This document shows positions 1-64,000 of a stretch of 64,000 bases of DNA, piece after piece; the first letter of the stretch is position 1; each line of letters opens with the position of its first letter. The notes under the pieces were generated by a model. That model was not told the origin of the DNA, ran no database searches, and saw only the letters and a list, made by a program, of their open reading frames with translations. Location of the stretch: the NCBI GenBank assembly GCA_020631995.1, contig JACKGJ010000002.1:154773-218772 (forward strand). The letters are read 5' to 3'. Source of the stretch: Candidatus Nomurabacteria bacterium. Its GTDB lineage: Bacteria; Patescibacteriota; Minisyncoccia; Phycocordibacterales; UBA918. The translations under genes and the position numbers were made by a program.

Positions 1-549
1 GGTCAAAAGTGGATACTGACCGATTTCACGCAGGTACATCTGAATAGAGTCATAGCCACTTTCATGACGACGATAAGCGTTTTTCTGAGCCAACAGCTCC
101 GCGCTTGAGTCACCAGAAAGTAACCCACCGCTTTGGAGGACATCTATGTTGGCAATTTGAAAACGATCGTAGAGTTCCTCTAGGAAACTTACATCTTTTT
201 CAATGGTAGGAAATAGCTTCAATATGTCATCGTAGGTAACATATCCACGATCACGTCCAAGTTTCAGTAAGTCCCCTGCCTTCGATTCCTTCTCTCTCAT
301 CAGCTTATTGGGCTTGACGAGCTTTTTAGGTTTTACTTTCTTCTCTTTCTTACTAGGAGTAGCTTTTGGTTTAGCTTTCTTGGTAATTTTAGTCTTACCT
401 TTAGCTGTTGTTTTTTTGGCAGGTTTTTTATTTGATGCCTTAGCTACCTTTTTAGGAGCTTTTTTGGCCACTTTTTTAACTGCCCGTTTGGCGACTTTTT
501 TGGTCGCTTTTTTAACTTTCTTTGGTGCTATTTTTTTCTTCGCAACCAT
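1..549 (-). CDS. rpoD: RNA polymerase sigma-70 factor RpoD, N-terminal part (gene continues past the left window edge)
   Basis: Absent from the ORF track because it runs off the edge. Manual minus-strand translation from the ATG at 549 gives MVAKKKIAPKKVKKATKKVAKRAVKK... (Lys/Ala-rich, about 85 aa). This is followed by GDLLKLGRDRGYVTYDDILKLFP (region 1.1-like) and DSIQMYLREIGQYPLLT (region 1.2). The frame stays open to position 1. It lies directly downstream of dnaG, as in the classical dnaG-rpoD operon. Confidence 0.85.
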   Translation of the reverse strand, partial: MVAKKKIAPKKVKKATKKVAKRAVKKVAKKAPKKVAKASNKKPAKKTTAKGKTKITKKAKPKATPSKKEKKVKPKKLVKPNKLMREKESKAGDLLKLGRDRGYVTYDDILKLFPTIEKDVSFLEELYDRFQIANIDVLQSGGLLSGDSSAELLAQKNAYRRHESGYDSIQMYLREIGQYPLLT

Positions 550-607
550 ACGGTGGCACAACTATATCTTATCTACACTCACTGTCAACATAACGGTGTT
601 GACAGCC

Positions 608-2320
608 TTAGGTTGGTAGTCTTTTCTTTAAGACATCTATTTCCTTGAGTTTCGCTTCTGCATCCTCAGCTCTACCTTCGGTCTCAGCTAATAACATCGC
701 TTCTTTTAATAAAAGAATTTTTTCTTTAGTGAAAAGCTCGTTCAACTGTTGGAGCTTGTGCTCCCAATCCTCTCTGACTGTACGTTGGCGAGATTCACTT
801 ATATAACTCTCAAGTGTAAAGAAAAGTTGGCTTTTAACATCGTTGGATAATGACTCACGTACCTCACTAGGAGTTTGTCCGACAATTTCAATAAAGCGTT
901 CAGATAGCATTTGTCCCTCACTTGGTTCCAAAAGTTCTTCAATTACTGATAAAAAGGCAAGAACATTTTCTTTTCGGCTGGAGGTTGGCATCACTTTTTC
1001 AACTATTTGTTCGGCTTCTCGGATTCTGTCTTTGGCTCGTTCCTTTTCCTTGTTTGCCTCAAGTCGTGCGACATCGAGGCGTACTGACTCTGCATTTATG
1101 TCTAATCTTTCTGCAATTAGATTAGCAAAGTGGTCTCTGTCGATATGGCTTTCAATTAGTAGGAGATATGGTAACACTTCATCGCTGACTCGCATCTTAA
1201 ATTTCCTTTCGTCAGGCGACTCCTCTTTTAGTAGATTAAGAAGAAATTCGATTACGTGGGTTGCTTCCTTGATATCTTTCTTCAAAAGATTTGGGTCTTC
1301 GGCTACTAGATCGGCTGGATCTTTTCCGCCATGAAGTCTCGCCACCTTGAGGTCAATTCCTCGGGCGAGCATAAGTTCGGCTGCGCGCTTCACTGCTGCT
1401 ACTCCAGCCCGGTCAGCGTCGAGCGCTAGCACCACACGATTAGAGAGGCGCTGCAAGAGTGATGTATGTTCAGGAGTGAGAGCGGTGCCAGAGACAGCCA
1501 CGGCGTTTTTGTACCCTGCCTGGTGTGATAACACCACATCAAACTGTCCTTCGACAATTAGCGAGAAGTCCAGTTTATGAATTCCATGCTTTGCTTTGTC
1601 GTATCCGAACAATGCTTCAGATTTATTAAAGAGCATTGTCTCTGGAGAGTTCACATACTTTGGTGCTTCACTATCTTTACTCAACACACGTCCAGAGAAA
1701 CCAATCACTCTGCCACTACTGTCCATTATCGGAAACATTATACGATCACGAAATACATCATATGGTTGTTTACCTTGGTCAGCCTGCTTCACCAGTCCGG
1801 CCTGAAGCATCAAGCTGTCTGCATATCCTTTGGCAGCTAAATGCTCTTTGAGTTGACGCCAGTCATTAGGAGCGTACCCAATCCGCCACTTAGAAATAGT
1901 ATCGTCGTGCACTTCGCGCTTTTTTAAGTACTCTAGTGCGTCACCAGATTGCACCAAGGTCATTTCAAAAAACTTGGTAGCGTCATCAAGTATTTGGTAG
2001 AGAGTGTCGCGTAAATCACGCTTCTTTGGGTCTTCTGGGACTAGTTCCACTCCGGCTTTATCAGCCAAAATTTTCAAGGCACCTTTGAAGTCCACGCCTT
2101 CCATTTTCTCTACGAAAGTGAACATGTCACCGCCTTGTGACGAAGAGAAGCAGTAGTACATACCACGGTCGGGGGACACGTAGAAAGACGGTGTTTTCTC
2201 GGCAGTGAAGGGAGACTTGCCCTTAAAGTTTTTCCCAGCTTTGTGTAGCTCGACGTAGGGCGATATTACATCGATTATTGATAGCTTTTCTTTTATTCTC
2301 TGCACCGAATCTGTAGCCAT
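608..2320 (-). CDS. dnaG: DNA primase DnaG
   Basis: Track ORF 608..2344. It has a primase/TOPRIM core (EGQFDVV, VLALDADRAG) and an N-terminal zinc-ribbon-like segment, KSPFTAEKTPSF...YYCFSSSQGGDMFTF. The track start is a TTG at 2344. I prefer the ATG at 2320, which is preceded by AGAGG. Confidence 0.9.
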   Translation of the reverse strand: MATDSVQRIKEKLSIIDVISPYVELHKAGKNFKGKSPFTAEKTPSFYVSPDRGMYYCFSSSQGGDMFTFVEKMEGVDFKGALKILADKAGVELVPEDPKKRDLRDTLYQILDDATKFFEMTLVQSGDALEYLKKREVHDDTISKWRIGYAPNDWRQLKEHLAAKGYADSLMLQAGLVKQADQGKQPYDVFRDRIMFPIMDSSGRVIGFSGRVLSKDSEAPKYVNSPETMLFNKSEALFGYDKAKHGIHKLDFSLIVEGQFDVVLSHQAGYKNAVAVSGTALTPEHTSLLQRLSNRVVLALDADRAGVAAVKRAAELMLARGIDLKVARLHGGKDPADLVAEDPNLLKKDIKEATHVIEFLLNLLKEESPDERKFKMRVSDEVLPYLLLIESHIDRDHFANLIAERLDINAESVRLDVARLEANKEKERAKDRIREAEQIVEKVMPTSSRKENVLAFLSVIEELLEPSEGQMLSERFIEIVGQTPSEVRESLSNDVKSQLFFTLESYISESRQRTVREDWEHKLQQLNELFTKEKILLLKEAMLLAETEGRAEDAEAKLKEIDVLKKRLPT

Positions 2321-2415
2321 AATTGCCTCTATTTTAACCCGCAAAACTATACTTGACTAATGTGATTAAATATGCTTTTATTTAAACAAATACGCAGCAC
2401 AACCAGGAGAGACCT

Positions 2416-2652
2416 ATGACCATGTTCATTCAAATTTTTGTTGCAATTTGGACGATGTGTTCGATCATTGTGGCGGTCACACTTGTCACAATGATTGTCA
2501 GCGATAACTCGGCAGAGAAGAAAGCTTTATTCTCTACTTCGAAGCAAAGCCTATTTTCAGCGCTGGGTTTCATTCTGACGGTGGCACTCGGCCCCGTCTT
2601 TATGGGGTTTGCACACGGTAGATTCATCGTCCTTGTCAACGGTGAAAAGTAA
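2416..2652 (+). CDS. small hypothetical membrane protein (78 aa, two hydrophobic segments)
   Basis: AGGAGA lies 6 nt upstream of the ATG. Two TM-like stretches are present (IQIFVAIWTMCSIIVAVTLVTMIV and LFSALGFILTVALGPVFMGF). An intrinsic terminator follows at 2675..2708. Confidence 0.55.
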   Translation: MTMFIQIFVAIWTMCSIIVAVTLVTMIVSDNSAEKKALFSTSKQSLFSALGFILTVALGPVFMGFAHGRFIVLVNGEK

Positions 2653-2674
2653 GTTAAACATTCAAACACCGAAT

Positions 2675-2708
2675 CCCGGAAACCCTAGCGGTTGCCGGGG
2701 TTTCTTTT
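2675..2708 (+). terminator. intrinsic terminator
   Basis: Hairpin CCCGGAAACC-CTAGC-GGTTGCCGGG followed by TTTCTTTT. Confidence 0.6.
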
Positions 2709-2765
2709 GATAAAACAGTAAGTCATAATTACATTAGAGATTCAATGAAGCTGTGGGAGGAAAAT

Positions 2766-2891
2766 CATGAAAGGATTCAATTGGTGGCTTATAAAGTTAC
2801 CTAGAATATTAATTACGATGATCATGTTGGTCGCTCCTATCTTGAGTATCTTGCTGTTTGCAGGAAACTCACCTTGGAGAATCTTCTATTG
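2766..2891 (+). CDS. possible 41-aa hydrophobic micro-protein
   Basis: Below the track size cutoff. GGGAGG lies 6 nt upstream of the ATG at 2766. Translation is MKGFNWWLIKLPRILITMIMLVAPILSILLFAGNSPWRIFY. A strong terminator follows at 2926..2955. Confidence 0.4.
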
Positions 2892-2925
2892 ACTCGTACG
2901 TGTTCATTTTGAACTGCACGAAAAA

Positions 2926-2955
2926 GACCGGCGCTTTCGCGCCGGCCTTTTCTTG
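2926..2955. terminator. bidirectional intrinsic terminator between the micro-ORF (+) and rpoC (-)
   Basis: GACCGGCGC-TTTC-GCGCCGGCC, flanked by an A-run on the left and a T-run on the right. Confidence 0.75.
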
Positions 2956-2988
2956 TTCGCTTTACTCGTTCACTGTGTTTTCCTTCTC

Positions 2989-5900
2989 CTATTGCTCACT
3001 CGATACAGCACGAATCATATCGTACTTCTTTGAGCCCTTGAAGCCAGAACCAGCTGGGATGAGGCGTCCGATGATGACGTTCTCCATAAGCCCTGCTAGA
3101 TTGTCCTGACTTCCCTTTACAGCAGCGTTAATCAAGATACGAGTAGTATTTTGGAACGATGCAGCTGATAGGAAGCTCTTACGAGACAGTGATGTCTCAG
3201 TAATTCCGAGGATGAGTCGTTCAGACTTCGCTGGTTCTTTGCCATCAGCCTTCATTTTCTTGTTAGCTTCAACAAAGATCCATTCCTCCACCACTTCTCC
3301 AATGGTGAAGTGTGTATCCCCGGCGTCGATTATCTTCACACGACTCATCATCTGCTTAACGATAAGCTCGATGTGCTTACGTGCGATGGTCACACCCTGA
3401 AGTTCGTAAATCTTGTTAACTTCAGAAATGATGTAGTCCTGAGTCAATTCACGATTACCAAATTTAAATAGTTCAGGTAGGTGAGCTGAACCGTCGGTCA
3501 TAAGTTGACCACCAGTTACATTATCTCCTACTGATACAGTAACCATACGACGGTAATTTACTTCATACTCTAGGTTGTCAGAGGTCTTCTTAGCGTATTT
3601 AGCACCCTTAACTGGGGTAACTACGATAACCTTCTCCTTACCTTCACGACGGATTTCAGTAACGATACCATCGGTCTTAGAAACGATAGCAGGAATCTTC
3701 GGCTGACGTTTTTCAAATACTTCTTCTACACGAGGAAGACCTTGTGTTACGTCTCCTCCGACTGACGCAGCTCCTCCAGCGTGCTTTGTGTTCATCGTTA
3801 GCTGAGTACCTGGCTCACCAATCGCTTGGGCTGCCACAGTACCTACTGCTTCACCGATGTCCACTACACGGTTAGTGGTAAGGTCGTGTCCGTAACACTG
3901 CTGACATACTCCACGCAAGGTGGCACAGGTCATTGGTGAACGCACGACTACTGATTCACAAGTTGAGCCTTCAAGGGCGATAGCATCACGACGTGATAGT
4001 AGGTGACCCTTTTTGAAAATCACTACTCCCTTATTGTCTACAGCATCTTCTGCTAGTACGCGACCCTTAATAGCCTTAGAGAAAGCAATCTCGATACCAG
4101 AAGCAGAAATGCGCCCAATCTTAGTTCCCTGCTTAGTCTTACAGTCTTCCTCAGTCACAATAGCGTCTTGCGCTACTACGAAGAGACGACGAGTTAGGTA
4201 ACCAGCCTTAGCGGTTTGAAGCGCGGTGTCGGCTAGACCCTTACGTGAACCGTGAGTGGTGATGAAGTATTCAATCGGTGTCATACCTTCCTTCATAGAA
4301 GAAAGTACTGGGAACTCTAGAGTTTCACCACGAGTGTTAACAATAAGACCCTTCATACCAGCCATCTGGGCAATCTGTCCGAGAGAACCACGAGCGCCAG
4401 ACTTCCACATCTCGAAAGCAGAACCGTTTTCATCGAGAGTTTCAGGCAAGATGCCTTCAATCTCACTCTTAGCATGGTGCCAAACACCTACAATCATTCT
4501 GCGACGTTCGTCACGGGAGATAAGACCTTCGTCAAAGTGAGAGAAGATTTCACGCTCAGATGCGCGAGCATTTTCGATGATGCCAGCTTTTCCAGCCGGA
4601 ATAACTACCTCATCAATACCCCAAGTGGTACCTGACTGTGTTGCGTATTTGAATCCGAATTTCTTGAGACGGTCAACAATTGGTGGAACCGCGTCAGCAC
4701 CACGATCATCAATGATATCAATGATGATATTGAAGAGTGTTTTTTGCACTACTACATCGTTAATGAAGTCGTAGTCACTAGGCAAAACGCTATTGAAGAG
4801 TAGTCGTCCAACTGATGTTTCAAACAACTTACCTTCGTATTGTTTGTACTTTGGAGTATCGGTTGCTAATACCTTAATCTTGGCTCGGAAATCTACAATA
4901 CCGTAATCGTAGGCGTTGATAGCGTCATTCGGGGATGCAAAGAATTTATCTTCTCCCTTAGCTCCATCGATTATCTTAGTCATCCAATATGCACCAAGGG
5001 CCATATCAAGAAGCTTTTCAGAAACTACCGGTTCAGCAGAACCAGGCTTAAGAATGTTCTTGTTAGCAGAAATGATTTCCTTAGCTTCGAGCTGGGCTTC
5101 GTCAGAGAGAGGTACGTGTACCGCCATCTGGTCACCATCGAAGTCGGCGTTGAAAGCGCGACAAACAAGTGGGTGCACTTGAATAGCGTTACCTTCAATA
5201 AGTACCGGGCGGAAAGCCTGGATACCCTGTCGGTGAAGGGTTGGAGCACGGTTTAGAAGTACGTGCTTGTTCTTAATGATGTTTTCCAAAATAGCCCATA
5301 CTTCTGGAACTCCGTCTTCAATCAGGCGCCCTGCCCCACGAATGTTGTATGCAAGCTCCTGCTTTAGAAGCTCAGAAATAACAAATGGTCGGAACAGCTC
5401 CAGAGCCATATGTTTAGGAAGACCACATTGATCTAGGTCTAGGTCAGGACCGATAACAATCACAGAACGTCCAGAGTAGTCCACACGCTTTCCGAGTAGG
5501 TTCTGTCGGAAGTATCCCTGCTTACTCTTAAGGTAATCAGAAAGTGACTTCAATGGGCGACGCTGAGCCTGACTCATCATTGAGTAGGCACTGTTACCAT
5601 GACGGATAGAGTTGTCGATTAGGGCGTCAACCGCTTCTTGCAGGATACGCTTTTCGTTACGCAAGATAACGTCCGGTGCCATAATGTCGATAAGCTTCTT
5701 GAGACGGTTATTACGGTTGATTACACGTCGGTATAGGTCGTTTAGGTCAGATGAAGCGTGACGGCCACCTTCAAGAGCCACCATCGGACGAAGTGCTGGT
5801 GGGATGACTGGAAGTCGGGTTAGGAACATCCATTCAGGACGAACTCCACTGTGGAGCATTCCGCGCACGAGGCCTAGACGCTTGTCGAGCTTGGCTCGCT

Positions 5901-6681
5901 CCATCGCTCCAGCAGTCTCACGCTCAGTAACTAGACGCTTGTGTAACTCTTCAAGGTTTACATTTTTGAATACTTCAAAAACACTCTCAGCACCAATCTT
6001 TGCTTCAAAAAGTGTTCCGTACTTAATAGAGAATTTATGGAACTTGTTTTCATCCAATACTGCACCTTGTTTGATGGAGTTGATTTCACTTTTAACTTCG
6101 TCTAGTCGCTCCTTGAGTTCAGCTAGGGCCGCTTCATTTTTGAGCTCTTTAGACTTAGTTTTGTACTCGGTTGATAGTTCTGCCATCAGGCGTGAACGCT
6201 CGCTTTCAGCTACTTTAGTGATGATATATCCAGCGAAGTAGATCACCTTCTCGATGTCAGCAGCTGAGATTCCAAGAATAAGGGCAATGCGACTAGGTAC
6301 ACCACGTAGGAACCAGATGTGTGACACTGGTACACAAAGGTCAATGTGACCCATTCGCTCACGGCGCACAATTGCGCGAGTAATTTCTACTCCACACTTT
6401 TCACAAACGATACCCTTATATCGAATACCACGATACTTCTTACAAGAACACTCGTAGTCTTCTACTGGCCCAAAGATTCTCTCGTCGAAGAGACCATGTT
6501 TTTCTGGACGCTGAGTTCGATAGTTAATCGTTTCAGGCTTAGTCACCTCACCATGGGACCATTCGAGAATTTTGTCTGGGCTCGCAAGTTTCAAGCCCAC
6601 CCCAGTGAACTGTGGTGTTGCTCGTCTTGGAGGACGACTCCCGTTTCCTCTATCTCGGTTGTTTGATTCTTTTATTTCCAT
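2989..6681 (-). CDS. rpoC: DNA-directed RNA polymerase subunit beta-prime
   Basis: 1230 aa. Contains the catalytic [12 protein letters not shown] motif and shows typical RpoC sequence throughout. ATG at 6681. Confidence 0.98.
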
Positions 6682-6703
6682 AATAAATTATTTAGTGAGG
6701 TGA

Positions 6704-9700
6704 TTAATTTTCTTCGCCAGCTACTTCGCGACTAAGGTCTACATCTAATGAGAGACCACGAAGTTGATTAACGAGCACGTTGAAAGCGGCTGGAGTGTGT
6801 GGATGGCTAATCTTCTCGCCACGCACAATTGCATCGAAGGCTGCAGAACGACCAACGATATCGTCGGACTTAATAGTGAGCATTTCTCGGAGTGTATAGG
6901 CAGCACCATAACCAAGGAGCGCCCACACTTCCATCTCTCCGAAACGCTGACCTCCGATTTGTGCCTTTCCTCCCAATGGCTGTTGAGTAATGAGAGAGTA
7001 CGGACCAATAGAACGCATATGAATCTTGTCTTCCACCATATGGTGAAGTTTCAAGATATACATATATCCAACCGCAGTCTTCTTAGCGAACTCTTCACCG
7101 GTACGACCATCGCGAAGTTGAATTTTTCCATCTGTAGGTAGACCAGCAGCAACAAGTTCTGCCTTTACGTCATCTTCGGTCGCTCCACTGAATGGTGGCA
7201 CCACAGCTTGGTAACCAAGTGTGTTGGCAGCCATTCCGAGGTGAAGTTCAAGAATCTGTCCCAAGTTCATACGAGACGGTACACCAAGTGGTGTGAGAAG
7301 AATGTCAACAGGCTGACCGTCTTCAGTGTATGGCATATCTTCTTCAGGAAGGATACGAGAGATAACTCCCTTGTTTCCGTGACGTCCAGCGAGCTTATCT
7401 CCAACTGAAATGTTACGTACCTGAGCAACTGTGATGTGAATTCGTTTGATAACTCCACTTTCAAGTTGATCCCCTGCTTCACGAGAGAAAACCTTAATAC
7501 CAATAACGCGACCACGCTTCCCTGCTTCCAGACGAAGTGAAGTGTCCTTAACATCTTTTGCCTTCTCACCGAAGATTGAACGAAGTAGTCGTTCTTCTGG
7601 AGAAAGTTGCGTTTCTCCCTTTGGAGTTACCTTACCAACCAAGATATCCCCTGGTCGGATTTCTGCACCAACGCGGATAATACCGTTTTCGTCGAGGTTG
7701 CGGAGTTTGAGCTCTGAAACGTTCGGGATGTCAGGTGTGGTTACTTCAGGCCCGAGTTTAGTGTCACGTACAGCTACGTCAAACTCTTCCATATGAATGG
7801 TAGAGAACTTCTTTTGCTTTACTAGGCGCTCTGAAATAACGATAGCGTCTTCATAGTTGGCACCTGACCAACTCATAAAAGCAACGAAAGCGTTCTGTCC
7901 TACAGCGATTTGTCCGTTGTCGGTAGATGAAGTGTCAGCAAGAAGATCCCCTCGCTTAACTTTGTCACCCATAGTTACAGCTGGACGGTGGTAGAAGGCT
8001 GAGAAGTCGTTAGTACGCTGGAAGGTAGTTAGTGGGTAAACCTTCTTCTTACCTTCTTTATTCTTGAGAGTAATATGTCGAGCGTCTACTTCAATTACTT
8101 CACCAGCTTCTTCAGCATTGATGACGCGAGCAGTGTCGGAAGCAACCATCTTTTCAATACCAGTTGCTACAATTGGAGCTTCAGGGATAAGGCAGGGTGT
8201 AGCCTGCTTCTGCATATTTGAACCCATCAGAGTACGGTTGGCATCGTCGTGGTTTAGGAATGGAATCATCGAGGTAGCTACTGAGAAAGCTTGGTTGGTG
8301 GCGATGTCCATAAAGTCCACCTTTAACTTTTCCACAGTACGAGGCTCACCATTTTTTCTAGCGTCCACCATATCGTCTTTGATACGACCCTTTTCGTCAA
8401 CAATCACCGCTGCGTGAGCAATATTGTATTGCTCCTCTTCGTGAGCATTTAGGTAAACGATTTCATCTGTTACAACTCCCTTCACTACTTTCACATATGG
8501 AGTTTCAATAATACCGAAGCGGTTCACTCTTGAGTACATAGCCAAACGAAGAATCAAACCAATGTTTGGTCCTTCTGGAGTGTGGATTGGACAAAGTCTT
8601 CCGTAGTGACTGGTGTGTACGTCACGTACTTCAAAGCCGGCACGTTCACGTGTTAGTCCACCTGGTCCTAGAGCAGAAAGAGTACGTAGACCTTCAAGCT
8701 CTCCTAGGAGGTTTTGCTGTGGCATAAATTGCGACAGCTGGTTGGTAGTAAAAAATTCCTTAATAGCCGCTTGGAGTGGGCGTGGGTTGATGATTTGCAT
8801 CGGGAGAGATGTCTCAGCCTCGATGGTAGACATACGGTCCTGAATATTTCGCTTCATACGAGTCATACCAACACGTACGCGCTGGATCACCATTTCACCG
8901 AAGTATCGCACACGACGGAAACCAAGGTGGTCGATATCGTCAGGTAGAGCACCTGGAGTGTGGTTTGAGGTGATTATATGAGTGATGATGCTGTGTAGGT
9001 CTTCTAGAGAAACAGTACGGTTATCGGTAGCCTTCTTGTCGATTGGACGCTTGAAACGTTCATTGAAGTGGTGGCGACCAATTTCTGAAAGGTCGTATCG
9101 CTCTGGAGAAAAGATAGAATCAACGAACTCACGAGCATTTTCTACTGTCGCCAAGTCACCGTCACGAAGACGCTTGTATATTTCGATATATGAGTCATCA
9201 GTAGTCTTGGCTGGGTCCTTAGCCAAGGAAGCCTTGATATACTCTTCTCCACGCTCTACTCCCTTAACGAGCTTAAGCATTTCGGCTTCCGTTTCAGCTC
9301 CAAGTACACGTAAGAGTGAAGTGATAGGAAACTTCTTCTTACGGTCGATCTTCACATAGATACAGCCATCATGTTCAGATTCAATCTCAACCCATGCTCC
9401 ACGAGCTGGGATGATCTTGGCACCAAAGTGAGTACGACCCTTTTGTTCACTTGCAGTGAAAAAGATACCGTATGAACGTGCCAGCTGGGGTACAACTACA
9501 CGCTCCACTCCGTTGATGATGAAAGTACCATGCTCAGTCATTACCGGTACGTCAGCAAGGAAAATCTCTTGCTCCTTCTCACTTTCAAAAGTTTTGTTCT
9601 TAAGAACGATGGTGGCACGCAGTGGTGCGTCGTAGGTTTGTTTGTTTTCTTTAGCAAGCTCTGGAGTAGTCTTCGGCTCACCCATTTCGTAGCCCTTAAA

Positions 9701-9919
9701 AACCAACTCAAACTTCTTTTCTGAGTAGTCACTAATCGGTGAAAATTCTTTAAACACACCACGAAGACCCTCGTCTACAAACCATTTGTATGACAAGAGC
9801 TGTGGCTCGATTAGGTTTGGTACTGGAACTACCGGCCCACGAAATTTTGAAAAAACTTTAGGCGGCAGACTGCCGATAGCTGTTCCTTCGTGTACCACAC
9901 TCTTAATCTTTTTATCCAT
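6704..9919 (-). CDS. rpoB: DNA-directed RNA polymerase subunit beta
   Basis: 1071 aa. Contains conserved RpoB blocks (GDKLAGRHGNKGVIS, SRMNLGQILE). Lies 22 nt upstream of rpoC. Confidence 0.98.
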   Translation of the reverse strand: MDKKIKSVVHEGTAIGSLPPKVFSKFRGPVVPVPNLIEPQLLSYKWFVDEGLRGVFKEFSPISDYSEKKFELVFKGYEMGEPKTTPELAKENKQTYDAPLRATIVLKNKTFESEKEQEIFLADVPVMTEHGTFIINGVERVVVPQLARSYGIFFTASEQKGRTHFGAKIIPARGAWVEIESEHDGCIYVKIDRKKKFPITSLLRVLGAETEAEMLKLVKGVERGEEYIKASLAKDPAKTTDDSYIEIYKRLRDGDLATVENAREFVDSIFSPERYDLSEIGRHHFNERFKRPIDKKATDNRTVSLEDLHSIITHIITSNHTPGALPDDIDHLGFRRVRYFGEMVIQRVRVGMTRMKRNIQDRMSTIEAETSLPMQIINPRPLQAAIKEFFTTNQLSQFMPQQNLLGELEGLRTLSALGPGGLTRERAGFEVRDVHTSHYGRLCPIHTPEGPNIGLILRLAMYSRVNRFGIIETPYVKVVKGVVTDEIVYLNAHEEEQYNIAHAAVIVDEKGRIKDDMVDARKNGEPRTVEKLKVDFMDIATNQAFSVATSMIPFLNHDDANRTLMGSNMQKQATPCLIPEAPIVATGIEKMVASDTARVINAEEAGEVIEVDARHITLKNKEGKKKVYPLTTFQRTNDFSAFYHRPAVTMGDKVKRGDLLADTSSTDNGQIAVGQNAFVAFMSWSGANYEDAIVISERLVKQKKFSTIHMEEFDVAVRDTKLGPEVTTPDIPNVSELKLRNLDENGIIRVGAEIRPGDILVGKVTPKGETQLSPEERLLRSIFGEKAKDVKDTSLRLEAGKRGRVIGIKVFSREAGDQLESGVIKRIHITVAQVRNISVGDKLAGRHGNKGVISRILPEEDMPYTEDGQPVDILLTPLGVPSRMNLGQILELHLGMAANTLGYQAVVPPFSGATEDDVKAELVAAGLPTDGKIQLRDGRTGEEFAKKTAVGYMYILKLHHMVEDKIHMRSIGPYSLITQQPLGGKAQIGGQRFGEMEVWALLGYGAAYTLREMLTIKSDDIVGRSAAFDAIVRGEKISHPHTPAAFNVLVNQLRGLSLDVDLSREVAGEEN

Positions 9920-9982
9920 ATCAGTTTCTTTGAATAATAAAACTTATAAACCTACCCCACACATCTAATTCTCATAACACAC

Positions 9983-10008
9983 AAAAACCGACACATAGTG
10001 TCGTTTTT
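9983..10008 (-). terminator. terminator/attenuator-like hairpin about 65 nt upstream of the rpoB start
   Basis: The minus strand reads AAAAA-CGACAC-TAT-GTGTCG-GTTTTT. Its symmetric A/T runs would let it work in either direction. Confidence 0.5.
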
Positions 10009-10069
10009 GAAAATATTTGCGGTTACTTAATTGTTATAAACATTACCCCCAGATGTTTATTAGACTTCT

Positions 10070-10306
10070 CCCAAACTAGCGTATCTGTACTAGTTTCAGA
10101 ATTCCGGCTCGTCACCTTAGATTGTCTAAGGCACCACACAGAGTACTTCAGAAAATATAGTCGTGCGCGCACTCCTTATTTTCTTGGTCGCTCTGTCGCC
10201 AAAACTCTTCCAACCAGCACATCTACATCTAGTTTTGGAAAAGTCTATCGCTCTAAGATTTAGGTGGCTTTAAACCGCAACACAATCACCCCTAAATCGC
10301 AAGTGG
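10070..10306 (-). repeat. GCTAG-box intergenic element, long-hairpin type (copy E)
   Basis: The minus strand aligns with 59641..59775 (+) in three blocks: CCACTTGC; GATGTAGATGTGCTGGTTGGAAGAGTTTTGGCGACAGAGC; and CCTTAGACAATCTAAGGTGACGAGCCGGAATTCTGAAACTAGTACAGATACGCTAGT. A 57-nt nested hairpin is inserted after GACAGAGC. Confidence 0.7.
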
Positions 10307-10371
10307 ATAAAACATAACAGAAAATCACGCTTATTGCAAGCCCTCTCTGGGGAAAACTTGCTTGACTAAGG

Positions 10372-11040
10372 CTAATCCTTTGTTCTTCTCTCGTTTATAG
10401 CCTTAGGGTCACCGTTTAAATATACTTTAGGCACCTGATGCTTTTTCTTTTTATATTCAAGTATCTCTGGGCGAGTATACATTTCACCAGATGAGAGTCG
10501 TTGGTCTTCAAGGGACTCAAAGGTACCTAAGACCCCGGGGACTTCACGGGAGACGGCGTCGATTATAGAAAGGGCTGGAAGCTCACCGCCGGTTAATACA
10601 TAATCACCCACCGATACTTCCTCGGCCTTCAAGATATCCTTTACTCTCGCATCAATTCCCTCGTAACGGCCTGATATCAAAACAACATGTTCGTACTTAC
10701 CTGCTAGCTCTTTAGCCATTTTCTGGTCAAATTTCTGCCCGCGTGGTGACATTAATAAAGTTTTTACCTTACTCTTTTTTCTACCCACAGCTTTATTCCA
10801 AGCTTTCAAAATTGGTTCAGCCTTCATCACCATTCCTGGCCCTCCTCCATAAGGACGGTCGTCTACCTTGCGGTGCTTGTCAGTCGCAAAGTCACGGGGG
10901 TTGTAGTATGAGACTGAGATTTTTTTACCACGCACTTTTGCCCCCTTTCCTTTATCAGTTTTCTGAGCACGGCCTAAAACCCCAGCGTCTGTGTACGCGC
11001 TACAAATGTCTGGGAATATAGTGATGACGTGGAAGTTCAT
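10372..11040 (-). CDS. trmD: tRNA (guanine37-N1)-methyltransferase TrmD
   Basis: 222 aa. Typical TrmD sequence (ITIFPD, RPYGGGPGMVM, GRYEGIDARV, VLTGGELPA). Confidence 0.93.
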   Translation of the reverse strand: MNFHVITIFPDICSAYTDAGVLGRAQKTDKGKGAKVRGKKISVSYYNPRDFATDKHRKVDDRPYGGGPGMVMKAEPILKAWNKAVGRKKSKVKTLLMSPRGQKFDQKMAKELAGKYEHVVLISGRYEGIDARVKDILKAEEVSVGDYVLTGGELPALSIIDAVSREVPGVLGTFESLEDQRLSSGEMYTRPEILEYKKKKHQVPKVYLNGDPKAINERRTKD

Positions 11041-11054
11041 TTTAAAATGCTATC

Positions 11055-11093
11055 ACACAAGCGGGCGGAATCGAAGATTCCGCCCGCTTGTGT
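11055..11093. repeat. perfect 18-bp G+C-rich hairpin abutting the trmD start
   Basis: ACACAAGCGGGCGGAATC-GAA-GATTCCGCCCGCTTGTGT. The GGCGGAA..TTCCGCC core recurs in a hairpin at 28292..28312. Confidence 0.7.
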
Positions 11094-11129
11094 TTTATAT
11101 ATACTTATCAAATTAATTTGAATTATAAA

Positions 11130-11228
11130 ATTGGATGAAGTGCAAGGCGCAAACGAATTTACGACTAAGACGTAGGTTCTACTACGGCGCAGGAGGAAAT
11201 TCTAGTTTGTAACGTAGCAATTCGCCAA
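11130..11228 (+). repeat. GCTAG-box family, long-hairpin type, divergent copy (G)
   Basis: GGATGAAGTGCAAGGCGCAAACGAATTT... resembles copy F (GGATGCAAGGCGCGCAAAGCAATT). It also shares the AAATTCT and GTAACGTAGC region with copies D and E. Confidence 0.45.
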
Positions 11229-11230
11229 TT

Positions 11231-11584
11231 TTAGATTTTCAAATCGTCGATGGCTTGGTCAAGAGATTTAGGTTCTGTCGCTTGTACCTCATCCGCACCA
11301 GAACTCATTGAAGTAGCCATTTCCTGACTAACTCGCCCTCCTTCTGGTTCGTTGATTTTTAGGTTTACACGAGCATCGTGCTTCATACCTACAACACGTA
11401 GTAGTGTTCGGATTGCTTTAGCAGTATTGCCAGAGCGTCCGATTATTTTACCCATATCTTCAGCGTGCACGTCGAGCGTCAAGAGTACCCCCATCTCATC
11501 TACTGTACGGTTAGTCTTTACTGATTCCGGATGGTCTACCAGAGATTTCACTAGAGTCTCTAAAAATTGCTGATCTTCTTGCAT
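11231..11584 (-). CDS. khpA: KH-domain RNA-binding protein (KhpA/YlqC-like) with C-terminal extension
   Basis: 117 aa. KH core is GKIIGRSGNTAKAIRTLL. It occupies the classical position between rpsP and trmD. Confidence 0.8.
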   Translation of the reverse strand: MQEDQQFLETLVKSLVDHPESVKTNRTVDEMGVLLTLDVHAEDMGKIIGRSGNTAKAIRTLLRVVGMKHDARVNLKINEPEGGRVSQEMATSMSSGADEVQATEPKSLDQAIDDLKI

Positions 11585-11741
11585 ACCTTGAATTATTAGC
11601 TTTTCGGATTAATCGTGCCGGCAATTTTGCTGACACCTTTACTTAATGTTAGCAGTCGCTAAGTAAAGTGCAATCAACAGATGTGAGTATCGTTCTCTAT
11701 ATTATGTATATAGAGATTTTGGTTTAATTAGGTCTAGGAGA

Positions 11742-12200
11742 CTATTTGGCTTCGGCAGTTTCTTCTGTAGGTGCCACTTCTTCTGCCTTAGCGTCCTCGG
11801 TAGGAGCTACCTCTTCCGCTGGAACCTCAGCTACTTCTTCAGCTGGCGCTTCTGCGGCTACTTTAGCTTCTTCTTCAGCCTTGGCCTTAGCTTCAGCTTC
11901 TGCCTTCAACTTTTCTTCGTCGATAATTGGAGACTTCTTCGGAAGAACGTTAATTTTCTTTCCTTCAACAATCTTGTTTGTAACCATAAGGTTATGAACA
12001 GTTGGAGAGACTTGCACACCCTTACTTATCCATTCTTTAGCACGGTCACCATCAATTTTGAAAAGATTGGTCTTAGCGCTGTATGAACCTAGGGTATCAA
12101 CCTGCTTATTACTCTTAGGTCCGCTTCGAGAATCAGTAACAACCACTCGGAAAGAGGGATCATTCTTGCGGCCAACTCGTTGTAAACGCATCTTTAACAT
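11742..12200 (-). CDS. rpsP: 30S ribosomal protein S16 with Ala/Glu/Lys-rich C-terminal tail
   Basis: MLKMRLQRVGRKNDPSFRVVV matches the S16 N-terminus. I prefer the start at ATG 12200 over the upstream track start. The tail is KAEAEAKAKAEEEAKVAAEAPAEE... Confidence 0.9.
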   Translation of the reverse strand: MLKMRLQRVGRKNDPSFRVVVTDSRSGPKSNKQVDTLGSYSAKTNLFKIDGDRAKEWISKGVQVSPTVHNLMVTNKIVEGKKINVLPKKSPIIDEEKLKAEAEAKAKAEEEAKVAAEAPAEEVAEVPAEEVAPTEDAKAEEVAPTEETAEAK

Positions 12201-12211
12201 ATAGTTGCACA

Positions 12212-12239
12212 AAGATACCAAATTAGCGTTAATTGTCAA
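12212..12239 (-). promoter_or_regulatory. sigma-70-type promoter for rpsP (very short leader)
   Basis: The minus strand reads TTGACA, 16 nt, TATCTT, with the ATG 11 nt after the -10 element. Confidence 0.45.
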
Positions 12240-12290
12240 CACTGAACTGGTTAAAGCCTAATTTCTGTGTTACGCTACGAACCATAATCT

Positions 12291-14282
12291 ATGTCAAACA
12301 ACGACACCTTCGAAGGGGTAATTGCAATCAGAGGTAGAGGTATCGGTTTTGTACCCAAACCAGACCTAGAGGAAGATATACTTATTGAAACGAGCAACCT
12401 AGGTTTTGCCCTAGATGGTGATTTGGTACGCATTTCCCTATTGGAAACCACCGAAGGAAAGCGTCAGGAAGGTAAGGTACTAGAAGTGCTGGAGCGAGCA
12501 CATAGTGAATATGTTGGTGTGGTTAAGGACCGTGCTCCAGAAACCGCTGCCATTAGCAATCACTTTCTTCGTGAACAGGCTGAAAAGAAAAGTCAGTATT
12601 ATGTGCTTCCGGACAATCGGCGTGTTCATATACGCTTCGCACTAGGTGAAGAAGCAAAGGAAATGGTGGGCCAGAAAGTGGTAGTTAAAATTAGTGAGTG
12701 GAACGATCCTACTGAGGACCCGCAAGGAGCCATCATAGAGATTCTTGGACATGCAGGAGACCATGAGACCGAGATGCAAGCCATTATTCGTGGTGGTGGA
12801 TTTTCTGAAAACTTTCCAGAAGCGGTATCACAAGCAGCGAAAGAGATTTACGATAATCAAGAACAGATATTTAAAGACGCACTTGCTGACCCGAAGCGTA
12901 AGGATATCCGTGGTGTTACGACCTTCACTATCGACCCTATTGATGCTAAAGACTTCGATGACGCCTTATCTTTTCAAAAGTTACCGAATGGTAACTATGA
13001 AATCGGTGTGCATATTGCTGATGTGTCTCACTACGTGCGTGAAGGAGATGTGCTGGACACCGAGGCTCGTGAGAGAGGCACATCTATTTATCTCGTGGAC
13101 CGAGTGATTCCAATGTTACCTGAGGTGATTTCTAATGACCTCTGTTCTCTTCGCCCCAATGAAGACCGATTAGCTTTTTCGGCCATCTTTGAAATCTCTC
13201 CGGAGGCGAAAGTAGTTCAGGAATGGTACGGACAAACTGTTATACATTCTGATAGACGTTTTAGTTACGAAGAAGCACAAGAGGTGTTGGATAAGAACCA
13301 AGGTGATTACCTACCAGAGCTTTCTAAAATGATGGAGTTAGCACGTATGATTCGTAAGGAGCGTTTTAAGGAAGGTGCAATTGCCTTTGAACAGCCAGAG
13401 GTAAAGTTTGAGCTCGATGAGGCTGGTAAGCCAATCCGTGCTTATACAAAGCATCGTACAGAGACGATGCTTATGATTGAGGACTATATGCTCCTCGCCA
13501 ACCAGAGTGTCGCTACATATATATACAAGCTCTCAAAGGATAAAAATCGTGATGCAGCCTTCATCTATCGTATCCACGATTTACCAAACCCAGATAAAAT
13601 TGAGGACCTCGGTATCTTTATTCGAGCACTTGGATATGACTTCCGTACTGAAAATGGAATAGTCGATGCAAAAGACATCAATAAACTTCTAAAAGAAATT
13701 GAAGGAAAGCCAGAAGAGGCTTTGATTAAAACTGCAACCATTCGTTCAATGGCTAAAGCTGTGTACTCGACCAAGAACATCGGTCACTTTGGATTGGCTT
13801 TCAAATACTATACCCACTTCACTTCCCCGATTCGTCGTTATCCTGACTTGATGGCACACCGGTTACTCCGTCGTCACTTGGATAATTCAAAAATTAGTGG
13901 CCAAGAAATTGCAAAATTTGAAAAGCTCTCTATCCAATCATCTGAGCGCGAGTTGGATGCTACTCGAGCTGAGCGCGATAGTATCAAGTATAAGCAGGTT
14001 GAATTTATGGCACCGAAGGTTGGGCAAGAGTTCGATGGAATTATTTCCGGTGTCTCAGACTGGGGTCTTTATGTAGAGGAGAAGGAGTCAAAGTCAGAAG
14101 GTATGATTCGACTGTCCTCTATCCGTGGGGACTACTATGAGCATTTAGCTGGTGCATACGCTATCAAAGGTCAAAAGACCGGCAATGTATATCGTCTTGG
14201 TGATGCTATCCGCTTCAAGGTGGTCAAAGCTAATTTGGAAGAGAAACAACTAGATTACGAGTTAGTCAAGCCACTTAACTAA
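12291..14282 (+). CDS. rnr: ribonuclease R / RNase II family exoribonuclease
   Basis: 663 aa. RNB-domain motifs are present (TIDPIDAKDFDDALS, IHIADVSHYV, YTHFTSPIRRYPDL), followed by a C-terminal S1-like domain. Confidence 0.92.
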   Translation: MSNNDTFEGVIAIRGRGIGFVPKPDLEEDILIETSNLGFALDGDLVRISLLETTEGKRQEGKVLEVLERAHSEYVGVVKDRAPETAAISNHFLREQAEKKSQYYVLPDNRRVHIRFALGEEAKEMVGQKVVVKISEWNDPTEDPQGAIIEILGHAGDHETEMQAIIRGGGFSENFPEAVSQAAKEIYDNQEQIFKDALADPKRKDIRGVTTFTIDPIDAKDFDDALSFQKLPNGNYEIGVHIADVSHYVREGDVLDTEARERGTSIYLVDRVIPMLPEVISNDLCSLRPNEDRLAFSAIFEISPEAKVVQEWYGQTVIHSDRRFSYEEAQEVLDKNQGDYLPELSKMMELARMIRKERFKEGAIAFEQPEVKFELDEAGKPIRAYTKHRTETMLMIEDYMLLANQSVATYIYKLSKDKNRDAAFIYRIHDLPNPDKIEDLGIFIRALGYDFRTENGIVDAKDINKLLKEIEGKPEEALIKTATIRSMAKAVYSTKNIGHFGLAFKYYTHFTSPIRRYPDLMAHRLLRRHLDNSKISGQEIAKFEKLSIQSSERELDATRAERDSIKYKQVEFMAPKVGQEFDGIISGVSDWGLYVEEKESKSEGMIRLSSIRGDYYEHLAGAYAIKGQKTGNVYRLGDAIRFKVVKANLEEKQLDYELVKPLN

Positions 14283-14336
14283 GATTCATAAGGTAATATA
14301 TTTGTAGGAGCAAACACCTGAAAGGAGGTGAGTAAA

Positions 14337-14597
14337 ATGCACTTTTTAAGCGCAAGCCTGTCCTTAAAGGACGGTGTACTCGAGCGGTTCCTTGAATTCG
14401 TGAATACTACTCCAGGAGTTAAGAGTGGGAGTAATCCACCAGACTTCTTCGGTTGGAATTCACTCAAGTTTGCATGGGTTAAACTTGAGAGTCAATTCTT
14501 GAATGCTGCTGACTTGGCAACGTTGCTAAGGAGCGCAGGATTCGCTGTTGATGTCTACGATGAAAACGAACACGAACCAAGGGAGCAGGTGTCATGA
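14337..14597 (+). CDS. hypothetical 86-aa protein (orphan, Shine-Dalgarno-led)
   Basis: AAAGGAGGTG at 14321..14330 lies 6 nt upstream of the ATG at 14337. A terminator follows. The gene looks G+C-richer than its neighbours. I recognise no family. Confidence 0.55.
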   Translation: MHFLSASLSLKDGVLERFLEFVNTTPGVKSGSNPPDFFGWNSLKFAWVKLESQFLNAADLATLLRSAGFAVDVYDENEHEPREQVS

Positions 14598-14622
14598 TTG
14601 TCATTTTTTACAATGACAGAGA

Positions 14623-14660
14623 AGCCCGGAAAGATAAGACAATTATTCCGGGCTTTTTTA
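14623..14660 (+). terminator. intrinsic terminator
   Basis: AGCCCGGAA...TTCCGGGCT followed by TTTTTTATTTT. It overlaps the convergent smc stop codon. Confidence 0.6.
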
Positions 14661-16907
14661 TTTTGCCACTGCTATTGCGTCATCAAGTTTTACTGAAAGA
14701 AGTTTTGAAACCCCATCTCCTGTCATTGTTACTCCATATAGAATTGAAGCACGTGACATAGTCTCACGATTGTGTGTGATTAGAATCAGTTGTGATTTCC
14801 GCGCCAAAGCCTCAATCATATCTCCATAGCGACGGCTGTTAGCTTCATCCAGAGCCGCGTCTGTTTCGTCAAGAATCACAAAGAGTGGAGGGTTAACTTG
14901 ACTCATAGCAAAGATGAGCGCAATTGAAGTAAGGGCTCTTTCTCCTCCCGAGAGCATATCGAGCCCCTTTACTCTTTTGTTTGGGAGTTTAACGCCAATT
15001 TCTATACCAGTTTCAGTCTTTCCAGTCTGTATCTCTTCTACTTCTGACTCTTCATCATCAAGTTCCCCTTTTCGCTTTCTAGACTCAATTTTTACCTGAG
15101 AAAGCGTTGCTTCCCCACCACCAAACATTAAGGCAAAGAAACGATTGAACTCTGCACTTATTTTTGTTATTCCCTCACCAAATCGCTCATCAAGTTGAGC
15201 TTCAAGTTCAACTATCAGCTCTTCAAGCTTTGATACAGACAAAGTTAGGTCAGCAATTTCTCTTTCCAAGAAATCATCACGGTCCTTCACTGTCTTGTAT
15301 TCTTGCTCGAGCTCAACATTTGCCCCGCCCAATTCTTCTAATCGAATCTTAAGTTTTTCAAGCTCGTGACGACGGTCACGTTGCTTGGTGCGGTCTTCTT
15401 TTTCTATTTCAGCCTTGGTAGCATCCACTTTGTACTCAAGGTACAGTGTTGCATCACGACCAAGTAAGGCAACAGCTTCCTGAAGTTCACGCTTAAAGTC
15501 TTCACGGTCGCGCTCAATACCGCTTTTCTCAAATTCTAAACGAGATAATTCTGCCTCAGCTTCACGTCTATCGTTGATCAATCTAAACACCTCTCTCTCT
15601 GCATCACGACTCTCACTTTGGTCTGACTCAATAGAAGAGCGTATTTCTTGGTATGCTTGTTCTGCCACATTTACCTCTGCCTCAGCTGTCTTTAATTTTT
15701 TATCTAACTCCTCTTTTTGCTTCTTGAGTTCTTCATACTCAAGCTTTTCACTAGAATCATTTTCTGGTCTTTCAATAGCTCGAGCCAGGAACTGTCTGAG
15801 TGAATGTACCAAGTCTCCAAGTGAACGACGCAAATGAGAAATGTCGTCACTTTTTAATGAGTTTTGTGTGTCCTTTTCCAGTGTAGTTACCAACTTATCA
15901 ATATCTGCATAAGGAATATTGATGTTAGTGGTGTCACCAGCCTTACTCTCTTTTTCAGCGATATGACGCTCAATAAAGGTTATTTGCCCTTCAAGGGCAC
16001 CTACTTCTCGCAGTAGTGACTGATGAGCTTCACGAGTAGAAGAGAGTGCTCGCTCTGCCGATACTAATTGGTCGCGTTTTACATCATGTTTTTTTGATTC
16101 AAGAATATTTCTGGCATTAGCCAATGCACCTTCAATTTCTTTAATCTTGGTGGTTAGAGGATCAAATAAAGTAGAGATTCTGTCTTGCCAACCAGCTAGG
16201 TATATATCTTCACGCTTGAGATATTCTGAGTAAGAATCTCGAAGTTTTAGTCTAATTTCAGCTGCCCTCTCTAGTTTCTTTACCTGCTTTTCTAGAAAGC
16301 GGAGATGGGGAGCTACTTCACGACGCAGACTCTCTACCTTTTCTATGTTCTCTTTGGTTTTTTGTAGTTTCTTCTCTGCCTCAACCTTTTTATATTGATA
16401 TGACTTGAGCCCTAATGCATCTTCAATCATTTCACGGCGTTCTTTGTTGCTAGCAGAAAGAATACGGTCAGCTTCACCCTGTGAAATGATATGGTGTCCT
16501 GATGGGCCAATATTTGCTGCAGCCAATACTTCCTGCACATCCTTTAGGCGCACCACACTACCGTTTATTAAATATTCGTTTTGTCCGTCACGATGAACCA
16601 CTCTTTCAAGATTAATCTCATCAAAATCAAGCGGAAAAACCCTCTTCTGATTATCTAATAAAACACTAACTGCGGCACGATTACCTCGTGACACCTGATC
16701 TGACCCTCCCCAAATTAGGTCTTCACCTTTCTTTCCACGCATTTTAGAGGGGGATTGTTCTCCTAAGACAAAACGGAATGCCTCAGCGACGTTAGATTTT
16801 CCAGATCCATTTGGTCCCACAATTGCCGTAATAGACGAAGAAAATTCTAGCTCGCTCTTTTTAGCGAAGGATTTAAAGCCACTGATTGTGAGGTGTTTAA
16901 GGTGCAT
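14658..16907 (-). CDS. smc: SMC-family chromosome condensation ATPase, unusually short (749 aa), no recognisable hinge
   Basis: The N-terminus MHLKHLTISGFKSFAKK...VGPNGSGKSN carries Walker A. The C-terminus has LSGGERALTSIAL and LFVILDETDAALD (signature and Walker B motifs). The track start lies upstream and overlaps the pilin gene, so I prefer the ATG at 16907. Confidence 0.85.
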   Translation of the reverse strand: MHLKHLTISGFKSFAKKSELEFSSSITAIVGPNGSGKSNVAEAFRFVLGEQSPSKMRGKKGEDLIWGGSDQVSRGNRAAVSVLLDNQKRVFPLDFDEINLERVVHRDGQNEYLINGSVVRLKDVQEVLAAANIGPSGHHIISQGEADRILSASNKERREMIEDALGLKSYQYKKVEAEKKLQKTKENIEKVESLRREVAPHLRFLEKQVKKLERAAEIRLKLRDSYSEYLKREDIYLAGWQDRISTLFDPLTTKIKEIEGALANARNILESKKHDVKRDQLVSAERALSSTREAHQSLLREVGALEGQITFIERHIAEKESKAGDTTNINIPYADIDKLVTTLEKDTQNSLKSDDISHLRRSLGDLVHSLRQFLARAIERPENDSSEKLEYEELKKQKEELDKKLKTAEAEVNVAEQAYQEIRSSIESDQSESRDAEREVFRLINDRREAEAELSRLEFEKSGIERDREDFKRELQEAVALLGRDATLYLEYKVDATKAEIEKEDRTKQRDRRHELEKLKIRLEELGGANVELEQEYKTVKDRDDFLEREIADLTLSVSKLEELIVELEAQLDERFGEGITKISAEFNRFFALMFGGGEATLSQVKIESRKRKGELDDEESEVEEIQTGKTETGIEIGVKLPNKRVKGLDMLSGGERALTSIALIFAMSQVNPPLFVILDETDAALDEANSRRYGDMIEALARKSQLILITHNRETMSRASILYGVTMTGDGVSKLLSVKLDDAIAVAK

Positions 16908-16914
16908 TATAGAG

Positions 16915-17352
16915 TTACTGTGGATCAGCGCAGGAGGTGGCTCCAATAGTTTTACTATCAGTCCATCCGGCAACGGTTGCTTCCTGTTCGCGTTCTCCAA
17001 TAGTCCAAAGACGATAATATTGAGTGTCGCCAGTTACTGACGGACTAGCGCAAGAGTTTTCATACGTGTATACGTTATCCCCGTCATTTAGTGGATCAGT
17101 GGGTATTGAGAACAGTAGCCCAACCGATACTAAGTCTTCAAGATCAGAAGGATATTCTCCATATGTGACGCCGTAGGTTTGTAGAGCCGCAGCAAGCTGT
17201 TGGATGTCAGCGTGTCTGGCAGAATCTCTGGCCTTTTTCTTAGAGTCATCAAATGATGCAAAAACTATTAATGAAAGTAGTCCAATAATGGCAATCACTA
17301 CAAGAATTTCAATCAGTGTGAATCCTCGTTCAATTTTTAGTTTGCTTTTCAT
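16915..17352 (-). CDS. type IV pilin / pseudopilin-like protein
   Basis: MKSKLKIERGFTLIEILVVIAIIGLL is a class III signal peptide with the G/FTLIE processing motif. Start taken as ATG 17352. The stop lies 7 nt before the smc start. Confidence 0.85.
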   Translation of the reverse strand: MKSKLKIERGFTLIEILVVIAIIGLLSLIVFASFDDSKKKARDSARHADIQQLAAALQTYGVTYGEYPSDLEDLVSVGLLFSIPTDPLNDGDNVYTYENSCASPSVTGDTQYYRLWTIGEREQEATVAGWTDSKTIGATSCADPQ

Positions 17353-17454
17353 TATCCATATTGTACCGCAATTAGACGGTCTCATTAATGACTGCAGTGT
17401 GTATGAAAACAGCAGCCCATCGGGCCACTATTTTCCTCCTTCTATTCATCTTAC

Positions 17455-17564
17455 TATCGATGTTTGCGCTAGCAAACTTTTAGTAGAAGAGTTGCCGGTG
17501 GGCAACTCCTTAGATAGCAAGAACACCTGGTCCATTTACGCCCGCAGGCGAAATGGTGTTCTTA
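17455..17564 (-). repeat. GCTAG-box intergenic element, core type (copy C)
   Basis: The minus strand reads TAAGAACACCATTT-CGCCTGCGGGCG-TAAATGGACCAGGTGTTCTTGCTATCTAAGGA-GTTGCC-CACC-GGCAAC-...AAAAGTTTGCTAGCGCAAAC. It aligns with copies A and B. It begins on the rnc stop codon. Confidence 0.7.
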
Positions 17565-18254
17565 CCACCCCTTGGTATCAATGGCTTTTTCAGCGGCATC
17601 TTGCTCTGCTTCTTGCTTAGAGCGACCCTGACCTTCTGCTACTTTTTCATCTCGTAGAAATACACCAATAGTGAACATACGATCATGATCAGGGCCTTCT
17701 TGGGAAAGCATTTCATAAGAAGGAGTAATTGAGACCTTTTCTTGAGCTAACTCCTGGAAGCGACTCTTAGCATCTTGCCAAAGTTTCTTTTCTACAATCT
17801 TGTCAGTTTTGTTGAATAGCTGTTCACCAATGAACTTCTTAGCGGCGTCGTAGCCTTGGTCTAGATAAATGGCGCCAATACAAGACTCAAATGCATTCGC
17901 CAATATGTATTGTCTGGCTCTTCCAGTGTCCTTAGCTTCCCCTTTGGACATCAACATAAAATCATTTAGACCCAGCTTTTGAGCAGATTCTGCAAGTGAC
18001 ACAGTATTTACTAAGGCTGCGCGCACAGCTGTTAGTTCCCCCTCTGGCTTCTCTGGATACTTTTTATAAAGATAGTCTGTGACAACAAGTTCTAGTACTG
18101 CGTCGCCAAGAAATTCAAGGCGTTCATTGTGTTCTTGGGTAGCTTCTTTGTGTTCATTTAGGTACGAACGGTGGGTGATGGCAGACAAAAGATAGTTTTT
18201 GTCTATAAATACCACTCCGAGAATGGTTTCTAATTTTGATAGTTCTATTTCCAT
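17562..18254 (-). CDS. rnc: ribonuclease III
   Basis: 230 aa. RNase III signature NERLEFLGDAVL, plus a C-terminal dsRBD. Confidence 0.95.
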   Translation of the reverse strand: MEIELSKLETILGVVFIDKNYLLSAITHRSYLNEHKEATQEHNERLEFLGDAVLELVVTDYLYKKYPEKPEGELTAVRAALVNTVSLAESAQKLGLNDFMLMSKGEAKDTGRARQYILANAFESCIGAIYLDQGYDAAKKFIGEQLFNKTDKIVEKKLWQDAKSRFQELAQEKVSITPSYEMLSQEGPDHDRMFTIGVFLRDEKVAEGQGRSKQEAEQDAAEKAIDTKGW

Positions 18255-18274
18255 ATTCAGTTATGAATTAGAAA

Positions 18275-18327
18275 TTTCGAATTTTGAATCAATTTTAAAA
18301 TTCGAGTTTCGAATTTGATTCAAAATT
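18275..18327. repeat. A+T-rich imperfect palindrome upstream of rnc
   Basis: TTTCGAATTTTGAATCAATTTTAAAATTCGA-GTT-TCGAATTTGATTCAAAATT. The AATTTTGAATCAA and TTGATTCAAAATT arms enclose an inner AAATTCGA/TCGAATTT palindrome. Confidence 0.6.
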
Positions 18328-18387
18328 AAAAATTTAATTTAATAATTTCGTTAGCTTTTATGCTGAATATTCGTTTTGAAAAAAATG

Positions 18388-18478
18388 TGACGGATGCAAG
18401 GCGCGCAAAGCAATTGGTACCGAGCCATATATGACATAAGGTGAGAGCCCAATTGTCTGCAGCGCAACACAGCAGACG
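18388..18478 (+). repeat. GCTAG-box family, long-hairpin type, divergent copy (F)
   Basis: GGATGCAAGGCGCGCAAAGCAATTGGTACCGAGCC...TAAGGTGAGAGCCCAATTGTCTGCAGCGC parallels copy D (GGATGCAGATG...AATTTTGGCGACAGAGCC...TAAGGTGACAAGCTAAAATTCTGAAAC). It ends at the nusB-nudix stop codon. Confidence 0.5.
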
Positions 18479-19375
18479 TTATAGTTTTTTCGAAACGAGC
18501 ATAGTTACGGCTTTGGTGACTATCGGCAATATATCCTCATAAAAGTTTAAGTCAAGTATTTCCGCCACCTTGAACCATTTAGCATCATCTAATCCCCCCT
18601 TCTTCTCCATTGAAAGCTCTACATATGGAGCCTCGGCCAGGAAGTAGGTTACTTGCTTGCGGTGCTTCCCAATATCAGGCTTATTAGCCACATACTCGTT
18701 GTTACCGAGCTCTTTTTCAATTTTGATATCAAGCCCGACTTCCTCACGGAGTGCACGGGTTGCGCCTTCTTCGGGGGTCTCGGTCTCTGCTACCTTGCTT
18801 TTAGAAAGTGTCCAGTGGCCGAATATATCGTGCACAAGTGCTAAGTACATTTCGCCATTATGAACAGCGTATACCACTGCTCCAGCTAGCCTGATTACTG
18901 GCATCTGGTCAAAGGGTAAATCTTTCTTTTTTTTAGTTATCTCGTCCTTCCCAGGTTCACCGATTTCCTTATAAACAGCACCCAAAACACCGTTTACAAA
19001 CCGTCCAGAGTTTTCTCCGCCGAATTGTTTAGCTAGTTCAATAGCCTCATTAATAGCTACCTTTGCCGGCACCTCTTTACGGTCTGAAAAAAGTAGTTCG
19101 TAAAGTCCTAGTCGTAGTATGTTTCTGTCTATTGGAGAGATACGGTCAAGTGGCCATTCAGGCGCAGCTTTTTCAATAACAAGATCTAACTCCTTTTGTT
19201 TTTGGAGTACACCATCTAATACCCTTTCCATAAAAGGTAGGTCGCTCTTATTGCGGGCGAACTCATCAACATTGCGTTTTAGTATCTCTACTAACTCATC
19301 TTTTACAATGTTATTTTGGTCCCACTCAAAAAGAGTTTGTAGAATAATTGATCTTGAAAGGTGCCTGTTTGCCAT
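18479..19375 (-). CDS. nusB: NusB antitermination factor fused to a C-terminal Nudix hydrolase domain
   Basis: Residues 1-140 are NusB-like (RILRLGLYELLF, AINEAIELAKQFG, FVNGVLG). Residues from about 160 to 298 carry a Nudix-box-like segment, SKVAETETPEEGATRALREEVGL. Confidence 0.8.
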   Translation of the reverse strand: MANRHLSRSIILQTLFEWDQNNIVKDELVEILKRNVDEFARNKSDLPFMERVLDGVLQKQKELDLVIEKAAPEWPLDRISPIDRNILRLGLYELLFSDRKEVPAKVAINEAIELAKQFGGENSGRFVNGVLGAVYKEIGEPGKDEITKKKKDLPFDQMPVIRLAGAVVYAVHNGEMYLALVHDIFGHWTLSKSKVAETETPEEGATRALREEVGLDIKIEKELGNNEYVANKPDIGKHRKQVTYFLAEAPYVELSMEKKGGLDDAKWFKVAEILDLNFYEDILPIVTKAVTMLVSKKL

Positions 19376-19468
19376 TGTTGTGCTTCTTAACCGAAACTGA
19401 ATTTATCATAGCATAGCTGTATAAACAAAAACCCCCTTGCTGGGAGTTTCTGTGAATATTGAAATACC

Positions 19469-19756
19469 CTATTTCTGTTCAGTCTTTTCTTCCGCCTCTG
19501 CAACTGGAGATTCATCTCCAACTGCTGAACCCTTGATAGCTTCCTTCTTAGCGTTCATACGAGCCTCACGAGCTGTCTTCTTGGCCTCTAGGTCAATGAC
19601 CTGACGGCCGTTGTAGTAACCACAAGAAAGACACATATGGTGTGGGCGGTAGTTAGCTCCACAGTTCTTACAAACACCTAAAGTAGGCGCTTTAAGCGCG
19701 TGGTGGCTACGTCGGTTAGCGGTGTGTGACCGCGTATGTCTCATTCGGATTACCAT
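19469..19756 (-). CDS. rpmF: 50S ribosomal protein L32 with C-terminal extension
   Basis: RHTRSHTANRRSHHAL plus a CxxC...CxxC zinc ribbon (CKNCG...CLSCG). A Lys/Glu-rich tail follows. Confidence 0.9.
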   Translation of the reverse strand: MVIRMRHTRSHTANRRSHHALKAPTLGVCKNCGANYRPHHMCLSCGYYNGRQVIDLEAKKTAREARMNAKKEAIKGSAVGDESPVAEAEEKTEQK

Positions 19757-19766
19757 AGTGGTGGAT

Positions 19767-19794
19767 ACTATAGCAGATATCAGGTCTTTGTCAA
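19767..19794 (-). promoter_or_regulatory. near-consensus sigma-70 promoter for rpmF (almost leaderless)
   Basis: The minus strand reads TTGACA, 16 nt, TATAGT, with the ATG 10 nt after the -10 element. Confidence 0.55.
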
Positions 19795-19870
19795 AGCCAA
19801 TTAACGGAGTATATAGGTATATAAAGAGCCGGCACGTAATGCGCGCCGGCCCGAAATGTGGACACTTCCT

Positions 19871-20044
19871 TCAGTGCGGTTCTTGTCCGCCGTGAAGCAA
19901 CATGAAAAATGCAATCATACTTGCCTCGAACAGTGACACAAGAGTCAAGGTGGAGGGTCCAGGTCTTTTGTTTGTTTCAGGATGGAATACTGTACTTGGT
20001 TCCTTCCTGACTCCAATTTTGTTTTGCTCTGGGAAATCACCCAT
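19871..20044 (-). CDS. hypothetical 57-aa protein with C-terminal hydrophobic segment, translationally coupled to the upstream ORF
   Basis: ATG at 20044 overlaps the upstream stop (TAATG). AGGAGG lies 8 nt upstream. Sequence is MGDFPEQNKIGVRKEPSTVFHPETNKRPGPSTLTLVSLFEASMIAFFMLLHGGQEPH. A hairpin follows at about 19822..19850. Confidence 0.5.
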   Translation of the reverse strand: MGDFPEQNKIGVRKEPSTVFHPETNKRPGPSTLTLVSLFEASMIAFFMLLHGGQEPH

Positions 20045-20271
20045 TACGCAGCCCTCCTCGAGACTTGCAACATACAACCCGCCTCATAAGTGTCGCATTC
20101 CCCTTCTTCAGGAGCGACTACCCTTTTGCCGGGTTTAAGGTTGCAGAGTGCCATAAGACAATCTGCGCTGTCCCAACCACCTCCACGGTAATGTTGGCAA
20201 CCGGCAGTGCAAGCCTTAGGCGGACGGATATGATTGGCCGTCTCGATAGTCTTCGTTATGTCTAAATGCAT
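20044..20271 (-). CDS. hypothetical 75-aa cysteine-rich protein
   Basis: GAGGGA lies 5 nt upstream of the ATG at 20271. It has six Cys (CTAGCQHYRGGGWDSADCLMALC...ECDTYEAGC). I recognise no family. Confidence 0.5.
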   Translation of the reverse strand: MHLDITKTIETANHIRPPKACTAGCQHYRGGGWDSADCLMALCNLKPGKRVVAPEEGECDTYEAGCMLQVSRRAA

Positions 20272-20347
20272 TTTAGTCCCTCATTCTCATAAACGAACAC
20301 CCGCATTTTGTTTTTGCGGTGAGTAACCCCGTGTTACTCCCGTTAAT

Positions 20348-20375
20348 ATAATAACACAGTATTCTACTTTAGCAA
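20348..20375 (-). promoter_or_regulatory. candidate promoter of the two-gene cassette (overlaps rnhB 3' end)
   Basis: The minus strand reads TTGCTA, 16 nt, TATTAT, with an extended -10 TG. An approximately 70-nt hairpin-containing leader follows. Confidence 0.4.
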
Positions 20376-20960
20376 ATTTGTGCAAAAAGTTTTGCGGTGG
20401 ATATTTGAGAGGCCATACTGCCGAATACTTTCACAATGCTTCTTTGTTCCGTAGCCTTTATGGGAGGCTAAATCATAGGGTAATAGTTCCGGATTTTGTG
20501 CAATTTTGGTCATAAAGCGGTCGCGAGTCACTTTGGCTAAGATAGATGCTAGACCGATTGCTGGTTCGGTCGCGTCGCCTTTTATGATGGTTTGCTGGTT
20601 TATGAACTCGGAAGGTGCCCGAAGTGAGCCGTCTAATAACACTTGGCAATATCTAGGGTCTAATTGTAGTTTTTCTAGTCCTCGTTTCATTGCTCGCTTG
20701 ATAGCAAAAACAATACCCTTATCATCAATTATAAGGTGACTCGATGAAACTACTTGAAAATTCAACTCCCCCTCTTCTCGTAAATGTGTGGCTTGTTTAA
20801 AAATCAGCTCCCTCTTGGCTGGACTAGTTTGCTTTGAGTCCCCCACTCCTGGCAACAGGCTCCAATCAAAATCAATCGGTACAGAAACCACTCCCACTGT
20901 TACAGGGCCGGCGAGAGGGCCCCTACCTGCTTCATCTATACCGATTAAATACTTTGTCAT
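20364..20960 (-). CDS. rnhB: ribonuclease HII
   Basis: IGIDEAGRGPLAGPV is the RNase HII N-terminal motif. The track start is a GTG at 21011. I prefer the ATG at 20960 (MTKYLIGIDEAGRG). Confidence 0.88.
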   Translation of the reverse strand: MTKYLIGIDEAGRGPLAGPVTVGVVSVPIDFDWSLLPGVGDSKQTSPAKRELIFKQATHLREEGELNFQVVSSSHLIIDDKGIVFAIKRAMKRGLEKLQLDPRYCQVLLDGSLRAPSEFINQQTIIKGDATEPAIGLASILAKVTRDRFMTKIAQNPELLPYDLASHKGYGTKKHCESIRQYGLSNIHRKTFCTNLLK

Positions 20961-21046
20961 CTCTATATACTGGAGTTTAGTTTTGAAATAAGGCCAAATA
21001 GCCTTATCCACACGTCATTTCATAATTTGCTACAATAGTAACACTT

Positions 21047-24000
21047 ATGAGCGCTAAACCGTTGACGTCCGAATTCATCCACCTCCATGTCCATACGCAT
21101 TATTCTCTCCTTAATGCATTACCTACCCCTAAGGAATTAGCAGGGGCCGCCAAAGCTGATGGTCAGGAAGCATTAGCAATCACTGACAATGGTGTTCTCT
21201 ACGGAGCAATTGATTTCATAAAAGCTTGCCAGAAGGAAGGCATTAAACCGATTATTGGATTAGATGCCTTCCTGTCTCCTCGCACACGTTTTGACAAAGA
21301 CGCGGGTATTGATAAGCCACGTAGCAGACTGGTTTTGTTGGCAGAGAACAATGTAGGTTATCAGAACTTGATAGAGTTAGTTACTCGCTCATTTATTGAT
21401 GGCTTCTACTACAAGCCAAGACTCGACCAAGAGCTACTTGAGAAGCATCATGAAGGCTTGGTAGCAGTTATTCCTTCTTTTGCAGGCGAAGTGGCTCAGG
21501 CTTTAAAAAATGGTGACGAAGAACGGGCCGGTGAGCGACTAGATTGGTATAAACAACTTTTTCCACACTGTTATTTAGAAATTACCAACCATCCAGAGAT
21601 CCTTGATCATAATGAGAACCAAGAAAGAATAAAAACACTAGCTCAAAGTACTTCTGTGCCACTTTTGGCCGCGCACGATGTCTATTATCTAAAGCCAGAG
21701 GATAGAGTTGCTCGTGAGACGATGATGAAGATTCAAAATGGTGGTGTAGTCGACTTAAGTGGTGACTTGGGAGATGTAGATGACTTTTCATTCTTGTCTC
21801 AGGCAGAGATAAAGAAGCGTTTTGTTGATGTGCCCGAAGCTGTCAGTAATACAGTTAAAGTAGCTGAGCGGTGTAATGTTGAAATCCCGATCGGTACTAC
21901 TTGGTACTTCCCTGACTACTTAATCGAAAGTGGTAAGGAACCTGACGATGAGCTCAGAGAATTGGCATATAAGGGTATACCTTGGCGGGGGTTATCACTT
22001 GATGATAAGGAGGTAACTACTCGTCTTGATTATGAGCTCGACGTTATTAAGATGAAAGGATATGCCAAGTATTTCTTGGTGGTGGGTGACCTGCTTCGTG
22101 AGGCACGCGAGAGAGGGATCCTCACTACTATTCGAGGTTCGGTGGCAGGAAGTTTAACTACCTATGTACTTGGTATTACAAACGTAGACCCACTTGAATA
22201 CAAGCTCCCTTTTGAGCGTTTCCTTAACCCTGAACGTCCATCTGCACCTGATATCGATATGGACTTTGCCGATAATCGACGTGACGAAATTATCGAATAC
22301 ACCAAACAAAAGTATGGTGAAGATAAGGTGGCGCAGATTGGTACCTTTGGAACCATGATGGCGAGAGCGGCAGTGCGTGACGTCGCTCGAGCACTTGGTC
22401 ACGCGTACTCCGTAGGTGATCGTATTGCCAAGCTTATCCCAATGGGTAGTCAGGGCTTCCCTATGACTATCAAGAAGGCTTTGGAAATTGAGCCGGACTT
22501 AGCAAAATTGTATAAGAGCGAATCTGAAGTAAAGGAAGTAATAGACCTCGCAAAGATGATTGAGGGCAGAGTACGTCACCTCGGTGTGCACGCAGCGGGA
22601 GTTGTAATTGCGCCGGAGCCTCTAAACCGCTTCGTGCCAGTACAACCCGACCCGAAGACTGGAAAAATGATTACCCAGTACGAGATGCGCTCCGTTGGTG
22701 AGGATGGAGTGGGGCTTTTGAAATTCGACTTCCTCGGTATTAAAAACTTGGCAATTTTGGCTGACGCGGTAAAGCGCGTGCAGAAAATTCGAGGCATTGA
22801 AGTTGATATTGAGAACATCCCACTGGACGACAAAAAAACTTTCGAAATGCTGGCTCGTGGTGAGACGATGGGACTCTTCCAGCTAAACGGTTCGGGAATG
22901 ACAGCTTTTTTGAAGCAACTACGCCCAACTACCATTCACGATATTAATGCGATGGTGGCGCTTTATCGTCCGGGCCCGATGGAATCTATTCCTCAGTACA
23001 TTGAGAGAAAGCACAATTCTGCGCTAGTGAGCTTTATGGACCCACGGCTCGAGACCATTCTTGACCGTTCATACGGAGTTATTACCTATCAGGACGATGT
23101 GATGATGACAGCTATTACTCTGGCTGGCTATTCCTGGCTTGAAGCAGATATGCTTCGTAAAGCAATGGGAAAGAAGATTCCAGAGGTGATGGAGGCTGAG
23201 AAGGAAAAGCTTCTTAAAGGTTTCGTAGAGTATGGAAAGCTATCTGCCCAGAAGGCCGAACAGCTATGGAAGTTAATCGAACCATTCGCAGCCTACGGGT
23301 TCAACAAGGCCCACGCTGCTAGTTATGGTCGAGTTGCCTACCAGACTGCTTATATGAAGGCTAACTACCCTGTTGAATATATGTCTGCAGTCCTCACTGC
23401 TGACTCTGGAGACACCGATAAAATTTACGAAATTATTCACGAATGTGAACGAATGAACTTAGAGGTGTTACCACCAGATATTAACGAAAGTTTTGCAGAC
23501 TTCTCTGTGGTTCCAAATACGCAAAAGATTCGCTTTGGTCTCACGACTATTAAAAATTTCGGTGAAGGTATTGCTGACGCAATTATCGAAGAGAGGAAAC
23601 AAAATGGACCCTTCGCATCATTGTCTGATTTTTTAACTCGTGTTCATAGTCGCGGTTTAAATAGAAAATCTCTAGAAGCCTTGATACAGACTGGTGCATT
23701 TGATAGATTCGAAGACAGAGCTTTACTGTGCGGTAACATTGATAGACTCTTATCTTTTAACAAAGAGTCGGCTGCGGCTGCGGAGTCATCACAAGAATCT
23801 CTTTTTGGAAGTGTGACCGGACATTCAGAGAATTTGACACTAGACGAATCTCCAGAGATAACTACGACGCAAAAACTGGCTTGGGAAAAAGATTTACTCG
23901 GTGTCTATGTGTCTGGACATCCACTTGATGTTTATACAGAAGAGCTTAATAAGCGTTCGAGTATTACCGACCTTAAGACTGATGGAAGAAATGGAATACC

Positions 24001-24268
24001 GGTTGTTACCGCCGGAATGGTAGCGAATGTGAGAGAACTCCTAACTAAGAAGGGTGACAGGATGGCTTTTATAATATTGGCTAACCATACTGACCAGATA
24101 GAAGTAACAGCCTTTCCTGAGACTTATCGTGCTCTCTCTGAAGTGCTGAAACCTTCAAGTTGCATTGCTGTTAAAGGCCGGTTACAGATTAGGAGTGGTG
24201 AGCCGACAATAATGCTCGAGAATGCTAAATTACTAGCACCAGTACAGAATACTTTAGTTGAAGGTTGA
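21047..24268 (+). CDS. dnaE: DNA polymerase III alpha subunit (DnaE)
   Basis: 1073 aa. N-terminal PHP domain (HLHVHTHYSLL), polymerase core (PDIDMDF, FNKAHAASYG) and an OB-fold C-terminus. Ends in TGA. Confidence 0.95.
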   Translation: MSAKPLTSEFIHLHVHTHYSLLNALPTPKELAGAAKADGQEALAITDNGVLYGAIDFIKACQKEGIKPIIGLDAFLSPRTRFDKDAGIDKPRSRLVLLAENNVGYQNLIELVTRSFIDGFYYKPRLDQELLEKHHEGLVAVIPSFAGEVAQALKNGDEERAGERLDWYKQLFPHCYLEITNHPEILDHNENQERIKTLAQSTSVPLLAAHDVYYLKPEDRVARETMMKIQNGGVVDLSGDLGDVDDFSFLSQAEIKKRFVDVPEAVSNTVKVAERCNVEIPIGTTWYFPDYLIESGKEPDDELRELAYKGIPWRGLSLDDKEVTTRLDYELDVIKMKGYAKYFLVVGDLLREARERGILTTIRGSVAGSLTTYVLGITNVDPLEYKLPFERFLNPERPSAPDIDMDFADNRRDEIIEYTKQKYGEDKVAQIGTFGTMMARAAVRDVARALGHAYSVGDRIAKLIPMGSQGFPMTIKKALEIEPDLAKLYKSESEVKEVIDLAKMIEGRVRHLGVHAAGVVIAPEPLNRFVPVQPDPKTGKMITQYEMRSVGEDGVGLLKFDFLGIKNLAILADAVKRVQKIRGIEVDIENIPLDDKKTFEMLARGETMGLFQLNGSGMTAFLKQLRPTTIHDINAMVALYRPGPMESIPQYIERKHNSALVSFMDPRLETILDRSYGVITYQDDVMMTAITLAGYSWLEADMLRKAMGKKIPEVMEAEKEKLLKGFVEYGKLSAQKAEQLWKLIEPFAAYGFNKAHAASYGRVAYQTAYMKANYPVEYMSAVLTADSGDTDKIYEIIHECERMNLEVLPPDINESFADFSVVPNTQKIRFGLTTIKNFGEGIADAIIEERKQNGPFASLSDFLTRVHSRGLNRKSLEALIQTGAFDRFEDRALLCGNIDRLLSFNKESAAAAESSQESLFGSVTGHSENLTLDESPEITTTQKLAWEKDLLGVYVSGHPLDVYTEELNKRSSITDLKTDGRNGIPVVTAGMVANVRELLTKKGDRMAFIILANHTDQIEVTAFPETYRALSEVLKPSSCIAVKGRLQIRSGEPTIMLENAKLLAPVQNTLVEG

Positions 24269-24275
24269 TTGGGGG

Positions 24276-24303
24276 TTGACGTAATAATGCCAAGAGTTAT
24301 TAT
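24276..24303 (+). promoter_or_regulatory. sigma-70-type promoter of the thrS leader
   Basis: TTGACG (24276..24281), 16 nt, TATTAT (24298..24303). Confidence 0.6.
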
Positions 24304-24309
24304 CTAGGT

Positions 24310-24477
24310 ACAGAGATTGCTCCGGCTACCAATCGGAGGCATTGTGCGCCACAGGCCTAATCTGTCTAATTAAGCGCCCTAACACAAGTATTACTTGTAT
24401 GGGAAGCTCGGTGGAACCGCGGTTAAGACCGCCCGAGCAAAAATTCAATGATTGAATTTTTGCTCGGGCGTTTTTTG
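24310..24477 (+). promoter_or_regulatory. T-box riboswitch leader (threonine-specific, compact stem I) with terminator
   Basis: T-box-like sequence GCTCGGTGGAACCGCGG. Antiterminator GCTCGG-UGGAA-..GCGG-UUAAGA-CCGC-CCGAGC, whose 3' arm is shared with the terminator GCCCGAGCAAAAATTCAATGATTGAATTTTTGCTCGGGC+TTTTTT (24431..24477). The candidate specifier is ACC followed by A, in GGCTACCAATCGG. Confidence 0.7.
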
Positions 24478-24480
24478 TAA

Positions 24481-24694
24481 GAACCCATCTCGAATAGAAT
24501 GGCTAGAAATAACGTTCAAAATTCGAGCGAAAAACAAGGTGGACTTCGAAGTGAACTAATGTTCATTGAGAAGGAACCGAAGTTTTGTAGCCGAATTTTG
24601 GATGTTAGCTTCAGCCAAGCTAGTCGTTTTTAGATGGGTGTATTACATCCATCTAAAAACGACTCCAGTTGGCGGTTCTATTTGAGATGGGTTC
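24481..24694 (+). repeat. 214-bp element bounded by 19-nt terminal inverted repeats, inserted between the T-box terminator and thrS
   Basis: Left end GAACCCATCTCGAATAGAA pairs with right end TTCTATTTGAGATGGGTTC. The only difference is a G:U pair on the plus strand. Internally there is a perfect 16-bp hairpin (AGTCGTTTTTAGATGG...CCATCTAAAAACGACT) and two GCTAG boxes. Confidence 0.7.
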
Positions 24695-24714
24695 TATTAA
24701 TTAATTTATAAATT

Positions 24715-25941
24715 ATGGAAGAAAGAGATCATAAGAAGATAGGACCAGAGCTAGGTCTTTTCTATATTGACCCAGTGGTTGGGAAAGGTTTGCCTATGTT
24801 TCTCCCGAAGGGGGCAATCATAAAGCGTGAGCTTGAGAACTTCGTTGTGGAAGAAGAAACTCGACGTGGTTACCAGCACGTAGATACTCCCGACTTGGCT
24901 AACTTAGCTCTATACAAAAAGTCTGGGCACTATCCTCACTATAAAGACTCAATGTATGCTCCAATTAACATTGACGATGATGAGTATATGCTCCGTCCGA
25001 TGACCTGTCCGCATCACTTCCAGATGTTCCTTCACAAACCACGAAGTTATAAGGAGCTACCGATGAGAATAGCAGAATTGGCACAGCTATATCGATATGA
25101 ACAGTCAGGAGAGATTATGGGCTTGCAGCGTGTTCGCTCATTCTGTTTAGCTGATGCACATATCATTTGCGCGTCAGAAGAGCAGGCTGCTGAGGAAGCT
25201 GGAAAAGCATTAGAGCTGATTGAGTATATGTCCTCAGTCCTTGGCCTTAAGTTTGGTGAGGATTACCGCTATCGCCTATCGCTCGGTGACCGAGATAATA
25301 CTGAAAAGTATTATGACAATCCTGAAGCCTGGGAGAAGGGAGAAGAACTACTACGTGAGGTAATGAAGAAGCGTGGTAACGAATTTGAGGAAGCAAAAGA
25401 CGAAGCAGCCTTTTATGGACCCAAAATAGATGTGCAAATGAAGAACGTTAATGGCAAAGAAGATACTGCCTTTACCGTACAGTACGACTTCTGTATGCCA
25501 GATAAGTTTGACCTCAAGTACATAGGTCAAGACGGCAAGGAGCACAGAGCTTTTGTGGTGCACCGCTCCTCAGTCGGGGCTATAGAACGTGTAATGGCCT
25601 TCTTGATAGAAAAGTATGCTGGTGCCTTCCCTCTCTGGCTTTCTCCAGAGCAAATAGCTGTCATTCCAGTTTCTGAAAAACACTTTGACTATGCTAGAGA
25701 AGTGCATGAAAAACTAAAGTTGTCTGGAATACGCTCAGTGTTAGATGATGATAATGACTCACTTGGTAAAAAGATTCGTGGTGCTAAACAAGACAAGCTC
25801 CCATACTTTATAGTGGTTGGTGATAAGGAGGTGGAGTCAGGTCAATTGCCACTCGAGAACCGTAGTGGTGAAAAAGTTGAAATGACTATAGACGACATCG
25901 CTCTGAAATTATGTGGTGAGATTAAGTCCCGCTCTTTGTAG
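24715..25941 (+). CDS. thrS: threonyl-tRNA synthetase, catalytic core plus anticodon-binding domain only (no TGS or editing domains)
   Basis: 408 aa. It starts at MEERDHKKIGPELGLFY, equivalent to about residue 241 of E. coli ThrRS. Class II motifs are present (MRPMTCPHH, FRYEQSGE, RAFVVHRS). Confidence 0.9.
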   Translation: MEERDHKKIGPELGLFYIDPVVGKGLPMFLPKGAIIKRELENFVVEEETRRGYQHVDTPDLANLALYKKSGHYPHYKDSMYAPINIDDDEYMLRPMTCPHHFQMFLHKPRSYKELPMRIAELAQLYRYEQSGEIMGLQRVRSFCLADAHIICASEEQAAEEAGKALELIEYMSSVLGLKFGEDYRYRLSLGDRDNTEKYYDNPEAWEKGEELLREVMKKRGNEFEEAKDEAAFYGPKIDVQMKNVNGKEDTAFTVQYDFCMPDKFDLKYIGQDGKEHRAFVVHRSSVGAIERVMAFLIEKYAGAFPLWLSPEQIAVIPVSEKHFDYAREVHEKLKLSGIRSVLDDDNDSLGKKIRGAKQDKLPYFIVVGDKEVESGQLPLENRSGEKVEMTIDDIALKLCGEIKSRSL

Positions 25942-25954
25942 GTGAATGTATCTG

Positions 25955-25996
25955 GGACACAAAAAAGCCGGGCATATGCCCGGCTTTTTTGTGTCC
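25955..25996. terminator. bidirectional intrinsic terminator
   Basis: GGACACAAAAAAGCCGGGCAT-ATGCCCGGCTTTTTTGTGTCC, a long palindrome flanked by A/T runs. It lies between thrS (+) and the convergent surface-protein gene (-). Confidence 0.8.
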
Positions 25997-26109
25997 TCCC
26001 TCTTATTTCAAGTAAGTTGGTTTCTCGCCTATCGGCAAGTTGGGAGGAGTGTCGTCAAAGTAATAAGTTATTTCAGGCGTTGGCGCTAGAAGCGGAGCGA
26101 TGTCTGCTG

Positions 26110-28233
26110 TTATTTCCAGCTCTGATCCGCGTACTTCGCTACCAGCGCTTCGACTTTTTTTCTGTTTTCCGTGTCAGTCTCTGACATACCTGTTCCTGCT
26201 CCATAAAGAGAGAAACCTAGTACGCTACCCTTCTTCACTACAAGGATGTAGGCGATGAAGAGTGCCCAGAGTGTAAGTACAGCGTAGAACAGGAAGGTAA
26301 GGAATGCTCCAGCCTCAAAACCAGTATATGGCACTTGAGTAAGGGCGATTACTAGAGCTTGGTCGCGCTTTTCGTAGACAGCGATATCATCAACATCGAC
26401 GTCTACCTTACAAGTACGACTTCCTCCATCTTCACCTTCAGCCTTCATTCTAAATTCAGTAGACTGATTGATGATAATATCGATTTCACCGTCGAGGTAC
26501 TTCTTACGCTTAGACGAACTGTAGTCATCAGTATCGAAGATGGTATTGCCACGATCGTCCTTGATTACAATTTCATCAACGTTTTTGGTTTCCCAAGAAA
26601 GGGTTACCTTCTCGCCACGCTTTACACGGTCTCTAGAGATATCAAGTTCACACTTTGGAGACTTCTTATTGTCATCTTCATCCTCAATTTCCACTCGTAC
26701 AGTACAGGTATCAGAACCGTTTGTACCAGTAGCAGTAAGGGTGAAGGTCGTGTCGTCGTTAATTTCTACCTTCTTAGATCCATCAGCAGATACGTTACCA
26801 ATACCCTGGTTGATGCTAACAGAAGTAGCGTTGGTGGTGTCCCATGTAAGGGTTACATCATCACCTTCTTCAACCTCGTCGTCAGAAACACGAAGGTATT
26901 CACAACGAGCAGCTTGAGTATCTGATTCTTTAGTTATTGTAACAGTACAAGAGTCACTACCTGATGTGCCGGTCGCAGTTAAAATAAAAGTAGTATTTGA
27001 GTTAACACGTACGGTCTTTGAACCGTCCATAGAAACTGAACCTACGCCATTATTGATCGATACTGAAGTGGTATTGGTAGTTTCCCAATTTAGAGTCACG
27101 TCAGCTCCTCCGGCTGGTACGGTGGTGCGACTAGCTCTCAAGAAGTCACACTTAGGAGCTTCATCTTCTGGCTCATCTTCAACAGTAACTTTTACAGTAC
27201 ACTTGTCAGTTCCACCATTACTATTCCATACGTCTAACCAAAATGTCTTTGAACCGTCTACGAAGACTGTCTTAGAACCGTTGAGGCTAATGTTTGGAGT
27301 AGTACCATAGTGATTAGACTCATTTGAGCCCCATAGAGTTACTCCGCTAGCGTTAGAAGTACTCCAAGAGAAGGTAACGTTACCTCCACCTGCGGGTACT
27401 TTAGTAGTACTAGCGTTTAGGTAGTTACAAACTGGTGCTGGTACATCGATTGGTGTGTCGACAGTAATAGACACGCTACACTTAGCTGACTGTCCAGCAC
27501 TGTTCCAAACATCCAACCAGACATTTTTAGAACCATTTACGAAGACTGTCTTAGAACCACTGAGACTGATATTAGGAGTAGTACCGTAGTGATTAGACTC
27601 TCCATTTCCCCAGAGTGTAGCACCACTGGCATTAGTTGTGCTCCAAGAGAAGGTAACGTTACCTCCACCTGCGGGTACTTTAGTAGTACTAGCGTTTAGG
27701 TAGTTACAAACTGGTGCTGGTACTTGAACTGGCTGTTCAACACTAACTGATGCAGTACACTTAGCAGTTTGACCTGCATTATTCCATACGTCTAACCAAA
27801 ATGTCTTAGATTCATCTACAAAGACGGTCTTAGAACCACTGAGACTGATATTAGGAGTAGTACCATAATGGTTAGATTCTCCAGCACCCCATAGGGTCAC
27901 TCCACTAGCGTTAGAAGTACTCCAAGAGAAGGTAACATTGCCCCCACCTGCAGGTACTTTAGAAGTACTGACATTAAGGTAACTACAAACTGGTGCTGGT
28001 GTAATAGGATCCAGCGGGCCGTCTCCACCACCAATATCACCGCTAGGAGAATCACCACCGCAACAACCACCACCAAAGTCAGCGTCCCAGGCTTCAGCTG
28101 AAGAAGCTGAAGTACTCAAAGAATCAGCTGACCCGCTTATCTGTGGCAACTGAGGTAATACTACAAACATCATCAATGACAAAGTAGCGATTGATGCAAC
28201 GCCGTAGATAGTAAATTTAATCGTATTGGTCAT
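26110..28233 (-). CDS. membrane-anchored surface protein with six Cys-bounded Ig-like repeats
   Basis: 707 aa. N-terminal signal/TM segment. Three 93-aa near-identical repeats (CNYLNASTTKVPAGGGNVTFSWST...) are followed by three diverged 82-90-aa repeats. The C-terminus has VPYTG, then a 29-aa hydrophobic segment, KK, and a 40-aa tail. Confidence 0.8.
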   Translation of the reverse strand: MTNTIKFTIYGVASIATLSLMMFVVLPQLPQISGSADSLSTSASSAEAWDADFGGGCCGGDSPSGDIGGGDGPLDPITPAPVCSYLNVSTSKVPAGGGNVTFSWSTSNASGVTLWGAGESNHYGTTPNISLSGSKTVFVDESKTFWLDVWNNAGQTAKCTASVSVEQPVQVPAPVCNYLNASTTKVPAGGGNVTFSWSTTNASGATLWGNGESNHYGTTPNISLSGSKTVFVNGSKNVWLDVWNSAGQSAKCSVSITVDTPIDVPAPVCNYLNASTTKVPAGGGNVTFSWSTSNASGVTLWGSNESNHYGTTPNISLNGSKTVFVDGSKTFWLDVWNSNGGTDKCTVKVTVEDEPEDEAPKCDFLRASRTTVPAGGADVTLNWETTNTTSVSINNGVGSVSMDGSKTVRVNSNTTFILTATGTSGSDSCTVTITKESDTQAARCEYLRVSDDEVEEGDDVTLTWDTTNATSVSINQGIGNVSADGSKKVEINDDTTFTLTATGTNGSDTCTVRVEIEDEDDNKKSPKCELDISRDRVKRGEKVTLSWETKNVDEIVIKDDRGNTIFDTDDYSSSKRKKYLDGEIDIIINQSTEFRMKAEGEDGGSRTCKVDVDVDDIAVYEKRDQALVIALTQVPYTGFEAGAFLTFLFYAVLTLWALFIAYILVVKKGSVLGFSLYGAGTGMSETDTENRKKVEALVAKYADQSWK
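27151..27987 (-). repeat. 3 x 279-bp in-frame tandem repeat inside the surface-protein gene
   Basis: CTCCAAGAGAAGGTAAC... recurs at 27362, 27641 and 27920, a period of 279 bp. Long stretches are identical between copies. Confidence 0.9.
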
Positions 28234-28269
28234 ATGTTTGAATAAATATTTTATAAAGGTTTGTAACTA

Positions 28270-28369
28270 CCGGATCATTCCGGATAACGTAGGCGGAATT
28301 CATAGTTCCGCCGTCGACATCCATAATGTTCAGTTCGTTGTGGTCGCGATGATCAATCATCGCGACCAC
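28270..28369. repeat. three consecutive G+C-rich hairpins between the Cys-rich gene and the surface-protein gene
   Basis: CCGGATCATTCCGG (28270..28283); GGCGGAA-TTCATAG-TTCCGCC (28292..28312); GTGGTCGCGATGAT-CA-ATCATCGCGACCAC (28340..28369). Confidence 0.7.
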
Positions 28370-28375
28370 CTTGAG

Positions 28376-28852
28376 TCAGTAGGTTTCAGGGCAATTCATT
28401 GCCTCGGAAGACCTGCGTGCGGCCGCATAGTTGGGCCTTGGTGCAAGTCGAGCTGAGTAACACGCAGCCCACCTATTCATACCTTCGCGCAACTGACGAC
28501 AGCACTTAGCGCACTCCTTCAGAAGTTTGCCGTCAACGATACGACCGAGGTCGACATCGTATGCTCCCTTCCGTGCATCGTAACTACGACATAGTGCAGC
28601 GCTGCGGTCCATTTCCCTGCTTGCTTGAGCACAATTGGATGGACTCACAGGACCCCATTGAGGGCCGCCGCGTGCCGCATTGTCTTGGCCTTTGATTTTG
28701 ACCTTGACCTTTTTCACACACTCGAGTCGTTCCGTGTTGAAGTAGTAACCAACACGACATGATTGGCTCGCTTCCGCGCTACCTGTGCTAACGACATTGA
28801 TGCCGAAGATGAAGGTGAAGACAGCGAGTGCGGAAAGAATATAGTGGCGCAT
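28376..28852 (-). CDS. secreted cysteine-rich hypothetical protein (158 aa), G+C-rich
   Basis: AAGGGAGGTG lies 4 nt upstream of the ATG. Signal-peptide-like N-terminus (MRHYILSALAVFTFIFGINVVSTGSAEA). Ten Cys. G+C is visibly higher than the flanks. Confidence 0.7.
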   Translation of the reverse strand: MRHYILSALAVFTFIFGINVVSTGSAEASQSCRVGYYFNTERLECVKKVKVKIKGQDNAARGGPQWGPVSPSNCAQASREMDRSAALCRSYDARKGAYDVDLGRIVDGKLLKECAKCCRQLREGMNRWAACYSARLAPRPNYAAARRSSEAMNCPETY

Positions 28853-28949
28853 AGTGCACCTCCCTTAGCTTGAATGAGTTGAACTGATTTTCTGAGAACA
28901 GAGGAACTAGTTAGATTTAGAGTATATCTCTAAACCTTTATTAACCAAT

Positions 28950-28978
28950 AGTTTAGCATACTCAACCCAAATTGTCAA
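28950..28978 (-). promoter_or_regulatory. candidate promoter of the Cys-rich gene
   Basis: The minus strand reads TTGACA (28973..28978), 17 nt, TAAACT (28950..28955). The -35 element overlaps the end of the 28-bp palindrome. Confidence 0.45.
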
Positions 28979-29003
28979 GGCCGTTCCCTAGGGAACGGCC
29001 TTG
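28976..29003. promoter_or_regulatory. perfect 28-bp palindrome (operator-like) overlapping the -35 element
   Basis: CAAGGCCGTTCCCTAGGGAACGGCCTTG, with 14+14 perfect arms and CTAG at the centre. A G7 homopolymer follows at 29005..29011. Confidence 0.5.
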
Positions 29004-29106
29004 AGGGGGGGCTCCTCTGCCACAGCGTTTTATGTCGAATTCACTATAGTGAAAGCGAGTACGTTCCATATATTGAGCCGTTCTGTCGACCTAACAATTA
29101 CAAATG

Positions 29107-29277
29107 CCAGATTTACTAGCAATGTCGCGTTCATCCCAGAGGCTCTGCCTCTGGGATGAACGCGACCATTTAAAACAGTATCGCCGGAGGGCGATTCCCT
29201 AGCTAGCAAAAACGCCTGGTTCCGACCGCGTAATGCCTCGGGATTCTATCCCGAGGATAGCGGGGCGGACGTTTTTA
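29107..29277 (-). repeat. GCTAG-box intergenic element, core type with 19-bp terminal hairpin (copy B)
   Basis: The minus strand reads TAAAAACGTCCGCCCCGCTAT-CCTCGGGA-TAGAA-TCCCGAGG-CATTACGCGGTCGGAACCAGGCGTTTTTGCTAGCTAGGGA-ATCGCC-CTCC-GGCGAT-ACTGTTTTAAATG-GTCGCGTTCATCCCAGAGG-CAGAG-CCTCTGGGATGAACGCGAC-ATTGCTAGTAAATCTGG. It begins on the sortase stop codon. Confidence 0.75.
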
Positions 29278-29946
29278 GAGCGCTTTTTTGGATACAAGCA
29301 CTGCTTCTACGATAAAACGGTCTTCTTTAGCCCCAAAAGTATTACAGGTCGCTAAAGTCAGGCGGGCACCATTGCTAGTCGTAGGAATAGATACAGCGCT
29401 AGCCTTAGCCTGATATACCTTATCTACACGATAGGTGTATTCAGTATCAGCGGATTTTAGGGTAATGGTATCTCCCCAAGTCATATTTTGAATACCGTTA
29501 AAGGCCTGGTAATTCTTGTTAAAAACGTTGTTTAAGTAGCTTGAGTGGCCAAGAATAAGCATATTTCCATTCTGGTCATTAAGGTCAGCTGAATCCGGGT
29601 GACGTACGACTCCCTTAAGGAGCGCAGCATCAAGGTCGGGGATAGACCGAGATGTTGGATTTAAAACGCTTACAGTACGGTCTAAGCTCCCTAGAGTGAT
29701 ACTTATAGGTTGTGCACTGCCATTATTATCAAGTAATACAGGAGTTTCCTCTACTTCTTTAGTGAGGGATGTTTCATCATTTTCATTTATCACTGTTTCT
29801 TCACTTTTTACTTCATCTTCTGGAGCTTCTGGCACGAAGTCAATAAAATACAAAAAACCGTAGCCAATCATCATCACAATAAAGAAAACACCCAGAAAAG
29901 CGCTGGCACTAGGTAGAATTTGGTTGAAGAAATATGAGAATTTCAT
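29275..29946 (-). CDS. sortase-family transpeptidase
   Basis: N-terminal TM segment, catalytic His (LILGHSSY), TLATC active-site motif (RLTLATCNTFG) and a downstream Arg (DRFIVEAV). The track start is TTG at 29982; I prefer ATG 29946 (MKFSYFF). Confidence 0.8.
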   Translation of the reverse strand: MKFSYFFNQILPSASAFLGVFFIVMMIGYGFLYFIDFVPEAPEDEVKSEETVINENDETSLTKEVEETPVLLDNNGSAQPISITLGSLDRTVSVLNPTSRSIPDLDAALLKGVVRHPDSADLNDQNGNMLILGHSSYLNNVFNKNYQAFNGIQNMTWGDTITLKSADTEYTYRVDKVYQAKASAVSIPTTSNGARLTLATCNTFGAKEDRFIVEAVLVSKKAL

Positions 29947-30049
29947 TTGTGCACATAATACACGAAATATTGGATTTGTCAATGATTGCTATTGACAAAA
30001 CAATATAAATAGGTATCATTGTCACAAATTCAGCAGATAACTTAATACT

Positions 30050-30799
30050 ATGAACGATATTAACAATACAGAAAGAAATGAACAGATGGTGAGAATTATG
30101 GCTGTCGTCGGTTTTGTTGTATTAATCTGTCTCTTAGCGTGGCTAGCTGTACAAGTTGTACGCTTCGTGCCTGTAGTGTTCTCTTCCCTTGCGGATGTTT
30201 TTGAAGAGAATCAGCGTGATTATGCGGAAAATGTTAATAGAGATGACGATGAGAACATTGTTGTAGTTATGGACAATACCGAAACAATCGATGAAGAACC
30301 AGTTATAGAGGATGAAGTAATAGTTGAGGAAGAACCTGTAGTAGATACTACTGATCCTTCAGTAGTCACTGGCGATACTCCAGTAGTGACTACTCCGGCA
30401 CCGATTCAATATAAAACTGTAACTACATACAAAAAACCAGTTTCTAACCCTAATGGTTTTACTGACCTTTCTATGTCCTTTGTTAGCGTAGGTAACCTTA
30501 ACTCTAACCAACGTTTTGTACCAGGTACTCTACCTGACAACGGACAAGGAGCAATGCAATTTATAGTTAAGAACTTAGGAACTAAAACATCGAGTGATTG
30601 GAACTTTAAGCTTGATTTGCCAAATGGTTCTACTATGACATCGAGTGTGCAAAAGCCACTTATGCCTAATGAAAGCTCAACGTTGACTGTTGTGTTCGAG
30701 ATGGACAAAGATTGGCACAACATAGGCGGAACTGTCCTTGGAGGCGGAGATGTAAATCTCGCTAACAATAGCTTCACTGCGAAGGTCGCCAAGCGATAA
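30050..30799 (+). CDS. membrane-anchored protein with acidic linker and CARDB-like Ig-fold C-terminal domain
   Basis: 249 aa. N-terminal TM segment (MAVVGFVVLICLLAWLAVQVV). The C-terminal segment (DLSMSFVSVGNL...FIVKNLGTKTSSDWNFKLDLPNG...STLTVVFEM) resembles CARDB domains. Confidence 0.6.
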   Translation: MNDINNTERNEQMVRIMAVVGFVVLICLLAWLAVQVVRFVPVVFSSLADVFEENQRDYAENVNRDDDENIVVVMDNTETIDEEPVIEDEVIVEEEPVVDTTDPSVVTGDTPVVTTPAPIQYKTVTTYKKPVSNPNGFTDLSMSFVSVGNLNSNQRFVPGTLPDNGQGAMQFIVKNLGTKTSSDWNFKLDLPNGSTMTSSVQKPLMPNESSTLTVVFEMDKDWHNIGGTVLGGGDVNLANNSFTAKVAKR

Positions 30800-30805
30800 A
30801 TATTT

Positions 30806-30856
30806 GAGACAAACAAAAAGCGACAAGGTATTGCCTTGTCGCTTTTTGTTTGTCTC
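30806..30856. terminator. bidirectional terminator (23-bp stem)
   Basis: GAGACAAACAAAAAGCGACAAGG-TATT-GCCTTGTCGCTTTTTGTTTGTCTC, between the convergent 30050 gene and gyrB. Confidence 0.8.
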
Positions 30857-30867
30857 ATCTTTTTTGT

Positions 30868-32925
30868 TTAAATATCCAAGTTGGCAGTACGGGCGTTCGA
30901 TTGGATGAATGACTTACGGTTCGCGACATCAGTACCCATTAATACATCAAATACTCTGTCTGCTTCTTCAGCATCATCAATATTAACTTGCTTCAAGACA
31001 CGATTTGCGGGGTTCATAGTCGTTTCCCATAGCTCCTCAGCGTTCATCTCTCCAAGTCCCTTGTAGCGCTGGATGCGAGCCTTTGAACTTTTCTTTGTTG
31101 TTACCTCTGCCTCCACCTCTGCGCCTTCTTCTACTGGCTCTTCAGGAGCATCTAAATCTATTTCCTCGTCTTCTATACCCACAATGGCAAACTTCTCTGC
31201 ATCAGTATAAGCATAACTAACCTCCTTTCCCTTTTGGATTTTGTATAGTGGTGGTTGAGCGATATATATAAATCCACCATCAATCAGTGGACGGAAATGG
31301 CGGAAAAGTAAGGTTAGTAGCAAGGTGCGGATGTGTGCACCGTCGACGTCAGCATCCGTAGCGATAATGAGCTTGTGGTAGCGTAGTCTACTAATATCAA
31401 ACACATCACCAATTGCAGTACCTAGAGCAACCACTAAGTTTTTAATCTGCTCACTAGCCAACATTTTATCAAGACGAGCTCGTTCTACGTTGAGGATTTT
31501 ACCGCGCAACGGCAAAACAGCCTGAGTTTTTCGATCTCGTCCCATTTTGGCTGAACCTCCCGCTGAGTCTCCCTCCACAATGAAGAGTTCAGAATCTTCA
31601 GCACGCTTAGACTGGCAGTCTGCCAGCTTCCCTGGAAGCGACATACCTTCTAGTGCTCCTTTACGAAGTACACTATCCTTGGCAGCCTTGGCAGCCTTAC
31701 GAGCCTTTACTGCAATAATCACCTTGTTCATTATCGCCTTAGCATCATCTGGATTTTCCTCCAAGAAAACATTGAATGCTTCACTGAATACAGACTCTAC
31801 TGCCCCACGAGCCTCTACTGACCCGAGCTTAGCCTTAGTCTGTCCTTCAAACTGAATTTCAGGCATCTTCACAGACACCACAACAGTTATACCTTCAAGT
31901 ACGTCGTCTCCTGTGAAGGCTTCATCCTTTTCTTTGAGGTAGTTATTCTTTTTGGCGTAGTTGTTTAGGGTGCGAGTCAGTGATGTTTTAAATCCGGTGA
32001 TGTGCGTGCCGTGTTCTGGGTTATAGATGTTGTTAGCAAAAGCAGAAATGCGTGGAGTAATATCATCTACATACTGCAAAGCAATCTCAACTGAAAATAC
32101 ACTCGGTGCAGGATCGAGCTTCTCGGTATAGAAAATATTCTTATGAATAGCTTTTTGGTGCAAGTTATTGAAAGCTACCAACGAACGTAAACCTTCTTCA
32201 AAGTAGAAGCTCATTGAAGGGGCTTCAACACCAAGGTCTCCCAAGTACATCTGTCCTTTAAGGTCGAGAGCATCCATATCAGCTTCAGAAAGTTCTCTAG
32301 CATCAATCACTGTGATACGTAAAGCTTTAACCAAATAAGCTTGCTGCCTCAGATGGCTAACGATACGCTTGTATTCGTAGTTTATCTCCTTAAAAATTGA
32401 AACATCAGCCTTGAAGGTGATGATGGTACCAGTCTGGTCAGACTTACCTACTTTCTTAACAGCGTACTTAGGCTTTCCGATTTTATACTCCTGCATATAG
32501 TACCCACCATCTCGGTGAACTTCTGCAATCATATGCTCAGAAAGTGCATTTACCACAGAACTACCTACTCCGTGTAGTCCACCAGATACTTTATAGCCAC
32601 TCTCAGCCCCTCCGAACTTACCACCGGCGTGTAGGGTGCAAAGAATCGTCTCGAGTGCTGAGACCCCACTTTGTTTATGCTTGTCTACTGGAATACCACG
32701 ACCATTATCGGACACTCTGATGTAGTTGTCAGGCAGAAGAGTTACCTCGATACGATTAGCAAAACCACCCATCGCTTCATCACGTGAGTTATCAAAAATC
32801 TCCCAAATAAGATGATGAAGACCATCGGGACCAGTGGTACCGATATACATTCCTGGACGTTTTCTAACTGGCTCTAGGCCTTCTAAAACACTGATTGCTG
32901 ACGCGTCATAACTACCTTTAGCCAT
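30868..32925 (-). CDS. gyrB: DNA gyrase subunit B
   Basis: 685 aa. GHKL ATPase N-terminus (LEGLEPVRKRPGMYIG), TOPRIM domain (ELFIVEGDSAGGSAK) and PLRGKILNVE. Confidence 0.97.
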   Translation of the reverse strand: MAKGSYDASAISVLEGLEPVRKRPGMYIGTTGPDGLHHLIWEIFDNSRDEAMGGFANRIEVTLLPDNYIRVSDNGRGIPVDKHKQSGVSALETILCTLHAGGKFGGAESGYKVSGGLHGVGSSVVNALSEHMIAEVHRDGGYYMQEYKIGKPKYAVKKVGKSDQTGTIITFKADVSIFKEINYEYKRIVSHLRQQAYLVKALRITVIDARELSEADMDALDLKGQMYLGDLGVEAPSMSFYFEEGLRSLVAFNNLHQKAIHKNIFYTEKLDPAPSVFSVEIALQYVDDITPRISAFANNIYNPEHGTHITGFKTSLTRTLNNYAKKNNYLKEKDEAFTGDDVLEGITVVVSVKMPEIQFEGQTKAKLGSVEARGAVESVFSEAFNVFLEENPDDAKAIMNKVIIAVKARKAAKAAKDSVLRKGALEGMSLPGKLADCQSKRAEDSELFIVEGDSAGGSAKMGRDRKTQAVLPLRGKILNVERARLDKMLASEQIKNLVVALGTAIGDVFDISRLRYHKLIIATDADVDGAHIRTLLLTLLFRHFRPLIDGGFIYIAQPPLYKIQKGKEVSYAYTDAEKFAIVGIEDEEIDLDAPEEPVEEGAEVEAEVTTKKSSKARIQRYKGLGEMNAEELWETTMNPANRVLKQVNIDDAEEADRVFDVLMGTDVANRKSFIQSNARTANLDI

Positions 32926-33008
32926 AGGATAAAAAACTTTATTAAGTCCTTATATTATAGCATATTCTGATATAAAGTCCCTTCTTAAATATGTACTAAT
33001 TTTGGGTA

Positions 33009-34898
33009 TTACCGAACCTCAAATCCCCTCTCTTTTATGGCATCGTATACAACTTCCATCACAACGTTTATCTCATCATCAGTGAGTGTTTTTTCGCTAG
33101 ACTGAAATACTAGTCGAAAAGCATAGGAAACCTTGTCATCCTTCTTAAATTCATCAAATAGAGTGGTGCGGACACGAAGTGGGCCGGCTTTTTCATTTAG
33201 TAGCTCTTCGATTTCATTCACACTTACACTCTCGTCTACCCACATAGCTATATCTCGAGTAATAGCCGGGTAAGAAGAAAATGGTTTATAGGTAAAGACT
33301 GGTTCTGGTTCTAGTTTTTTATAACTCTGAACTTCTGGTAATTTTGTCAGTAGTTCTCCAAGCTTAATTTCGACCACAGCTTCTGTGGCACTTGCTGTTA
33401 GTTCTACGCCTAACGCATCAGACAAGCCTTTTATGGCGTCAGTAACAATAAGGTCATCAGACTTGGCCTTGTATCCAGAAGGACTTTGTACTCCAAGTGC
33501 GAGTAGTAGTTCTTCTCCTGTTTCAGTAAAAACTGTACCAATCTCAAATATTCTAACTTGGCGCATTCCTAGAAGATCGGTGTATGGAGCGTTCTTTGTC
33601 AGAGCTTCCTTAATGTTAGTTTTCAAATCTCCACGCAAGTAACCCTTGTCGGATGCGAAAGCGTTGGCTAATTTAACTTTGTCTTCACTACGAAAAGAGC
33701 TGGTAAAGATTTCAGAGAATCCTTTTTTAATTAACACATCTCTTATGACCTCACTGTAGTAGAAGCGTTGGTTAATTTCAGTTTGTGCAATTGGCTCTGG
33801 AATGATTGCAGTAACATGCTCGTAGCCATAAATACGACCAATTTCTTCAATAACATCTTCTGCGATATTGAGGTCTGTGCGCTCAAATGGTGACGTAATT
33901 ACAAATTCTTCTCCATTTACTTTGTATTCCCAACCAAATCTGTCCATTACCGAAGTCACGTCACTCTCTATGAGTGATAGTCCAAGTACGTTGTTAATTT
34001 TTTCTAACGAAACAGTTACTGATGCCTGCTTGCTACTAATATTACCAACTTCACTGTAACCGACTAATTCTCCACCAGCTATCTCTAGAATCAAGTCTAC
34101 TACCGCCTTAAGTCCATAAGGAACCATCTCTGGCACTATACCGTTTTCATAGCGGGCCGAGGCATCCGAGCGAAGTTTTAGTCTACTGGCTGTTTTACGT
34201 GTAGTAATAGGGTCCCAGTTAGCAGTTTCAACAAAGATGTCGGTTGTAGCCTCACTTATACCTGACTCCATTCCTCCTTTAATGCCAGCAATACTCAAAG
34301 CTCTTTTGTCTGACAGGGTAGCAATAACCGTATCTTCTTCTGTGAAAGCGTACTCTGTTTCGTCGAGTGCCTTAAGAACCTCGCCTTTTTCTGCTTGGCG
34401 CACCAATACTCCCTCGCCTACTACGGACGCATCAAATGTATGAGAGGGTTGACCAATATCAAACATCACATAGTTACTCGCATCAACTATGTTGTTAATA
34501 CTGCGCTGTCCTAGGGCCTCAAGAGCATCTTTTAGCCACTTCGGTGAAGGCCCCACCTTTACGTCTTTTACTAATGCACCAGCAAATCGTCGACATGACT
34601 TAGATTCAACTTTGATTTTTACCAAATCAGATGCTGGAAGTAACTCGGGCTCAGTTTTGAGAGGGTCACTCTTAAGAGGCATCTTCAAAATTACAGAAAG
34701 ATCTTTAGCAATTCCTCGGTGTGACAATCCCCACATAGCTTTATCGGGTAGTACCTTTACATCGAAGACGGTGTCGTCATCTACTTTCTCGATACCATCA
34801 ATTTCCCAAGCATAAAAGGTAAGGGCTTCCCCTACCTTTTCTGGCTCTGGCAGAGTGTTGTCGAAATATTTATTTAACCAGTTATAGGATACGAGCAT
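33009..34898 (-). CDS. pheT: phenylalanyl-tRNA synthetase beta subunit (short form lacking the N-terminal OB/tRNA-binding insert)
   Basis: 629 aa. Contains a B3/B4 editing-domain motif (NNIVDASNYVMFDIGQPSHTFDA), B5, and a C-terminal FDX-ACB-like domain. It directly follows pheS. Confidence 0.9.
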   Translation of the reverse strand: MLVSYNWLNKYFDNTLPEPEKVGEALTFYAWEIDGIEKVDDDTVFDVKVLPDKAMWGLSHRGIAKDLSVILKMPLKSDPLKTEPELLPASDLVKIKVESKSCRRFAGALVKDVKVGPSPKWLKDALEALGQRSINNIVDASNYVMFDIGQPSHTFDASVVGEGVLVRQAEKGEVLKALDETEYAFTEEDTVIATLSDKRALSIAGIKGGMESGISEATTDIFVETANWDPITTRKTASRLKLRSDASARYENGIVPEMVPYGLKAVVDLILEIAGGELVGYSEVGNISSKQASVTVSLEKINNVLGLSLIESDVTSVMDRFGWEYKVNGEEFVITSPFERTDLNIAEDVIEEIGRIYGYEHVTAIIPEPIAQTEINQRFYYSEVIRDVLIKKGFSEIFTSSFRSEDKVKLANAFASDKGYLRGDLKTNIKEALTKNAPYTDLLGMRQVRIFEIGTVFTETGEELLLALGVQSPSGYKAKSDDLIVTDAIKGLSDALGVELTASATEAVVEIKLGELLTKLPEVQSYKKLEPEPVFTYKPFSSYPAITRDIAMWVDESVSVNEIEELLNEKAGPLRVRTTLFDEFKKDDKVSYAFRLVFQSSEKTLTDDEINVVMEVVYDAIKERGFEVR

Positions 34899-34899
34899 T

Positions 34900-35616
34900 T
34901 TAGAATTGATTAACTACGCGTAGGTCTCCAGTATAGAAAAGTCTTACGTCGTCAACACCGTACTTCATCATAGCAAGACGGTCCATACCCATACCAAAAG
35001 CAAAGCCTTGGTAGACTTCAGGGTCAATCCCAGCGTTCCTTATAACATTAGGATGTACCATTCCAGCTCCCATAATTTCAATCCAGCGACCCTTAAGCTT
35101 TTCTGGAGCGTCGTCTCCGGTCAGGCGCATATCCACCTCAACTCCAGGCTCCACAAACGGAAAGAAACTTGGTCGTAGTCGCACCTCAGTACTTCCGCCA
35201 AAAAACTTGGAAAAGAAAAACTCCAAAGTGCCTTTCAGGTGCGCCAGTGACACTCCTTTATCTACCATCAGTCCTTCGAGCTGATAAAACTGTGCTTCGT
35301 GAGTGGCATCTGTTGCTTCATTACGAAAGACCTTACCAGGTACTATAATGCGTATTGGTGGTTTATGGGTCTCCATATATCGTACCTGCACTGGTGAAGT
35401 GTGGGTTCGTAGAACGTGGTCCTGCTTACCCTCTATATAGAAAGTGTCCTGCATATCACGGGATGGATGGTCTTTGGGAACATTGAGAAGATCAAAGTTG
35501 TAGTGAGTCTCTTCCATTTCTGGCCCTTCAGCAAACACAAAACCAAGTTCAGAAAAAATACTGTTTACTTCAGTAATTATTTTCGACAATGGATGTTTGT
35601 GACCTTTCTGTTCCAT
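34900..35616 (-). CDS. pheS: phenylalanyl-tRNA synthetase alpha subunit (catalytic core only)
   Basis: 238 aa. Starts just before HPLSKIITEV. Class II motifs are present (FRNEATDATHEAQFYQLEG, GAGMVHPNV, GFAFGMGMDRL). It lacks the roughly 90-aa N-terminal coiled coil of typical PheS. Confidence 0.93.
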   Translation of the reverse strand: MEQKGHKHPLSKIITEVNSIFSELGFVFAEGPEMEETHYNFDLLNVPKDHPSRDMQDTFYIEGKQDHVLRTHTSPVQVRYMETHKPPIRIIVPGKVFRNEATDATHEAQFYQLEGLMVDKGVSLAHLKGTLEFFFSKFFGGSTEVRLRPSFFPFVEPGVEVDMRLTGDDAPEKLKGRWIEIMGAGMVHPNVIRNAGIDPEVYQGFAFGMGMDRLAMMKYGVDDVRLFYTGDLRVVNQF

Positions 35617-35625
35617 AAATCTATA

Positions 35626-36756
35626 CTATAACCAATCTTGGTTTATTTGTATCTGGTAGATGTAGCTTCCGTCGTAGACGTATATAGCACCGCCATATAC
35701 TCGGACCTCCAATTCCTTTCCACTAATAAGAGGTTGGCGATTTTGCCAAGCTCGGTCGTCTATTTCAATAACGTATATTCCACTCTCGCTACCCATTATC
35801 ACTAGGTCAGTGCTGTTTGGAAAAAAATCAAAGTAACTAACCTTTTCACCCTTACGATCCATCTTAATAGTAGGATCACAACCTTCAAGGTTATCAACAG
35901 TTTGTACTTCAAGTGATAATTCATCATCAAGTTCCATAGCTTCCGCGACCTTTACGACACCACTGGCAGTCTTTGTACTAGTTGCTTTTGGTTCATAGCG
36001 AGGAAAAGGTGCTGCGCAGTAGTAGTATGGCATATTGCTTGGCGTACCCACGAAACGAGCGTATACATCACCCTTGTCTTCGAATAACATTACTCCACTC
36101 CACTCCTTGGTAGTAGTTGCTACGGATTCAGTAGAGGTGGCAGAGGTAAGAGTAGTTCTCATTCTTTCTACTAGTCCACTACTCGTTTCTTCTGTGGTAG
36201 TGGCTGTAAATAACTCAAGTAAAGTTTCAAACTCGGAGTTAGCTACCATTGTCGCGGAATTTGCTCGTGGTTCAAGCAGGTACTGGTTAACAAAGGTCAC
36301 CTTGTCCTGCAGAGTAGAGCTTGCAGTCACAACGTTAACTCCAGCTGGTGTTCGCCAAGGAGTAATTATTTTTACTTTCGGTATTTTAGGTAAATTAAAA
36401 GCCTGTGCCTCAGTAACTAAGTGTGAATAGACAGGTAGTTCTTTGACCCAAGTGTGGTGTCCAGGTTTATCGACGTGTACTTTGTGTGTACCTTCTGGAA
36501 ATCCTTGTGCATAAAATGCTCTACGAAAGACTCGAGTTTCACGTACAAGCTCATCGTTTATAAAAATTTGTGCACCAGTTTTTTCAGCAGCAATGTAGAG
36601 TCCACCAGTACTGACTAACCCAGATTCACCAAGTTCGAATCGATATCCACTAGCATACAGAAAAAGAAATGGTAGGGCGGCAACAAAAATTCCGGTCAAT
36701 AAATAAAAAAACCAGTAACGGTGTCGATATGAAAGAGGTTTGACGTGTGGGGTCAT
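35626..36756 (-). CDS. membrane-anchored PEGA-domain protein
   Basis: 376 aa. N-terminal TM segment, then a PEGA-like segment (AQIFINDELV...FPEGTHKVHVDKPGHHTW). Confidence 0.6.
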   Translation of the reverse strand: MTPHVKPLSYRHRYWFFYLLTGIFVAALPFLFLYASGYRFELGESGLVSTGGLYIAAEKTGAQIFINDELVRETRVFRRAFYAQGFPEGTHKVHVDKPGHHTWVKELPVYSHLVTEAQAFNLPKIPKVKIITPWRTPAGVNVVTASSTLQDKVTFVNQYLLEPRANSATMVANSEFETLLELFTATTTEETSSGLVERMRTTLTSATSTESVATTTKEWSGVMLFEDKGDVYARFVGTPSNMPYYYCAAPFPRYEPKATSTKTASGVVKVAEAMELDDELSLEVQTVDNLEGCDPTIKMDRKGEKVSYFDFFPNSTDLVIMGSESGIYVIEIDDRAWQNRQPLISGKELEVRVYGGAIYVYDGSYIYQIQINQDWL

Positions 36757-36812
36757 AAATTAAGTATATAGAGAATGATGTATTGGCGTGGAAACGCCTC
36801 GTCTACCATCTG

Positions 36813-38366
36813 CTAGCTTCTAGATTTTGGTGTCACCCAAAAGCCCATATAGCGCCCGAACATTAGTCTAGTCTGAGCATCTAGTCCTGGAATAGAACTA
36901 AACACTATCATAGTGATCGGCACCAATATCCACTGCAACGCCATTACCACATAAGCAAAGCGGGACCTTCCTTCAGGACGTTTTGGAATTAGTGAAAGAG
37001 AGATCACTGCAGAGATAACTAGTCCAAACATTGCCAAGATCAGAAGATTTCTAACTACGATAGGCAAATTATATGATAACACCGTTTCGTGAAAGACTCG
37101 ACCACCAAGGAAGATGGGTGCCCAACCAAGTATAAAGAGCATTATTGGGTTGGTAACGAGAGACCAGTATCCTTCAGCCTGTTGTAGAGTAATCTTTATT
37201 CTCTTGCCGAGTGGGATGTTCTTGTTTTTTGTGAAGTGATAGACAATGTATACAAAGTTTTCTACTCCGTAGGTCCAGCGACGATGTTGTTTGTAGATGT
37301 TTTTTATTGTGCCATAAAGAGTTCCCGCCGTATTGGCATCCATTGAGACTGGATAAGAAAGCGGAATAACATCATATTCACCATCATTTGCCATCATTAA
37401 GTTCCAGTAAATACGTGAATCTTCACTCACCATATTGCGTTGCCAGTACCCTACTTCATAAAGTGCCTTAAAAGGTACAGAGTGTGAAGAAAAAGTCGCC
37501 ATTCTTTCTGGGCGTTCTTGTTGAACCATTTCCCAGAAAGTACTAGACATAGCTACCACACGAGATAATGAGCCAGCCTGCCAAAGGTTGTTGTTAAAAA
37601 GAGGGACTGGTTGGTAAGAACTCTTCAGAGGATTCTCGGCCGTCATAAAATGCCAGATTAGACAATTGAAGTAATCTGGATAAAGGACTGTATCTATATC
37701 AAAGTTAGATACTAAAACATTTTCATATGGAATATTTCTAGCGTCCAGAATTACCTTACGACCTTCTTCGACAGCATAAGCCACATTCGAGCCTTTGCCT
37801 GCCATTTCGCCTGGTACATTGGCAGGGTGAATAGTAACCAAAAAGTCGGCAAATTCACTACCGTATTGTTCTTTCAATTCTTTAGCTATGGCTTGTGCAC
37901 CAGCTCCCGCTCGCTCTTCAGACGCCAAAATGACACTAATCTTTTTCTTGTCGTAGTGCACTTGAGACAAAGACTCAATGGTAGAGCGAGCCACTTCAAT
38001 AGGTTCATTATAAAACGGAAACACCACGATATGGTGCATATGGTCATATTGAAAGCGCTCAAGCATCTCAGACCAGTTTAAAGTCATATGGTGACGCAGA
38101 CGTCTCCAGTTGTGTCGAAGGTGATACGAAAGAAAGGCAGTCTTAAGTACCCAGTAGATTGCAAAAGCAATAATGAAATATGCCGCCAAAAATGGTGCAT
38201 AAAGGGAGGCAACTACCACACCTATTAAAGTGCTCCAAGAGGCAAGACCAGGAATAACCTCTAATAAGCGGTAGAGGGCCCGATTTTTGCCACTGAGCTC
38301 TGTGGCACGACCTACATGGAAGTCAGGCCTTTTAGCGTACGGTAATAGGTGTTTGTTTTCCTCCAT
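36813..38366 (-). CDS. integral-membrane family-2 glycosyltransferase (processive, QxxRW type)
   Basis: FPFYNEP, SNFDIDT and the KQHRRWTYG (QxxRW) motif, with multiple TM segments at both ends. Start is uncertain: TTG at 38408 in the track, ATG at 38366 here. Confidence 0.75.
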   Translation of the reverse strand: MEENKHLLPYAKRPDFHVGRATELSGKNRALYRLLEVIPGLASWSTLIGVVVASLYAPFLAAYFIIAFAIYWVLKTAFLSYHLRHNWRRLRHHMTLNWSEMLERFQYDHMHHIVVFPFYNEPIEVARSTIESLSQVHYDKKKISVILASEERAGAGAQAIAKELKEQYGSEFADFLVTIHPANVPGEMAGKGSNVAYAVEEGRKVILDARNIPYENVLVSNFDIDTVLYPDYFNCLIWHFMTAENPLKSSYQPVPLFNNNLWQAGSLSRVVAMSSTFWEMVQQERPERMATFSSHSVPFKALYEVGYWQRNMVSEDSRIYWNLMMANDGEYDVIPLSYPVSMDANTAGTLYGTIKNIYKQHRRWTYGVENFVYIVYHFTKNKNIPLGKRIKITLQQAEGYWSLVTNPIMLFILGWAPIFLGGRVFHETVLSYNLPIVVRNLLILAMFGLVISAVISLSLIPKRPEGRSRFAYVVMALQWILVPITMIVFSSIPGLDAQTRLMFGRYMGFWVTPKSRS

Positions 38367-38453
38367 AGATATCAACGGGAGTATAGACCGAATATCTAGT
38401 TTATGCAAAGTATTTGTTAGTTTGTATAGTCTATTATAAAGTTACTTATCCGA

Positions 38454-38482
38454 TTAGAACTAATAGAAATATGTGGTATATT
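38454..38482 (+). promoter_or_regulatory. promoter of tRNA-Thr
   Basis: TTAGAA, 17 nt, TATATT, with an extended -10 TG (TGGTATATT). The tRNA 5' end lies about 11 nt after the -10 element. Confidence 0.5.
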
Positions 38483-38493
38483 ATGTGACGTAA

Positions 38494-38569
38494 GCCGAGG
38501 TAGCTCAGTTGGTAGAGCAGCCGATTTGTAATCGGCCGGTCGCAGGTTCAAACCCTGTCCTCGGCTCCA
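38494..38569 (+). tRNA. tRNA-Thr (anticodon UGU), CCA encoded
   Basis: Manual cloverleaf: acceptor GCCGAGG/CCTCGGC; D arm GCTC-AGTTGGTA-GAGC; anticodon arm GCCGA-TTTGTAA-TCGGC; variable loop CGGTC; T arm GCAGG-TTCAAAC-CCTGT; discriminator T; CCA. Confidence 0.9.
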
Positions 38570-38577
38570 GTAGCAAT

Positions 38578-39399
38578 ATGACGAATAAAGATTTTTATTC
38601 AACAAAATCATATCGACATAAGCAGAGCGAAGCAACAAAGAAGCAATGGCAAACAGGCATTTACGACAATCAACGTAATCGTGAATCCAGATCATGTCGA
38701 AGAGTAGATTGTAATAATTGTTTTGAAGTTAAGGCTTCAAATCCAAAAAAATACTGCTCACAACATTGTGCTGCGGTAGTTAATAACAGTAAGCGAGTTT
38801 TTTCACAAGTAACGAAGGAAAAAATATCTAAAGCCTTGGCCGGAAGAACCTATCCAGAGAGAAAGTTTATTAATGCACTGGGGAAAGAACGAGAATATCG
38901 AGTTTGCCTAAATCCAGACTGTAGAAAAGAATTCTTTACTACATATTGGAGACCTTCAAATAATCCGACGCGGTACTGTAGCGTGCAGTGCTCAAGTCAT
39001 GTGAATGGAAGTAAACCCACTTCTCCCAGGGCAGCAAGAGCTAAGGCTGGTGTTCGACCTGATATTGATAAGAAAATTTATTTCTTTAGTCGATGGGAAG
39101 CGAATTATGCGCGAGTTTTAAATCTAACCGGCATAAAATGGATACATCAGCCAAAGCGATTTAGACTTAAATCGCAGTACTACACTCCAGATTTTTATTT
39201 ACCAGAGAGTGATAAATATATTGAGATAAAAAATTTTCTTTCTGACTACTCTTTAAAGAGAGACAAAGAGTTTAGGGAATTATATCCAAAGCTTGAACTG
39301 GAGCTTGTTCTAAAAGAGGACTATAAAAAACTTGAGGAAGAATTCGCAAACGTAATTCCTAATTGGGAGTTTAGTAATTCAAAGTGGACAGGTAAATGA
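38578..39399 (+). CDS. homing-endonuclease-like protein: NUMOD3-like motifs, two YCSxxC zinc ribbons and a C-terminal PD-(D/E)XK nuclease domain
   Basis: ATG lies 8 nt after the tRNA CCA; the track start inside the tRNA is rejected. Motifs seen: SEATKKQWQTG and TKEKISKALAGRT (NUMOD3-like); CRRVDCNNCF...KYCSQHC and CLNPDCRKEF...RYCSVQC; SRWEANYARVLNLTGIKWIHQPKRF...YTPDFYL...YIEIK (PD..ExK, TnsA-N-like layout). Confidence 0.65.
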   Translation: MTNKDFYSTKSYRHKQSEATKKQWQTGIYDNQRNRESRSCRRVDCNNCFEVKASNPKKYCSQHCAAVVNNSKRVFSQVTKEKISKALAGRTYPERKFINALGKEREYRVCLNPDCRKEFFTTYWRPSNNPTRYCSVQCSSHVNGSKPTSPRAARAKAGVRPDIDKKIYFFSRWEANYARVLNLTGIKWIHQPKRFRLKSQYYTPDFYLPESDKYIEIKNFLSDYSLKRDKEFRELYPKLELELVLKEDYKKLEEEFANVIPNWEFSNSKWTGK

Positions 39400-39406
39400 A
39401 TATTAC

Positions 39407-39826
39407 TCAATCATTCATCGACCGTTCCTTCCTATCCTCCTTTTCTTCATCCGACAATGCCGTCGATTTCTTGTGCTCGGCAATGTGATGGAGGTGATTT
39501 TCGCTATCACTGCTTACCACCTTCGCAATAATTTTATTTTTGTGACGTAGATTGTTGAGACGTCTTTCCAAGAAATTAATTATAAAAAGAGAGGCGCTAA
39601 GTCCTTGATGTAGGAGGTAGTGCAAAAACAATCTAAAAGAAGAAGCGCCAAAGTACTTTTTCCAAACTCTCCAGCCCTGCCCCCTTTTCTCAATCTGTAG
39701 ATCCAAATATTTACGGAAATTTACTAGGAAAATTCTCTTTCCTTTTGCCGCTTCGGCTTTGTAGATAAAAAAGAGTATAAGGGATAGAACCCCGCTTACT
39801 GCCATTATGTAAAGAGAAATTAGCAT
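39407..39826 (-). CDS. hypothetical membrane protein
   Basis: Two hydrophobic segments and a charged C-terminus. I recognise no family. Start is uncertain: the track uses TTG at 39850; ATGs occur at 39826 and 39805. Confidence 0.45.
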   Translation of the reverse strand: MLISLYIMAVSGVLSLILFFIYKAEAAKGKRIFLVNFRKYLDLQIEKRGQGWRVWKKYFGASSFRLFLHYLLHQGLSASLFIINFLERRLNNLRHKNKIIAKVVSSDSENHLHHIAEHKKSTALSDEEKEDRKERSMND

Positions 39827-39869
39827 AGGTGGGAGTATAGCACGAAGCAATTTGTAGGTTTTACAGGCC

Positions 39870-40454
39870 TTATTTCACCGAGACTCGCTTGAACTCAACG
39901 ATAGAAACCTTTTCGCCAAACTTCTGAATTGCTCCGTTAATCATTTCACCAATAGTGGTGTCTGGATTTTTGATGAAAGGTTGCTCAAGCAAAATTTGTT
40001 CCTTGAAGTAGTTATTCAACTTCCCTTCCATTATTTTTTCTTGCATTTCTGCCGGTTTGTCTTTGATGTCTTCTGCAAAAACTTCCTTGGCCTTAAGCAT
40101 TGCTTCCTCACTCACCTCATCTCTTGAAAGAAACTTTGGATTAAGAGCTGCTACATGCATAGCAACATCCTTAGCTAAAGTAGCAAATTCCTCATTCTTT
40201 GAAACAAAGTCAGTCTCAGAAGCCAGTAAAACCATAGCGGCTACTTCGTTGGTATTGTGTACGTATACACCAACTGTGCCAGCTCCCAGGGTGCGGTCAG
40301 ACTTTTTGTCAGCTGCTTCTTTACGCTTCTGCTTAAGAATTATTAAAGCCTTCTCCTTGTCACCTTGTGCTTCTTCCAGTGCCTTCTTACATTGCATTAC
40401 TGAAATACCTGTTTGATCTCGTAATTCTTTGATAACTGATGAGCTAATTTCCAT
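39870..40454 (-). CDS. tsf: elongation factor Ts (short form)
   Basis: 194 aa. N-terminal UBA-like segment VIKELRDQTGISVMQCKKALEEAQGDKEKA. Lies downstream of rpsB, as in the canonical rpsB-tsf pair. Confidence 0.92.
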   Translation of the reverse strand: MEISSSVIKELRDQTGISVMQCKKALEEAQGDKEKALIILKQKRKEAADKKSDRTLGAGTVGVYVHNTNEVAAMVLLASETDFVSKNEEFATLAKDVAMHVAALNPKFLSRDEVSEEAMLKAKEVFAEDIKDKPAEMQEKIMEGKLNNYFKEQILLEQPFIKNPDTTIGEMINGAIQKFGEKVSIVEFKRVSVK

Positions 40455-40509
40455 AGAAAAAATGATTATGAGTTAATAAAACAAAATCCAATCAGGTCTG
40501 TGAGGGATG

Positions 40510-41262
40510 TTATTGTGCAAGTGGACGACGGGCGCGCTCTGTAACTGGTTTGGCAGGAGTAAAGTTTGCCTTACCTTCCTTGTATGATTCTACCAACTCA
40601 TCGAGCACTAGAGATACGCTAGCGCGTAAAGTATCGTTCACAACAATAGGATAGTTAATTTCCTTAACGTTGTTATCAGAACTCATAATACCGATAATTG
40701 GAATGTTCTTTTCAATAGCCTCAGCTACAGCTAACTTGTCGTAACGTGGGTCAACAACAACTAGCATATCAGGGTTCTTCTCGATTGCTCGAATACCACC
40801 GAAGTTATGGGTGAGCTTTTCTAGTTCACGATTTAGTACTACACGTTCCTTCTTGGTGTATTTTCGCTCTAGTTCACCGCTTTCTCCCATACCTATAAGT
40901 TCAAACAAACGAGCTACTCGCTTTCTTATTTCAGTCCAGTTAGTAATCATCCCTCCTACCCAACGATTCACTACGTAAGGAGCTTCGATTGATTCTGCTC
41001 TGGTCTTAACAAGCTTAGCTACTTCTTCCTTAGTACCAACAAAGACTACCACCTTTCCGTCGGTAGCCATTTTCTTGATAGCCTCTTTAGCATCGTTTAG
41101 GAGTTCAGCTGAACGTTCTAGATCGAAGATATCGTTACCCTCTTTAGCGCCAAATAAGTAAGGCTTCATAGAAGGGTGACGACGGCTCTTTTTGAAACCA
41201 AAATGAGCTCCGGCAGAGAATAAGCGGTCGATTAGATTTTGGTTACTTGAAGTGGTTGACAT
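40510..41262 (-). CDS. rpsB: 30S ribosomal protein S2
   Basis: LFSAGAHFGFKKSRRHPSMKPYLFG and typical S2 sequence throughout. I prefer the ATG at 41262 (MSTTSSNQ) to the track start. Confidence 0.93.
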   Translation of the reverse strand: MSTTSSNQNLIDRLFSAGAHFGFKKSRRHPSMKPYLFGAKEGNDIFDLERSAELLNDAKEAIKKMATDGKVVVFVGTKEEVAKLVKTRAESIEAPYVVNRWVGGMITNWTEIRKRVARLFELIGMGESGELERKYTKKERVVLNRELEKLTHNFGGIRAIEKNPDMLVVVDPRYDKLAVAEAIEKNIPIIGIMSSDNNVKEINYPIVVNDTLRASVSLVLDELVESYKEGKANFTPAKPVTERARRPLAQ

Positions 41263-41300
41263 ATATACAATAAAGTTCGCCGATATTAACACGATATACC

Positions 41301-42281
41301 TTAATCTGCAACCTCATCTCCGGCACTAGCTTTCTTCATAGCTTCAATAATAGTATCCAGTCTTCCAGCCATTATTTCTTCTAGGTTGTGCCAAGATTCT
41401 TTGATGCGGTGGTCAGTAACACGGCTTTGTGGGAAGTTATAGGTTCGGATTTTCTCGCTTCTATCCCCTGTTCCGATTTGGTTTTTCCGAACTTCTGCAT
41501 GCTTCTTTGCCTCTTCTTCCTCGTGTTGCATCTCAATCTTTGCAATTAGTAAAGCCATTGCCTTTTCACGGTTTTTAAGCTGTGAGCGCTCAGATTGTGA
41601 CCGTACATCTATCCCGGTTGGCTTATGGATGAGTCGCACGGCAGATTCAACTTTGTTGACGTTTTGTCCACCAGCACCACCGGCTCTTGAGTACTCCATC
41701 TCGATGTCAGATGGATTTATTTCCAATAGTGGCTTACGTCGCAGTGGCAAAATCGCCACTGAACAGGTTGAGGTATGAATACGTCCAGCCTTTTCAGTTA
41801 CAGGGATTCGTTGTACGCGGTGTACACCGGTCTCGTGACGAAATGCCTCGTAGGCTGCAGGACTCAGTATTTCAAACGACGCCTCCTTGTACCCACCTGA
41901 AGTTGCTTTCGACTCACTGTTAACACTTTTATCCCAACCTTGTGTCTCAGCATAGGTTAGGTAAGCAATAGCAAGTTCCTCAGCAAAAAGGGCTGCTTCG
42001 TCTCCCCCTGCCCCCGCCCGAACCTCCAAAACCACACCGTATGGCTTTTCATCTTCCTCTTTACCAGATTCTATAATGCGCTCCATATCCTCAAATTGAT
42101 TTTGGAGGGTTTTTTGAAGCTCGACTATTTCAGCTTTCGCCATTTCTGCCATTTCTGGATCAGTACTGGCTAGTTCTTCTGCTTCTCTGAGTTTCTCTAA
42201 ATAAGAGTCAAATTGAGTACTCAAAAACTGCGTGCGTTGGTTTTCACGAAATTCTTGTAGTTTGTTAGCGTCAAATTCCAT
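41301..42281 (-). CDS. prfA: peptide chain release factor 1
   Basis: GGQ motif ([17 protein letters not shown]) and an RF1-type PVT tripeptide ([18 protein letters not shown]). Confidence 0.88.
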
Positions 42282-42342
42282 ATGTCAGGACATATTACCT
42301 CAAATAGGACTCTGCACAAGAACAAACAGCTCTTTAAAACAG

Positions 42343-42380
42343 AAACGCTCTGCTTATCACCGATGATAAGCAGAGCGTTT
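42343..42380 (-). terminator. intrinsic terminator after rpmE
   Basis: AAACGCTCTGCTTATCA-NNN-TGATAAGCAGAGCGTTT. On the minus strand it is followed by CTGTTTT. Confidence 0.6.
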
Positions 42381-42408
42381 TGTATGTCTTGGGGATAGAC
42401 TCAGAAGT

Positions 42409-42678
42409 CTATTTACTCTTCTTTCCGGCCTTAGCAGCACGAGCCTTGAACTTCTCGAGGCGCCCAGCAGTGTCCATAACCTTCTCTTGTCCAGTATAGA
42501 AAGGGTGAGAAGCGCTAGATACGTCTACACGTACCAATGGGTACTCCTTTCCGTCAGTCCACTTGTCAGTTTCAGTACCTTCAATATTGATGGTAGAACC
42601 TAGCAAAAAGCGTTCGCCATTAGAGTTGTCGACGAAGATGACTGGTCGGTAGTTTTCTGGGTGGATTTCCTTTTTCAT
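42409..42678 (-). CDS. rpmE: 50S ribosomal protein L31 (type B, no zinc-binding cysteines)
   Basis: [10 protein letters not shown]...[10 protein letters not shown]. There is no CxxC motif. Confidence 0.9.
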
Positions 42679-42762
42679 ATAAGTGGAAGAACTATAGCAA
42701 ATAATCTCAAAAAATCAACTAGGTTTAACTCGACTTGTTTTTTCGAATGGATCGTCAGTCCA

Positions 42763-44157
42763 TTAACCAGCATCAAGAGTTCGAATTTCAGCCTCTAGAC
42801 GAGCCTTTTTCTGCATAACTTGGTCTCCGTAGAAGTGATTTCTAGGATTATTAATACCATTCCATCCAGAGTAATAACGAATAGCAGCTGTCCATTCAGC
42901 GTCATAGTTACCGGCAGCGGCGCCATTGTCTCTCATAAGAAGTGAGGTCGCCAAAAAGGCGTCTTGGTTTCTAAATGGACTAGATGGAGTATTTATTCCA
43001 AGTAGTTGACGAATCGAATCTTGAGAGGCGTTATATACATAAACATCGTCTCCGGTATTAACATACCCTCCATATAATGCCCAAGTAGAAGGGATAAACT
43101 GTGAAGGACCCATTGCTCCTCCCCAACCATAAGAAAGCGGGCAAGATACTTTTTGAGTATTAATATCAAACCCTAAAACATCAGCCATAACAGTGAAGAC
43201 AGGAACACTTCCAGGACCCATAGCAGCTCGCCCGTTAGCTATTTGATTGTATGTACATTGCCCAATGTTGGAACCAAACTCAGACTCTTGCTCCAAAATA
43301 GCCAAAATAAATGAAGGTGACACACCGGTTTTGGCTCCTGCAAATTTAGCCAACTGAACTGCTTCAGTGAAAGGTATGCGCCCACCACCACCGGCAAGGT
43401 CGAACAATGCGGCCCTTAGTTGTGCGGCAGTTCTTTGGGACTGAGCCAAGTGCTGTTGGTAGACTGCTTCTTCGCCTTTTGTAACTTCCAGAATTGTTGT
43501 TTTTTCTTCTTCTTTTTCTTCGATAATAGCCTTTTGTGCTTCTTGGAGTTGTCTTTGGCGCGCTTCTTCAAGTTGCTTTTCCTCTAAGGCCGTCATTTGT
43601 TCTTCTGTATCTCGTCTGATTTCAGCCAGTACTTGAACAGATTCGCGGAGTGAATTGTTGATTGTTCGATAATCTTCAAAGTTCGCAAAGAATTCAGAAA
43701 AATTACTATTGGTAAGCATTAATTCTGCCAGAGAGTTGTCGTCAATTTCTTGAGTTTTTCTGATCAGTGAACTAATGGACTGCTTCTGCTTTTCTGAGCG
43801 CTCATCAAGCACAGAAACTACAGCTACCTTATCGCCAATTTGATCATTAAGTTCTCGGATAGCAAGTGATCTAGCTTGAATGCTAAGCTGAGATTTTTTA
43901 ATTTCTGCTTCAAGGAGACCGACGTCACGTTCAAGGGATTGCCGTTCAGCTTGCTTTAATTCAACTAGTCTTTGCTGAGCAAGAATCTGTTGGTCTATCT
44001 GACTAAGTAAAGCCTTACAAGCTGTCTTATCCGACTCACTAGCAGTAGCACCACTTATTTGGGAACAGTATTCAACTGTAACGGCAGCAAAAACACTACT
44101 CGGTGCAACAACAGTCACCAAAAAAACAAAGGTCAAAAATAGTATCCTCTTCTTCAT
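42763..44157 (-). CDS. secreted coiled-coil protein with C-terminal lytic transglycosylase (SLT/MltB-like) domain
   Basis: Signal peptide, then about 250 aa of heptad-rich sequence, then SFILAILEQESEFG and GAMGPSQFIPSTW motifs. Confidence 0.7.
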   Translation of the reverse strand: MKKRILFLTFVFLVTVVAPSSVFAAVTVEYCSQISGATASESDKTACKALLSQIDQQILAQQRLVELKQAERQSLERDVGLLEAEIKKSQLSIQARSLAIRELNDQIGDKVAVVSVLDERSEKQKQSISSLIRKTQEIDDNSLAELMLTNSNFSEFFANFEDYRTINNSLRESVQVLAEIRRDTEEQMTALEEKQLEEARQRQLQEAQKAIIEEKEEEKTTILEVTKGEEAVYQQHLAQSQRTAAQLRAALFDLAGGGGRIPFTEAVQLAKFAGAKTGVSPSFILAILEQESEFGSNIGQCTYNQIANGRAAMGPGSVPVFTVMADVLGFDINTQKVSCPLSYGWGGAMGPSQFIPSTWALYGGYVNTGDDVYVYNASQDSIRQLLGINTPSSPFRNQDAFLATSLLMRDNGAAAGNYDAEWTAAIRYYSGWNGINNPRNHFYGDQVMQKKARLEAEIRTLDAG

Positions 44158-44174
44158 TGTGGTTATTATAACAA

Positions 44175-44207
44175 CAAAGTGCGGGCACTAAAAGTGTCCG
44201 CACTTTG
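44175..44207 (-). terminator. terminator-like hairpin after rplY
   Basis: CAAAGTGCGGGCAC-TAAAA-GTGTCCGCACTTTG. Confidence 0.5.
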
Positions 44208-44226
44208 TATCTGAGAATCAGTTAAA

Positions 44227-44865
44227 TTATTTTTCTGTTTCTTCCTCTGTTTCTTCCTTGCCCTTCTTCTCTACTTCAATTGCATCCATATCTAGAGAGA
44301 CTGGCTCCTCCTCTTCTTCCTTGGCTTCAGCCACAAAAGCTACAGTTTCTTCAGGATCGTTTGTCACAGTTACTCCGTCTGGAACATTAAGATCCTTAAC
44401 GAGAATGGAATCTTCGAAAGTATTTAATGAACTTACATCAACTACAATCTCGTGAGGAAGTTTTGCTGGCTTACAAGTGATTTCGACTTCGTGCAGTGCC
44501 TTGGTTAGTGAACCTCCAAGCTTAGTAGCTGGTGCTTCACCAGTAAACTCAAGAGGAACGTTAACTGTTACCTCCTTACCCTTCTCAATAGCATAAAAAT
44601 CAACGTGTTCAACACGACTTTTTACAGGACTGTATGTCACATCCTGTACAAGCACCTCGATGTCTTCTCCAGCTCCGGTAAGTACTAATACGCTAGATTC
44701 ACCGGCCTCTTTAAAGATCTTATCAAACTCCTTAGCATCAAGAGAAATGGTCATAGCTTCGTGCTTTGGTCCGTAGACCACAGCTGGAAGCTTCCCCTCT
44801 GCTCTTAGAGCCTGGAGCTTTTTGCCCTTCTCTGTTCTTTCACTTATCTTCAATGTAAATGTCAT
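44227..44865 (-). CDS. rplY: 50S ribosomal protein L25 / general stress protein Ctc, with acidic tail
   Basis: 212 aa. RAEGKLPAVVYG and a two-domain Ctc layout. The C-terminus is Glu-rich. Confidence 0.88.
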   Translation of the reverse strand: MTFTLKISERTEKGKKLQALRAEGKLPAVVYGPKHEAMTISLDAKEFDKIFKEAGESSVLVLTGAGEDIEVLVQDVTYSPVKSRVEHVDFYAIEKGKEVTVNVPLEFTGEAPATKLGGSLTKALHEVEITCKPAKLPHEIVVDVSSLNTFEDSILVKDLNVPDGVTVTNDPEETVAFVAEAKEEEEEPVSLDMDAIEVEKKGKEETEEETEK

Positions 44866-44946
44866 GGTGGAGCAATACTACCATACAATATCTCTTTTTC
44901 AACAGCACGAACCATAAAAGTCAGCGCGTCGGGTTACACTGTAGTT

Positions 44947-45954
44947 ATGTCTGAATCATATGATTTTGTGGCCATTGGGGACATCACCACCGATGCCTTT
45001 ATAGAATTATCCAAAAAGGACGCGCACGTTGTATGCGATATAGAGGGCAAACCTTGCCAGCTGATGATGAACTTTGGCGATAAGCTCCCCTACGAAGACG
45101 TGAAGGTGGTACCAGCTGTCGGTAACAGTCCAAACGCAGCTGTCTCAGCCCACCGTCTTGGTCTTCGAGCCGGATTAGTTACTAACCTCGGTCACGATAG
45201 AAATGGAAAGGATTGTCTAGATGCACTACGACGCGAGAATGTCTCTACTGAGTTTGTTCGGGTGCACGAGAGAAAAGTGTCTAATTATCATTACGTGTTA
45301 CGTCTTGGAGCTGAGCGAACAATTCTCATTAAACACGAAACATATCCGTACACTCTACCGGACTTTAAGGTACCACCCAGGTATCTATACTTTTCTTCTA
45401 TTGGAGAGAACGGTGTTGAATTTCACTACGAAGTAGCAGAGTATATTAAGAAACATCCAGAAACCAAACTAGTCTTCCAACCCGGCACCTTCCAAATCAA
45501 ATTAGGTAAAGAGACTCTAAAGGACTTGTATGCTGTCGTGGACATATTCTTTTGTAACAAGGAAGAGGCGCAGACCATCCTCGACACAAAAGAAGACCAC
45601 TTCCCTAAACTCCTAAAGGCTTTGAAGGCCCTTGGGCCACGGTTGCCGGTCATTACCGACGGGCCAAAAGGTGCCTATGTGGAAGACGAGGACGGCATTA
45701 CTTGGCATATGCCAATGTATCCAGATCCAAAAGAGCCAGTTGATCGTACTGGTGCTGGCGATTCATTCGCCTCTACATTTACCTCAGCAATTATTTTAGG
45801 TAAAACTCCAGCCGAAGCTTTATCTTGGGGGCCGATTAATTCTATGTCAGTAGTCCAATATATCGGAGCACAAGAAGGATTGCTTACCCGTGAACAACTT
45901 GAAGAGCATTTAAAGAATGCCCCACCACAATTTGCTCCTAAAAAAATTAGTTAA
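44947..45954 (+). CDS. PfkB-family carbohydrate kinase
   Basis: 335 aa. PfkB signature DRTGAGDSFASTF near the C-terminus. Confidence 0.75.
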   Translation: MSESYDFVAIGDITTDAFIELSKKDAHVVCDIEGKPCQLMMNFGDKLPYEDVKVVPAVGNSPNAAVSAHRLGLRAGLVTNLGHDRNGKDCLDALRRENVSTEFVRVHERKVSNYHYVLRLGAERTILIKHETYPYTLPDFKVPPRYLYFSSIGENGVEFHYEVAEYIKKHPETKLVFQPGTFQIKLGKETLKDLYAVVDIFFCNKEEAQTILDTKEDHFPKLLKALKALGPRLPVITDGPKGAYVEDEDGITWHMPMYPDPKEPVDRTGAGDSFASTFTSAIILGKTPAEALSWGPINSMSVVQYIGAQEGLLTREQLEEHLKNAPPQFAPKKIS

Positions 45955-45971
45955 ATTTATCTCTGGTTCAT

Positions 45972-46002
45972 AAAAGCGGTGAGGCAAAGCCTCACCGCTT
46001 TT
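45972..46002. terminator. bidirectional terminator
   Basis: AAAAGCGGTGAGG-CAAAG-CCTCACCGCTTTT, within a longer palindrome (GTTCATAAAAGC...GCTTTTATGAAC). Confidence 0.75.
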
Positions 46003-46050
46003 ATGAACACTCTCCTCTCACCTTGTAATGAATTACTTCAATAAAAGTAA

Positions 46051-49000
46051 TTATGGAGTAGTTGGAATCGGGTCCTCAGCTGGTGTGGTTGGTTCAGGTT
46101 TCTTAGTTGATGCTTCGGGAGTGGTCACTGTGTCCTTACTAGATTCATCAATTTGGGTATCGTTAGTACTATCTGCCTCAGTTGATTCAGATTCATTAGA
46201 GATAGTCTGACTCTCGTCATCAGTTGTTGCTTCGCTATCATTCTCAGTGTCTGGGGACTCACTAGTGTTCTTTGTTGTGTTATCAGCTTTGTTCGTTTCG
46301 TCTACTATCTCGTCTACAGGCGTACTTATATCATCAGTTTCATCAGCACTTTCTGTGCCCGTGACATCTTCAGTATTTTGAGGTCCTATGTCGTTCTTAG
46401 TGTCTGACGTAGTCTCAGGCACAGGCTCCGATTCTGGATAAACTGCAGGCTCGGTATTTGTTTCGTCAAGAATCTTGAGTACCTGTTCTTCTGAAAGGCA
46501 GGTGTTACCAACACACAGTAATTCAGTATGAATGACAGTGGCAGTCAACTTCTGCACCACAATCTCCACAATTCTAAGCACTCCATCTACAAAGGCCTGA
46601 GCTAGCTCTATCACTCGCTCAAAGAGTGAGTGAGCTGAGAACGGTTCAGTAGAAGAAGCAGTTGATGAAGCGTTCTGGTAGTAGTACGCCATCATAGAGT
46701 CACCAAGGTCTAGGTTAACAAATACTTCAACCGTACCTGGTTCTTCTGCACTAAATGGTGCTAGAGCGTAACCAATGACAGCGTCACCTATCTCTGCTTT
46801 ACGAGCTACTCCAGGAGTACTAGTACCCATAGTGATTAAGTCACCGATAGCTATTACGCCGCCATCAATAGTTACCTTCACTGGTACACGTCCTGCTAGT
46901 GCTATTGGTACCTTTAGTGCTCCTTCATTAGCATTGTCGTCTAGGACGATACCAGGTTTAGTCGCTACGATACCTACTACTCGCTCTCCCGCCATACCGG
47001 TAGCTTTCTTAACGTAGCCAGGACGTTCTGTGTCTAGTGCTACTACGTCACCGGCTTCGAGGTCACTTTCTGCTGTGGCGTACATTTCTGCCAGGTCGGC
47101 TCCACCGGTGTTTTCTGCGACGTATGAGATGTATGCATGGGCGGTGCCGGAGAAGGAGCTTCCTAAATTAGAGTACTCATTTATATCCTGCCCAGTAAAG
47201 CCAACCACAAACATTTTGGTACCGTCAGCATTAAAGGCTAAGTCTTGTGGTTGAGTGTCCTGACTTACTACACTAAAGGAATCGACGAAGGAGGCAGTCG
47301 AAACATCAAAGCCAGTACTAAGATTGTATTTATTGACGTCTTGTCCGCCATAACCTACTAATAACATTTTGGTGCCGTCAGGTGAAAAGGCGAGGCCTTG
47401 TGGTGTAGTATCCTGCGCTGCCACACTAAAGGAATCGACGAAAGAGGCTGTAGATAAGTCAAATCCGGTACCAAGGGTGTATTCGTTGACGTCGTTGCCA
47501 GTTTGACCCAGTATGAACATTTTAGTTCCGTCTGAGTTGAAGGCGATACTCCATGGCTGAGTATCCTGACCTGATACACTAAAGTTACTGGCATAGACAG
47601 CAGTAGAAACATCAAAGCCAGTGCCAAGATTATATATATTGATATCTTGTCCACTGGAGCCAACCACAAACATTTTGGTACCGTCTGTATTGAAGGCGAG
47701 ATCGGTCGGATAAATATCTTGCGCTGTCACACTAAAGGAATCAACATATGAGGCGGTCGAAACATCAAAGCCGGTGCTGAGGGTGTATTCGCTGATGTAA
47801 TCATTGACATTACCCACTACAAACATTTTGGTACCAGTGGGGTTAAAGGTGACGCCTATTGGTTGGGTCTGTTGCCCGGACACACTGAAAGAATCAACGA
47901 AAGAGGCATTTTGGATATCATAACTAGTATCTTCTGCTACTACAGTAATCGAACTATCGGCACTCACTACACGGTAATTTTTGTTACCTGCCACGGTAGT
48001 CATTACGGTTTCACCATCAATAGTTAGGATGAGTTGTCCACCAGTCATAGCAGTCGCATCCAGCACTACTTGCACGGTTGATGTGGCGTCAAATGATGTA
48101 ACTGCATTCCAAGTACTGGTAGCTGTGAAGGTGTGTGAAAGAACACCATCGTCAGCCGAACCTCCAGCAGAGATACCAAGTGATGAGGTAGCTACCCACT
48201 GCAAGCCTGAGCCGGTTGACTGAAGTACCATACCAGCCGAGCCAGCTGAACCAATACTATCGAGCAGTGAACCAGTTAGTGAAAGGCTACCAGAGACAGA
48301 AAGGTTGCCTGCGATCGTAGAAGTAGCGGTCGTAGATGAGGTGGTGAAGTTGTCGAAACTAGCGGTACCTTCTACGGTGAGCTTCGAGGACGGTGTAGTG
48401 GTACCGATACCGATATTGCCCGAGTTGTAGTAGATGTCTGAGCCAGTAGATGTCCATTGTGAAGAGACCTTACTAGCCCATTCTGTAGTACTTGCTATCA
48501 GCGGGATACTGTATCCAGCAGTTAGTGAAGTAGCTCCGGTAGATGAATTGTATGTGAGGCCGGTAGCTGAGTTAGAGAATAGGTTGCGGATGTATGAAGG
48601 AGTGAGGGCGGTGGTTGAGGCAGCGGCTGCGTCCCAAGAAGCACTGTTTGCTGTGACGGTGTTGTATGTGTTGTTCCAGTTGGTTGTGCTGGCTGTGAGT
48701 GGGATGTTGTATCCAGACGTTAAACTAAATACACCAGTTGAAGTAGCGTACGAAAGACCAGTAGCAGACGATGAAAGAGTGTCGCGGGCACGTGCATCAG
48801 TGAAGTATAGATTACCGTTTTCTGTAATGTCTCCAGTGTCTAGTACTACTACGCCGATTTGACCGTTTACAGAATCTACTGCACCCCCTCCGGAAATTCC
48901 CAACGAAGAAGTGGCAATGTTACTCCAAGCAGAACCGGTCCAAACTAACAAATTACCAACAGCCTCAGTCATTGAAGCAACATCTGACAAATCCTCTAGA

Positions 49001-49524
49001 GAAGAGACATTGCTAGTACCACCTCCGCCGCCACTATTACTGGTATCGATATTTTCGATGGAGCGCATTATGGCGTCGACTTGTGCGTCATACTCTTGTC
49101 TAGTGACAAAACGAGAAACATCCACAACCCCATCCTTCACTATCACCTCTTTAATAACCTCACGTTCAAGAGGATAGGTGTTCGAGTAGTACTCATTAAC
49201 GATTGTGGTTGGAGTACTGTTAGTAACCACCTCCATTTGCTTAGTAGTTGTGGAGGAAACTACTTCGGTTTCAGGTTCTTTGCTGGCCGGAGTTATAGCG
49301 TATTCAATCGATTTAGTAATACAGCCATATCCAAACAAGCCTTTAACATCACACCAAAACTCTGACCAAGCGGAAGAGGATACTTGTGCAGCAAGGCTTT
49401 TGTTTAAATTGTTGTAACCATACTTAACAACAGGGGTACTAAAATACACAGCAGAGAAGATAAAAATAACAATCCCTACTAACAAAACACCCAGTATTTT
49501 AAAGCGAAATCCGCCCTGGTTCAT
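46051..49524 (-). CDS. giant membrane-anchored surface protein (1157 aa)
   Basis: N-terminal TM segment. Fibre-like Ser/Thr/Gly-rich region with paired ATGL(S/T)Y...SLT(S/A)GY(N/S)IPL motifs. Five 51-aa propeller-like repeats. A conserved beta-rich domain (GGADLAEMY...GDVVAL...VPIALAGRVPVKV). An acidic Ser/Thr/Asp/Glu-rich tail. Confidence 0.8.
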   Translation of the reverse strand: MNQGGFRFKILGVLLVGIVIFIFSAVYFSTPVVKYGYNNLNKSLAAQVSSSAWSEFWCDVKGLFGYGCITKSIEYAITPASKEPETEVVSSTTTKQMEVVTNSTPTTIVNEYYSNTYPLEREVIKEVIVKDGVVDVSRFVTRQEYDAQVDAIMRSIENIDTSNSGGGGGTSNVSSLEDLSDVASMTEAVGNLLVWTGSAWSNIATSSLGISGGGAVDSVNGQIGVVVLDTGDITENGNLYFTDARARDTLSSSATGLSYATSTGVFSLTSGYNIPLTASTTNWNNTYNTVTANSASWDAAAASTTALTPSYIRNLFSNSATGLTYNSSTGATSLTAGYSIPLIASTTEWASKVSSQWTSTGSDIYYNSGNIGIGTTTPSSKLTVEGTASFDNFTTSSTTATSTIAGNLSVSGSLSLTGSLLDSIGSAGSAGMVLQSTGSGLQWVATSSLGISAGGSADDGVLSHTFTATSTWNAVTSFDATSTVQVVLDATAMTGGQLILTIDGETVMTTVAGNKNYRVVSADSSITVVAEDTSYDIQNASFVDSFSVSGQQTQPIGVTFNPTGTKMFVVGNVNDYISEYTLSTGFDVSTASYVDSFSVTAQDIYPTDLAFNTDGTKMFVVGSSGQDINIYNLGTGFDVSTAVYASNFSVSGQDTQPWSIAFNSDGTKMFILGQTGNDVNEYTLGTGFDLSTASFVDSFSVAAQDTTPQGLAFSPDGTKMLLVGYGGQDVNKYNLSTGFDVSTASFVDSFSVVSQDTQPQDLAFNADGTKMFVVGFTGQDINEYSNLGSSFSGTAHAYISYVAENTGGADLAEMYATAESDLEAGDVVALDTERPGYVKKATGMAGERVVGIVATKPGIVLDDNANEGALKVPIALAGRVPVKVTIDGGVIAIGDLITMGTSTPGVARKAEIGDAVIGYALAPFSAEEPGTVEVFVNLDLGDSMMAYYYQNASSTASSTEPFSAHSLFERVIELAQAFVDGVLRIVEIVVQKLTATVIHTELLCVGNTCLSEEQVLKILDETNTEPAVYPESEPVPETTSDTKNDIGPQNTEDVTGTESADETDDISTPVDEIVDETNKADNTTKNTSESPDTENDSEATTDDESQTISNESESTEADSTNDTQIDESSKDTVTTPEASTKKPEPTTPAEDPIPTTP
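47146..47910 (-). repeat. 5 x 153-bp coding tandem repeat (51-aa units)
   Basis: Repeat unit is ASFVDSFSV.GQDTQP..(L/I)AFN.DGTKMFVVG..GQD(I/V)NEY.L.TGFDVST. Confidence 0.85.
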
Positions 49525-49651
49525 CGGTTAATTATAGCTTGAGGAAGAAGTTTTTTTTATTGTAGTGTGCACAAGGCAGTGAGATAAACTATATTGTTTT
49601 AAATCTCCCTACTCGTAACTTTAGACATAAATAGTAACTAAAACTAAAAAT

Positions 49652-50644
49652 TTATCTTAAAAAACCTTTCTTCACTGCATCAATTATTGCGTTCTTATCC
49701 ATTTTGTAGTGAGCTATGAGCTTGTCTGGTTCACCAGATTGCCCAAACTCATCATCTACTCCGATCCTAATCACTTTTGTTGGTCTCTTTTCACTTAAAA
49801 ATTCAGATATAGCACCACCTAGACCACCAATTTTTTGATGTTCTTCTACGGTTACAATTAGATCGTGGGTTTCAGCTAGATCTAACACTGCCTCAGTGTC
49901 GAGAGGTTTAATTGTCGGTAGGTGTAGTAGTGAGACACCAAAGCCAGCCTCATCGAGCTCCTTTGCCGCCAATAGTGCCTCATAAACTAGGGAGCCAGTT
50001 GTAATTAAACCAATTGTATTTTTGCGATGTTCGGTCATCTCTACGAGTAATTGACCTTTACCAAATTCAAATGGACTTTCTTTTGTTGTTACAACAGGTA
50101 CTGGTGAACGCCCAAGGCGGATATAAACCGGACCAGTGTATTCAGTGGCCCACAGTACAGCCTTTCGAGCTTCGTGGATGTCGCAAGGGGCTAAAACCAC
50201 CATATTCGGAATTACTCGCATAATGGCAATGTCTTCAATAGCTTGATGAGTAGCGCCGTCCGGCCCTACCGACACTCCACTATGAGCTCCAATTATTTTT
50301 ACGTTCTGGTCGTTATAAGCAATGGTAGTACGAATTTGCTCCCAGCTACGGCCAGGAGAAAACATTGCGTACGAAGCAATAAAAGGAATCTTCCCCATTG
50401 CAGCTAGGCCAGATGCCACTGAGGCCATATTTTGCTCTGCAACTCCACACTGCACGAAACGTTCTGGAAACTTATCTGCAAATAAGTTTACTCGAGTTGA
50501 TTCTGTTAAGTCTGCAGACAAAGCCACAACATTTAAGTTTTTTTCGCCAGCTTCTAACAGGCCGTCACCAAAGCCATCACGGTTTGGTGCACGCTCTATG
50601 CCGTCTTGAAAAAGTTTTGGGTTTAGATGTGAAGCGATTTTCAT
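49652..50644 (-). CDS. tkt: transketolase, C-terminal subunit (split enzyme)
   Basis: 330 aa. Pyrimidine-binding and C-terminal domains (GVAEQNMASVASGLA, GPDGATHQAIEDIA). Confidence 0.9.
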   Translation of the reverse strand: MKIASHLNPKLFQDGIERAPNRDGFGDGLLEAGEKNLNVVALSADLTESTRVNLFADKFPERFVQCGVAEQNMASVASGLAAMGKIPFIASYAMFSPGRSWEQIRTTIAYNDQNVKIIGAHSGVSVGPDGATHQAIEDIAIMRVIPNMVVLAPCDIHEARKAVLWATEYTGPVYIRLGRSPVPVVTTKESPFEFGKGQLLVEMTEHRKNTIGLITTGSLVYEALLAAKELDEAGFGVSLLHLPTIKPLDTEAVLDLAETHDLIVTVEEHQKIGGLGGAISEFLSEKRPTKVIRIGVDDEFGQSGEPDKLIAHYKMDKNAIIDAVKKGFLR

Positions 50645-50650
50645 AAAGAA

Positions 50651-51547
50651 TTAGTCAAGATCGTGATTTTTGATACTGCCGGAAAGAGTACGGAGTTGTC
50701 GGAGCGCTTCCTTTCCTTGGTCTGACTTCTTCACCATATTTTCTGGACCCTTGCCTGGAGGATTACCATGCCAACGATAATCTCTCTCAAATATGTCCAC
50801 ACCTTTGCCGGGAATAGTGTGCGCGATTATGACAGACGGCTGGCTGTATACGGCTTGCGCCTTCCCTATTGCGTCAGCTACCATTCTCATATTGTGTCCA
50901 TCAACTTCCTGCACATCAAAGTTAAAGGATTCAAATTTGTCGCGAAGTGGCTCAAGAGGCATTACGTCTTCAGTGTCGCCGTCAATTTGTATACCGTTGC
51001 GGTCTATTATCGCAACTAAGTTATGAAGTCTTTCTTTACCTGCCATCATTATAGCTTCCCAAGTCTGTCCTTCCTGTAGTTCGCCATCACTCATAAGGCA
51101 GTAAACATATTGTGATGTATATTCATTATCCATCCTAAGCCCTATGGCCATACCTAGAGCTTGCGAAAGACCACTTCCTAGCGGGCCAGAACTAGTTTCA
51201 ATACCTGGTAATGAACCACGATGCGGATGTCCTTGGAGTCTGGAGCCAAATTCACGAAGAGTGAGTAATTCTTCGACTGGAAAATACCCACGATGTGCTA
51301 ATGTTGCGTATAAGACTGGGCAAATGTGACCATTACTAAGTACCAGCCTGTCTCTTAGTGACCAATCTGGGTCTTTTGGGTTGTGTTTCAAGATATGAAA
51401 ATAAAGTAGAGTGAATATGTCAGCCATACCAAGAGGACCTGCGGTGTGACCACTCCCGGCCGCCATTAGCATTTCAATAATGCTTTGGCGTATAGCATTG
51501 GCAGATAACTCCAATGACCTTACCTCCTCATCTGACAAATTGTACAT
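50651..51547 (-). CDS. tkt: transketolase, N-terminal (thiamine-diphosphate-binding) subunit
   Basis: 298 aa. GHTAGPLGMADIF, SNGHICPVLY and SDGELQEGQTWEA. Lies 6 nt upstream of the C-terminal subunit. Confidence 0.9.
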   Translation of the reverse strand: MYNLSDEEVRSLELSANAIRQSIIEMLMAAGSGHTAGPLGMADIFTLLYFHILKHNPKDPDWSLRDRLVLSNGHICPVLYATLAHRGYFPVEELLTLREFGSRLQGHPHRGSLPGIETSSGPLGSGLSQALGMAIGLRMDNEYTSQYVYCLMSDGELQEGQTWEAIMMAGKERLHNLVAIIDRNGIQIDGDTEDVMPLEPLRDKFESFNFDVQEVDGHNMRMVADAIGKAQAVYSQPSVIIAHTIPGKGVDIFERDYRWHGNPPGKGPENMVKKSDQGKEALRQLRTLSGSIKNHDLD

Positions 51548-51574
51548 CTTTGTAATTATAACTCCTTGTGACTT

Positions 51575-52222
51575 TTATTCCGACACAATTTTCAACAGCT
51601 TCTCGTATTGAGCTTTAGGGTCTGAAGCTTTAAGTATATTTGAACCAACAACAAAGCGATTAATTCCGGCTGCTTTTAAAGACAAGATATTTTCTTCATT
51701 TACTGCACCATCAACGCTTAAAGTTTTATTAGGATATAGAGTATGCAGTGTTGCGACTCTTTCTAAAACCCGTATATCAAATGGTTGCCCCTGGCTACCG
51801 ATCTCATTTATGCCCATTAATTGGATAAAATCCACTGAATCCAAATATGGATAAAGGTCTTCAAGTGGAGTGTCGTTATTAAGTGATAGTCCAATCTGAC
51901 AATTAAACTTTTCTTTTAAGCTAAAAATTTCATCTTTGTCAGTAAAGCTTTCAAGATGAAAAATTAATCTAGTCGCTCCAGTTTCAGCCCACTTTGCCGC
52001 AGCAGTCGTAGTGTCACTAACCATTAAATCTATCTCAAACTTTCTATCACTCAAAAACTCTGATGCTTCCCGAATATCCCCACTTGGCTCGTATGGCCAA
52101 GAAATATCTTTGACAAACTTTCCATCAACAACATCAATTTGAATATCTTCTGCAAAAGAAAGAATCTCTAACTTATCTATTAGATCCTGGAGAGACTTCG
52201 GAATTATGGCAGGGATTATCAT
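51575..52222 (-). CDS. rpe: ribulose-phosphate 3-epimerase-like TIM-barrel protein
   Basis: DVVDGKFV, DLMV, FHLES, QLMGINEIGSQGQPF and SVDGAVN follow the Rpe motif order. The ATG at 52222 overlaps the pilin stop (ATGA). It sits in a pentose-phosphate context. Confidence 0.6.
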   Translation of the reverse strand: MIIPAIIPKSLQDLIDKLEILSFAEDIQIDVVDGKFVKDISWPYEPSGDIREASEFLSDRKFEIDLMVSDTTTAAAKWAETGATRLIFHLESFTDKDEIFSLKEKFNCQIGLSLNNDTPLEDLYPYLDSVDFIQLMGINEIGSQGQPFDIRVLERVATLHTLYPNKTLSVDGAVNEENILSLKAAGINRFVVGSNILKASDPKAQYEKLLKIVSE

Positions 52223-52749
52223 GATCCGACGGAGAGTATACAAAGAGTGTCATCACCTACATTTGAAGCAACGGTACCATCTAGGATACAACTTTTATCA
52301 TTCCCCTCCATAAAATATCGAATCGAATACGCCTTACCGAAGTCTTGATGAATATAGATCATTCCCTCATATTCAGTTCCTCCACCTTGTCCAAACATCT
52401 TAGTTTCACCATCTGGTATACGGCCCATATACAGAGGTGCTATTTCAGCATTTACAGCTGCTCTTTCAAAGAATCCAGTACCGTTTGCCCAACAACGATT
52501 ATCAGCATAATCCCCAAGACATATTGTGGCAGTCTCATTATTACCAAATTTTGGATAATGACCTTTGTCGGAATAATAAAGATCAAAAGCTTTTTGATAC
52601 TCCTTGATCTGAGAAATTCGTGCTGTATTACGAGAATGTTCGCGACTTTCTGAAAGAGAAGCCAATACTATTGCTCCGATTGTCCCAATTATGGCCACAA
52701 CTACTAAAAGTTCTATTATTGTAAACCCGGATCGTGAAGAATTGCGCAT
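52219..52749 (-). CDS. type IV pilin / pseudopilin-like protein
   Basis: MRNSSRSGFTIIELLVVVAIIGTIGAIVLA is a class III signal with a G/FTIIE motif. 176 aa. Confidence 0.85.
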   Translation of the reverse strand: MRNSSRSGFTIIELLVVVAIIGTIGAIVLASLSESREHSRNTARISQIKEYQKAFDLYYSDKGHYPKFGNNETATICLGDYADNRCWANGTGFFERAAVNAEIAPLYMGRIPDGETKMFGQGGGTEYEGMIYIHQDFGKAYSIRYFMEGNDKSCILDGTVASNVGDDTLCILSVGS

Positions 52750-52790
52750 AAATAGATTTTAATGGTGTTTGGCTTTCAGTTCAATGTAAT

Positions 52791-53243
52791 TTATACACCG
52801 CTATCAATCTTGCGTAATCGACGCTGGTGGCGTTCATCATTTGAGAAGCTAGTGCTGAGCCAAAGGCTTATTGCCGTTTTTGCTATTTGTTCATCAATAA
52901 AGCGAACTCCTAAAGAAAGTACGTTTGCATCATTATGTTCTCTTGAGAGAGTAATTATTTCTTCCGGACCGCCATAATAAACTACTGCCCTAATACCGGA
53001 ATACCTGTTTGCTAGTATCGCTTCACCAGCACCTGACCCACCTAATATAATAGCCTTAGCTTCACCACCTTCTTCTTTTAAATTACTAATAGCTACCGAT
53101 ATAAAATCTGGGTAGTCATCATCTTCGTCGTAATTGAACGCACCACAATCCACCACTTCATAACCAAGTTCTTCAGTGAGAAAGGGTAACAACATATTCT
53201 TAAGTTCAAAGCCTGCATGATCTGTGGCAATAAAAATTTTCAT
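52791..53243 (-). CDS. rpiB: ribose-5-phosphate isomerase B
   Basis: MKIFIATDHAGFELK... and GGSGAGEAILANR are typical of RpiB/LacAB. Confidence 0.88.
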   Translation of the reverse strand: MKIFIATDHAGFELKNMLLPFLTEELGYEVVDCGAFNYDEDDDYPDFISVAISNLKEEGGEAKAIILGGSGAGEAILANRYSGIRAVVYYGGPEEIITLSREHNDANVLSLGVRFIDEQIAKTAISLWLSTSFSNDERHQRRLRKIDSGV

Positions 53244-53266
53244 CGTGGTAGAAATTATTTGTTATT

Positions 53267-54325
53267 TTAACTCTGGTTAGTATCTTGGGTAGGATTAGCA
53301 AGATTTTTTACAACCGCACTAATGTGTTCAGTTAAAGTGTGCACGTATGACGCCTCGTTATCATACCAAGCTAGTACTTTGACCAAGTTGCCATCTACAA
53401 CTTGAGTCATACCAAGGTCAGCAATAGCACCAAACCTAGCACCTATGATGTCGGAAGAAACTAGAGGCTCGTTAGTAACCGCAAATACTTTTTTCCAGCG
53501 GTCTGATTGCGCAGCTTTGGTCAAAGCCTGATTTACTTCCTCTACGGAGGTCTCGCGGGATGCAATGAAAGTAATATCCACAATAGAGCCAACCGCTACA
53601 GGGACGCGGATTGAGATGCCATCAAACTTCCCTACTAAGTCAGGGTAGGCTAGCGTGGTAGCAATAGCCGCACCTGTAGTAGACGGAATTATGTTTTGTG
53701 CAGCCGCTCTACCGTCACGTAGATTCTTTTTACTAGGACCGTCAACTAGAGATTGTGAGGCCGTGTAGGCGTGTACCGTATTTAAGATTGCCTTATCGAT
53801 ACCGATGGTCTCCTTTAAGATTCCAACTAAAGGCGAGGCAGCGTTAGTGGTGCAGGAAGCATTTGAAGTAATTTCGCAGGTCTTAAAAGCTTCTTCATTG
53901 GCTCCAATCAGTACAGTAGCTCCCTTTATGTCAGATTTGGTAGGGTCATCTTTTACAGGAGCGGTGATAACAACCCTTTTTGCGCCGGCCGTGAGATGTG
54001 CCTTGGCTTTCTCATAACTATTGAAGACACCAGTCGATTCCACAACCAAATCAATGTCTAGTGATTTCCAAGGCAATACAGACGGATCTTTTTCGTGAGA
54101 AAGAGCAAGCTTTCTTCCGTTAACCGTCAGTCCATCTCCATTAACCTCAACAGGAAATGGAGCGTGACCATACATAGTGTCGTATTTTAAAAGGTAGGCA
54201 AGGTTTTCCGGTTGTCCCAAATCATTAATAGCGACTACTTCATAGTCGTCTCTACCTTCCGACATCCTAAAAAACGTACGTCCAATTCTACCAAAACCAT
54301 TGATAGCTACTTTTAGCTTTGCCAT
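53267..54325 (-). CDS. gap: glyceraldehyde-3-phosphate dehydrogenase (type I)
   Basis: VAINGFGRIGR and the SNASCTTN active site. 352 aa. Confidence 0.95.
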   Translation of the reverse strand: MAKLKVAINGFGRIGRTFFRMSEGRDDYEVVAINDLGQPENLAYLLKYDTMYGHAPFPVEVNGDGLTVNGRKLALSHEKDPSVLPWKSLDIDLVVESTGVFNSYEKAKAHLTAGAKRVVITAPVKDDPTKSDIKGATVLIGANEEAFKTCEITSNASCTTNAASPLVGILKETIGIDKAILNTVHAYTASQSLVDGPSKKNLRDGRAAAQNIIPSTTGAAIATTLAYPDLVGKFDGISIRVPVAVGSIVDITFIASRETSVEEVNQALTKAAQSDRWKKVFAVTNEPLVSSDIIGARFGAIADLGMTQVVDGNLVKVLAWYDNEASYVHTLTEHISAVVKNLANPTQDTNQS

Positions 54326-54344
54326 AGCTATATTTTACAACAAA

Positions 54345-54537
54345 CCCGAGCAAATCAGGTGTTGATAGTAAAAACGTCGCTCGTCCTATCTCCGCCGCAA
54401 GCGGACGGAGCATTAGGCGAGCGAACCAGGTGATTTTGCTAGATAGGGTGTCGGCCTCCGCCGACCTTGGTTATAAAAGTCACATTCATCCTTGCGACAA
54501 TGCCGTCGAGACTGACTTCGACATTGCTAGTGAAACT
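54345..54537 (+). repeat. GCTAG-box intergenic element, core type (copy A), antisense to flanking genes
   Basis: CCCGAGCAAATCAGG...GTAAAAACGTCGCTCGTCCTAT-CTCCGCCGC-AA-GCGGACGGAG-CATTAGGCGAGCGAACCAGGTGATTTTGCTAGATAGGGT-GTCGGC-CTCC-GCCGAC-CTTGGTTATAAAAGTCACATTCATCC...GACATTGCTAGTGAAAC. It aligns end to end with copy B. Confidence 0.75.
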
Positions 54538-54544
54538 TTAATCT

Positions 54545-55273
54545 TTATTTATATGAAGGTACCTTTGGCTGACTATGTTCAATTTCTATTTCTTCGAATC
54601 GTTGTATTTGTGTAACCAAGATTGAGCCTTGCTTAACTGACTCTAAGACCGCTAAGAATCCAACGATGTACGTATGTTTCTCAGTGGAATCTGCAATCAA
54701 TTCACTAAACTTTAAGCGAAGCTGACTCTCTATCCGCTTATGTAGTCTGTCTATCATTTCTTCCAGAGAGACAACTTTCCGCACCTGCACCTTTGGCTTA
54801 ACTATCTTGATAGGTAAGTCAGATACGACCCTATACATCGCTTCGTGGAGTGCTGCTTTTGAACAAAATTCGTCTGGAAGGAATAGTGGTTTTCGTTCTG
54901 GCACATACTGACGCTCATGCATTACTCTCTGTCCAAAAGTTTCCGCTACGGTTGCGGAAGCCACACGATAGATTTGGTACAGCTTAAGTCGCTCTTCTAG
55001 CTCCTCGATGCTACTTTCCTCTTCTTCAGACAATTCCAAAACAGGCAGAAGAGATTTGGATTTAATAAGAAGCAGTGTGGCCGCTAGAGCTACGAAGTTT
55101 GCAGTACCAGGGAGTGACATCTCCTGCATTTTTGATACCTCTGCCATATACTCGTCGGTCACTGTTGCGAGCGAAAAGTCATTAATCAAAAGCTTACGCC
55201 TTTCAACCAAGTCGATTAGGAGTTCGAGTGGCCCTTCAAAAATAGGGGTCTTAATGGAGAAATTGGTGACCAT
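54545..55273 (-). CDS. scpA: segregation and condensation protein A (kleisin ScpA)
   Basis: PIFEGPLELLIDLVERRKLLINDFSLATVTDEYM is the typical ScpA N-terminus. 242 aa. Confidence 0.85.
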   Translation of the reverse strand: MVTNFSIKTPIFEGPLELLIDLVERRKLLINDFSLATVTDEYMAEVSKMQEMSLPGTANFVALAATLLLIKSKSLLPVLELSEEEESSIEELEERLKLYQIYRVASATVAETFGQRVMHERQYVPERKPLFLPDEFCSKAALHEAMYRVVSDLPIKIVKPKVQVRKVVSLEEMIDRLHKRIESQLRLKFSELIADSTEKHTYIVGFLAVLESVKQGSILVTQIQRFEEIEIEHSQPKVPSYK

Positions 55274-55286
55274 TAATTAAATGATA

Positions 55287-55925
55287 TCACGTCAGGTTTG
55301 GGAAGTACCCTTCTGTTTCCATGTCATTGTTAATGACATCACAAAATCTGTCTATATATGGGAAGTCCTTAGTGTATGGTTTTTTAATTCTGATTGAGTC
55401 AGCTTTAGTGAAATTATTTTTGTGATGGACACTAATGTATGAAGGTTCATCCATACACTCAAATAACGGCTCAGCCTTGTCTATGGCTTTAACAAAACAA
55501 GCCTCCTTTGTCTCTCGGTTTTCCTCTTCATTAATTAAGCTTTCTGCGTCAACGCGTAGTAACTCAGGCATGTTTGCAAATAAATTCTTGAGTGCATTCT
55601 TTGCCTCTTCACGATCGGTATCAGTTTTACGGTGAGATATTACATCACCCGTCTCAATCTCGTCAGCATCGTGCCAGGTGATTAGTTGTTGGATTCTGTT
55701 GTAGTCCCATTCGCTATTTACATCCTCTAATTTTATAAAGTAACTAGACAAAATGTGCATACCATAGATGTGTTCTGCTACTGACTCAGTATGAATCTCC
55801 TCGTGTCTATTTAAAGCATATCGAATTTCTCGCTTCAGTCCATATAAATAACGCAAACGACGTGCTTCCTCAAGAACAAACTCGTCATCCTCCATTATTC
55901 TTTTTCTAGTTTCTTCTAGAGTCAT
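55287..55925 (-). CDS. HD-domain phosphohydrolase (YfbR-like 5'-nucleotidase family)
   Basis: ESVAEHIYGMH and WHDADEIETGD carry the H...HD...D metal ligands. Confidence 0.65.
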   Translation of the reverse strand: MTLEETRKRIMEDDEFVLEEARRLRYLYGLKREIRYALNRHEEIHTESVAEHIYGMHILSSYFIKLEDVNSEWDYNRIQQLITWHDADEIETGDVISHRKTDTDREEAKNALKNLFANMPELLRVDAESLINEEENRETKEACFVKAIDKAEPLFECMDEPSYISVHHKNNFTKADSIRIKKPYTKDFPYIDRFCDVINNDMETEGYFPNLT

Positions 55926-55930
55926 AATTA

Positions 55931-57328
55931 TTAAAATTTCTCTATGAACTTAACCAAGAGTCGAAGAGGTTCACCAGTTGAACCTTTGGCGAGTTTGTCG
56001 TGGGCTGCGGCGTCCATTCTGGGAGCAATATCAAGGTGTGCCCAAGGTATACCTTTTGGCGCAAAAAATGAGAGGAAAGCACCACCTTCAATTGCCCCGC
56101 CAAATTTAGAGAAGTTAGGGTGAATGTTTATTACATCAGCTCGAGTCTGTTTGAGAGGTGCTCTATGTTCATCCCAAAGTGGTAGTGGCCATACGTAGTC
56201 TCCACTTTCCTCTCCTAGAGTTTTCAAAGTTTCTGCTAACTTATCATTGGTACCCATTACAGCACTAGCTACCTGCCCAAGAGCTACCATAGATGCACCA
56301 GTCAGGGTTGCAACATCAATAATTGCTCTTGGTTCATAGCGCTTCGCGTAGGATAGTGCATCGGCCAAGATTAATCGACCTTCAGCATCAGTGTGTAAAA
56401 CTTCAATTGTCTTACCAGAATGCGAGTTGATGATATCTCCAGCTCGCATCGACTTCTCAGATACGGCGTTTTCTGCCACTGGAATCAGAGCAACAACATT
56501 CTTTTTGAGGCCTAGTTTTGCCGCAGTAAGTACTGAAAGTGCCACTGATGAACCACCAGACATATCCATATGCATTTCGTGCATTGAGCCAGATGGTTTC
56601 ATATTAAGTCCTCCGGTGTCATAGGTAACTCCTTTTCCGATTAAAACTACTGGTTTCTCAGTACTTTTACCACCCCTATATTCCATTATGATAAAGCATG
56701 GCAGGTCGTCGGCCCCTTTTCCCACCGCCCACAGAGCGTGGAGACCTTCTTTTCTAACCCTTTTGTCATCAAAGACTGTCACTTTAACTTTTGTGCCTTT
56801 GGCAAGCTTTTGTATTGTTTCACCGAATATTTTAGGGGTTAAATCATCTCCAGGTGTATTGGCTATATCGCGTGCAATATTCACGTGCTCACCAATAATG
56901 ATTCCTTGGTCTAGAGTTTTCTTATTTAATACGCCACACACTAGGACTTCTTTTATAAGAGTTTTGCTTTCCGGCTTAGTCTTATATTTTAGAAATTCAT
57001 AACCTGCAATGATTAGGTTCTCCACCAGTGTTGCAGTAACCCATTCTTGGCCATAATCAGAAAGTTTCGTGAATTCCTTTATGGTCGGTACATCGAGTGT
57101 CAGGAATTCTATCTTGTGACTTTGGGCGGTCCTAGCGATGTCCCTCACTAAGGCTATAAACTTTCGTGGAGTGATGTCCGCCGCTTTACCCATTTTGAAA
57201 CGAAGTTCAGTAACACCCTCTGCAGTTTCTACAAACCGGTGACCTAACTTACCTTCAGTTAAAACCAAACGAGTATATTTTTTCGGTGCCTCGGCTACCT
57301 TTTTATTGCTTGTTGTTATCTTCATCAT
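55931..57328 (-). CDS. pepA: leucyl aminopeptidase (M17)
   Basis: VGKGVTYDTGG and the NTDAEGRL-type motif (HTDAEGRLILADAL). Confidence 0.9.
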   Translation of the reverse strand: MMKITTSNKKVAEAPKKYTRLVLTEGKLGHRFVETAEGVTELRFKMGKAADITPRKFIALVRDIARTAQSHKIEFLTLDVPTIKEFTKLSDYGQEWVTATLVENLIIAGYEFLKYKTKPESKTLIKEVLVCGVLNKKTLDQGIIIGEHVNIARDIANTPGDDLTPKIFGETIQKLAKGTKVKVTVFDDKRVRKEGLHALWAVGKGADDLPCFIIMEYRGGKSTEKPVVLIGKGVTYDTGGLNMKPSGSMHEMHMDMSGGSSVALSVLTAAKLGLKKNVVALIPVAENAVSEKSMRAGDIINSHSGKTIEVLHTDAEGRLILADALSYAKRYEPRAIIDVATLTGASMVALGQVASAVMGTNDKLAETLKTLGEESGDYVWPLPLWDEHRAPLKQTRADVINIHPNFSKFGGAIEGGAFLSFFAPKGIPWAHLDIAPRMDAAAHDKLAKGSTGEPLRLLVKFIEKF

Positions 57329-58661
57329 CTTTGCTTAATAGTGTGTCAATGCGATTCATATCACGCGGAAATAGCGTTGCCTCTTTAACGTTTTGCACTC
57401 CACAGAATTTAGCTGTAAGGCGTTCAAGACCCATACCCCAACCTCCGTGTGGTGGAATTCCGTAGTTGAAGGCTTGCAAATAAAAAGCAAAGTTATCAGG
57501 ATTGAGTCCTTTCGCAACGGCTTTTTGTTTTAATATTTCGACATTATGTACACGTTGTCCACCGGTAGTTATTTCTACGCCTCGGAATAATAAGTCGAAG
57601 CTTTTTGTAAAGCCTGGATCGTTTTCGTCTTCGTAGGTATAGAATGGTCGCTTACTCACAGGATAGTGAGTAACGAATACAAAATCACTTCCCAGCTCTT
57701 TACTAGCGTATTCACAGAGCCACCGTTCATCCTCTGGTTCTAAGTCAGGCTCTGATGTCTTGTCCACTCCTGTATGCTCCTTGATTAAGGATTGCACTTC
57801 ACGCAACTTCATATGGGGGAAAATATCACCATCAGGAATTTTTGGTAGTTCAACATTAAGTAAAGCAAGATCTCTCTCGTTACTAGAACCAAGAGCGTTA
57901 CTTATGTAGCGCATCAAACCTGTCTCAACTCGCATTATGTCAGTATGGTCTTTAATAAAGCCCATCTCAGCGTCCAGTGAGGTGTATTCGCTTAGGTGTC
58001 TAGTAGTAGAACTCTTTTCTGCCCGAAAGGCGGTGGCGAAAGTGAAGACTCGTTCAAATACCCCCACCATTATTTGCTTATAAAGCTGTGGTGAAGTGGC
58101 TAAGAAAGCATCCTTATCATAAAAGTATCCAACCTTAAATACCTCAGCCCCTCCCTCAGCGTCACCGCCTACTAACTTCGGTGCCTGAAACTCTGTGAAC
58201 CCTTCTTGGCGCATATATTCGCCATAGGCTCGTGTGATTGTGGCTTGGATATTGAAGATAGCTCGCTCCTCTTTTCTCTTTAGTGTAATAGGACGATTGT
58301 CCAAAAGTGTATCCAAGTTAAATTCACCATCCAAATCAAATGGTAACGGTTCAGCTTTGTTTAGAATTTGAATTTCTGTAATCTCTAATTCAATATCACC
58401 ATTTTGGACTTTATCGTTAATCATTTTCTCTGGACGTTGATTCACCTTGCCAGTTACAAACAGACTACTCTCTGGAGATGCTTCCTTAGCAATTTCGAGT
58501 ACTTCTGGTTTACCAAACACAACTCCTTGAACAACACCAGTGCGATCTCGGAAATCAAAGAAGGCCATCTTTCCTTGGTCACGTCGCACATCAACAATGG
58601 CACCTATAAGTACTTCACTCCCAACTTTATTTTTTAGCTCCTTAATTAAAGTTCTTTCCAT
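57303..58661 (-). CDS. aspS: aspartyl-tRNA synthetase, archaeal/eukaryal-type (class IIb)
   Basis: 452 aa. N-terminal OB fold. FRAEKSSTTRHLSEYTSLDAEMGF, RGVEITTGGQRVH and GGWGMGLERL motifs. Its size and the GGQR motif favour the AspRS type over AsnRS. Confidence 0.75.
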   Translation of the reverse strand: MERTLIKELKNKVGSEVLIGAIVDVRRDQGKMAFFDFRDRTGVVQGVVFGKPEVLEIAKEASPESSLFVTGKVNQRPEKMINDKVQNGDIELEITEIQILNKAEPLPFDLDGEFNLDTLLDNRPITLKRKEERAIFNIQATITRAYGEYMRQEGFTEFQAPKLVGGDAEGGAEVFKVGYFYDKDAFLATSPQLYKQIMVGVFERVFTFATAFRAEKSSTTRHLSEYTSLDAEMGFIKDHTDIMRVETGLMRYISNALGSSNERDLALLNVELPKIPDGDIFPHMKLREVQSLIKEHTGVDKTSEPDLEPEDERWLCEYASKELGSDFVFVTHYPVSKRPFYTYEDENDPGFTKSFDLLFRGVEITTGGQRVHNVEILKQKAVAKGLNPDNFAFYLQAFNYGIPPHGGWGMGLERLTAKFCGVQNVKEATLFPRDMNRIDTLLSKDDEDNNKQ

Positions 58662-58663
58662 AG

Positions 58664-59602
58664 TTATAAAGTTACACCAATCTTTTTACGGACCTCTACC
58701 ATTTTAGCGTTAGCACGAGCCCGAGCTTTCTCGGCACCTTCTTTTAAGACTGACTTTATTTCCTCGTCAGTAATACTTTCGCGCTTTTCTCGCATAGGAG
58801 TAATCAACTTCTCAATATCGTCGAGTAAGGCCTCCTTGAGTGTTTTGTAGCTACCTTTATTTTCTTCATATAGGTTCACTAGCTCTGACTCAGGTCGAAA
58901 GAGTTTATGTATGCTGAAAACATTTTCCGGACGCTCACCTGTGGAGTCAGTCACAATACCCATTACTGCCTTTTGTACTTCTTCCTTAGTTCCAAACAGC
59001 GGGATAGTGTTCTTATAGCTCTTAGACATCTTGGTACCGTCTGTACCCGGAATCACTCCAACACCTTCTAGAATCATCTCCTTCGGAGCGGAGAAAGTAT
59101 CTCCATAAGCAATATTAAATTTATTAGCGGCTTCTCTAGTGTATTCAACATGTTGCTTCTGGTCCTGTCCGACCGGTACCACTTCAGTGTCATACAAAAG
59201 TATGTCAGCGGCCATCAGCATTGGATAATTAAACAAGCCGGCATTAGCCTCCAAACCTTTGGCTACTTTGTCTTTATAAGCATGAGCAAGTTCTAAAAAC
59301 GGCACAGTTACTAGACATTCAAATATCCAAGCAAGTTCGGTGTGCTCAGGTACATCAGATTGCTTAAAGATAATGGCTTCACTCGGGTCGACTCCGACTG
59401 CCAAATAGTCTCTAATGACATCTTTGGTGTTCTGGCGAAGCGTAGATGGGTCCTTAATGGTAGTTAAGGCGTGATAATCCACCACCATTAGATGACTATC
59501 ATAGTCTTGGTACAAATCCACAAAAGGTTTCAGTGCCCCAAAGTAGTTACCCAGATGGAGAGCACCTGAAGGTTGTAGCCCGGTCAAAAGTCGCTTTTTC
59601 AT
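58664..59602 (-). CDS. trpS: tryptophanyl-tRNA synthetase
   Basis: GLQPSGALHLGNYFG (HIGH-type motif) and KMSKS. 312 aa. Confidence 0.92.
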   Translation of the reverse strand: MKKRLLTGLQPSGALHLGNYFGALKPFVDLYQDYDSHLMVVDYHALTTIKDPSTLRQNTKDVIRDYLAVGVDPSEAIIFKQSDVPEHTELAWIFECLVTVPFLELAHAYKDKVAKGLEANAGLFNYPMLMAADILLYDTEVVPVGQDQKQHVEYTREAANKFNIAYGDTFSAPKEMILEGVGVIPGTDGTKMSKSYKNTIPLFGTKEEVQKAVMGIVTDSTGERPENVFSIHKLFRPESELVNLYEENKGSYKTLKEALLDDIEKLITPMREKRESITDEEIKSVLKEGAEKARARANAKMVEVRKKIGVTL

Positions 59603-59640
59603 AGGGAAATACTAGCAGAAATACGCTAAAACACGAAATA

Positions 59641-59775
59641 CCACTTGCTAGATTTTGTTTAAATGGATGCAGATGTACTTAGTTGGAGGAATTTTGGCGA
59701 CAGAGCCTTAGGTAAGCTAAGGTGACAAGCTAAAATTCTGAAACTAAGTACAAATGCGACATTTTAGCGAAATCT
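59641..59775 (+). repeat. GCTAG-box intergenic element, long-hairpin type (copy D), antisense to flanking genes
   Basis: CCACTTGCTAGATTTTGTTTAAATG-[GCAGATGTACTTAGTT GGAGGAATTTTGGC GACAGAG CCTTAG-GTAAG-CTAAGG TGACAA GCTAAAATTCT GA AACTAAGTACAAATGC]-GACATTTTAGCGAAATCT. The flanks match copy B and the interior matches copy E. Confidence 0.75.
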
Positions 59776-61480
59776 ATGTCCACTTTGCTTCTATGCCGTT
59801 AAGCGGCATCACAAATGTAAATGTCGAGCCCTTACCTTCACCCTCTGATGCAACGGTAATGTCTCCTCCCATTCCGTTTGCCATAGTGCGGGCAATATAT
59901 AGACCAAGGCCAGTACCAGTTACATTTATTTCATTAGCATTTTTAGCTCGTTCAAATTTTTGAAAAAGTGTCTTTAAGCCTTCAGGTGAGATTCCAATAC
60001 CTTGATCAATTACATCCACATAAGCCTTTTTCTTCTCTTTATCTTTACGAACTACCACGGTGATAGTGCCAGTGTCTTTAGTGTATTTAAGTGCATTGTC
60101 GATAAGGTTTTGTACTATTTGTCTGGACTTACCAATATCAAGTTTCACAGCCACGCCTTCCTCGGTCGCGGGCTTAAATTCAAGTTTTATGCCTTTTTTC
60201 TCCGCGACAGGTACTAATTCAACAACCACTTCATTAGCTAATTTCTTTAAATCATAGTCAGCAATTTCATACTTCATATTTCCGGCTTCAATGCGTGACA
60301 CGTTAAGATAGTCTTCAATTGAAAGAGCCATATGACGAGACGCATCAGATACGTGAGTCAAAACCTCCTTTACTTTCGGATTAACTTCACCGTATGAACC
60401 CTCGATAATCATCGAAATATATCCACGTACTGAAGTCAGAGGGCTTCTTAACTGATGAGAAGCAATGGACACAAACTCTGACTTCATCTTATCCAAGCGC
60501 TCCAAACGCACATTCACTCCAGCCAACTCAGTGGCCAACTGTTGCGCTAGTTGCTTCTGCTCCACTTCTCTTTTTACACTTCGAGCTAAAACAAATCCAA
60601 TACCAAGCGTTAGAAGAACAGTCGCTACTGCAATAATCTGAATATTTTCTACCTTCCTTATAAATAATATGGAAACGTTCAAAATAACTAATGTGGTAAT
60701 CAAGGCTTGTGTTGCCAAAATTTTCACATTCAATGCGTTGTAACGCACAATAAGGTAAGTAAGAAATCCTGCAAATACTGGCATACCAAATAGTCCGTAC
60801 TGACCAAGTTCCCAATCAACCTCAAAACTCCCTAAGATGTTTCCAAGTGAAAACAAGAACAAAAATGCAGTAATCCCAAAAGTTGCTAAACGAACAGAAG
60901 TTCTTTTGCTCGGTGCGACTTTATGAGCTTTGTAAAGTCCATAAATAAGTATCCACGCCAGAACAAGTATTTCAACGTTATAAAGATAATATTGCCAAAG
61001 TGGACCTTCAAGCGCTTCACGATAACAATTTGTATAATCATAGCCTGTTAGATTGACTGAAGTGTGTGCAAAAATTAGCAAGGGCACAAATAATGCGAAA
61101 ATAACCAACTCCGCCCTCACACTTGGATACCTATCCTCTACGAAAGCATAAATAAAATACAATGCACCGACGTATATTAGAAAATCAAAATATATTAGGA
61201 TTGACCAGAAAAACATAGTGAATTCTGGCTTTTCTGTTGCCCATAGTATTAGGTCAAAAAAACTCCAAATTGAAAAAACCACCGCCATAAAAAGCAGTGC
61301 ACGGTTTGCTCGTAATTTCCAGTTCTGTAAAAAGACAAACGCAGCTAGTATTAATATGGCAATAGCAGGGAAAAGGTGCGAGTAGTATATAAAATTGCCA
61401 AAGACATTCTCAGAAAATATAAGTAACGTGGCTTGGTCCCAGCCACAATATGTTGGATCAATGACAATGTTACTTTGCAT
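59774..61480 (-). CDS. sensor histidine kinase with multi-pass N-terminal membrane domain (no adjacent response regulator)
   Basis: Roughly 7-8 TM segments, H-box SHQLRSPLTSV, and a HATPase_c domain (DNALKYT, DQGIGI, GTGLGLY). Confidence 0.85.
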   Translation of the reverse strand: MQSNIVIDPTYCGWDQATLLIFSENVFGNFIYYSHLFPAIAILILAAFVFLQNWKLRANRALLFMAVVFSIWSFFDLILWATEKPEFTMFFWSILIYFDFLIYVGALYFIYAFVEDRYPSVRAELVIFALFVPLLIFAHTSVNLTGYDYTNCYREALEGPLWQYYLYNVEILVLAWILIYGLYKAHKVAPSKRTSVRLATFGITAFLFLFSLGNILGSFEVDWELGQYGLFGMPVFAGFLTYLIVRYNALNVKILATQALITTLVILNVSILFIRKVENIQIIAVATVLLTLGIGFVLARSVKREVEQKQLAQQLATELAGVNVRLERLDKMKSEFVSIASHQLRSPLTSVRGYISMIIEGSYGEVNPKVKEVLTHVSDASRHMALSIEDYLNVSRIEAGNMKYEIADYDLKKLANEVVVELVPVAEKKGIKLEFKPATEEGVAVKLDIGKSRQIVQNLIDNALKYTKDTGTITVVVRKDKEKKKAYVDVIDQGIGISPEGLKTLFQKFERAKNANEINVTGTGLGLYIARTMANGMGGDITVASEGEGKGSTFTFVMPLNGIEAKWT

Positions 61481-61487
61481 ATTAACT

Positions 61488-61718
61488 TTATTCTTCTAAC
61501 TCAGGTAGACCGTCATCATTGGTAAAAACTTGATAATCCTTTTGGAGCAGTAACTCGTTAAAACACATCCAAATAGATAGCGCTATATAAACTGCTAATA
61601 CTATACGTATTAATGCAGTTTGTGTTTTTGTAGTTGAATGTTCGCTCATATGTTTGTACAAGTTTCGCTCTTTCTTTAAGTATAGTATAAAACCACTCGC
61701 CATTTTTGGAGTGATCAT
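61488..61718 (-). CDS. small hypothetical membrane protein
   Basis: One TM segment (ALIRIVLAVYIALSIWMCF). Start is uncertain; an internal ATG gives MSEHSTTK. The stop lies 7 nt before the kinase start. Confidence 0.4.
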   Translation of the reverse strand: MITPKMASGFILYLKKERNLYKHMSEHSTTKTQTALIRIVLAVYIALSIWMCFNELLLQKDYQVFTNDDGLPELEE

Positions 61719-61743
61719 TCATTTGTGTATAACAAATTAAAGC

Positions 61744-62361
61744 CTAAGACTTACCTCGTAGATAGTTCTCGCGAAGAGTTTGAAAATATTTTGGTACATA
61801 AGGCAGTAGCCTTTCATACTGCTGTTCTGATAAGAGCTGTATGGCACCTACCTCTTTACGACAACTTGCTTCACCACAACTACAGTTCATAACCCAAGGT
61901 AATTCATCATCAGTACTAGAATAATCAAAATTAAGCTCCTCTCCAGGCTCAATGTCACGTCGTGCTACAAATTCACGAGAAGTTCGCAAGCCTAAATTAG
62001 GATTGCAGGAATGATTTATATGATTGAAAAACGGAGCTGGTTCTATCCAGATATTTTTACCAACGGAATACCAGTCAGGATAAATGTAGCACTCCTCAGG
62101 AGTTTCAGCTTTAAAAAAGCGTGTAGGGCCATCCATTAGAAAAACTAGGCCTCCCTTCTTAAAGGCTTTTTTAGAAAAAAGTCCTTTACCCTTTACTCCA
62201 GCATCCTTAATTAGAAAATTGTCCTTATTATTTTTAAATCCGTAAAGTAAAAAAGTCCTAACCTGAGCTAATTGGTAACTTTCTTTAAATAATTTGAACC
62301 AGTCAATTGGATTGAGGGATTTTCTCAGCATATGCTCTGATGTGACAAATAAGTTTAACAT
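61744..62361 (-). CDS. SET-domain protein (putative lysine methyltransferase) with post-SET Cys cluster
   Basis: GKGLFSKKAFKKGGLVF, FFNHINHSCNPN, ELNFDYS and CSCGEASCR. The track TTG start at 62379 lies inside the upstream terminator T-run, so a downstream ATG (62361 or 62331) is used. Confidence 0.75.
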   Translation of the reverse strand: MLNLFVTSEHMLRKSLNPIDWFKLFKESYQLAQVRTFLLYGFKNNKDNFLIKDAGVKGKGLFSKKAFKKGGLVFLMDGPTRFFKAETPEECYIYPDWYSVGKNIWIEPAPFFNHINHSCNPNLGLRTSREFVARRDIEPGEELNFDYSSTDDELPWVMNCSCGEASCRKEVGAIQLLSEQQYERLLPYVPKYFQTLRENYLRGKS

Positions 62362-62371
62362 TGGCTTAACT

Positions 62372-62415
62372 GAAAACAAAAACCGCTCCCCGGGACAACT
62401 ATGTCTCGGGAAGCG
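62372..62415 (-). terminator. intrinsic terminator after the 62421 gene
   Basis: The minus strand reads CGCTTCCCGAGAC-ATAGTT-GTCCCGGGGAGCG followed by GTTTTTGTTTT. Confidence 0.7.
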
Positions 62416-62420
62416 ATATA

Positions 62421-63074
62421 TTATTCCGCTGGCATCGGCTGAACCTTGTGCTGTCTCGGATAAATGGCCCGAAAAGCAAGGACTGCCACAACAGCGTGGA
62501 GGGCAAAGAAGTAGATAGGATAGAAGCTCTGCCAGAGTATGTTATCCGTGTCCCTGAGGAGCACAGAGATGAACATACAGGCATATGCGACACACCAGAT
62601 TATCCACATAGTTGGACGTTCACTTTCTGGCTCCTGCCAGGTTGTGCGCCAAATGGGAATGAACGTAACGATTGTAGTGCCAACCGCAATCGCATTTGCC
62701 ATTTCAGCCAAATCAAACCAGAGCCAGATTGCAAGCGCGACAGCGTCGAAACTTACAAAAGCCCAGTCCTGAATTTTTGGCTTGTGATAAATAACACGGC
62801 CAGTACCACGCCGACGCTCACGCACTTGCGAGAAAAAAGTCGCAGATGTGATAGCAACCAGCCCTAGCACACACGCAAGTGGCAGAAGCGACGTTGACCA
62901 ATGTGAGTCAGTCATATGGTCGTAGGTCTGCCACTCGACAATTCCGCCAAAGAGCCACATAAACCACGTGGCTACGTTCGGCTTAACCTTCTCAGCGAAC
63001 ACCTGTTGTGCGTACATACCGTACGCCAGCAGATGTAATGAGAAGGCAAGTATTCCGAAAACTACAGCCCACAT
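62421..63074 (-). CDS. hypothetical multi-pass membrane protein (Trp-rich, about 6-7 TM), G+C-rich
   Basis: AGGAGAGG lies 5 nt upstream of the ATG at 63074; the track TTG start is rejected. I recognise no family. Confidence 0.6.
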   Translation of the reverse strand: MWAVVFGILAFSLHLLAYGMYAQQVFAEKVKPNVATWFMWLFGGIVEWQTYDHMTDSHWSTSLLPLACVLGLVAITSATFFSQVRERRRGTGRVIYHKPKIQDWAFVSFDAVALAIWLWFDLAEMANAIAVGTTIVTFIPIWRTTWQEPESERPTMWIIWCVAYACMFISVLLRDTDNILWQSFYPIYFFALHAVVAVLAFRAIYPRQHKVQPMPAE

Positions 63075-63186
63075 GGGTGCCTCTCCTGTTTTCAATACAC
63101 CCCAAAATTGGGGTATTTCTGTCGTTGATTATGTCACAAAATGAGTAAAATAGCAAGATGTTATCCACACCTTCGCTTAATCAGTT

Positions 63187-63672
63187 CTATATTAGAAACA
63201 TCACCGCTAGCGGTATGACTAGCCACAGAAAACCTAGCTTCTCAGTCAGGAGGAATTCGGGTATTGGTGTACCAATATTAATGATTTCCCCCACCGGTAG
63301 GTAGTGTAGGCAAAGCGTCATCACTAACACCATCGCAGCCACAGCCAAGAAAATCTTCTTACCCAATGACTCAAAGGTACCTTCCAAATATTCACGGGGC
63401 ATCAAGCGAGAAAAAAGAATAGTGCCCAAGATTGAAAGTGTTACAAATATGGCCACCGACATCATAGCCTCACTCTTGTCACTCCCTGCCTTTTCTATCA
63501 GTGTATTTGTGAATGGAAAAAAGGAGTGCAGAAAGAGTCCGAAGTACATACCCATCATTACATTGATGAGTCCTTGGCGACCTTTAAACATTGCGATGCC
63601 GAGCGCAATACCGAAACTAGCCAGCAATAGTATCCATCCTTGAACGAATGAAAGGACATCAGCGAATTCCAT
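63187..63672 (-). CDS. small integral membrane protein, possibly CvpA-like
   Basis: 161 aa with four hydrophobic segments. The family assignment is tentative and rests only on size and topology. Confidence 0.45.
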   Translation of the reverse strand: MEFADVLSFVQGWILLLASFGIALGIAMFKGRQGLINVMMGMYFGLFLHSFFPFTNTLIEKAGSDKSEAMMSVAIFVTLSILGTILFSRLMPREYLEGTFESLGKKIFLAVAAMVLVMTLCLHYLPVGEIINIGTPIPEFLLTEKLGFLWLVIPLAVMFLI

Positions 63673-63733
63673 ATGAAAATTGTAGCACCAGAAGCCAGTA
63701 TGGAAGTGAGGAGGAGTTAATAAGTATCAAGAC

Positions 63734-63770
63734 AGAACAAAGCGCAAGGCTTCGCCTTGCGCTTTGTTCT
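63734..63770. terminator. terminator-like hairpin after dnaJ
   Basis: AGAACAAAGCGCAAGG-CTTC-GCCTTGCGCTTTGTTCT. Confidence 0.5.
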
Positions 63771-63798
63771 ACTTATTTCTTGTGACTACCGTTACTTT

Positions 63799-64000
63799 TT
63801 ATATACCTTCTCCTTTTAGTTCTTCAATCAGCTTCTTAGCATTTCGAGAAAGTTTGGTTGGTAGTTCTATTTCAATCTTTACCAAGAAGTCCCCACGACG
63901 GTTTCCTACCGGCACTCCCTTTTCTTTTATCCTTAATACTTCGTTGTGCTGAACATTTGCTGGGACAGTTATTGTGACCGGGCCGTCGAGTGTTTCAATC
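63799..64000 (-). CDS. dnaJ: chaperone DnaJ, C-terminal end (gene starts beyond the right window edge)
   Basis: Manual minus-strand translation gives IETLDGPVTITVPANVQHNEVLRIKEKGVPVGNRRGDFLVKIEIELPTKLSRNAKKLIEELKGEGI*. This is typical of DnaJ C-terminal domain II. Confidence 0.8.
   Translation of the reverse strand, partial: IETLDGPVTITVPANVQHNEVLRIKEKGVPVGNRRGDFLVKIEIELPTKLSRNAKKLIEELKGEGI

Follow-up and report, generated by a model that had tools for sequence, protein, structure and literature searches.

The bridge RNA of IS110 elements carries internal sequence complementary to the joined ends of the element and to its target, and donor and target share a short core. IS608 recognises both its cleavage sites and its target through pairing with an internal tetranucleotide, and its insertion is strand-specific and generates no duplication (PMC3201880). 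The small RNA gene ssr9 was found to hitch-hike on an IS110 transposase in the form of minicircles (PMC12288879). In the 64-kb stretch of DNA analysed here (the window), three look-alike stretches are copies of one undescribed mobile DNA element of 111–212 bases that carries no gene and has a conserved multi-helix fold. Like ssr9 of ISPpu9 (IS110), it is a small structured non-coding module that would be spread by an enzyme encoded elsewhere (PMC12288879).

Copies of the element in the window and beyond

The homology of the three stretches, asserted in the earlier note, was confirmed by their shared core GRACCAGGYGNTYTTGCTA, which occurs 3 times against 0.23 expected by chance, and by nhmmer and a covariance model, which agree on the same three window copies and detect none further (Table 1). 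The interval given there for copy 1, 54345–54537, stood as to homology but not as to limits, as it takes in 24 nt too many of left flank and 7 nt too many of right flank. A wider GCTAG-box family with one member per 8–9 kb had also been proposed and is not upheld, as the 64 kb hold 3 copies, the heptamer TTGCTAG alone is not enriched (11 found, 10.35 expected) and was rejected as a family marker, and the intergenic repeats at 10080–10229 and 59666–59758 belong to a different family. The second TTGCTAG box attributed to the copy at 17.5 kb is really its short P3 hairpin, GTTTGC-TAGC-GCAAAC.

The 5' TAA of copy 2 (29277–29275) is the stop codon of a sortase gene and that of copy 3 (17564–17562) is the stop codon of rnc, whereas copy 1 lies antisense between the genes for ScpA and GAPDH, an arrangement that had been read correctly before. 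A pilin-like gene is located downstream of copy 3. When both strands of the element were read, no conserved short ORF or type I toxin was found, and the SD-like AAGGAG of the element has no properly spaced start codon.

Table 1. Positions of the element copies, their parts and the adjoining genes in the window
Feature	Position	Strand	Detail or basis
Copy 1, long type	54369..54530	+	162 nt, TAA to CTAG
Stem A, 5' arm (AAAAACGTC)	54370..54378	+	partner 54429–54437
H1, variable hairpin domain	54379..54423	+	outer helix GCTCG/CGAGC, inner hairpin CTCCGCCGC..GCGGACGGAG
Unpaired bulge (G)RACCA, conserved	54424..54428	+	alignment of 14 copies
Stem A, 3' arm (GGTGATTTT), first half of splint	54429..54437	+	covariation, RNAalifold
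Stem B, 5' arm GCTAGA (consensus GCTAGC), second half of splint	54438..54443	+	covariation, RNAalifold
P2, 6-bp hairpin GTCGGC/GCCGAC, CTCC loop	54450..54465	+	covariation
Linker, conserved AAAA(G) at its end	54466..54478	+	alignments
P3, variable hairpin, imperfect in copy 1	54479..54522	+	covariation
3' box ATTGCTAG	54523..54530	+	junction mapped against empty sites
Stem B, 3' arm, also the 3' terminus of the element	54526..54530	+
Target-derived T-R-R triplet TGA, outside the element	54531..54533	+	same TGA after GATAG, empty site of 96% relative
GAPDH gene	53267..54325	-
ScpA gene	54545..55273	-
Copy 2, long type	29116..29277	-	162 nt
P3 of copy 2	29124..29166		perfect 20-bp hairpin
Sortase gene	29275..29982
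Copy 3, short type	17454..17564	-	111 nt
3' box of copy 3 (ATCGATAG)	17461..17454	-
rnc	17562..18254

A search for copies elsewhere, suggested in the earlier note, identified about eleven more in related Patescibacteria genomes and metagenomes (~14 in all), and the element family is confined to a narrow group of Paceibacteria-type Patescibacteria. Copy number is low, with 3 copies in about 74 kb of the window strain and exact core matches at 3 places across the entire UBA6201 assembly, and a covariance model of the short type detected no extra copies over 267 kb. The presence of so few copies per genome is unlike a burst-type selfish repeat. The element repeats break short-read assemblies of the host organisms, and they can be used as strain-level markers.

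In agreement with the earlier remark that the conserved cores of RNase P, tmRNA, SRP, 6S and the common riboswitches are not seen, the window returned only a tRNA-Thr from Rfam (riboswitches, ribozymes, HEARO/omega RNAs, IS605-orfB motifs and sRNAs included) at the gathering threshold. When three regions were scanned permissively (E<=5 or E<=10), all scores stayed at chance level, 10–21 bits against cut-offs of 37–140. BLAST searches of plasmids and phages gave no match, and a pattern scan of viral contigs gave 0 matches.

Junctions of filled and empty sites

Orthologous intergenic regions were compared, as had been recommended. Each of the four sites examined carries the element in some genomes and is cleanly unoccupied in close relatives, and the junctions are exact. 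What enters is exactly TAA...YTAG, and it comes to lie between N, most often G, and a T-R-R triplet. When unoccupied, the four sites have the sequences N^TGA, N^TAA, N^TAA and N^TAG (where ^ marks the junction), and three of these four triplets serve as true stop codons. All copies (14 of 14) have T-R-R as their right flank, and the left flanking base is G in 13 of 14.

The ScpA/GAPDH spacer is 48–59 nt long and empty in five relatives (L011, L012, L013, L014 and L022/L023), whose GAPDH proteins are 89–95% identical to that of the window, and the 162-nt element is found there in the window strain only. This site reads GTTGATAG^TGAGTTT when empty and GTTGATAG^TAAAAACG...ATTGCTAG^TGAAACT when filled, and copy 1 is the youngest insertion. 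The sortase site (empty GCGCTC^TAAATATAGG; filled GCGCTC^TAAAAACG...GCTAG^TAAATCTGG) is also filled in the window only; both the 96% relative L015 and Kaiserbacteria L020 have it empty. At the rnc site, the window and the 96% relatives (L015-17, L007) carry a copy, in the relatives a 212-nt variant, and the 92% relative L019 and L020 carry none (empty relatives 92% and 84%). A fourth site, at UPF0391, is filled in UBA6201 and L006 and empty in L027, reading N^TAG when empty and carrying TAA on the left and TAG on the right when filled. The nested presence and absence across relatives fits successive gains.

At two informative sites the filled and the empty form have the same right triplet (TGA or TAG), but on the left the filled form always has the element's TAA, and the left TAA was therefore not copied from the target. 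No target-site duplication was seen in the comparisons of empty and filled sites, and no copy has terminal inverted repeats, the 5' end TAARAACRYC being unlike the reverse complements of the 3' end (CTAGCAATG / CTATCGATG). Since the gene is now terminated by the 5' TAA that the element brings, with the original stop displaced to the 3' side, the protein is unchanged and the upstream gene remains intact. Entry exactly before a stop triplet, with a replacement TAA, is a way to insert without damage to a gene, and to our knowledge no described bacterial repeat family lands before a stop triplet and brings its own TAA.

Tandem copies that share a junction are present in L004 (twice) and L001. Whatever role the element has, its exact TAA...YTAG junction and its tandem arrays call for a dedicated mechanism of insertion.

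Fold of the element

An internal strand, GGYGUUYUU-GCUAGC, pairs with the element's 5' end in stem A and with the 3' end in stem B, and both termini are therefore held side by side on an internal splint. These two long-range helices, from the internal core to both termini, were absent from the earlier description. The splint strand flanks the variable hairpin H1, the 6-bp hairpin P2 with its CNCC loop and the variable hairpin P3, and its tetranucleotide UUGC has complementarity to the G^URR target as well. That the splint pairs with both ends and matches the target suggests a programmable, pairing-based choice of site like that of IS608 guides or bridge RNAs.

Across the 14 copies, 27 pairs were counted, of which 14 covary (both sides change), and 90.5% of cells are paired, compared with 34–50% for slid-partner controls; none of 500 shuffles reached the observed pairing and covariation values. 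RNAalifold independently recovered stems A, B, P2 and P3. Fold z-scores were -5.7 (17454..17564), -8.5 (29116..29277) and -3.6. G-U pairs exceed A-C mismatches by 35 to 8, which points to one folded strand.

In stem A, a helix also predicted by RNAalifold, both sides change in 5 of 9 pairs, and the paired fraction of cells is 97.6%. The 5' arm of stem B pairs with the 3' terminal GCTAG, with covariation between CTAGC/GCTAG, CTATC/GATAG and CTGG/CCAG. The compensatory changes previously noted in the 6-bp hairpin with its CWCC loop are real, and 5 of 9 P2 pairs change on both sides when a 3-bp extension is included; in other copies the P2 loop holds a nested module of ~101 nt. It had likewise been recognised that the upstream hairpin is swapped wholesale while its enclosing helix is kept, and the H1 region forms a hairpin of 8–19 bp in all copies but one, despite differing sequences. 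In the bulge (RACCA), A-C-C is invariant and the final base is A in 12 of 14 copies. In other copies P3 has a length of 6 to 20 bp; pairing is complete (100% of cells) in its outer 3 pairs, 2 of which covary, and the distance from its end to the terminal YTAG is 8 nt in all copies. A pseudoknot between UARGG and the CNCC loop was considered and rejected, as the two co-vary by subfamily (TAGGG with CUCC, TAAGG with CACC) and not as Watson-Crick pairs.

Mobility, possible host function and known systems

The earlier choice of a functional RNA or a structured mobile repeat, in preference to a simple terminator, is supported by the filled and empty sites, the covariation and the constraint on the sequence. 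The reading that we consider probable is that these are small, gene-less, asymmetric mobile elements that insert at stop triplets and whose folded single strand is acted on by an enzyme encoded elsewhere. No transposase, recombinase or reverse transcriptase was found among ~50 window genes checked (Pfam, NCBIfam), and the neighbours of copies in L001–L004, scanned in the same way, are housekeeping genes with no mobiliser, thus the enzyme is hypothetical. A XerC/D-like recombinase encoded 2.3 kb from the L001 copy was considered as the mobiliser and judged coincidental.

On this reading, the folded single strand (ssDNA, possibly RNA) would be the substrate of a nuclease or recombinase encoded elsewhere, which would cut and join at G^T while the splint recognises both ends and the target, and the closest logic may be the guide and cleavage-site scheme of HUH single-strand transposases. 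Each inserted copy would recreate ...TAG^TAA at its 3' junction and so could attract further copies, which would explain the tandem arrays. The left flank does not covary with the splint, so recognition of the target by pairing rests on 4 nt (G^URR with UUGC).

A bolder version, which we regard as doubtful, is that the element is self-guided, one splint both holding the termini and reading G^URR by wobble, such that the element homes to stop codons and replaces them with TAA. UUGC would then pair with GUAA, GUAG or GUGA, the folded strand could be RNA or ssDNA, and the reaction might depend on an enzyme class that has so far had no link to such elements, or RNA might catalyse part of it. If this is true, insertion in ultra-small CPR genomes would follow a gene-neutral strategy of homing to stop codons.

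Sequence is better conserved in orthologous copies than in neighbouring genes (97% versus 85%), indicating an element that is both mobile and constrained. Between genomes, identity is 97.3% for the copy at the rnc site, with its 3 changes all in loops or the linker, whereas it is 84.9% for the rnc coding sequence, 71% for the downstream spacer and 69% for the pilin gene. The L002/L006 pair is 94.3% identical with an invariant core, and its flanks are 81–87% identical. Such strong conservation of fixed copies is unexpected for a purely selfish element, and it suggests that at least some copies also serve the host, probably within the transcript of the upstream gene. Patescibacteria (CPR) genomes are about 1 Mb in size and are regarded as having little mobile DNA or regulatory RNA. 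The element is a structured one in this group that demonstrably still moves between close strains and is also kept under selection.

The same conservation, with changes limited to loops and variable hairpins, bears on the leading alternative, that the element is primarily a host-functional cis-acting RNA module in 3'-UTRs or between cistrons, co-transcribed with the upstream gene, whose spread is rare and secondary. It could then act as a protector of transcript ends, as a site of processing (by RNase III on the long helices, for instance), as a terminator or insulator working in both directions, or as a regulator of translation through the SD-like UAAGGAG and the anti-SD-like CCUCC/CACC loop. 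The low copy number per genome and the sense orientation relative to adjacent genes at 8 of 9 independent sites would agree with this, as would terminator-like features in several copies (a U-rich tract after P2, and UUUU after the reverse complement of P3), which are clearest in L005. A U-rich tract comes after P2 in L005, w29278 and the short types and is missing there in L002, L006 and w54368, and on the sense strand no U-tract ever comes after P3. However, neither the U-tracts nor the SD-like features are kept in all copies, and in L002 and L006 a separate canonical terminator follows the element. The flanking genes (rnc, sortase, UPF0391, gltX, valS, sigma factor and GAPDH) share no function, one copy is antisense to both neighbours, and the insertion mechanism demanded by the junctions and arrays would still be needed. 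We hold a primarily cis-acting role in the host to be unlikely.

Helitrons end in CTRR, have a hairpin whose distance from the 3' end is 10–12 nt, and integrate between A and T with no duplication. The 3' terminus CTAG, the hairpin about 8 nt upstream of it, and a start with T before a host T, with neither duplication nor inverted repeats, recall a non-autonomous rolling-circle element (Helitron/IS91-like, HUH-Y2). This origin is improbable, as the likeness rests on few bases, the left host base is G rather than A, the 5' end is TAA rather than TC, and Helitrons proper are eukaryotic. No Rep/helicase gene was seen among the genes checked in the window and at copy loci, and the elaborate conserved fold with a splint pairing to both ends is not a Helitron feature.

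An independent family of trans-acting sRNA genes (sibling sRNAs), each with its own promoter, would account for the conserved fold, for several copies per genome and for a C-rich CNCC loop that could pair with Shine-Dalgarno sequences. However, elements start on stop codons or abut other copies, their upstream flanks are unrelated, and a scan in and before the copies found no conserved promoter, TTGCTA-16-TAAGAT occurring in short types only and below the scan threshold. As presence and absence with exact junctions fit insertion rather than gene duplication, such a family is highly improbable.

The element resembles a MITE in being short (111–212 nt) and free of ORFs, with ~14 copies and four sites both filled and empty, but it has neither terminal inverted repeats nor a target-site duplication. 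A classical DDE-transposase MITE duplicating a TAA (TNA) target, IS5/IS1031- or PIF/Harbinger-like, might be suspected from the TAA on both sides of 11 of 14 copies, but can be set aside given the lack of inverted repeats in every copy and the informative sites, where TAA on the left and the empty-site TGA or TAG on the right contradict duplication.

The mobile element acted on in trans, the reading preferred here, was also compared with described families of small repeats. Like REP/BIME, ERIC, Correia, RUP and BOX sequences, it is short, gene-less, intergenic, probably co-transcribed with its neighbours, foldable and polymorphic between strains, and here as there some copies supply or overlap gene ends. 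However, those repeats have a palindromic form or inverted repeats at their borders, mostly duplicate TA and number tens to hundreds of copies, whereas the element is asymmetric, with an RNA-like fold of several covarying helices, the exact N^TRR rule, its own stop and few copies per genome. Unlike the RAYT-mobilised REPs and REPINs, it is not a high-copy palindrome of ~20–35 nt with a conserved GTAG head and inverted doublets.

Integron attC sites likewise lie at gene 3' ends, often overlapping the stop, keep structure over sequence and act as a single folded strand. They differ in having R''/R' boxes (RYYYAAC/GTTRRRY) and one bulged hairpin, whereas the element has five helices and no such boxes, its stem A arms being AARAACRYC/GGYGTTYTT (AAAGTTACC/GGTAACTTT in one copy). 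The element also has no cassette ORF or integrase context, and one insertion is the bare 162-nt element in a spacer.

The element has in common with IS110 bridge RNAs an internal sequence that matches its joined ends and the target, and a short core found in both donor and target. In IS110 bridge RNAs, two internal loops read both DNA strands, whereas the element uses one continuous strand to pair with its own two ends on the same strand, and its complementarity to the joined ends takes the form of intramolecular helices rather than internal loops. No IS110-like DEDD recombinase was seen among the genes checked at element loci.

The IS200/IS605 group (PATEs, IS608) has in common with the element the lack of inverted terminal repeats and target duplication and a strand-specific fold, and may share insertion beside a fixed 3–4-nt sequence; the T-R-R/G context of the element is fixed. 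The group differs in that no Y1 transposase (TnpA) or TnpB was found near the element, in the 64-kb window or flanking loci, and in that its two ends are alike, whereas H1 and P3 of the element differ from one another and from copy to copy. The strand that the G-U pairs favour has the target triplet 3' of the element, whereas on the complementary strand the variable triplet lies 5' and the constant element end opposite, and the flank logic of IS200/IS605 fits only this complementary strand. The conserved central hairpin and bulge of the element have no counterpart in IS608. As in IS608, however, the element has subterminal hairpins, of which one has its foot 10 nt from an end, like that at the right end of IS608, and the ends and target match an internal tetranucleotide through pairing (PMC3201880). 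In the IS200/IS605 family a guide tetranucleotide lies 5' of each hairpin foot, while the guide of the element is a central strand of 14–15 nt that pairs with both termini at once.

Occupied and empty insertion sites

Syntenic loci of relatives were retrieved through homologues of GAPDH, DnaE and UPF0391. Protein neighbours assign the window to the Paceibacteria/Parcubacteria portion of the Patescibacteria. Its DnaE is identical to an NCBI protein listed under 'Candidatus Nomurabacteria bacterium'; the next relatives by DnaE are metagenome bins at 96% and 92% identity and Kaiserbacteria at 84%, and the GAPDH of MAG UBA6201 is 89% identical to that in the window. Comparison of filled and empty states shows that the element was gained site-specifically at N^TRR, i.e. 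between a base, usually G, and a TAA, TAG or TGA triplet.

Filled and empty states of the four mapped sites (caret, junction; L-handles denote loci from other genomes or metagenomes)
Site	Filled in	Empty in	Empty junction	Filled junction
ScpA-GAPDH spacer	window strain only (219-nt spacer)	five relatives (48-59 nt)	GTTGATAG^TGAGTTT	GTTGATAG^TAAAAACG...ATTGCTAG^TGAAACT
Sortase	window only	96% relative (L015), Kaiserbacteria (L020)	GCGCTC^TAAATAT	GCGCTC^TAAAAACG...GCTAG^TAAATCT
rnc	window and 96% relatives	92% relative (L019), 84% relative (L020)	GGTTGG^TAAACT	GGGTGG^TAAGAAC...GATAG^TAAGAT
UPF0391	UBA6201 (L002), L006	L027	GGTATA^TAGGAC	AATATG^TAAAAACG...GCTAG^TAGAAC

The comparison defines the inserted unit as TAA...YTAG, the right-hand triplet (TGA, TAA, TAA and TAG, respectively) being that of the target, and target-site duplications are absent from the mapped sites. 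The element has no terminal inverted repeats. The right flank is T-R-R in all 14 copies, and the base to the left is G in 13 of the 14. In three of the four mapped cases, the target is the stop codon in use by a gene that runs in the same direction as the element, and the gene at such a site ends on the TAA of the element with its exact length unchanged; a stop-codon location was found at about four of nine independent sites. As each insertion remakes ...TAG^TAA at the 3' junction, a resident copy offers a further target at its own 3' end, leading to the head-to-tail pairs seen in L004 (twice) and in the UBA6201 locus L001. Across about 200 kb of syntenic sequence from the relatives, no further copies were found outside the listed sites.

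Distribution of the element and other features of the window

The members in the window, identified using nhmmer profiles and a covariance model, are exactly three copies, and neither method detected weaker ones. The homology of these copies proposed in the earlier note was borne out. A core, GRACCAGGYGNTYTTGCTA, has three matches in the window, where shuffling predicts 0.23; on its own, the heptamer TTGCTAG shows no enrichment there (11 found, 10.35 expected). The gene contexts it described also hold for all three copies, the first bases of the 17.5-kb and 29.2-kb copies being the TAA of rnc and of the sortase gene, respectively, and the 54.4-kb copy being antisense to the genes on either side of it, those for ScpA and GAPDH. 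An Rfam search of the copies returned nothing meaningful at E<=10, and the only match in the window at the gathering threshold was a tRNA-Thr. Searches of plasmids, phages and viral contigs with the element gave no match.

When one genome per GTDB species was scanned for the exact pattern, the element was found only in UBA6201, in three places, where DNA similarity to the window (80-90%) is confined to the element and none is detectable in the flanks. Five further loci came from a JGI metagenome scan, and profile searches of the UBA6201 and JGI loci added divergent, tandem and enlarged copies, the alignment set comprising about 14 copies from the window and other loci.

A second, unrelated intergenic repeat family, undetected by the profile or covariance model of the element, is probably one of the other 'GCTAG-box' types of the earlier note. 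A 10-bp inverted repeat (GTACTTAGTT/AACTAAGTAC) marks both ends of its 59.7-kb copy. UBA6201 has this copy in the orthologous spacer between the histidine-kinase and tRNA-synthetase genes (83% identity), but the 45-65 nt spacers of L013 and L014 lack it; the copy thus also looks mobile. Two Logan short-read contigs of the window strain (L009 and L026) end inside this family, indicating that such repeats break up the assemblies of this organism.

Elsewhere in the window, two large ORFs with tandem coding repeats and no Pfam match may encode surface proteins. Several nested near-perfect inverted repeats occur between dnaE and the gene for a class II aminoacyl-tRNA synthetase, in a spacer with no Rfam match, T-box included, and an AT-rich palindrome (32-nt arms, 81% complementary, no inter-arm spacer) lies between nusB and rnc. 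A 296-aa ORF, if read from its mechanical start, overlaps the tRNA-Thr(UGU) and has only weak endonuclease-like matches (Phage_endo_I, E=0.0036; Bax1, E=0.0025); its true start is probably further downstream.

Coordinates of element copies, second-family repeats and other features
Feature	Sequence	Coordinates
Element, ScpA/GAPDH site	window	54369-54530 (+)
Element, sortase site	window	29116-29277 (-)
Element, rnc site	window	17454-17564 (-)
Module-bearing copy	L007 (= L015)	2180-2387 (= 6325-6536)
Module-bearing copy	L004	3382-3582
Module-bearing copy	L008	2243-2431
Orthologous loci, different element types	L004	1700-1890, 3229-3585
Orthologous loci, different element types	L008	706-900, 2215-2441
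Truncated copy	L001	3500-3590
UBA6201 copy	L001	3591-3728
Second family	window	10080-10229 (+), 59666-59758 (-)
Second family	L011	4667-4824
Second family	L004	13547-13680
Second-family region with contig ends	window	59603-59773
1157-aa ORF (153-nt units)	window	46051-49524 (47179-47907)
707-aa ORF (279-nt units)	window	26110-28233 (27050-27886)
446-nt dnaE spacer	window	24269-24714
Inverted repeats in this spacer	window	24425-24475, 24622-24664, 24480-24499 with 24676-24695
nusB-rnc palindrome	window	18272-18335
tRNA-Thr(UGU)	window	38494-38569
296-aa ORF	window	38509-39399

Fold and composite copies

Every copy starts with TAA, which is overlapped by the 5' arm of stem A (A-A-R-A-A-C-R-Y-C), and this is followed by a variable hairpin of 8-19 bp (H1), a conserved unpaired (G)RACCA and the 3' arm of stem A (GGYGUUYUU). 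The latter directly abuts the 5' arm of stem B (GCUAGC), after which come UARGG, a 6-bp hairpin with a CNCC loop (P2), a linker usually ending in AAAAG, a variable hairpin of 6-20 bp (P3), AUU, and the 3' arm of stem B (GCUAG), which is the 3' end of the element. As the internal strand GGYGUUYUU-GCUAGC is continuous and pairs with both ends, it complements the sequence made by placing the 5' end of the element after its 3' end; in the predicted fold, the two termini are adjacent along this splint.

RNAalifold, working from the MAFFT alignment alone, returned stems A and B, P2 and P3. Over 14 copies, 90.5% of cells are paired, compared with 34-50% when partners are slid by 1-3 columns, and two-sided changes occur in 14 of 27 pairs, the observed values being reached in none of 500 shuffles. 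Stem A occurs as AAGAACACC/GGTGTTCTT, AAAAACGTC/GGCGTTTTT, AAAAACACC/GGTGTTTTT and AAAGTTACC/GGTAACTTT, and stem B as CTAGC/GCTAG, CTATC/GATAG and CTGG/CCAG. Single-sequence folds are far more stable than those of shuffles (z-scores of -5.7, -8.5 and -3.6). G-U pairs outnumber A-C mismatches (35 versus 8, a count arising partly from two conserved, less certain pairs), suggesting that the strand as written folds better. In the 17.5-kb copy, the short P3 hairpin had been read as a 'second TTGCTAG box'; the true 3' box there is ATCGATAG.

In three copies, the P2 loop accepts a nested module of about 101 nt, which has several hairpins of its own and no Rfam match, giving variants of 200-212 nt. 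The module end in one copy, UCACCUCC, is identical to the 3' end of 16S rRNA.

At orthologous loci, the related strains represented by L004 and L008 carry different element types as well as chimeric or truncated copies, for example a 13-nt 3' remnant, ACATTGCTAGTAA, followed by a long-type copy. This pattern suggests that copies have inserted into one another and have recombined. A truncated copy in L001, with AACATCTAG^TAA and hairpins resembling P2 (ATCGGC-TCC-GCCGAT) and P3, is directly upstream of a UBA6201 copy; about 60 nt downstream, the motif AACATCTAGTAA appears again on its own.

Constraint, alternative readings and related systems

The rnc-site copies of the window and the 96% relative differ, a loop insertion apart, at 3 of 111 positions, all in loops or the linker; identities around them are 84.9% (rnc CDS), 71% (downstream spacer) and 69% (pilin gene). 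The orthologous copies in L002 and L006 are 94.3% identical, compared with 81-87% in the flanks, and their central core is fully invariant. As a purely selfish fixed copy should decay neutrally, the conserved copies are either under host selection or were replaced very recently, though shared private variants oppose the latter.

This constraint, the low copy number and a sense orientation relative to neighbouring genes at eight of nine independent sites fit a rival reading, that of a 3'-UTR or intercistronic RNA serving the host as a stabiliser, processing site, insulator/terminator or SD/anti-SD regulator, as do terminator-like P2+U or rc(P3)+U arrangements in some copies. However, the neighbouring genes share no common function, the terminator- and SD-type features are not conserved across copies, and the junction rule needs insertion machinery anyway. 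Autonomous sRNA genes are unlikely, given the lack of a conserved promoter and the position of the copies, each of which starts on a stop codon or adjoins another copy. A classical MITE duplicating TAA is contradicted by two informative junctions and the absence of inverted repeats.

The element is an undescribed, lineage-restricted, structured mobile element that replaces stop triplets on insertion and has a self-splinting fold; the finding is more interesting than a repeat. We place it among the small non-autonomous bacterial elements, outside the MITE, REP, PATE and attC families, as defining features of each were looked for and not found.

The folded single strand would be recognised by an enzyme encoded elsewhere; the roughly 50 window genes examined are all housekeeping and include no transposase, recombinase or reverse transcriptase. 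With wobble pairs allowed, the UUGC of the splint could pair with any of GUAA, GUAG and GUGA, which would fit the targets observed as well as the A-to-G variants.

The closest logic appears to be that of IS608, in which a tetranucleotide within the element recognises the cleavage sites and the target by base pairing, on one strand and without duplication (PMC3201880). Unlike in the IS200/IS605 family, no TnpA was seen in the window or in the flanking loci, its end hairpins differ from each other, and the 'target on 5' side' rule holds only on the strand opposite to the G-U-favoured one. Helitrons have a CTRR 3' end after a hairpin and insert before a host T. The 3' CTAG of the element, its preceding hairpin and its insertion before a host T are similar, a likeness that rests on few bases. 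The element is also reminiscent of the small non-coding modules carried on transposase as circles (PMC12288879).

Follow-up and report, generated by a model that had tools for sequence, protein, structure and literature searches.

The Rickettsia palindromic elements (RPEs) of a reduced genome are palindromic repeats of 100–150 bp; they can extend into coding sequence and add codons to it. ERIC sequences occur in size variants that contain internal insertions. The genomes of Patescibacteria are very small and streamlined and, to our knowledge, are not noted for dispersed repeats. REPINs consist of two highly conserved inverted REP ends, invariant 16-mers, around a less conserved spacer; they are extragenic, about 100 nt long and present in many copies, form long imperfect hairpins in single-stranded DNA or mRNA, carry compensatory changes in their arms, and are inherited vertically over long periods with occasional gain or excision (PMC3116915). 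Transcripts of Correia elements can be bound or cut by RNase III and alter the expression of neighbouring genes (PMC2649163). TIGR stem-loop arrays and IS110 bridge RNAs, guide RNAs for Nop-domain/DEDD proteins, have been reported in CPR bacteria (PMC12045711).

Here we set these systems beside element D, a rod-shaped hairpin in a 64-kb window (the whole stretch of DNA analysed, 64,000 nt). We regard it as about an even call that D belongs, as a single copy among several, to an apparently undescribed rod-shaped hairpin repeat family, 125–130 nt long, in Kaiserbacteria-like Patescibacteria, and that this family is non-autonomous and is copied, gained and lost. Our verdict is that the rods behave like MITEs, REPINs or Correia elements, but have a conserved apex, variable ends and no visible target duplication.

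Fold and surroundings of element D

The initial annotation described D, at 59641–59775, as an imperfect rod of three helices. These helices are exactly those predicted by RNAfold; the rod itself is slightly larger than described and spans 59649–59776, with two further basal helices. The features at this site are as follows.

59641–59648, + strand: CCACTTGC, directly 5′ of D, read from the sequence
59649–59776, + strand: rod element D, 128 nt, about 49 bp in six stacked helices
59649–59659/59766–59776, + strand: helix P0 (RNAfold)
59661–59665/59760–59764, + strand: helix P1 (RNAfold)
59668–59671/59755–59758, + strand: helix P2 (RNAfold)
59674–59684/59742–59752, + strand: helix P3 (RNAfold)
59688–59698/59729–59739, + strand: helix P4 (RNAfold)
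59705–59711/59717–59723, + strand: helix P5 (RNAfold)
59712–59716, + strand: apical loop

The internal loops of D are GA/A, GA/AA, GGA/GA and GACAGA/GACAA. Folded on both strands, as had been proposed, D is far more stable on the + strand, with an RNAfold energy of −57.7 to −58.8 kcal/mol vs −34.6 to −35.2 kcal/mol for the opposite strand, and none of 200 shuffled sequences was as stable (z = −7.9). The final three bases of D (CTA) form the TAG stop codon of a histidine kinase gene on the − strand, and a scan around D found no sigma-70-like promoter and no terminator. The CCACTTGC segment at its 5′ side is similar both to the first bases of the rpoB leader beside element E (see below) and to the TTGCTAGAT motif of the X elements; it accompanies D wherever D is present, partly diverged in L097, and is missing from empty sites, an association of uncertain significance.

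Searches for a known identity of the rods covered Rfam, mobile-element and viral sequences, and the literature. At gathering and E-value thresholds, Rfam gave no match to any rod in the window or around D; the only gathering-level match in the window was a tRNA-Thr, which was likewise the sole result of a tRNA/tmRNA scan, and nothing in Rfam overlapped the rods at E ≤ 5–10 except a chance match to HAR1A beside D. Phage, plasmid and viral-contig searches returned no true matches, and three viral pattern matches failed the covariance model. In the literature on repeats and structured RNAs of CPR bacteria/Patescibacteria, we found no description of the rod family.

These results bear on the reading that the rods are palindromes that arose by chance, artefacts of assembly, or pieces of some known intron or insertion sequence. 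In its favour, contig ends fall within D, at 59697 and 59711, in three independent Logan assemblies. Against it, the sequence of D recurs identically in an NCBI MAG and nearly identically in two ENA assemblies, and orthologs with compensatory changes are carried by several other genomes; the z-score of D and the lack of any Rfam, phage or plasmid match also speak against it. We give this reading virtually no probability, as the orthologous copies have effectively refuted it already.

Copies in the window and in related genomes

A covariance model built from the D/E sequences, R1, found at least four rod copies in the window. These, together with a nested hairpin and two related elements, are listed here.

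10061–10247, − strand: rod element E, 187 nt, a 129-nt rod plus a nested insert
10132–10189, − strand: secondary hairpin in E, 58 nt, nested at the P4/P5 junction
11118–11242, + strand: diverged copy, 125 nt, between a KH-domain gene and trmD, antisense to both
18371–18498, + strand: old diverged copy, 128 nt, between nusB-Nudix and rnc (17562–18254), antisense to both
29109–29275, − strand: X1, a 167-nt branched element, related to the rods but distinct
54370–54538, + strand: X2, a 169-nt paralog of X1 between gap and scpA (BLAST)

The R1 scores of D and E were 135 and 95 bits. E sits within the leader of rpoB, oriented like the genes, and folds at −86 kcal/mol vs −54 kcal/mol for the opposite strand. 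Its homology to D, noted initially, was confirmed by BLAST (85% identity over 41 nt and 81% over 54 nt) and reached 76% across the whole rod once the insert was removed; the helix pairing given for it, AGAGUUUUGGC with GCCGGAAUUCU, was also correct. The nested insertion of 57 nt reported after GACAGAGC is real and measures 58 nt. It folds as a branch, with ACAGAG paired to CUCUGU, and turns the apex of E into a three-way junction; the orthologous rod L106:11501–11628 is exactly without it, and a similar hairpin lies in the KH–trmD spacer of L106. The inner hairpin is a later nested insertion. In contrast, the 60-nt hairpin described as a second insertion after CCACTTGC, and as a module at a fixed point, is not an insertion: it corresponds to a hairpin at 10257–10298 that is part of the conserved rpoB leader and is kept in relatives without the rod. 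The empty site of E in L102–105 reads CTTAGAGC^AATAAAC, and L108 has a different small hairpin at the insertion point.

Both divergent relatives suspected at the outset, at 18388–18478 and 11130–11228, belong to the family. The former is a member of full model length (35.5 bits, E ~3 × 10−7) whose 3′ arm contributes the stop codon and final 6 codons of nusB (NusB-Nudix). It has orthologs in L102, L106 and L108, is syntenic in every relative examined, directly upstream of rnc, and shows 13 pairs with both sides changed among the four orthologs, with a consensus fold of −34.7 kcal/mol vs −21.2 kcal/mol for the other strand. The latter scores 22.4 bits, a level also reached by generic hairpins, and we place it in the family because it shares its length and end motifs, GATGAAGT(T)GC and GCAA(A)TTCGCYAATTTT, with a 67-bit copy at L111:9332–9456. 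The 3′ end of the KH gene forms its 3′ arm. The KH–trmD spacer is 190 nt in the window vs 68 nt in L102 and L104, and the copy is therefore absent there.

The X elements resemble the rods more loosely. The 3′ module of X1 (~29109–29178) contains a 19-bp hairpin at 29125–29165 between TGTTTTAAATGG and GCGACATTGCTAGTAAATCT; it matches the flanks of D at 11 of 12 and 16 of 20 positions, with TTGCTAG 30 nt further upstream, and with filters off R1 matched X1 at 29108–29178 with 22.7 bits. The claim that D has the same flanks as a "core copy B" thus survives as an approximate match to this module, but not as identity, as the window holds no second copy of the two flanks quoted for D even at 8 and 7 mismatches. 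X2 is 71% identical to X1 over 129 nt. The scpA–gap spacer that contains X2 is 219 nt in the window vs 48–65 nt in six of six relatives, all of which lack the element, and comparison of the window with these six revealed neither a target duplication nor a terminal inverted repeat. X2 is a strain-specific insertion.

The family was also found in related Kaiserbacteria-like genomes, with three copies in L111 and one in L110, at loci that include the region after gyrA, the spacers between a glycosyltransferase gene and ftsW and between ftsW and a VWA gene, and a 23S–tRNA spacer. A scan of a genome collection found none in the nearest species representatives identified by TrmD (~52% identical). 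A cyanobacterial origin of the window, considered from its GC content, was rejected because its genes and closest relatives belong to Patescibacteria. Rod length is held at 125–130 nt despite sequence divergence. Most copies abut stop codons, and among eight copies whose orientation was scored, six are antisense to the flanking genes (D and five others, one of them opposite an rRNA operon), one is sense and one lies between convergent genes.

Presence and absence at orthologous sites were seen for D, E, the copy at 11118 and X2, in keeping with the modular, REP- or MITE-like behaviour and nested hairpin insertion that had been suggested. D has orthologs in L094–096, L090/091 and L097 and is absent from L098–L101, with D-less L099 adjoining D-bearing L097 in a neighbour-joining tree; E occurs in the window and in L106/107 and is missing from the closer relatives L102–105. 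The empty sites are not clean excisions, and their flanks have diverged. No direct repeat that would mark a target-site duplication was found at E (compared with L102), X2 (six relatives) or the 11118 copy (L102); because the flanks have diverged, a duplication of 1–2 bp could have been missed at these sites. The insertion sites (GAGC^, GTGTT^, CCAC^) have no common motif. The end sequence TAGAYTTT...AARTCTA is confined to the D/E copies and other copies end differently (TATAGTTGC..., CAAAACTTTC..., TCGTTTTG...), while the two ends of each copy pair together. The genes found in the window are housekeeping genes only, those around the rods being rpoB, trmD, trpS, nusB and rnc. The cognate protein that the initial annotation had thought worth seeking did not emerge: no transposase, reverse transcriptase, HUH/RAYT or TnpA/TnpB gene was present among the window ORFs scanned or annotated in the overlapping loci.

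Constraint on the fold and its strand

Pairing within the rods is maintained by compensatory change. Standard pairs make up 98.2% of cells across seven D/E sequences, in which both sides are changed at 8 pairs; none of 500 shuffles reached the observed values, and sliding the partners cut pairing to 28–50%. In the family alignment of 12 sequences, where MAFFT misaligned the middle helices between subfamilies, compensated changes occur in 20 of 30 pairs. The features conserved are the ~49 bp in six helices, the purine-rich internal loops (tandem GA/GA, GGA/GA) and an apical motif of RAG-N-C, stem-loop and GG-Y-G: apex and internal loops are invariant and the ends are variable, and 11 of 13 copies are predicted to fold with GA/GA 2×2 loops.

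The strand-specific wobble pattern noticed initially was borne out. The D/E alignment contains 18 pair positions with G:U vs 2 with A:C, and summed over 13 copies there are 71 G:U pairs vs 6 A:C 1×1 mismatches, counts that are non-independent as they include orthologs. Folding quality is not equal on the two strands either, as all 14 family sequences are more stable on the model strand, by 4–27 kcal/mol. A SNP present in other assemblies (59706 C>T) yields a U:G pair on the + strand. Conservation concerns the fold of a single defined strand (+ at D) and not the end sequence, and the evidence that constraint acts on a folded single strand, not on double-stranded DNA, is unusually clear. We rejected mutation bias as the source of the G:U asymmetry: the model strand is ~57% purine with G>C, whereas the + strand of the window overall is 48% purine with G<C, so that its composition runs counter to the local background, and D and E prefer opposite genomic strands (+ and −, respectively). 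Among changes that followed insertion in antisense copies, G:U and A:C number ~13 and 6, a difference that is not significant, and the asymmetry in these copies may be largely inherited and not actively maintained. The step from wobble pairs to a transcribed RNA, which the initial annotation took, need not follow; six copies are antisense to both flanking genes and no promoter-like site was found near D.

Proposed spread of the rods and their relation to known repeats

We infer, with a confidence balanced evenly for and against the explanation as a whole, that the rod neither codes for protein nor moves autonomously and has reached several intergenic sites by copying. Selection, and probably copying too, would act on the single strand of model polarity in its folded form. 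New copies would survive mainly directly after stop codons, often supplying or overlapping the stop codon; with copies mostly antisense to genes, the mRNA would then hold the weaker complement of the hairpin. An inserted rod would become part of the host transcript, probably as a long double-stranded RNA segment, and as such is a candidate site for RNase III processing or for an influence on transcript stability. Some observations count against mobility, among them the lack of a mobility gene in the ORFs and loci covered and of a visible target duplication, the variation of the ends among subfamilies, and the empty sites, which do not look like clean excisions. The copy at 11118–11242, whose 3′ arm is host coding sequence, fits poorly with cut-and-paste movement of a fixed unit, and deletion of palindromes alone, without transposition, could explain the patchy distribution.

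The rods could also be cis-acting RNA hairpins of the host, that is, elements of operon-transcript processing or stability (RNase III sites, 3′ stabilisers), with the nusB–rnc copy as the original RNase III autoregulatory hairpin and the others arising by occasional duplication or recombination without dedicated mobility. This oldest copy, which lies directly upstream of rnc in all relatives examined and has 13 compensated pairs, is as expected of a host element and counts against mobility. The usual RNase III substrate is a long imperfect duplex with internal loops, which the rod shape fits; copies start at stop codons or sit in leaders, and a mobility gene was not found in the window. However, in six of eight copies the host mRNA would be the less stable complement, mismatched at C:A and UC/UC, while the G:U pairs and GA/GA loops that are conserved lie on the strand opposite the mRNA, and lineage-specific presence at unrelated loci still requires a copying mechanism. 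We consider this possible though not likely. That the rods are independent small RNA genes, whose model-strand transcripts act as cis-antisense RNAs opposite the 3′ or 5′ ends of genes and are bound by a protein through the apex and GA loops, seems to us unlikely. Their length and non-Watson-Crick features are conserved strand-specifically, most copies have an A/T-rich, TAAAAT-like stretch 3–7 nt before a conserved GAUG, and the 3′ arm is U-rich. Yet this −10-like stretch is within the paired 5′ arm, and an RNA starting after it would be without the basal helices, which are strongest in covariation; E reads CCAAAAC at this position, the scan around D found neither a sigma-70-like promoter nor a terminator, one copy is antisense within an rRNA operon, and close relatives do without the copies.

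Two further readings concern the molecule that would be copied. If the rod were a hairpin of single-stranded DNA mobilised by a tyrosine HUH transposase (REP/REPIN-RAYT or IS200/IS605 type), it would provide a folded DNA strand as the substrate. DNA hairpins also tolerate G:T and tandem G:A, which count among the relatively stable mismatches of single-stranded DNA, and the strand-specific fold, the strong orientation bias (6 antisense, 1 sense, 1 convergent) and the lack of both a target duplication and a terminal inverted repeat common to the subfamilies point the same way. The long hairpins of REPINs likewise carry compensatory changes (PMC3116915). Their ends are invariant and their spacer variable, however, whereas the rods show the reverse, and neither a Y1 nor a RAYT gene turned up among the window ORFs scanned or annotated. 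Moreover, the folded strand is on the leading-strand template, judged by GC skew and gene orientation, whereas IS200/IS605 elements use the lagging-strand template; we find this reading quite improbable. Highly improbable, in our view, is that the rods are copied from a structured RNA that is expressed and spreads by way of a single-stranded intermediate, possibly RNA itself, which would make them a bacterial counterpart of SINEs or retro-copied small RNAs. The sense copy in the rpoB leader would then be the transcribed source copy, the CCACTTGC start of D would represent the bases opening the predicted rpoB-leader transcript beside E, D would look as if copied from that transcript with the leader hairpin skipped, and the conserved apex and tandem G:A loops would form a putative protein-binding site.

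The family shows that hairpin repeats under structural constraint, gained and lost, persist even in the tiny genomes of Patescibacteria, an unexpected host, and it offers a tractable case for studying how REP-like elements spread and affect neighbouring transcripts. Rods remodel the ends of genes, to which they contribute stop codons and C-terminal codons, and coincide with breaks in de Bruijn-graph assemblies; since they vary among close strains, they matter for annotation, assembly and strain typing of uncultured hosts.

Several known classes differ from the rods in anatomy. Reading the GA loops as a k-turn or a box C/D motif was rejected on anatomy or for want of a partner gene, and so were ribozyme cores (the hammerhead and others), SRP RNA, 6S RNA, domain V of group II introns and retron msd. 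Integron attC sites have conserved R and L boxes at the hairpin base, a variable apex, and cassette arrays beside an integrase gene; in the rods, which lie among rpoB, trmD, trpS, nusB and rnc, the base is variable and the apex conserved, the reverse of attC. IS200/IS605 mini-elements (PATEs) and TnpB omega-RNAs have different subterminal hairpins on the left and right, insert 3′ of a constant tetra- or pentanucleotide and come with a gene for TnpA or TnpB, whereas the rods are single end-to-end palindromes with no common insertion motif and no TnpA/TnpB found in the window. TIGR and bridge RNAs are, like the rods, structured hairpins in parasitic and CPR bacteria (PMC12045711), but the rods are dispersed singletons among housekeeping neighbours, without a Nop-domain gene nearby, and their internal loops, 2–6 nt long, are conserved rather than variable.

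The dispersed repeats come closer. With MITEs the rods have in common dispersed copies and presence or absence at orthologous sites, but not terminal inverted repeats conserved among copies with a matching autonomous insertion sequence, of which none was found, nor a visible target-site duplication. Like REPINs, they are extragenic long hairpins with compensatory changes. Here the comparison is one of anatomy, no sequence similarity being expected, and it shows conservation reversed, with apex and loops kept and ends varying in the rods, and no RAYT found in the window. The rods have a Patescibacterium as host, REPIN-RAYT systems Pseudomonas and enterobacteria. Correia elements of Neisseria and ERIC/IRU sequences of enterobacteria are also imperfect palindromes of ~105–155 bp (ERIC 127 bp), intergenic, transcribed and next to gene ends. 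They have conserved terminal inverted repeats and a TA target duplication, whereas the ends of the rod subfamilies differ; D/E copies do start and finish with TA, yet the empty site in L102 cannot be reduced to a single TA, and the strand-specific G:U and GA/GA pattern is much stronger in the rods. RPEs, compared here by description, commonly lie in frame within genes and the rods at gene ends and in spacers; the likeness is that the rods, too, contribute to coding sequence, giving the histidine kinase gene its stop codon and NusB-Nudix its last 6 codons.

The rod family and its membership

The initial annotation proved largely correct in its observation of D, the rod-shaped hairpin element near the end of the window. 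RNAfold predicts the fold described there, reaching −57.7 kcal/mol (z = −7.9) for the + strand of 59641-59775 and only −34.6 kcal/mol for the opposite strand. Its proposed relative E is indeed homologous, with 76% identity once E's insert is removed.

59649-59776 (+): full D unit, 128 nt, six stacked helices; internal loops small and purine-rich, apical loop of 5 nt
59774 to 59602 (both genes −): 171-nt spacer of D, from the histidine kinase stop codon to the trpS start
10061-10247 (−): E, the homologous rod
29109-29275 (−): X1, 167 nt, a branched element different from the rod
54370-54538 (+): X2, paralog of X1

The claim that D has the same flanks as a core copy elsewhere holds only approximately: no second copy of the two flanks was found in the window, and their closest match, the 3′ module of X1 around a 19-bp hairpin, agrees only at 11/12 and 16/20 positions. 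The rod covariance model detects this module weakly with filters off. X1 and X2 represent a family of 167-169 nt in which a 5′ hairpin domain (AAACGUC...AACCAGGYG) precedes a three-way junction closed by UUUGCUAG/CUAGURAA, one arm being a hairpin with a CUCC loop and a covarying stem; neither inverted ends nor a target duplication was seen at X2.

The rod covariance model, built from seven D/E sequences, recovered all D/E orthologs at 95-135 bits. One of two proposed divergent relatives, the nusB-rnc copy, is a member at 18371-18498 (+), scoring 35.5 bits across its full length, and its L102 ortholog was also found. The other, at 11118-11242 (+) in the KH-trmD spacer, has both end motifs in common with a 67-bit copy (L111:9332-9456) but itself scores only 22.4 bits, the level of generic hairpins. 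One metagenome scan with the core pattern yielded three further loci; L111/L112 hold three copies in 3.6 kb, and L110 a core-only copy after gyrA.

Standard pairs occupy 98.2% of cells in the D/E alignment, with both sides changed in 8 pairs; this pairing was matched by none of 500 shuffles, and slid partners pair only 28-50%. Both-side changes occur at 13 pairs among the four nusB-rnc orthologs, and 20 of 30 pairs are compensated in the 12-sequence family alignment. The subfamilies share a length of 125-130 nt, internal loops of the tandem GA/GA and GGA/GA types and an apex of the form RAG-N-C, stem-loop, GG-Y-G; they differ in their basal arms. The rod family is real and unlisted; searches of Rfam and of phage, plasmid and viral sequences gave the rod no match.

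Gain, loss and nesting at orthologous sites

Close relatives were found via TrpRS and TrmD, and their loci were compared with the window.

Presence and absence of elements at orthologous sites.
D, histidine kinase-trpS spacer: present in the window, L094-096 (TrpRS 94%) and L097 (89%), spacer 169-171 nt; absent from L098, L099, L100 and L101, spacer 36-65 nt
E, trmD-rpoB leader: present in the window and L106/L107; absent from the closer relatives L102-105, empty site CTTAGAGC^AATAAAC
11118 copy, KH-trmD spacer: present in the window, spacer 190 nt; absent from L102 and L104, spacer 68 nt
X2, scpA-gap spacer: present in the window, spacer 219 nt; absent from all six relatives, spacer 48-65 nt

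In a neighbour-joining tree built on TrpRS plus AspRS, the window groups with L094 and the D-bearing L097 with the D-less L099, so D has undergone one or more losses, or else more than one gain. The site of E holds a different small hairpin in L108. The nested self-pairing insertion reported in E is a 58-nt inner hairpin (10132-10189); since the L106 ortholog lacks it, it is a later nested insertion, and the modular, MITE-like reading holds. In the KH-trmD spacer of L106 (GCA_002422025.1), the place of the window's 11118 copy is taken by a different rod (L106:9772-10000). The apex of that rod (GAGGAAAATAA...TATTTTCTGAAGCAC) is similar to the 58-nt hairpin, which points to a second family of small hairpins and to an insertion hot spot. 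D and E are 82.9% identical within that assembly and 76.2% within the window (alignment A2; D orthologs, 81.4%), a hint that gene conversion between copies or independent acquisition may have occurred. Three independent Logan assemblies break contigs within D at the same two positions, 59697 and 59711 (L002-L004, L092, L093); the contig ends overlap by just 15 nt, and the longer hairpin E was assembled through. These breaks would fit a second locus in which the 45-nt stretch 59682-59726 recurs exactly, or heterogeneity within the population.

The 60-nt hairpin read as a second insertion in E belongs instead to the rpoB leader and is kept in relatives that have no rod. Its loop, GUUGCGGUU, is able to pair with the downstream AACCGCAA. 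Because promoter-like site, hairpin and attenuator are conserved with and without the rod, they form a candidate regulatory leader.

9982-10339 (−): rpoB leader, kept in rod-bearing and rod-less relatives alike
10311-10339 (−): its promoter-like site, TTGCAA-17-TATGTT
10257-10298 (−): its hairpin, after CCACTTGC, just downstream of the promoter-like site and upstream of the attenuator
9982-10008 (−): its terminator-like attenuator
24226-24480 (+): weak T-box-like leader (27 bits) containing GCTCGGTGGAACCGCGG; the gene downstream (24715-25941) encodes a class II aminoacyl-tRNA synthetase
24425-24475 (+): strong terminator within the T-box-like leader
24478-24702 (+): separate 225-nt branched rod between the terminator and the synthetase start codon

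The branched rod is strongly strand-asymmetric (−114 vs −87 kcal/mol; G:U pairs, 8 vs 1). A perfect 18-bp GC-rich hairpin (11055-11093), identical in relatives, lies directly upstream of the trmD start codon, with the T-run needed for a terminator on the + strand, antisense to the genes. The rnc upstream spacer carries a 64-nt AT-rich palindrome with a perfect centre (18272-18335), kept in L102 and L106.

Gene setting and strand asymmetry

The window derives from a patescibacterium, and nearly all its genes are housekeeping genes carried on the − strand: rpoB, rpoC, trmD, rnc, nusB, dnaE, gyrB and those for aminoacyl-tRNA synthetases. MAG GCA_020632025.1 encodes identical TrpRS, histidine kinase and TrmD proteins; this TrmD carries the NCBI label Candidatus Nomurabacteria, and its 96%-identity relatives are labelled Candidatus Kaiserbacteria. 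The NusB protein (298 aa, 18479-19375, −) has a Nudix/MutT-like domain fused to it, an arrangement kept in all relatives examined. Tandem repeats of 153 nt (47179-47907) and 279 nt (27050-27886) lie within two large ORFs (46051-49524 and 26110-28233) that have no Pfam match and probably encode repeat-containing surface proteins.

Six copies (D, 18371, 11118, L111:7136, L111:9332 and L110) are antisense to both neighbour genes; for L111:9332, which occupies a 23S-tRNA spacer, this means antisense to the rRNA operon. E has the sense orientation, and one copy sits between convergent genes. Antisense copies between tandem genes begin at, or within, the end of the upstream gene. The TAG stop codon of the histidine kinase is formed by the last bases of D, the protein ending in EAKWT* in the window vs EAKWTGD* in the D-less L098, and the 18371 copy encodes the last six codons of NusB-Nudix. 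In the 11118 copy, the 3′ arm consists of host sequence, the 3′ end of the KH gene itself, which the element-free L102 has unchanged; the 5′ arm is complementary to it.

The wobble asymmetry noted initially was borne out. In the D/E alignment, 18 pair positions show G:U and 2 show A:C, and 13 copies together have 71 G:U pairs vs 6 A:C 1×1 mismatches, counts that are non-independent through orthology. Folding on both strands gave unequal quality, the same relative strand being better in 14 of 14 sequences by 4-27 kcal/mol. As the preferred genomic strand is opposite in D (+) and E (−), the asymmetry tracks the element, not the genomic strand. Strand-wise mutation bias cannot explain it, since this model strand is ~57% purine with G>C and the window + strand 48% purine with G<C. 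On the + strand, a U:G pair results from 59706 C>T, a natural SNP of other assemblies. When only post-insertion changes in antisense copies are counted, G:U exceeds A:C by about 13 to 6, which is not significant.

Nature of the rods

The rods are best read as an apparently undescribed hairpin repeat family that is structurally constrained, copied, lost and nested. Most likely, the folded single strand would be what is propagated and selected, and copies would survive mostly directly after stop codons, where host mRNA would have the weaker complement; transcript processing could plausibly be affected as a secondary consequence. The folded strand may be RNA or single-stranded DNA, and the earlier conclusion of a transcribed RNA is plausible: the GA/GA loops, the G:U pairs and the constant length are RNA-like, but antisense placement, the lack of promoters and covariation in basal helices oppose a self-contained RNA gene, and we regard antisense small RNA genes as unlikely. 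Somewhat less improbable are hairpins of the host, for RNase III or for stability, with the nusB-rnc copy as their seed. A RAYT-like single-stranded-DNA mechanism seems the most doubtful of the three; the ORFs of the window that were scanned, or that overlapping loci already had annotated, included no transposase, reverse transcriptase, HUH or Nop-domain genes.

Among known elements, a classical MITE was rejected, with terminal repeats not shared and no target duplication seen, and the rod fails the defining tests of an IS200/IS605 derivative, an attC site, and a TIGR or bridge RNA (PMC12045711). A REPIN was also rejected, the rod's conservation pattern being the reverse of the REPIN's (PMC3116915). 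The literature searched contained no description of repeats of this kind in CPR bacteria. The hairpin repeat family would belong to a kind of element already known, in a host where it was not expected, a patescibacterium, with a small chance of something more unusual. It behaves like REPIN, Correia, ERIC and RPE elements; unlike them, it shows selection on one strand's fold and non-Watson-Crick motifs, with ends free to vary.
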